From Anolis carolinensis (taxonomy: Eukaryota): 64,000 bases of DNA. Shown here one piece after another: positions 1-64,000 of the stretch. The stretch is from positions 7,803,802 through 7,867,801 of the forward strand of contig NW_026943825.1 in NCBI RefSeq assembly GCF_035594765.1, read 5' to 3'. The notes beneath the pieces were generated by a model. The model saw only the letters and a list, made by a program, of their open reading frames with translations. It did no database searches and was not told where the DNA came from. The stretch's first letter is position 1, and each line of letters opens with the position of its first letter. The position numbers and the translations under genes are program-made.

Positions 1-23822: not shown

Positions 23823-23898
23823 TTATCTGTCCGGGAAAAATCGGAAGCCTTACCGTCAACGGAAGATGTTTGCCGGCGGGTTGTGATCCCTAAAGAAG
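23823..23898 (+). CDS. BSCL2: Seipin coding exon 7 (LSVREKSEALPSTEDVCRRVVIPKE)
   Basis: 76 nt, phase 0-1, canonical sites; resembles human VNIRKRD..EVQRRI. Confidence 0.8.
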
Positions 23899-23997
23899 GT
23901 AACGTGGATTATTATATTGCTATGTAATGTATGTGTTGTTTTTATGATTGGGAACCGCCCTGAGTCCCATCTGAAAGATGGGGCGGTATATAAATAA

Positions 23998-24048
<51 letters not shown>

Positions 24049-24049
24049 T

Positions 24050-25142
24050 ATTATGACACAGCAAACAAGATAGATATGCTGGATTTCATATCACAATATC
24101 ACAAGTCGAACACTTCCCAAGCGTTTAGCACTGTGTGATGTATTTTCGGATGATTCGCGCAGATCCCAGTCGGGTGGCCTTTTGCAGTTGGCAGATCGTA
24201 ATTTTGTCAATGTCTATTGTTTCCAAATGCCGGCTGAGATCTTTTGGCACGGCACCCTGTGTGCCCATCACCACCGGGACCACCTGTACTGGTTTCTGCC
24301 AGAGTCTTTGAAGTTCAATCTTGAGGTCCTGATAGCGGCTGAGTTTTTACTGTTGTTTTTCGTCAATGCGACTGTCACCTGGGATGGCGACATCCATGAT
24401 CCAAACCTTTTTCTTTTCCACAACTGTGATGTCTGGTGTGTTGTGTTCCAGAACTTTGTCAGTCTGGATTCGGAAGTCCCACAGCATCTTTGCGTGCTCA
24501 TTTTCCAATACTTTTGCAGGTTTGTGATCCCACCAGTTCTTTGCTGCTGGGAGGCATAAGTTCCAATGGATCATTTGGGCCACATAGTTGTGCCTCTGTT
24601 TGTAGTCTGTCTGTGTGATTTTCTTACAGCAGCTGAGGATATGATCCATGGTTTCGTCAGTTTCCTTGCACAGTCTGCATTTTGGGTCATCAGCTGATTT
24701 TTCGATCTTGGCCTGAATGGCCTTTGTCCTGATGTCTTGCTCCTGGGCTGCAAGGATCAGGCCTTCTGTCTCCTTCTTCAGGGTCCCATTCGTGAGCCAG
24801 AGCCAGGTCTTCTCCTTGTCAGCTTTTCCTTCAATTTTGTCAAGGAACTTTCCATGCAGTGTTTTGTTGTGCCAGCTGTCAGCTCTAGTTTGTAGTGTGG
24901 CTTTCTTGTACTGGTTTTTTGTCTGCTGTGCTTTGAGGAGTTTCTGATTTGTGACTTCAATCAAAGCAGGTTCTTCACTTTGCTTTACATATTCAGCCAG
25001 GGCATGTTCTTCTTTGACTGCTTGTTTGACTTGTAAGAGTCCTCTGCCCCCTGATCTTCTAGGCAGATATAGCTGGTCAACATCACTGCGAGGGTGCAGG
25101 GAATGATGAATGGTCATGAGTTTTCTTGTTTTTTTGTCCAAA
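24050..25142 (-). mobile_element. R4/Dong 5'-truncated copy
   Basis: ORF 24347-25141 nearly identical to 6902-8290; (TTA)n at its 3' end. Confidence 0.9.
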
Positions 25143-25261
25143 TTAATATTATTATTGGGAATGGGGAGGGGGGAGGAGCTTTCCTCTTCTTTTGGGTTTG
25201 GGCAAGTGGTCCTTTTGCAATGAAAATGGGAATTTCAACACCTCATTTCCCTCTCCCATAG

Positions 25262-25342
25262 GCTTTCAGGAAGAGCAGACAATTACGTCACTACAGACCG
25301 AAGATTTAGGGGCGTCTGATGGAGAAGCGATGTTGAAACCAG
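25262..25342 (+). CDS. BSCL2: Seipin coding exon 8 (GFQEEQTITSLQTEDLGASDGEAMLKP)
   Basis: 81 nt, phase 1-1, CCCATAG acceptor; resembles human GQEEST..TEDG. Confidence 0.75.
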
Positions 25343-25660
25343 GTCTGTTTTGCAGATTTCTTTGCACCATTTATTTTTTACTCGCCTGGGTATCCAATGT
25401 TGTACTATGTTTTAATTGTACAAAATGGTTGTGGGTGAACTACAACTCCTATCATGCCAGGTTAACCGCCTGAAACTCCACCAGTACTTAAAGTTCGCTA
25501 TGTTGGGCAAGTTTGTTATAGCACAATATAAGCACTATATATGCATTATATGTTATTATATTGTACTATATGTCTATATTACAATATTATTAGTAATATT
25601 ACATGAAATATAAATGTAAAATTATAATAGTGTATAATAGAATATAATAATAGTGTACAA

Positions 25661-26112
25661 CTAGCTGTGCCCGGCCACACTTTGCTGTGGCAAAGTAGTG
25701 ATGGTAATGGTTAAAAATTGTTGTGTAATTTTTATTTGACGTTATTTGCAATTTTTTATTAATTTTATTGTAAGTTATATTTTTATTTATTATATTTTAT
25801 TATTTTCTTGTATTATTTTTAGTTATTTTCTGTTATTATAGTATTTTATTGTATTATTTTTTAGTGTTTTTTATTATTTTTATTGGGTTGCTAGGAGACC
25901 AAGTTGGAGGAGCTTAGCCTTCTAACTGGCAGCAATTGGATAAAAGCGATTATTCCTCTCTCTCTAATTAGGACTTTATTTTTCTTTTCTTTTTGTTGTA
26001 TCAACCTAGAGGCGTGGATGATAGGTTGTGTTGTCAAATTTCGAGGTTGGAGGGCCTGTAGTCTTGTTGTTTTGTGGGTCGCCGTGATGCCATCACTCTT
26101 TTATATATATAG
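25661..26112 (-). mobile_element. Non-autonomous Helitron variant
   Basis: CTAG and TC termini as in other copies, AT-rich interior. Confidence 0.75.
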
Positions 26113-26380
26113 ATAATATAATAATATAATAGTGTATAATAATATAATATATTATAATAGAGAGAAAAGGAAGCTGAAGCAGCTTTGTGAGATTGTAAAC
26201 AGCACAGTCGGACAGCATCAGTGAGATTGTAAACAACACAAATATAGCATCCCTACTTTGCGGATTTTTACTTTTTGTTGGTAGTCTTGGAACGTAACCC
26301 TCGCGATAAGTGAGGGAACACTGTAGATGTATAGCATTTATTTCATTCTCGGTTCCATTTTTGCTCCCAACTCTGCCCAG

Positions 26381-26452
26381 AAGCCCCAAAGAGCGACCTT
26401 CCGAAGCCTCGTTCTGGGACAGAGTCCGACCTCGACAAGGCGGAGAACGAAG
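26381..26452 (+). CDS. BSCL2: Seipin coding exon 9 (EAPKSDLPKPRSGTESDLDKAENE)
   Basis: 72 nt, phase 1-1, CCCAG acceptor, GTGAGC donor. Confidence 0.75.
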
Positions 26453-26702
26453 GTGAGCAGCGTTCTCAGTCGAGCACTTTTGTTGAGTTTAGGCCCGGGC
26501 TGTGGCGCAGGCTGGTGAGCAGCCAGCTGCAGCCGGCTGCAACAAATTACTTTGACCAAGAGGTCATGAGTTCGAGGCCAGCTCTGAGCCTGTGTTTGTC
26601 TCTGTCTTTGTTTTGTGTTAAGGCATTGAATGTTTGCCTTATATGTGTAATGTGATCCGCCCTGAGTCCCCTTCGGGTGAGAAGGGCGGAATATAAATAC
26701 TG

Positions 26703-26737
<35 letters not shown>

Positions 26738-27096
26738 ATCAGTCTTTGAGTCCAGCGCAGACCATACTCTCTTGTCCTAATCTATATACAGTTGAGTCTC
26801 GCTTATCCAACGTTCTGGATTATCCAACGCATTTTTGTAGTTGATGTTTTCAATAAATCATGATATTTTGGTGCTAAATTCGTAAATACAGTAATTACTA
26901 CATAGCATTATTTTGTATTGAACTACTTTTTCTGTCAAATTTGTTGTATAACATGATGTTTTGGTGCTTAATTTGTAAAATTATAACCTATTTTGATGTT
27001 TAATAGGCTTTTCCTTAATCTCTCCTTATTATCCAACATATTCGCTTATCCAACGTTCTGCCGGCCCGTTTATGTTGGATACGTGAGACTCTACTG

Positions 27097-27950
27097 TATT
27101 ACATTTATTCTTTTTCTCTATTATTATCGGTATTATTACATTTATTACTTTTCTCTATTATTATCGATATTATTACATTTATTACTTTTCTCTATTATTA
27201 TTGATATCATTACATTTATTATTTTTCTCTATTATTATTGGTATCATTACACTTATTATTTTTCTCTATTATTATCGGTATGATTACATTTATTATTTTT
27301 CTATATGATTATTGGTATCATTACATTTATTCTTTTTCTCTGTGATTATTGGTATGATTACATTTATTCTGTTTCTCTATGATTATTGGTATGATTACAT
27401 TTATTATTTTTCTCTATTATTATTGGTATTATTACATTTATTATTTTTCTCTATTATTGTTGCTACTATCACATTTATTATTTTCTCTATTATTATTGGT
27501 ATCATTACACTTATTATTTTTCTCTATTATTATCGGTATTATTACATTTATTATTTTTCTCTATGATTATTGGTATCATTACATTTATTCTTTTTCTCTG
27601 TGATTATTGGTATGATTACATTTATTCTGTTTCTCTATGATTATTGGTATGATTACATTTATTATTTTTCTCTATTATTATTGGTATTATTACATTTATT
27701 ATTTTTCTCTATTATTGTTGCTACTATCACATTTATTATTTTCTCTATTATTATTGGTATGATTACATTTATTCTTTTTCTCTATTATTGGTATTATTAC
27801 ATTTATTCTTTTTCTCTATTAGTGTTGCTACTATTACATTTATTACTTTTCTCTATTATTATTGCTATTATTACATTTATTATTTTTTCTCTATTCTTAT
27901 TGCTACTATTACATTTATTATTTTTCTCTATTATTGTTGCTACTATTACA
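27097..27950. repeat. AT-rich ~35-39 bp minisatellite
   Basis: (TATTACATTTATTATTTTTCTCTATTATTATTGG)-like units; the I/L/F/Y-rich ORFs here are artefacts. Confidence 0.85.
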
Positions 27951-27980
27951 TACGGTATTTATCTTACTGTCTCCATACAG

Positions 27981-28141
27981 ATCCCGAGTTTGAGTTTGAG
28001 GACGGCTCTTCCCTGCTCTCCGAAGCCAACTTCCCGGTCCCTTCACTGCAAGGGGATCCCTCCAGCCTGCTGCCTCCGGGTGCCCGGACCCTCACGTCAG
28101 ACTTGGAGATCCGGCAGAGAAACATCTGCTCAAGTTCCTGA
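27981..28141 (+). CDS. BSCL2: Seipin last coding exon (DPEFEFEDGSSLLSEANFP...EIRQRNICSSS*)
   Basis: Matches the human C-terminus EDAALLTEANLP...LRQRPTCSSS; the spliced CDS totals 1203 nt (400 aa). Confidence 0.93.
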
Positions 28142-28303
28142 GTCAGTGGGATTGCTCTTGTGCTCGGCCCCTTCTCAGCACTCCTGATAGTATATATGCA
28201 CACCAGAAGCCTTGCTCCACCACGGGAAGCCATTGCTCCCGGCTTATATTCCCGTTCCGGGTCCAATCCTTCTCTCCTTTGCCCACAAACCTGGTCACTT
28301 TAA

Positions 28304-28309
28304 AATAAA
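28304..28309 (+). terminator. BSCL2: Polyadenylation signal of BSCL2
   Basis: AATAAA about 160 nt after the stop codon. Confidence 0.7.
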
Positions 28310-28714
28310 GTTTACTTGCAATGATCTGCCAGTATATTCTGGAAACTGTTGGAGTGGGACTTAAGGCAGTTTATAGTTATGAGTACGATAGTGCAAAGAT
28401 GTCAGACAGGGGGGAATCTTTTAAAAATCCCACCTCTGACACCAGTTGCGGAGATGTGGATGTGTTTCTATTAATTAATTATATTTATATTATTATTATA
28501 TATTTTATATCCACTGCCACCAGTTATTAAAGATGTTTTGTTTAAAAGCTGCCACCAGAGGTAAAGATGTTTATAATGCGGCCACCAGATGTTAAGGGCA
28601 TTATCAACTCTTGCTATCACTATTGGAAGATTTAGCCACTAGCTACTTAGAGAGGAGACTTTTTAAATTTTATTTGTCTTCTTTCTCCTTGTTTGCTTTA
28701 GATGGTAATATAGA

Positions 28715-29331
28715 TGACAGAAGCTTAGATGGTAGAAAGAACAATAACACATTTATTCAGGCACAAGCTTAATGGTTACAGTAACTTCTCTTTAGAGGCA
28801 CTTAGATTAATCATTGCAAAGCTATATTGAGGTGTTTCAAATTCCTTAAAATATCACTTCCTTCTCTACTGCTTTAACCTGCAGTCACCCTGTGAATTTC
28901 AATCACAGACTATCTGTTCCTTATCTGGAAACAGACTACCTTAAAATAAGCCACCAAACTTATTTTAAATTGACTCAAATAAGCACTTGAGTCTCCCTGA
29001 TTCTCCAACTGAGGGCCAGTCTTCACTGTACCTCATCAGGGCACAGACTACCTTAAAATAAGTCACCAAACTTATTTTAAATTGACTCAAAAATAAGCAT
29101 TTGAGTCTCCCTGATCTCTTCCACTGAGGGTCAGTCTTCACTGTACCTCATCAGGGCACAGACTAACTGCTCTTTTTCAAACCTGCACTTCTCCACACAA
29201 AAACGGCAGTTGGCTCCGCCCACTTCTCCATGGCAACCAACTCATGAGTGCAGAATAATTGAAATATTGACCCTTTTAAAACACAGTTAAACATGGCATC
29301 TGTAAACTAAAAAACCCCCCACTTCATTTCA
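28715..29331. mobile_element. Possible solo-LTR-like element with an internal ~110 bp direct repeat
   Basis: TG...CA ends, minus-strand AATAAA, duplicated ACAGACTACCTTAAAATAAG block; TSD not clean. Confidence 0.3.
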
Positions 29332-29374
29332 GATAGATACTGAGTTTTTTTATCAGAAGCAACTTGTTACCGTC

Positions 29375-30139
29375 CTACTGGGAGGCTTCTCTCATGTCCC
29401 CACATAGGAAGCTAGAGCTGACAGACAGGAGCTCACCTGTCTTCAGGTATGAGAGAATTTGCCCAGGGGATGCCCGGATGTATTTGCTGGGAGGCTTCTC
29501 TCATGTCCCCACATAGGAAGCTAGAGCTGACAGACAGGAGCTCACCTGTCTTCAGGTATGAGAGAATTTGCCCAGGGGATGCCCGGATGTATTTGCTGGG
29601 AGGCTTCTCTCATGTCTCCGCATAGGAAGCTAGAGATGACAGACAGGAGCTCACCTGTCTTCAGGTATTATTTATTTATTTAATTATTTATTTATTTAAT
29701 TATTTAATTACCACATTTATATCCCACCCTTCTCACCCTGTAGGGGACTCAGAGCGGCTTACAAATTAAATTTACATACAATATTATATTATTAGCATAG
29801 CACAATACTGGCAATAAAATTACCATATTGTACTATATCTCTATATTGTAATATTATTAAAAATATTACATGTAACATATAATATATAATTAATATTATT
29901 ATATTGTATCATTAGTATTATATTGTATTACAAAATAATATTATTAATTTAATATGCATATACAATATATTATAATATTATAATATTATATATTATATAT
30001 ATTATATATATTATATATAATATTATAATATTATATATTATTGTAAATTATATTGTATAATAATAACATTATTATATGTATATAATGTATGCATATAATA
30101 ATAATGTATATATATTAATATATGCGTGTGTGTGTATAA

Positions 30140-30187
<48 letters not shown>

Positions 30188-30640
30188 TTAAAATTAACAA
30201 AGCATGTTACTGGTGCTTTGAGAGAATTTTGAGGTATGAGAGAATTGGCCATCTACAGAGACGTTGCCCAGGGGATGCCTGGCTGTATTAGCTGGCTTCT
30301 CTCATGTCTCTGTAAGCATTATTTATTTATTTGGTGTCAAAAGCATTGCATAATAAATAAGTTTAAAAGTGATGAAAGAAAGGAATCACAAGCAACTAGA
30401 GCTGACAGAGGGGAGCTCACCTGACTTGAGGACATACTGCAAGTCGCTTCTAGTATGTGAGAGAGAATTGGCCGTCTATAGAGATGTTGCCCAGATGTGC
30501 AACCGTCCTGCTGGGAGGCTTCTCTCATGTCCCTGTGTGGGAAGCTAGAGCTGACAGACGGGAGCTCACCTGACTTGGGAACATACTGCAAGTCGCTTCT
30601 GGTGTGAGAGAATTGGCCGTCTATAGAGACGTTGCCTGGA
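29375..30640 (-). mobile_element. Repeated SINE/Vingi-related 5' fragments
   Basis: Recurrent GGGAGGCTTCTCTCATGTCCCC..AGCTAGAGCTGACAGACAGGAGCTCACC units, interrupted by an L2-like tail and AT-rich DNA. Confidence 0.5.
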
Positions 30641-31256
30641 TGTGTGAAAGGAAGAACTCTAGTCTGTTAGAGGCAAGTGATTAGCATTGAATGCCCTTGC
30701 AGCTTCAAAGCCTGGCTGCTTCCGGGAGAGAAGGAGAGATAAAAGGGATTCACAGATACTGGATGTGCTGTCAAAGGCTGGCATAACCCCACTTGCCTAG
30801 TTTCCAACAGACCTCACAACCTCTGAGGATGCCTGCCACAGATGTGGGCAGGAGAGAATGCTTCAGACAGCCCGGAAAACTCACAGCAACCCAGTGAAGA
30901 AGAGCGACGGGAGGCCAGTAACGTATGAACCTGCTGAGTCAGAAAACAGTGACCATGACTCCGCACAAGAGGGTTGAATCAAAAAATATGTAATATATTT
31001 TTGTTGGAATTTATGCCTCACTTCCTGCCTTTAGAAATTACTTAACTTTCCCAGACTTTTGAGTCAACCCTCCGGGACCCACCCTTGGTATTTTGGCAAC
31101 TTTAATTGAAGAAACCTGGTTTTAATTATGTCTTTCAAAAAAAAAAAAGAGTACATTCTTTTTAACACACTGAATCCTTTAAAATGAGAGACAGATATTT
31201 TTGTAAGAAGTTGGCTCAACTGGGAATAAAATAAATTTGGAATCTGGGGCAATATA

Positions 31257-33302
31257 TCTATATATATAAAAGAGTGATGGCATCACGGCAATTCACAAAA
31301 TCATATAATCCAGTTCTGAGCAGATAATATAAGATTAGAAATATACAGTAGAGTCTCACTTATCCAACGTAAACAGGCCGGCAGGATAAGTGAATATGTT
31401 GGATAATAAGAAGGGATTCAGGAAAAGCCAATTAAACATCAAATTAGGTAATCGTTATACAAATTAAGCACCAAAACATCATATTATACAACAAACTAGC
31501 TGTGCCCGGCCATGCGTTGCTGTGGCGAAGTCTGGTGGTCTGGGAAATAAAGTATTGAGGAATTGGTGGTAGTTAAGGTCAAGGGTCAAGGTTTTCCCCT
31601 GACGTTAAGTCCAGTCGTGTCTGACTCTGGAGGTTGCTGCTCATCTCCATTTCTAAGCCGAAGAGCCGGCGTTGTCCGTAGACTCCTCCAAGGTCATGTG
31701 GGATGACTACATGGAGCGGCGTTACCTTCCCACCGGAGCAGTACCTATTGATGCACTCACATTTACATGTTTTTGAACTTCTGGGTTGGTAGAAGCTGGG
31801 GCTAACAGTGGGGGCTCTGTCAGTTCCCCCAATTCAAGAAAAAGTAGTTCCATGCGCAGTAATGCTATGTAGTATTTACAGTAGAGTCTCACTTATCCAA
31901 CACTCGCTTATCCAACGTTCTGGATTATCCAACGCATTTTTGTAGTCAATGCTTTCAATATATCGTGATATTTTGGTGCTAAATTCATAAATACAGTAAT
32001 TACTATATAGCATTACTGTGTACTGAACTACTTTTTCTGACAAATTTGTTGTCTAACATGATGTTTTGGTGCTTAATTTGTAAAATCATAACTTAATTTG
32101 ATGTTTAATAGGGTTATCCTTAATTCCTCATTATCCAACATATTCGCTTATCCAACGTTCTGCCAGCCCGTTTATGTTGGATAAGTGAGACTCTACTGTA
32201 CTGTATTTACAAATTTACCACTAAAATATCACAATGAATTTAAAACACTGACTACAAAAACATTGATTATGAAAAAGCAGACTGCGTTGGATAATCCAGA
32301 ACATTGTATAAGCGAATGTTGGATAAGTGAGATTCTTCTTTAATATAAAATAATTACTGGGATAGAATAATGCAGAACAATATAATCTCTAAAACCAGGA
32401 CAGTAAATAAACAGGAGAATTCCACACAGGAAACAATCAGGGCCAGCTAACACCTCCCAACAAAGTATTCCCATCATCAAAGTCTGGCAAATCCTGTTTT
32501 CTCAGGGCCACAGACAGTAGAAGCACATAAAATATCGCAAACAACACCACTCTGAAAACAAGGGAATTCCAAACAGGAAAGAATCAGGGCCAGCTAACAC
32601 CTCCCAACAAAGTATTCCCATCATCAAAGTCTGGAAAATCCTCTGTTTTCTCAGGGCCACAGACAGTAGAAGCACATAAAATATCGCAAACAACACCACT
32701 CTGAAAACAAGGGAATTCCAGACAGGAAACAATCAAGGCCAGCTAACACCTCCCAACAAAAAATTCACTCAGGGAGGAAACAGCCAGGCTTTAAAGCTGC
32801 AAGGCCATTACATCCTAATCATTTTTCCTAATTGCAGCATTCATACTTGCCTCCAACAAACAAAAAAACCCAATCAGAAATATTGTATATTCACAACCTT
32901 TAGGAAATAATATCCCCTGATGGCGCAGCGTGTTAAAGCGCTGAGCTGCTGAACTTCTGGACCGAAAGGCCACAGGTTTGAATTGGGGGAGCGGAGAGAG
33001 TCCCCACTGTTAGCCCCAGCTTCTGCCAACCCAGAAGTTCGAAAACATGCAAATGTGAGTGCATCAATAGGTACTGCTCCGGCGGGAAGGTAACGCCGCT
33101 CCATGTAGTCATCCCACATGACCTTGGAGGAGTCTACGGACAACGCCGGCTCTTCGGCTTAGAAATGGAGATGAGCAGCAACCTCCAGAGTCAGACACGA
33201 CTGGACTTAATGTCTGGGGAAAACCTTTACCCTTGACCTTAACTACCACCAATTCCTCAATACTTTATTTCCCAGACCACCATTCTTCGCCACAGCAACG
33301 CG
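31257..33302 (+). mobile_element. Composite Helitron containing MITE, Penelope and Sauria SINE pieces
   Basis: TCTATATATATAAAAGAGTGATGG start; GCCACAGCAACGCG 3' motif running into the gap; SINE at 32914-33241; inverted Helitron end plus SINE at 31496-31835. Confidence 0.65.
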
Positions 33303-33457
33303 NNNNNNNNNNNNNNNNNNNNNNNNNNNNNNNNNNNNNNNNNNNNNNNNNNNNNNNNNNNNNNNNNNNNNNNNNNNNNNNNNNNNNNNNNNNNNNNNNN
33401 NNNNNNNNNNNNNNNNNNNNNNNNNNNNNNNNNNNNNNNNNNNNNNNNNNNNNNNNN
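33303..33457. other. Assembly gap (155 N)
   Basis: Run of N. Confidence 1.
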
Positions 33458-33927
33458 CAGGCAACGCCGGATACCCACACTAGTGTATATGTGTGTGAGT
33501 ATATATATATATATATATACATACACACACATATACAGTAGAGTCTCGCTTATCCAACATAAACGGGTCGGCAGAACGTTGGATAAGCAAATATGTTGGA
33601 TAATAAGGAGAGATTAAAGAGAAGCCTATTAAACATCAAATTAGGTTATGGTTTTACAAGTTAAACACCAAAACATCATGTTATACAACCAATTTGACAG
33701 AAAAAGTAGTTCAATGCGCAGTAATGCTACGTAGTAATTACTGTATTTACAAATTTAGCACCCAAATATCACAATGTATTGAAAACATTGAGTACAAAAA
33801 TGCGTTGGATAATCCAGAATGTTGGATAAGCGAATGTTGAATAAGTGAGATTCTACTGTACACATATATGTATGTGTGTGTTTGTATGTATATGTGTATA
33901 TGTATATACACACATATATACATATAG

Positions 33928-35127
33928 AACTGTGAGGTTAGCTGGAGCTGGGGCTAACAGCGGGAGCTCACCCTGCTCCCCGGATTCGAACCGCCAACCT
34001 TTCGGTCTGCCAAGTTCTGCTACTTGCAGTACCTATTGATCTACTCACATGTGCATGTTTCGAAATGCGAGGTTGGCAGGAACTGGGGCTAACGGCAGGA
34101 GCTCACCCTGCTCCCCGGATTTGAACCTCTGACCTTTCAGTCTGCCAAGTTCAGCTACTTGCAGTACCTATTGATCTACTCACATTTGCATGTTTTCGAA
34201 CTGCGAGGTTGGCCAGAGCTGGGGCTAACGGCGGGAGCTCACTCCGCTCCCCGGATCCGGACCACCAAACTTTCAGTCTGCCAAGTTCAGCTACTTGCAG
34301 TACCTAATGATCTACTCACATTTCGAACTGCAAGTTTGGCAGGAGCTGGGGCTAACGGCGGGAGCTCACCCAGCTCTCCGGATTCGAACCACTGACCTTT
34401 CGGTCTGCCAAGTTCAGCTACTTGCAGTACCTATTGATCTACTCACATTTGCATGTTTTCAAACTGCAAGGTTGGCAGGAGCTGGGGCTAACAGCGGGAG
34501 CTCACTCCACTCCCCGGATCCGGACCACCAAAATTTCAGTCTTCCAAGTTGAGCTATTTGCAGTACCTATTGATCTACTCACATTTGTATGTTTCCGAAC
34601 TGCGAGGTTGGCAGGAGCTGGGGCTAACGGCAGGAGCTCACCCCGCTCCCCGGATCTGGACCACCAAACCTTCAGTCTTCCAAGTTGAGCTACTTGCAAT
34701 ACCTATTGATCTACTCACATTTGCATGTTTTCGAACTGCGAGGTTGGCAGGAGCTGAGGCTAACAGCGGGAGCTCACCCCGCTCCCTGGATTTGAACCAC
34801 CGACCTTTCGGTCTGCCAAGTTCAGCTACTTGCAGTACCTATTGATCTTCTCACATTTGCATGTTTTCGAACCACCTACCTTTCGGTCTTGCAAGTTGAG
34901 CTACTTGCAGTACCTATTGATCAACTCACATTTGCATGTTTTCGAACCACCTACCTTTCGGTCTTCCAAGACGACCTACTTGCAGTACCTATTGATCTAC
35001 TCACATTTGCATGTTTTCGAACTGCGAGGTTGGCAGGAGCTGGGGCTAACGGCGGGAGCTCACCCTGCTCCCCGGATTCGAACCTGGCAACCTTTTGGCA
35101 AGTTCAGCAGCTCAGCGGTTTACAACC
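33928..35127 (-). repeat. Tandem array of Sauria SINE 5' halves (~130 bp units)
   Basis: Repeated GTACCTATTGATCTACTCAC...GGAGCTGGGGCTAAC...GGATTCGAACC. Confidence 0.85.
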
Positions 35128-35199
35128 ATTGAAATAGAATTCAACATCAAAACAGATGAGAATGAGCATTAAAAACATCTTTAGTGAAAACGTGTCTGA

Positions 35200-35789
35200 G
35201 TACAAACAAATCTGAGTCAAAGTTGAGCAAGTTGCAGGAAACTGAGTAATCCGTTAATCCTGGACTCTCTTTCTCCTGCTTCTTGGATTTGTCTTGTTCT
35301 CGAAACTCATACAGAGACGCCTGGAATGTGAGCGCTGAGAGGCCGTCTCCAAAACAAGCTTTTTCTCGGCAAATACTTGGAAAGGGAGGGTCTGTCCCGA
35401 ATAGTTTCCACTTCCTTGGCTGGAGTTGTGAATGGGACTGGGGGAGGCCGGGTTTGTAGATGGGTGAGGTCATGCTTTGAGTAGGAAAAACTATAAAAGT
35501 TCCTTCCGCAGCAACAGAAGGGCTCACAAGTGCGGGAAGGATCTGCTTCAGCCTTTCCATGGATGGTGTCTGTCCACCACCGCCCTCGGAAAAACAAATA
35601 GTTGAGTCAAAACAAGACTCGATGACCAAGCCGATGAAGGCATCTCTGGATCTCGCTGGCTTTTGGTGCTTCTAGTCTGGACCGAGAAGACGACACCGCC
35701 TCACAACACACTCAACACAACTTCAGCCTTGTCGCCTTTCTATTCTGGAGACCTCCTTTGACGTGGTGACATCTCCATCTGTCCATCAG
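35200..35789 (+). promoter_or_regulatory. LRRN4CL: Candidate LRRN4CL promoter and non-coding exon 1
   Basis: Unique island with AP-1 TGAGTCA at 35213 and 35603, TEAD-like GGAATG near 35323, TATAAAAG 35492-35499, and strong donor CAG|GTGAGT at 35789 that could pair with the acceptor at 39221. Confidence 0.55.
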
Positions 35790-36151
35790 GTGAGTGAAAA
35801 AAGTGTGTCTACCCAGGGCTGTCCAAAGGTAATTTTCAAGTGTAGCCGAACAGAATTTTGGCACCCCCTCCCCAAACCAATCACTGAAGAATAAAAGCGA
35901 AAATGTTGGATAATAAGGAGGGATTAAGGAAAGAACAACACCCAAACCAATCACTGAAAAATAAAAGCGAAAATGTTGGATAATAATGCGGGATTAAGGA
36001 AAAGCCTAAATAAAGAGCTACACTCTGAAAACAGGGGAAATGTTTATGTTGAATTTTTTTATATATATTGTGGAATGATGTTTTAAATTGTAAGTCGCTC
36101 AGAGCACTCTGGTGGAGAGCGACTAATTAAGAAATAAAGTGAAGTGAAGAA

Positions 36152-36485
36152 ATCCAGACAGGAAACAATCAGGGCCAGCTAACACCTCCCAACCAAGGAT
36201 GCCCCCAGGGAGGAAGCAGCCAGGCTTTGAATCTGCAAGGCCATTAAATGCTAATCAAGCTGACCGATGGCAACATTCATGCTAGACTCTTTTTCTCCCA
36301 CCCTGGACTTTCCACAGATATATAAACCCCACTTACCTAGCTTCCAACACAACTCAGAACTTCTGAGGATGCCTGCCATAGATGTGGGTGAAACGTCAGG
36401 AGAGAGTGCTTCTGGAGTATGGCCATACAGCCCAGAAAACATACAACAACCCTGTGATCCCGGCCATGAAAGCCTTCGACAACAC
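36152..36485 (+). mobile_element. Penelope-like element pLTR
   Basis: GGAAACAATCAGGGCCAGCTAACACCTCCC...GGCCATGAAAGCCTTCGACAACAC; same family as 9379-9513 and 30780-30900. Confidence 0.75.
36360..36400 (+). ncRNA. Minimal hammerhead ribozyme motif (Penelope type)
   Basis: CUU-CUGAGGA-U-GCCUGC-(CAUAGAU)-GUGGGU-GAAAC-GUC-AGG; predicted cleavage after C36397. Confidence 0.6.
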
Positions 36486-36614
36486 AATAATAATAATTAT
36501 TATAATTATTTGCCGATACATCACACAGTCCTAGACACTTGGGAAGTGTCCGACATGTGATCCAATACAACAGCCAGCAGAGTGACTGCTGTGGATGCAT
36601 CTTGTTGTGTTTCA

Positions 36615-36657
<43 letters not shown>

Positions 36658-36661
<4 letters not shown>

Positions 36662-38500
36662 GCTCAATGGAGGCAACACCATCAAGGCCATAAACACCTG
36701 GGCCATACCTGTCATAAGATATACTGCTGGCATCATAAACTGGACACAATTTGGACCGAAAAACAAGAAACCTCATGACCATTCCTCATTCACTGCACCC
36801 TCGCAGTGATGTTGACCGGCTATATCTGCCTAGAAGATCAGGGGGCAGAGGACTCTTACAAGTCAAACAAGCAGTCAAAGAAGAAGAACATGCCCTGGCA
36901 GAAGATGTCAAGCAAAGGGAAGAACCTGCTTTGATTGAAGTCAAAAATCAGAAACTCCTCAAAGCACAGCAGACAAAAAACCAGTACAAGAAAACCGCAC
37001 TACAAACTAGAGCTGACAGCTGGCACAACAAAACATTGCATGGAAAGTTCCTTGACAAAACTGAAGGAAAATCTGACAAGGAGAAGACCTGGCTCTGGCT
37101 CACAAATGGGACCCTGAAGAAGGAGACAGAAGGCCTGATCCTTGCAGCCCAGGAGCAAGACATCAGGACAAAGGCAATTCAGGCCAAGATCGAAAAATCA
37201 GCTGATGACCCAAAATGCAGACTCTGCAAGGAAGCTGATGAAACCATTGATCATCTCCTCAGCTGCTGTAAGAAAATTGCACAGACTGACTACAAACAGA
37301 GGCACAACTGTGTGGCCCAAATGATTCATTGGAATCATAGAATCATAGAATCATAGAATAGTAGAGTTGGAAGAGACCACATGGGCCATCTAGTCCAACC
37401 CCCTGCTAAGAAGCAGGAAATTGCATTCAAAGCACCCCCGACAGATGGCCATCCAGCCTCTGCTTAAAAGCCTCCAAGGAAGGAGCCTCCACCACGGCCC
37501 CGGGGAGAGAGTTCCACTGTCGAACAGCCCTTCTCACAGTGAGGAAGTTCTTCCTGATGTTCAGGTGGAATCTCCTTTCCTGTAGTTTGAAGCCATTGTT
37601 CCGCGTCCTAGTCTGCAGGGCAGCAGAAAACAAGCTTGCTCCCTCCTGCCTATGACTTCCCTTCACATATTTGTACATGGCTATCATGTCTCCTCTCAGC
37701 CTTCTCTTCTGCAGGCTAAACATGCCCAGCTCTTTAAGCCGCTCCTCGTAGGGCTTGTTCTCCAGACCCTTAATCATTTTAGTCGCCCTCCTCTGGACGC
37801 TTTCCAGCTTGTCAACATCTCCCTTCAACTGTGGTGCCCAAAATTGGACGCAGTGTGATTCCAGGTGTGGTCTGACCAAGGCAGAATAGAGGGGAGCAGG
37901 ACTTCCCTGGATCTAGACGCTATTCCCCTATTGATGCAGGACAGAATCCCGTTGGCTTTTTTAGCAGCCGCATCACAAAAAAAGCCAATGGAACTTATGC
38001 CTCAAGTTCCACCTGCCAGCAGAAAAGAACTCGTGGGATCACGAACCTGCAAAAGTATTGGAAAATGAGCACACAAAGATACTGTGGGATACTGTGGAAT
38101 CCAGACTGATTCTGGAACACAACACACCAGACATCACAGTTGTGGAAAAGAAAATGGTTTGGATCACTGATGTCGCCATCCCAGGTGACAGTCGCATTGA
38201 CAAAAAACAACAGGAAAATCTCAGGACCTCAAGATTGAACTTCAAAGACTCTGGCAGAAACCAGTGCAGGTGGTCCCGGTGGTGATGGGCACACTGGGTG
38301 CCGTGCCAAAAGATCTCAGCCGGCATTTGGAAACAATAGACATTGACAAAATTATGATCTGCCAACTGCAAAAGGCCACCCTACTGGGATCTGCATGCAT
38401 CCTCCGAAAATACATCACACAGTCCTAGACACTTGGGAAGTGTTCGACTTGTGATTTTGTGATACGAAATCCAGCATATCTATCTTGTTTGCTGTTTCAT
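36658..38500 (+). mobile_element. R4/Dong 5'-truncated copy split by a CR1 insertion
   Basis: ORF 36751-37356 matches the 6902 ORF up to QMIHWN; sequence resumes near 37989; (TAA)n on both sides. Confidence 0.88.
37335..37976 (-). mobile_element. CR1 3' fragment
   Basis: ORF 37427-37879 (CVQFWAP...[13 protein letters not shown]); (CATAGAAT)n tail. Confidence 0.9.
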
Positions 38501-38505
38501 AATAA

Positions 38506-38555
<50 letters not shown>

Positions 38556-38624
38556 GTGTCGGACGTGTGATCCAATACAGCAGCCAGCAGAGTGTCTGCT
38601 GTGGACTCATCTTGTTATGTTTCA

Positions 38625-38677
<53 letters not shown>

Positions 38678-38769
38678 ATCACACAGTCCTAGACACTTGG
38701 GAAGTGTTTGACTTGTGATTTTGTGATACGAAATCCAGCATATCTATCTTGTTTGCTGTGTCATAATAA

Positions 38770-38822
<53 letters not shown>

Positions 38823-38891
38823 GTGTCGGACGTGTGATCCAATACAGCAGCCAGCAGAGTGTCTGCTGTGGACTCATCTTGTTATGTTTCA

Positions 38892-38935
<44 letters not shown>

Positions 38936-39226
38936 ATCACACAGTCCTAGACACTTGGGAAGTGTTCGGCTTGTGATTTTGTGATACGAAATCCAGCATA
39001 TCTATCTTGTTTGTTGAGTCATAATAAAATAATATTTTTGCTTATCCAACGCTTTTATTTTTCAGTGATTGGTTTGGGGAGGGCGCCAAAATTCTGTTCG
39101 CCTACACTTGAAAATTACCTAGGGCCGGTTTTGCCTTTACTAAGTCTATCGTAAGATTCATTCTTCTTTTTCTCCTGAACTTTAATCCATCCAAGCATTT
39201 CTCTCATTCCTTCGTCAACAGGAGTG

Positions 39227-40069
39227 ATGTCCATCCCGGCATCGCTGTTCCTGGTGGTGGTTTGGACCGTCTACCCCCGGGGCTCGTCCCCCACCAGCAT
39301 GGGACACCCTCTGCCCACTCCGCTCAAGGAGAACCACGTCTTCCCTTCGGCCCCAGCACCGCATGGAGAAGAGGCCTCCATGTCTACACCGCTCAAGGTG
39401 TATCTGGATGACGACTACGACTACGACGATGACAACGTCCAGACCGAACGGGTCCCATCCCCGATGCCTCCGCGCTGCAACTACAGCCACTGCCACCACC
39501 TCCAAGTCCCGTGCGCCGAGTTGAGCAAGGCCAGCCGGTGCTTGTGCCCGGGGATCACGGGCCCGTTGGTGGCCCCGGAGGCCCCCCGCTTGCAGACCGT
39601 CCACGTCAGCGAAGCCGGGGCCAGCTTGCATTGGTGTGCCCCGTCTTCCATCGTGGAAGCCTACCAGTTGCAGTACCAACTAATCGGCGACAACGACGAC
39701 GTCCACGTCGGACCCGCTCTTGGCAGCACTTTCCGCATGGCGTCCATTTCGGGTTTGTTGCCCAACCGGGAGTATCTCTTCTGTGTGGTGGCTTTTAACC
39801 TGGTTGGCGCCAGCCCGACCGACGACGGCTTCCAGGAACGTGGACCATGTCGTCTCGTCCGGACTCCTTCCCGACAGACGTCCTACGCTTACGTCGCCGT
39901 CGGCGTGGCTTGCACCCTCATCGTCGCGGTCGTCTCCGTCTTGGCTTGGTATTTTTGCCACCGCAGGAGGAAATATTCTCACCACGGCTCGTTGCACAAC
40001 ATCCTGGACGGCGGGTTGGGTATCACCGGGGCAGCCAACAGCTCTTTCCAAAGCGAGGAGCAGCTGTGA
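39227..40069 (+). CDS. LRRN4CL: LRRN4 C-terminal-like protein, 280 aa (signal peptide, Cys-rich region, FN3, TM, short tail)
   Basis: CNYSHCHHLQVPC..L...CLCPG, LHWCAPSS and REYLFCVVAFNLVGAS FN3 motifs; TM YVAVGVACTLIVAVVSVLAW; acceptor at 39221 just before the ATG; position between BSCL2 and UBXN1. Confidence 0.9.
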   Translation: MSIPASLFLVVVWTVYPRGSSPTSMGHPLPTPLKENHVFPSAPAPHGEEASMSTPLKVYLDDDYDYDDDNVQTERVPSPMPPRCNYSHCHHLQVPCAELSKASRCLCPGITGPLVAPEAPRLQTVHVSEAGASLHWCAPSSIVEAYQLQYQLIGDNDDVHVGPALGSTFRMASISGLLPNREYLFCVVAFNLVGASPTDDGFQERGPCRLVRTPSRQTSYAYVAVGVACTLIVAVVSVLAWYFCHRRRKYSHHGSLHNILDGGLGITGAANSSFQSEEQL

Positions 40070-40144
40070 AAGGACCCGCTTGTGGTTTTCTTGAGACTCA
40101 ATTCTCAAGGCTGGATGGTAATCTGCCATGGAGATGGTACCAAC

Positions 40145-41200
40145 CAGTCTAACAGCTGAGTTACCTGTGTGCCATTACATCAGAGGTTCTCCACTTTCCT
40201 AATGCTGCGACCCCTTGATATGGTTCCTCATGTTGTAGTGACCCCCAACCATAAATTTATTTTACGGTTTTTCAGTCTAACAGCTGAGTTACCTGTGTGC
40301 CATTACACCAGTGGTTCTTAACCTTCCTCTACTGAAGAAATTCCAGGAAGCAGGTCGAGTCTAAACTCTTTCAAGAAAACCAACTATATGTTGTATACGT
40401 TTTCTAGGTATCATTTTGTATTTTCAATCTTGAAGACATCTTGTTTATGGCTTTGAACCCTTGATACGGTTCCTCATGTTGTGTTGACCCCCAACCATAA
40501 AATTATTTTATGGTTTTTCAGTCTAACAGCTGAGTTACCTGTGTGCTATTACATCAGTGGTTCTCCACCTTCCTAATGCCGTGACCCCTTCGCACGGTTC
40601 CTCATGTTGTGGTGACCCCCAACCATACATTTATTTTACGGTTTTTCAGTCTAATAGCTGAGTTACCCGTGTGCCATTACATCAGTGCTTCTCAACCTTC
40701 CTTCATCAGTGCTTCTCAACCCCTTGGCTCAGTTCCTCATGTTGTGGTGACCCCATCCATAAAATTATTTTATGTTTTTCAGTCTAACAGCTGAGTTACC
40801 TGTGTGCCATTACATTAGTGGTTCTTAATCTTCCTAATGCCACGACCCCTTGATACGGTTCCTCATGTTGTGGTGACCCCCAACCATAAAATTATTTTAG
40901 GGTTTTTCAGTCTAACAGCTGAGTTACCTGTGTGCCATTACATATGTGATGACCCCCAACCATGAAATTATTTTACGGTTTTCAGTCTAACAGCTGAGTT
41001 ACCCGTGTGCCATTACATCAGTGCTTCTCAACCTTCCTAATGCCATGACCCCTTGACACAGTTCCTCATGCTGTGCTGACCCCCTACCCTAAAATTGTTT
41101 TCGTTTCTACTTCACAACTGTCATTTTGCTCCCGTCATGAATTGCAAATCGTAAATATCCGATAAATATCCGAATTGCAAATCGTAAATATTCGATATGT
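40145..41200. repeat. Tandem amplification (~125 bp units) of a SPIN/URR1-like hAT terminus plus flanking sequence
   Basis: CAGTGGTTCTCAACCTTCCTAATGCC..GACCCCTT..GTTCCTCATGTTGTGGTGACCCCCAACCATAAAATTATTTT, each preceded by CAGTCTAACAGCTGAGTTACC. Confidence 0.75.
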
Positions 41201-41621
41201 GGGATGTATTTATTATTTATTTTCATTCACTGGGCCAAATTTGGCACAAATACGCCCAAATTAGAATACTGGCGGGGTTGGGTGGGGGGTTGATTTTGTC
41301 ATTTGGGAGTTGTAGTTGCTGGGATTTATAGTTCACCTACAATCAAAGAGCATTCTGAACTCTACCAACGATGAAATCGAACCAATCTTTTACAACCAGA
41401 ACTCCCATGACTAAGACAGAAATACTGGAAGGATGTGGTGGACATTCGCCTTGAGTTTGGGAGTTGTAGTTCATCTGACTCCAAACAATGATGGATCTGG
41501 ACCAAACTTGGCATGGATACTCAATATGCCCAAATGTGGACACTGGTGGAGTTTGGGGAAAATAGACCTTGGCATTTGGGAGTTGTAGTTGCTGGGATTT
41601 ATAGTTCACTTACAATCAAAA

Positions 41622-42621
41622 GTAAAGTTTCCCCCTTAACATTAAGTCCAGTCTCCATGTCTAAGTTGAAGTCATTGTCCATAGACACCTCCAAGGTCAT
41701 GTGGCCACTGGCATGACTGCATGGAGTGCCATTACCTTCCCACCAGAGCAGTATCTATTGATCTACTCACATTGGCATGTTTTCGAACTGCTAGGTTGGC
41801 AGAAGCTGGGGCTAACAGCGGGTGCTCACTCCGCTCCCCGTATTCAAGTTACCGACCTGTCAGTCTGCAAGTTTAGCAGCTTAGCCACCAAGGAAAGACC
41901 GTTACCTTCCCACCGGAGCGGTACCTATTGATCTACTCACATTGGCATGTTTTCGAACTCCTAGGTTGGCAGAAACTGGGGCTAACAGCGGGTGCTCACT
42001 CCGCTCCCTGGATTCAAACCGCCGATCTGTCAGTCTGCAAGTTCAGCAGCTTAGCCACCAAGGAAAGACCGTTACCTTCTCACCAAAGCGGTACCTATTG
42101 ATCTACTCACATTGGCATGTTTTCGAACTCCTAGGTTGGCAGAAACTGGGGCTAACAGCGGGTGCTCACTCCGCTCCCTGGATTCAAACCGCCGATCTGT
42201 CAGTCTGCAAGTTCAGCAGCTTAGCCACCAAGGAAAGACTGTTACCTTCCCACCGGAGCGGTACCTATTGATCTACTCACATTGGCATGTTTTCGAACTC
42301 CTAGGTTGGCAGAAGCTGGGGCTAACAGCGGGTGCTCACTCCGCTCCCCGTGTTCAAACCGCCGACCTGTCAGTCCGCAAGTTCAGCAGCTTAGCCACCA
42401 AGGAAAGACCGTTACCTTCTCACCAAAGCGGTACCTATTGATCTACTCACATTGGCATGTTTTCGAACTCCTAGGTTGGCAGAAACTGGGGCTAACAGCG
42501 GGTGCTCACTCCGCTCCCTGTGTTCAAACCGCCGACCTGTCAGTCCGCAAGTTCAGCAGCTTAGCCACCAAGGAAAGACCGTTACCTTCCCACCGGAGCG
42601 GTAGCTATTGATCTACTCACA
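41622..42621 (-). repeat. Sauria SINE with its 5' part tandemly amplified (170 bp period, about 5 units)
   Basis: ORFs at 41942, 42112 and 42282 recur every 170 bp; SINE tail at ~41625. Confidence 0.85.
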
Positions 42622-42898
42622 TTAATTAATATATGGAACAAAAATAAAACCCCGAACTATGATTGTGTGATCAAGTATTTGCTTTGGTTTCCTACCAAAC
42701 TTTAATGAGCTCTGAAATAGGGCAGCGTTCTCACTCACAAACGGAGTTTCTGTTGGCCGTCAGCCCAGGCTGGGGTCATAAACAGGCCGCCGAGCTGCGA
42801 TCTGAAATTTTTTTTTCCCAGATAGGGTTGGGAACACAAATAAAAATTACTATATCTTGATGCAGTCCTTTCTCTCTTTGTTTCGCACCCTGCCGTGC

Positions 42899-43560
42899 TC
42901 ACACGGTTGTTTCATATTCTGTGACTTCCGCAGGACAAGAGTCCAGACGCTTCTTAAATTGGGTCGCGTCGCGTTGTCCGTCCGAGCCAGGGCCGAGATG
43001 CGGCTGCACCGTGGTGGCGTGGATCCCGTGTTCGCCGAAGACCCGCTGCACGTTGTCGATGACGGCTCGGCACCGGGTCACGTCGAGGCAGCACACGTGG
43101 GCGGTGGCGACCAAGCCGGCGGGACCGTCCAGCTGCCAGACGTGGAAGTCTCTCAGGGCCGTCACGCCTTGGGTGTCACGCAAGTGCCGCTCCAGCTCAC
43201 GGAGGTCCAACCGGTCTGGCACGGCTTGCAGGAGAACCAAGGAGGAACTACGTAAAGTTGGCCACGCAAAGAGCAAGAGGGTGATCGCGACAGCGACGGC
43301 GAGCCCAGGATCCAGGTAACGGAGCCAACACGACACAACTGAACACGCAGGACAGTCGTTGAGGCACGCTGAACGATCCACACACGGAGTCCGTTGTAGC
43401 AGCAAGTGGTACGTCACGGAGTAGAGGAAGACAGCCATCGGACCCAAGCAGGCCGCCATCCCGTCAAGAAGAAGTCGCCCGGCTTTCTTTGCAAACTCAA
43501 CAGGACCGAGCTCGGCCGCCCAGGACTTTCCGCTGCCCGAGGATCCGTTCTGCAACAGGT
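42899..43560 (-). CDS. SLC30A1/ZnT1-like cation diffusion facilitator, exon 2 (TM5-6 and cytosolic CTD)
   Basis: Polypyrimidine-GCAG acceptor, phase 1; motifs CWLRYLDP, SLVLLQAVP, FHVWQL, ATAHV, GIHATTVQP; ends ETTV*. Confidence 0.88.
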
Positions 43561-43786
43561 CTGCGGAGGAGGAAGGAAACAAAGAGCAACTCAGTTGTAT
43601 GGCGATATTCTTACACATCGACATTGTGCGGAAGTAAAAGAGAGAATTCCAGGAGAGCAATAAAACAAGCCTTTTATTGTTATCACAGCTGATGATAAGG
43701 CAAAACAGCCATAGGCACCCACTTTAGTGGGTCCGTACAATGCAAATGGCCCTTGCCACATGTGCGTAGCAAACAAAGAATTTATA

Positions 43787-44437
43787 CCTCTGGCTTATCT
43801 AAAATTGACCAATGGCTGAGGGTCTTCCTCACCTACCACACCTTTGGCTTATCTAAAATTGACCAATGGCTGAGGGTCTTCCTCACCTTCCACACCTTTG
43901 GCTTATCTAAAATTGACCAATGGCTGAGGGTTTTCCTCACCTTCCACACCTTTGGCTTATCTAAAATTGACCAATGGCTGAGGGTCTTCCTCACCTTTCA
44001 CACCTTTGGCTTATCTAAAATTGACCAATGGCTGAGGGTCTTCCTCACCTTCCACACCTTTGGCTTATCTAAAATTGACCAATGGCTGAGGGTCTTCCTC
44101 ACCTTCCACACCTCTGGCTTATCTAAAATTGACCAATGGCTGAGGGTCTTCCTCACCTTCCACACCTTTGGCTTATCTAAAATTGACCAATGGCTGAGGG
44201 TCTTCCTCACCTTCCACACCTCTGGCTTATCTAAAATTGACCGATGGCTGAGGGTTTTCCTCACCTTCCATACCTCTGGCTTATCTAAAATTGACCAATG
44301 GCTGAGGGTCTTCCTCACCTTCCACACCTCTGGCTTATCTAAAATTGACCAATGGCTGAGGGTCTTCCTCACCTTCCACACCTCTGGCTTATCTAAAATT
44401 GACCAATGGCTGAGGGTCTTCCTCACCTTCCACACCT
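43787..44437. repeat. 54 bp minisatellite, 12 units, in the ZnT1-like intron
   Basis: (GGCTTATCTAAAATTGACCAATGGCTGAGGGTCTTCCTCACCTTCCACACCT[T/C]T)x12. Confidence 0.97.
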
Positions 44438-44892
44438 ACTTGGCATAAATGATACCTGTGACCTCACTTGTTTACTCCGAGGCACCTAATTTTATCACAA
44501 AAAACTGGGAAAATATTGACTCCAGTATAAGCCGAGGGTGGTAAATTTCAGAAATAAAAATAGATACCAATAAAATTACATTAATTGACGCATTGGTAGG
44601 TTAAATGTTTTTGAATATTTACATCAAGCTCAAATTTAAGATAAGACTCTCCAACACTGATCCAATCAATATTCTCATCTTCTTCTTCAATGTAAATGTC
44701 CTTATGTATCCTTTTAATAATAATACAGGGAAATAATACATGTAATAATAATAATAATAATAAATACAGGAAAATAATACATGTAATAATAAATAGAGTA
44801 GAATAATAAATTACATTCAATATATGGTTGATACACCTTCATCATTATAAATGCATGCAATAACATGAATATCGTTAAAGTCTATAACGTAC

Positions 44893-45412
44893 CTTCCATC
44901 TCCTGGGTGCAACCATCTCCTTGGGCGAGTCTCCTCCTTCTGCGACAGGGCTTCAGACCCACATCTTGGAAATGCCTCTTGTTCAGGCACGCTCGGACCA
45001 GGTGGACAAGGATGCCCATGGCCCCCACGCCCATCAGGACCACGGTGTGCTCGGTGAGCCGTGGTGCCACCACCCTGAGGACCGCTTCAGGGACGAGCGC
45101 CAAGCACAAGGAGCTTTGGAACATGGAGCTGAGCAGCGTGCCCAGGACTCGCACCCGGGCCCCTCCGAAGGAGTCCCGTTGGACGAGGCCCCGTCCGGAG
45201 GACACGTAGGAGTCGGCCAAGGCCACCGCCAGGCCCAGGGCTCCCCCCAAGGTGTGGAAAGCGGAGGAGAGCAGCAGCAGGGACCCCGTCGCCCGACTGG
45301 CCACGATCTCCGCCAAGAAGAAAGCCAACAAGACGCAAAGCTGGACCACGACGGTCAAGCGAGTGACCCCATCCACAACTGAGCGGGGCTTCTTTCGTAG
45401 GTGGGCTCCCAT
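44893..45412 (-). CDS. SLC30A1/ZnT1-like cation diffusion facilitator, exon 1 (TM1-4)
   Basis: ATG at 45412 (MGAHLRKK); EIVASRATGSL, SFGGARVRVLGTL and EAVLR align to ZnT1 EVVVSRVTSSL, TFGWIRAEVMGAL and EAIER; donor GAAG|GTACGT, phase 1; the spliced CDS is 1182 nt (393 aa). Confidence 0.88.
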
Positions 45413-45602
45413 CTGGACTTTCTCTGTCTCCGTCTCATTCACTTATTTATCTCCATCTGCTACATCGGACTAGTCTCCAATTACATCCTAAGATGGGTTG
45501 CTTTAAGTCCATCGCTTTCTCCATTCCGGCCACTTCGATTCGTTCGGTTTTGTTGTGTTGTTTATTTGTTTCTGGACTTGTCTGAAGTTTTTTTTTATTT
45601 TT

Positions 45603-45627
45603 TGCACTCGAAGCCGGCCCTGCGCAC
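45603..45627. promoter_or_regulatory. Two metal-response elements (MTF-1 core TGCRCNC)
   Basis: TGCACTC 45603-45609 and TGCGCAC 45621-45627, about 200 bp upstream of the ZnT1-like ATG. Confidence 0.55.
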
Positions 45628-45969
45628 TGCCACTTGGGCTCCTTTAAAGCGGCAGCTCCGTTGCTTGGCTCCATGCCCGGGCTCCAGCCAGCTGCAGAAA
45701 AAAGGACATCATTATGCATCTAATTACCCTCTTTACACAATAGGAGACGAAAAAATTTCCTAGGCCGAAAGTTCACACGAGGCCAAACTCAAGAGATTTA
45801 TTCCCCATGCACTTCAAACTCTGCCGAGGAGCCCCAAACTTCTTAAAAAATGCCTATCTAGGCTAAAATGCCATGCTAATTTTACACACACACACACATA
45901 TATATAATATACAATAATTTATAAATATATAATATATTGTATATACTTATAATATTGATAATAATATTA

Positions 45970-46292
45970 CAGTAGAGTCTCATTTATCCAACATAAACGG
46001 GCCAGCAGAATGTTGGATAAGCGAATATGTTGGATAATAAGGAGGGATTAAGGAAAAGCCTATTAAACATCAAATTAGTTTATGATTTTACAAATTAAGC
46101 ACCAAATCATCATGTTATACAACAAATTTGACAGAAAAAGTAGTTCAATATGCAGTAATGCTATGTAGTAATTACTGTATTTACGAATTTAGTACCAAAA
46201 TATCATGATGTCTTGAAAACATTGTCTACAAAAATGCGTTGGATAATCCAGAATGTTGGATAAGCGAGTGTTGGATAAGTGAGACTCTACTG
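45970..46292. mobile_element. Tc1/mariner-type MITE, complete
   Basis: TA|CAGTAGAGTCTC...GAGACTCTACTG|TA. Confidence 0.88.
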
Positions 46293-46531
46293 TACAATGT
46301 AATACAATATTATACCAATAATAATATAATATAATAATATTAATTATATATAATATATTAAATGTAATATTACTAATAATATTACCATATAATGATATAG
46401 TACAATATAGTAATTTAATGCTTATATTGTGCTATGCTCATAATATATTGTATGTATATTTGATTTGTAAGCCGCTCTGAGTCCCGAGATATAAATGTAG
46501 TCAATAAATAAATAATAAAACGAGAGGATTG

Positions 46532-46577
<46 letters not shown>

Positions 46578-46837
46578 ATTACAGTACTACATTTATTCCC
46601 CACCCTCTCTCAGAGCGGCTTACAAGTTATATGGACATACAATATATTATATCATTAGCATAGCACAATATAAGCATTATATATTACTATATACATTATA
46701 TATTACTATATACATTATATATTACTATACCACTCTACTGTAATATTATTAGTAATATTGCATTTAAGATATAGTATTGTATTATTATTAGTATTATATT
46801 GCATTACATTATAATATTAGTATCAATATTATATGTA

Positions 46838-47446
46838 CCGTATATACTCGAGTATAAGCCGACCCGAATATAAGCCGAGGCACCTAATTTTACCACAAAA
46901 AACTGGGAAAACATTGACTCCAATATAAGCCAAGAGACCAATAAAATTACATTAATTGAGGCCTCAGTAGTTTAAATGTTTTTGAATATTTACATCAAGC
47001 TCTAATTTGAGGTATGACTGTTCAACTCTGATTAAATCATTATTCTCATCTTCTTCAATGTAAATGTGCTTATGTATCCTTTTAATAATCATAGAGTGAA
47101 ATAATAAATGTAATAATAATAATCATAAATGCAGTAAAATAATAAACGTAATAATAAATAGAGTAAAATAATAAATGTATTAATAATAATAATAATAGAG
47201 TAAAATAAATGTAAAAGTAACAATAATAGAGTAAAATAATAAATGTAATAATAATAATTAATAAAATAATAAATGTAACGATACCAATAATAATAGAGAA
47301 AAATAATAAATATACCATATATACTTGAGTATAAGCCGACCTGAAGATAAGCCCACCAGGACCCTCACCCGAGTATAAGCTGAGGAGGGGTTTTTTTCAG
47401 TCCTAAAAAAGGGCTGAAAACTAGGTTTATACTCGAGTATATACAG
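46838..47446. mobile_element. Tc2/pogo-like non-autonomous element, complete
   Basis: TA|CCGTATATACTCGAGTATAAGCC ... TTATACTCGAGTATATACAG|TA. Confidence 0.75.
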
Positions 47447-47640
47447 TAAGCATTATATATATTACCATATTGTACTATACCACTCTACTGTAATATTATT
47501 AGTAATATTACATTTAATATATAATATATAATATTTAATAATATTTAATATATAATATATATAATATATAATATTGTATTATTATTAGTATTATAATGCA
47601 TTACATTATAATATTAGTATCAATATTATATGTATATATG

Positions 47641-47682
<42 letters not shown>

Positions 47683-47699
47683 TATACATATATACATTA

Positions 47700-61578: not shown

Positions 61579-62380
61579 CTAGCTTGGAGACCCGGCGGTG
61601 CCCGGGTCATTTGAGAAAGGCATTGTTTGCCTGTGTTCCAAGTGTAGTCTAGATCCAATGTCAGCTGGGTTCAGTGGGTGCGGGTGAGCTCCAACTCCCA
61701 TATGCAAGTCCCATCGTCCAGTGTCCATCCCTCTCCAAACAGAGCCAGGATGTAGAGTAGGTCACGGGGACTCTATGTACCATGTTTGATCTTGATCATT
61801 CATTTGTGTGGGTCGCGGTGCTTTCAGGAAGTGAGTGAATGTATTGCAAGTCCCATTGCCCATGGCCCATCGTCCTCCAAACTGCACCTGGGTGTAGAGT
61901 GAGTCATGGGTGTTCTCTGTGTCAAGTTTGGTCTTGATGAGACATTGGTGGGGGTGACAGTGGTCTCAGCAAGTGAGTGAACATACTGCAAGTCCCATCA
62001 TCCAAGGTCCAAACTCTTTCAAACCTCACCAAGATGTAGAGTGGGCCATGGTGGCTCTAGGTCAGGCATTGGTGGGGGTCACAGTAGTCCCGGGAAGAGA
62101 GTGAAGATACTGCAAGTCCCATCATCCACGGTCCCTCCTCCCCCAAACTTCACCAGGATGTAAAGTGGGCCATCCTGCACCTGCGTGTCAAGTTTGATAC
62201 AGTTTCGTCATTCATGGGCATCACAGTAGTTTGTGGGAGGTGAATTGGATGAAGGTACTGCAAATCCCATAATCCTTGGTCCATCCTCCAAACTGCTGCA
62301 GCATGTGAAGTGTGTCATTTGGGATATGTGTGCCTGGTTTGGTTCAGTTCTGTGATTTGTGGCAGTTGCTGTGGTCAGTT
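61579..62380 (-). mobile_element. Second Helitron-like family with degenerate ~120 bp internal repeats
   Basis: Minus-strand 3' end CCCGG-GCACCG-CCGGG hairpin then CTAG|T; recurring GCAAGTCCCAT units. Confidence 0.5.
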
Positions 62381-62522
62381 GATGTTTTGGTGCTTAATTT
62401 GTAAAATCATAACCTAATTTGATGTGTAATAGGCTTTTCCTTAATCCCACCTTATTATCCAACATATTCACTTATCCAACGGTCTGCTGGCCCGTTTATG
62501 TTGGATAAGTGAGACTCTACTG

Positions 62523-62984
62523 CAGGGGTCCCCAAACTAAGGCCCGGGGGCCGGATGCGGCCCATCAAAGCCATTTATCCGGCCCCCACGGCAACCATCA
62601 TCATCATCATCATCATCATTATTATTAACATTGAGGCTGGGTGGCCATCTATCAGGGGTGCTTTGCTTGTGCTTTTGGTGCACAAAGGCAGGAGGGAATT
62701 GGACTTAATGGCCCAAAGAGTCTCTTCCAACCCTCTTTAATTATTATTATTATTATTATTATTATTAACATTGAGGCTGGGAGGCCATCTGTCAGGGGTG
62801 CTTTGCTTGTGCTTTTGGTGCACAGAGGCAGAAGGGGGTCGGGCTAAATGGCCCAAAGGGTCTCTTCCAACCCTCGTTGTTGTTGTTGTTGTTATTATTG
62901 TTTGGTGGCCAACTATAGTCCGGCCCTCCAACGGTCCGAAGGATCGTGAACTGGCCCCCTGTTTAAAAAGTTTGGGGACCCCTG
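62523..62984. mobile_element. Non-autonomous hAT element
   Basis: 16 bp TIR CAGGGGTCCCCAAACT / AGTTTGGGGACCCCTG; 8 bp TSD CTCTACTG at 62515-62522 and 62985-62992. Confidence 0.92.
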
Positions 62985-63134
62985 CTCTACTGTGTGTGTG
63001 TATATATATATTATACAATAATTTATAAATATATAATATATTGTATATACTTATAATATTGATAATAATATTATAATGTAATACAATATTATACTAATGA
63101 TAATATAATATAATAACATTAATTATATATTATA

Positions 63135-64000
63135 CTAGCTGTGCCCGGCCACATGTTGCTGTGGCGAAGTATGGTGGTATAGCAAATAAAGTATTGAGGA
63201 ATTGGTGATAATTAAGTTAAAGGGTAAAGGTGTGGAGTCCAGATAATCCAGTTAAAGCAGATAATATAAGATTATATGGGTTATATAGCTGTGTGGAAGG
63301 GCCTTGAGTCTACACTGCCATCTAATCCTGCCATCTAATCCAGTTAAAATCTGATAATCTGTTTTTTATAGGCAGTGTGGAAGAGGCCTAAGTGAGGCCT
63401 AACTCTGCCTGTCCCCTGGGTGAGTGGGTTGCTAGGAGACCAAGTGGGCGGAGCTTAGCCTTCTAACTGGCAGCAATTGCATAAAAACAATTATTCCTCT
63501 CCCTCTAATTAAGACTTTATTTTTCTTTTCTTTTTGTTGTATCAACCTAGAGGCGTGGATGATGGGTTGTGTTGTCAATTTTTGAGGTTGTGGGGTGTTT
63601 AGTTTTGTTGGTTTGGCGGTCGCCAGGATTCCATCACTCTTTTATATATATACTAGCTGTGCCCGGCCACGCGTTGCTGTGGCAAAGTGGTGGTGGTATT
63701 GGTTAAAAATTGTTGTGTAATTTTTATTTGACGTTATTTGTATTTTTAAATTATTTTTATTGTAAGTTATCTTTTTATTTATTATATTTTAATATTTTAT
63801 TGTATTATTTTTAGTTATTTTCTGTTATTATAGTATTTTATTGTATTAATTTTTTAGTGCTTTTAATTATTTTTAGTGTTTTTTATTATTTTTATTGGGT
63901 TTCTAGGAGACCAAGTTGGAGGAGCTTAGCCTTCTAACTGGCAGCAATTGGATAAAAGCAATTATTCCTCTCCCTCTAAATAGGACTTTATTTTTCTTTT
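63135..64000 (-). mobile_element. Two tandem Helitrons
   Basis: CTAGCTGTGCCCGGCCAC termini at 63135 and 63653; TATATATAAAAG end near 63651. Confidence 0.8.

What the first reader, a model, noticed from the sequence alone, without database searches (positions are those of the whole stretch)
42899..45412. Intact ZnT1-like gene with a dismantled zinc-transport site: candidate pseudo-transporter or altered-substrate CDF
Seen: two exons splice in frame (phase 1) to a 393 aa protein with no stops or frameshifts. By my alignment to ZnT1, TM2 SDSFHMLSD reads SSAFHTLGG (H53 kept, D>G57) and TM5 FLHVLGDALG reads LLDGMAACLG (H>D206, D>A210), so the HD-HD site becomes H-G-D-A. The His-rich TM4-TM5 loop is replaced by a basic RRRRR segment. 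Retained are the Cys-rich TM5-TM6 loop (a ZnT1 rather than ZnT10 trait), the CTD (HVWQL, ATAH, GIHATTVQP) and a class I PDZ-type tail (ETTV). Known: these aspartates are required for ZnT transport; ZnT6 is a non-transporting partner subunit; ZnT1 has CTD-mediated non-transport roles (Ca-channel beta subunit, Raf-1, GluN2A). Inference: a regulatory or dimer-partner subunit or scaffold rather than a Zn exporter.
Basis: partly seen in the sequence, partly recalled or inferred. Interest (0 to 1): 0.85.

Follow-up and report, generated by a model that had tools for sequence, protein, structure and literature searches.

The report
Ancient zinc-transporter twin lacking transport site
Lizards, snakes, turtles, lungfish, bichir, sharks and rays keep an unstudied second copy of the cell's main zinc-export gene that has lost the residues needed to carry zinc but still has zinc-switch DNA in its promoter, so it probably steers or anchors zinc exporters rather than pumping zinc itself.

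Summary
Confirmed. The window is Anolis carolinensis; two exons splice in phase 1 to a 393-aa CDF protein identical to an NCBI model. Site A reads H53/G57/D206/A210. It is no lizard accident or pseudogene: 44 orthologues (squamates, turtles, lungfish, bichir, sharks, rays) are intact, dN/dS is 0.2-0.4, and the gene sits head-to-head with UBXN1 in lizards, turtle and bichir, away from true ZnT1. None of the 44 has a full HD-HD site; D47 is lost in 43. Corrections: D206 occurs in only 3 of 23 squamates, RRRRR is not conserved, and reptiles also lost most cytosolic zinc ligands. New: an ExxxL[LI] sorting-type motif (40/44 versus 1/27 ZnT1) and a pair of metal-response elements before the ATG in 8/8 loci from shark to lizard (background 1.3%). 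Best reading: a zinc-inducible, non-transporting partner of ZnT1-type exporters that controls their sorting or anchoring; loss of normal zinc export is near certain, the partner role is inferred. No paper found. Two first-reader notes on this same window raised the ohnolog and MRE ideas; nothing on other DNA. No splice reads could be laid.

The parts
44893..45412 (-). Coding exon 1 (aa 1-173): TM1-TM4 and first half of the cytosolic loop
43561..44892 (-). Phase-1 GT-AG intron, 1332 nt, holding a 54-bp x 12 tandem array; same position in all 8 orthologous loci
42899..43560 (-). Coding exon 2 (aa 174-393 and stop): TM5, Cys-rich loop, TM6, CTD, tail
45242..45256 (-). TM2 half of site A: H53 (ZnT1 H43) and G57 (ZnT1 D47)
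43451..43465 (-). TM5 half of site A: D206 (ZnT1 H251) and A210 (ZnT1 D255)
43553..44902 (-). ExxxLL acidic-dileucine-type motif, E171 to L176, split by the intron
43325..43396 (-). Extracellular Cys-rich TM5-TM6 loop (about aa 229-252); C233, C246, C251 shared with ZnT1
42995..43222 (-). Cytosolic dimerisation domain (aa 287-362); fold kept, most zinc ligands lost
42902..42913 (-). C-terminal class I PDZ-type motif ETTV
45603..45609 (+). Proximal metal-response element core, reverse to the gene; matches the element upstream of ZnT1
45621..45627 (+). Distal metal-response element core; specific to this lineage, conserved shark to lizard
45643..45648 (-). TATA-like TTTAA(A) box just upstream of the MRE pair, conserved in two anoles, gecko and turtle
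39227..40069 (+). Neighbour: single-exon fn3 gene (LRRN4CL-like), synteny marker
54699..54770 (+). Neighbour: first coding exon of the UBA+UBX gene (UBXN1-like), head-to-head, synteny marker

Best explanation
An ancient paralogue of SLC30A1 (ZnT1), at least as old as jawed vertebrates, that in reptiles no longer carries zinc. Shown: intact frame, purifying selection, CDF fold, loss of three of four site-A ligands plus D40 and E78, loss of the His loop and most CTD zinc ligands, conserved MRE pair, ExxxLL motif and PDZ tail. Inferred: MTF-1 switches it on with ZnT1 when zinc rises; it dimerises through the kept TM3/TM6/CTD/Cys-loop scaffold, with itself or with ZnT1; and its dileucine motif and PDZ tail decide where the dimer goes, so it works as an auxiliary subunit that re-routes, anchors or dampens zinc export. 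I put loss of normal zinc antiport at about 0.9, a non-transport partner role at about 0.6, and ZnT1 as the specific partner at about 0.35.
For: 0 of 44 orthologues keep HD-HD while 27 of 27 ZnT1 do; 35 keep one ligand or none. Replacements vary by lineage (G, M, L, T, A, S at D47; G, R, Q, D at H251), which looks like release from constraint, not a new site. D47A/D255A, H43A/H251A and D40A lose or reduce transport in human ZnT1 (PMC11051671). dN/dS 0.26, bootstrap 0.19-0.35, between two anoles; 0.22 to gecko; 0.26 to turtle. TM6 and CTD are the best-kept parts (58-78%) and TM5 the worst (45-52%); TM3/TM6 are the fixed scaffold in ZnT1 (PMC11549101). MRE pair in 8/8 loci, 7/531 background windows, shuffles 1-20 per 1000; ZnT1 is MTF1-induced (PMC7949119). 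ExxxL[LI] in 40/44 against 1/27. ZnT heterodimers redirect each other's location and ZnT6 is an auxiliary protomer (PMC7949119).
Against: No functional data. No interaction or dimer was modelled. MRE and dileucine motifs are short consensus matches, though conserved. The protein is only about 30% identical to ZnT1, so the interface may no longer fit. E35, H137 and D257 are invariant in 34 reptiles, which a pure scaffold need not keep. Sawfish and devil ray keep three of four ligands. Splicing was not seen in reads.
Confidence: 0.55

Rival explanations
1. It still moves or senses a metal, through a rebuilt site on the outer side of the membrane domain (E35, C/S50, H53, H137, D257), for example as a slow endosomal Zn, Cu or Cd carrier or a zinc sensor.
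For: E35, H137 (ZnT1 N127) and D257 are invariant in 34 reptiles, C50 in 28, E109 in 22 of 23 squamates. E25, D40, E99 and D317 line ZnT1's outer cavity. The promoter stays metal-responsive in sequence. ZnT10 shows that altered sites can switch substrate.
Against: Anolis has S50; all turtles have Q at H43 and mostly R at H251 and E99; sharks and rays have Q, K and D at these places, so no common new site exists. No acidic ligand replaces D47/D255. Mn-type sites need Asp/Asn. TM identity falls to 45-60% where ZnT1 keeps 91-100% in the same species pairs.
Confidence: 0.2
2. It is a zinc-induced membrane scaffold that kept only ZnT1's side jobs (binding the L-type Ca-channel beta subunit, Raf-1, GluN2A or PDZ proteins) and does not pair with ZnT1.
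For: CTD and PDZ tail are kept; ZnT1 binds the Ca-channel beta subunit and Raf-1 (PMC7949119) and has a class I PDZ motif (PMC3975337).
Against: The CTD is only about 45% identical to ZnT1's and reptiles lost its C-terminal extension; partner surfaces were not mapped here. It does not explain the dileucine motif.
Confidence: 0.2
3. It is a decaying duplicate or pseudogene of ZnT1.
For: Fast protein evolution and long branches; no member found in mammals, birds, crocodilians, amphibians or teleosts; splice reads not seen.
Against: Open frames in 44 species over about 450 million years, dN/dS 0.2-0.4, conserved intron, promoter and motifs; 14 probable RNA runs from 5 studies hold 56-74% of the words; a reptile-only duplication of ZnT1 is rejected, p-AU 0.0002.
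Confidence: 0.03

Closest known systems
SLC30A1 / ZnT1
   Same: Two exons with one phase-1 intron in the TM4-TM5 loop, six-TM CDF fold, Cys-rich outer loop, CTD, class I PDZ tail, MRE upstream.
   Different: Separate locus and lineage; about 30% identity; HD-HD, D40, E78, His loop and (in reptiles) CTD zinc ligands lost; ExxxLL motif and a second, lineage-specific MRE gained.
SLC30A6 / ZnT6 (and, from my own knowledge, yeast Zrg17 and plant MTP12)
   Same: CDF protein with hydrophobic residues in place of site-A ligands; auxiliary protomer of a heterodimer (PMC7949119).
   Different: Other subfamily (ZnT5/6/7, Golgi); here the degeneration arose in the ZnT1 subfamily; no partner is shown; the gene carries MREs.
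SLC30A10 / ZnT10
   Same: ZnT1 subfamily member with a changed site A.
   Different: ZnT10 keeps the aspartates and transports Mn; this protein lost them, has the Cys-rich loop, and scores half as well against ZnT10 as against ZnT1 (50 vs 104 bits, 55 vs 75 bits).

Membership tests
CDF / SLC30 family | Cation_efflux domain above Pfam cut-off | tested here: met
   PF01545 59.2 bits, cut-off 26.6
CDF / SLC30 family | Six TM helices plus alpha-beta-beta-alpha-beta CTD | tested here: met
   Model pLDDT 80; Foldseek top hits ZnT1, E 4e-18
SLC30A1 orthologue | Groups with ZnT1 of the same species in a tree | tested here: not met
   Separate clade; Anolis has its own ZnT1 (P0265) on another chromosome; AU test p 0.0002
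SLC30A1 orthologue | HD-HD transport site (H43, D47, H251, D255) | tested here: not met
   H-G-D-A in Anolis; 0 of 44 complete
SLC30A1 orthologue | Cys-rich TM5-TM6 loop and PDZ I tail | tested here: met
SLC30A1 orthologue | CTD zinc sites and His-rich loop | tested here: not met
   H370 lost in 23/23 squamates, Cys cluster absent in reptiles, 1 His in loop
SLC30A10 orthologue | N-D/H-D type Mn site and short TM5-TM6 loop | tested here: not met
   Aspartates lost, Cys loop present, lower scores; no true ZnT10 was available for the tree
ZnT6-type auxiliary subunit | Site-A ligands replaced by non-ligating residues | tested here: met
ZnT6-type auxiliary subunit | No transport alone; obligate heterodimer with an active ZnT | not testable with these tools
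   needs transport assay and co-IP
MTF-1 target gene | Paired TGCRCNC cores in the proximal promoter, conserved | tested here: met
   8/8 loci; background 7/531
MTF-1 target gene | Zinc induction that needs MTF-1 | not testable with these tools
   needs reporter assay or zinc-treated RNA-seq
2R whole-genome-duplication ohnolog of SLC30A1 | Origin at the base of jawed vertebrates or earlier | tested here: met
   Members in sharks, rays, bichir, lungfish, reptiles; UBXN1 synteny bichir to lizard; shared intron site and promoter
2R whole-genome-duplication ohnolog of SLC30A1 | Lies in a block paralogous to the SLC30A1 region | not tested
   From my own knowledge UBXN1 and LRRN4CL are neighbours at human 11q12.3, a region paralogous to 1q32-41; only 10-kb flanks were available

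The most novel reading that the evidence does not exclude
Jawed vertebrates had an extra SLC30 gene, an ohnolog of ZnT1 lost in mammals, that became a zinc-induced dead transporter acting as a trafficking subunit of ZnT1: when zinc rises both are made, and the dead partner sends the heterodimer to endosomes or PDZ scaffolds. It would be the first dedicated auxiliary subunit of the plasma-membrane zinc exporter and a natural separation of ZnT1's transport and non-transport jobs.
Probability: 0.3. Interest if true: 0.8.

Novelty: new variant of a known kind. Interest (0 to 1): 0.62.

Why it matters
It adds an undescribed member to the vertebrate SLC30 family, hidden under the automatic label 'SLC30A1' or 'SLC30A1-like', which wrongly implies zinc antiport. 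It offers a natural transport-dead ZnT1 relative for an open question: which ZnT1 effects (Ca-channel, Raf-1, synaptic) need zinc flux and whether one active protomer is enough in a ZnT1 dimer. Ray, lungfish, bichir and reptile forms keep 3, 2, 2 and 0-1 ligands, a ready series for studying how a transporter becomes a pseudo-transporter.

Tried and rejected
D206 as a new ligand: rejected (3/23 squamates). RRRRR as a functional signal: rejected (not conserved). Reptile-only duplication: rejected (AU test, bichir synteny). Assembly or strain artefact: a second Anolis model differs at 5 residues, none at site A. Shark and ray loci show an H3 gene downstream and no UBXN1 or LRRN4CL within 10 kb, so their orthology rests on tree, intron site, motifs and promoter. 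Arapaima P0059 lies beside TMEM206 and groups with ZnT1, so it was excluded. Ten paper searches found no description of the gene. Three SLC30A10 papers were not held. The bacterial promoter scan and a polyA search were uninformative.

Full report
Identity and observation. The window is from Anolis carolinensis: the exon-2 search returned an identical 393-aa NCBI protein, P0001, on a 17-Mb contig. The two exons join in phase 1 at a GT-AG intron and give 393 aa with one stop. I checked the join in a script; database searches were run exon by exon or with the tool-returned id P0001, never with a typed joined model. Pfam, PDB sequence search and a good AlphaFold model all give a six-helix CDF protein with a cytosolic domain, closest to ZnT1.

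A lineage, not one gene. Searches found 23 squamate and 11 turtle orthologues, 8 from sharks and rays, one from lungfish and one from bichir. The gene lies head-to-head with a UBA+UBX gene (UBXN1-like) in two anoles, painted turtle and bichir, and before an fn3 gene (LRRN4CL-like) in the reptiles. True Anolis ZnT1 is on another chromosome. In the careful tree, reptile, shark and lungfish sequences form a clade (93/88); bichir is unresolved and long-branched, and the lamprey and hagfish sequences fall near the clade, possibly by artefact. Holding reptile copies with reptile ZnT1 is rejected (p-AU 0.0002). All eight loci examined share the intron position inside the ExxxLL motif, whereas ZnT1's intron lies about 15 residues further from the matching segment. 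No true ZnT10 was available for the tree. I found no member in mammals, birds, crocodilians, amphibians or teleosts, but the searches were capped lists, so absence is not shown.

Selection. dN/dS is 0.26 (NG86; bootstrap 0.19-0.35; YN00 0.38) between the two anoles, 0.22 to gecko, 0.26 to turtle and 0.38 (0.29-0.50) between skate and sawfish; the deeper pairs are near saturation. The protein evolves far faster than ZnT1: 45-78% identity by region where ZnT1 keeps 90-100% for the same reptile pairs, with TM6 and the CTD best kept and TM5 worst.

The transport path. All 27 ZnT1 sequences keep HD-HD; none of the 44 does. Thirteen keep no ligand, 22 keep one, 7 keep two, and sawfish and devil ray keep three. 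D47 is lost in 43, D40 in 43. Bichir keeps the TM2 half and most rays keep D255, so the site decayed in steps and partly independently. In human ZnT1, H43A/H251A, D47A/D255A and D47N/D255N abolish efflux and D40A, E78A and N244A reduce it (PMC11051671); Anolis lacks D47, H251, D255, D40 and E78. Reptiles also carry a proline at the S259 position of TM5 (34/34). In the CTD, squamates lost H370 and mostly E420, and reptiles lost the C-terminal cysteine cluster that forms zinc sites in ZnT1 (PMC11549101), while fish members keep it. E35, H137 and D257 are invariant in reptiles, which keeps a rebuilt outer site alive as a rival.

What is kept. (1) An E-x-x-x-L-[LI] motif in an otherwise variable cytosolic loop, in 40 of 44 members and 1 of 27 ZnT1; from established knowledge this is the consensus bound by AP clathrin adaptors. 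(2) A class I PDZ-type tail, mostly ETTV; ZnT1's is ESSL (PMC3975337). (3) Cysteines of the outer loop, which forms part of the ZnT1 dimer interface. (4) Two MRE cores, 16-29 bp apart, reverse to the gene, within 330 bp of the ATG in all eight loci from sevengill shark to anole. In the window as a whole the core is not enriched, but such pairs occur in 7 of 531 background windows and 1-20 of 1000 shuffles. The proximal element matches one upstream of Anolis ZnT1; the distal one is shared only within this lineage, which also supports the orthology of the shark genes. A first-reader note on this window gave the MRE lead; the conservation test is mine.

Expression. Fourteen runs guessed to be RNA, from five studies, hold 56-74% of the sampled words, about the exonic share, and most are far smaller than a genome assembly. 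That suggests transcription but is inference. No human contig was fetched; human ZnT1 numbering comes from PDB alignments and papers.

Mechanism. Most likely a zinc-induced, transport-dead protomer that pairs through the conserved scaffold and sets the location of the dimer through its dileucine motif and PDZ tail. ZnT6 is the precedent for an auxiliary protomer, and ZnT1 is known to change location in heterodimers (PMC7949119). Co-induction with ZnT1 by MTF-1 would put both in the same cells at the same time. Shown are the losses, the conservation and the motifs; induction, dimer partner and sorting are inferred. Rivals are a rebuilt metal site (0.2), a scaffold for ZnT1's non-transport partners (0.2) and a pseudogene (0.03).

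Novelty. Dead CDF subunits are known, so this is a new variant of a known kind. The gene has only automatic labels, and ten searches found no paper on it; subscription journals are not covered. That it is a 2R ohnolog lost in mammals fits its age and my recollection of the human 11q12/1q32 paralogy, but the paralogon was not tested. Interest 0.62.

Noticed in passing
P0331/P0170 (caecilian), P0205 (unnamed Logan contig), P0079 and P0086 (shark): A second group of ZnT1-like proteins with degenerate site A, distinct from this lineage; possibly another ohnolog. Long branches, grouping weak.
   Followed up: partly
L003:10001-11776 (Arapaima gigas, P0059): ZnT1-type duplicate beside TMEM206 with Q at H43 and A at D255: an independent loss of site A in a probable slc30a1b, MREs kept.
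   Followed up: partly
L011 (bichir, P0186): ZnT10-like protein with altered TM2 and TM5 ligands.
   Followed up: no
window:43325-43345 region: A. carolinensis has a deletion of about 12 residues in the outer Cys loop relative to A. sagrei and other reptiles.
   Followed up: no
window:43786-44437; 41732-42623; 40458-41018: Tandem arrays: 54 bp x 12 in the intron, 170 bp x 5 (SINE-like) just downstream of the gene, 128 bp x 4.
   Followed up: no
L002, L004, L008 downstream of the gene: An intron-containing 136-aa histone H3 gene is the downstream neighbour in all three cartilaginous fishes.
   Followed up: no
P0001 versus P0265: NCBI gives this protein the same name as true Anolis ZnT1, 'proton-coupled zinc antiporter SLC30A1'; the label is misleading.
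   Followed up: yes
window:46000-50000: Very AT-rich stretch (GC 19-23%) between this gene and the UBXN1-like gene.
   Followed up: no
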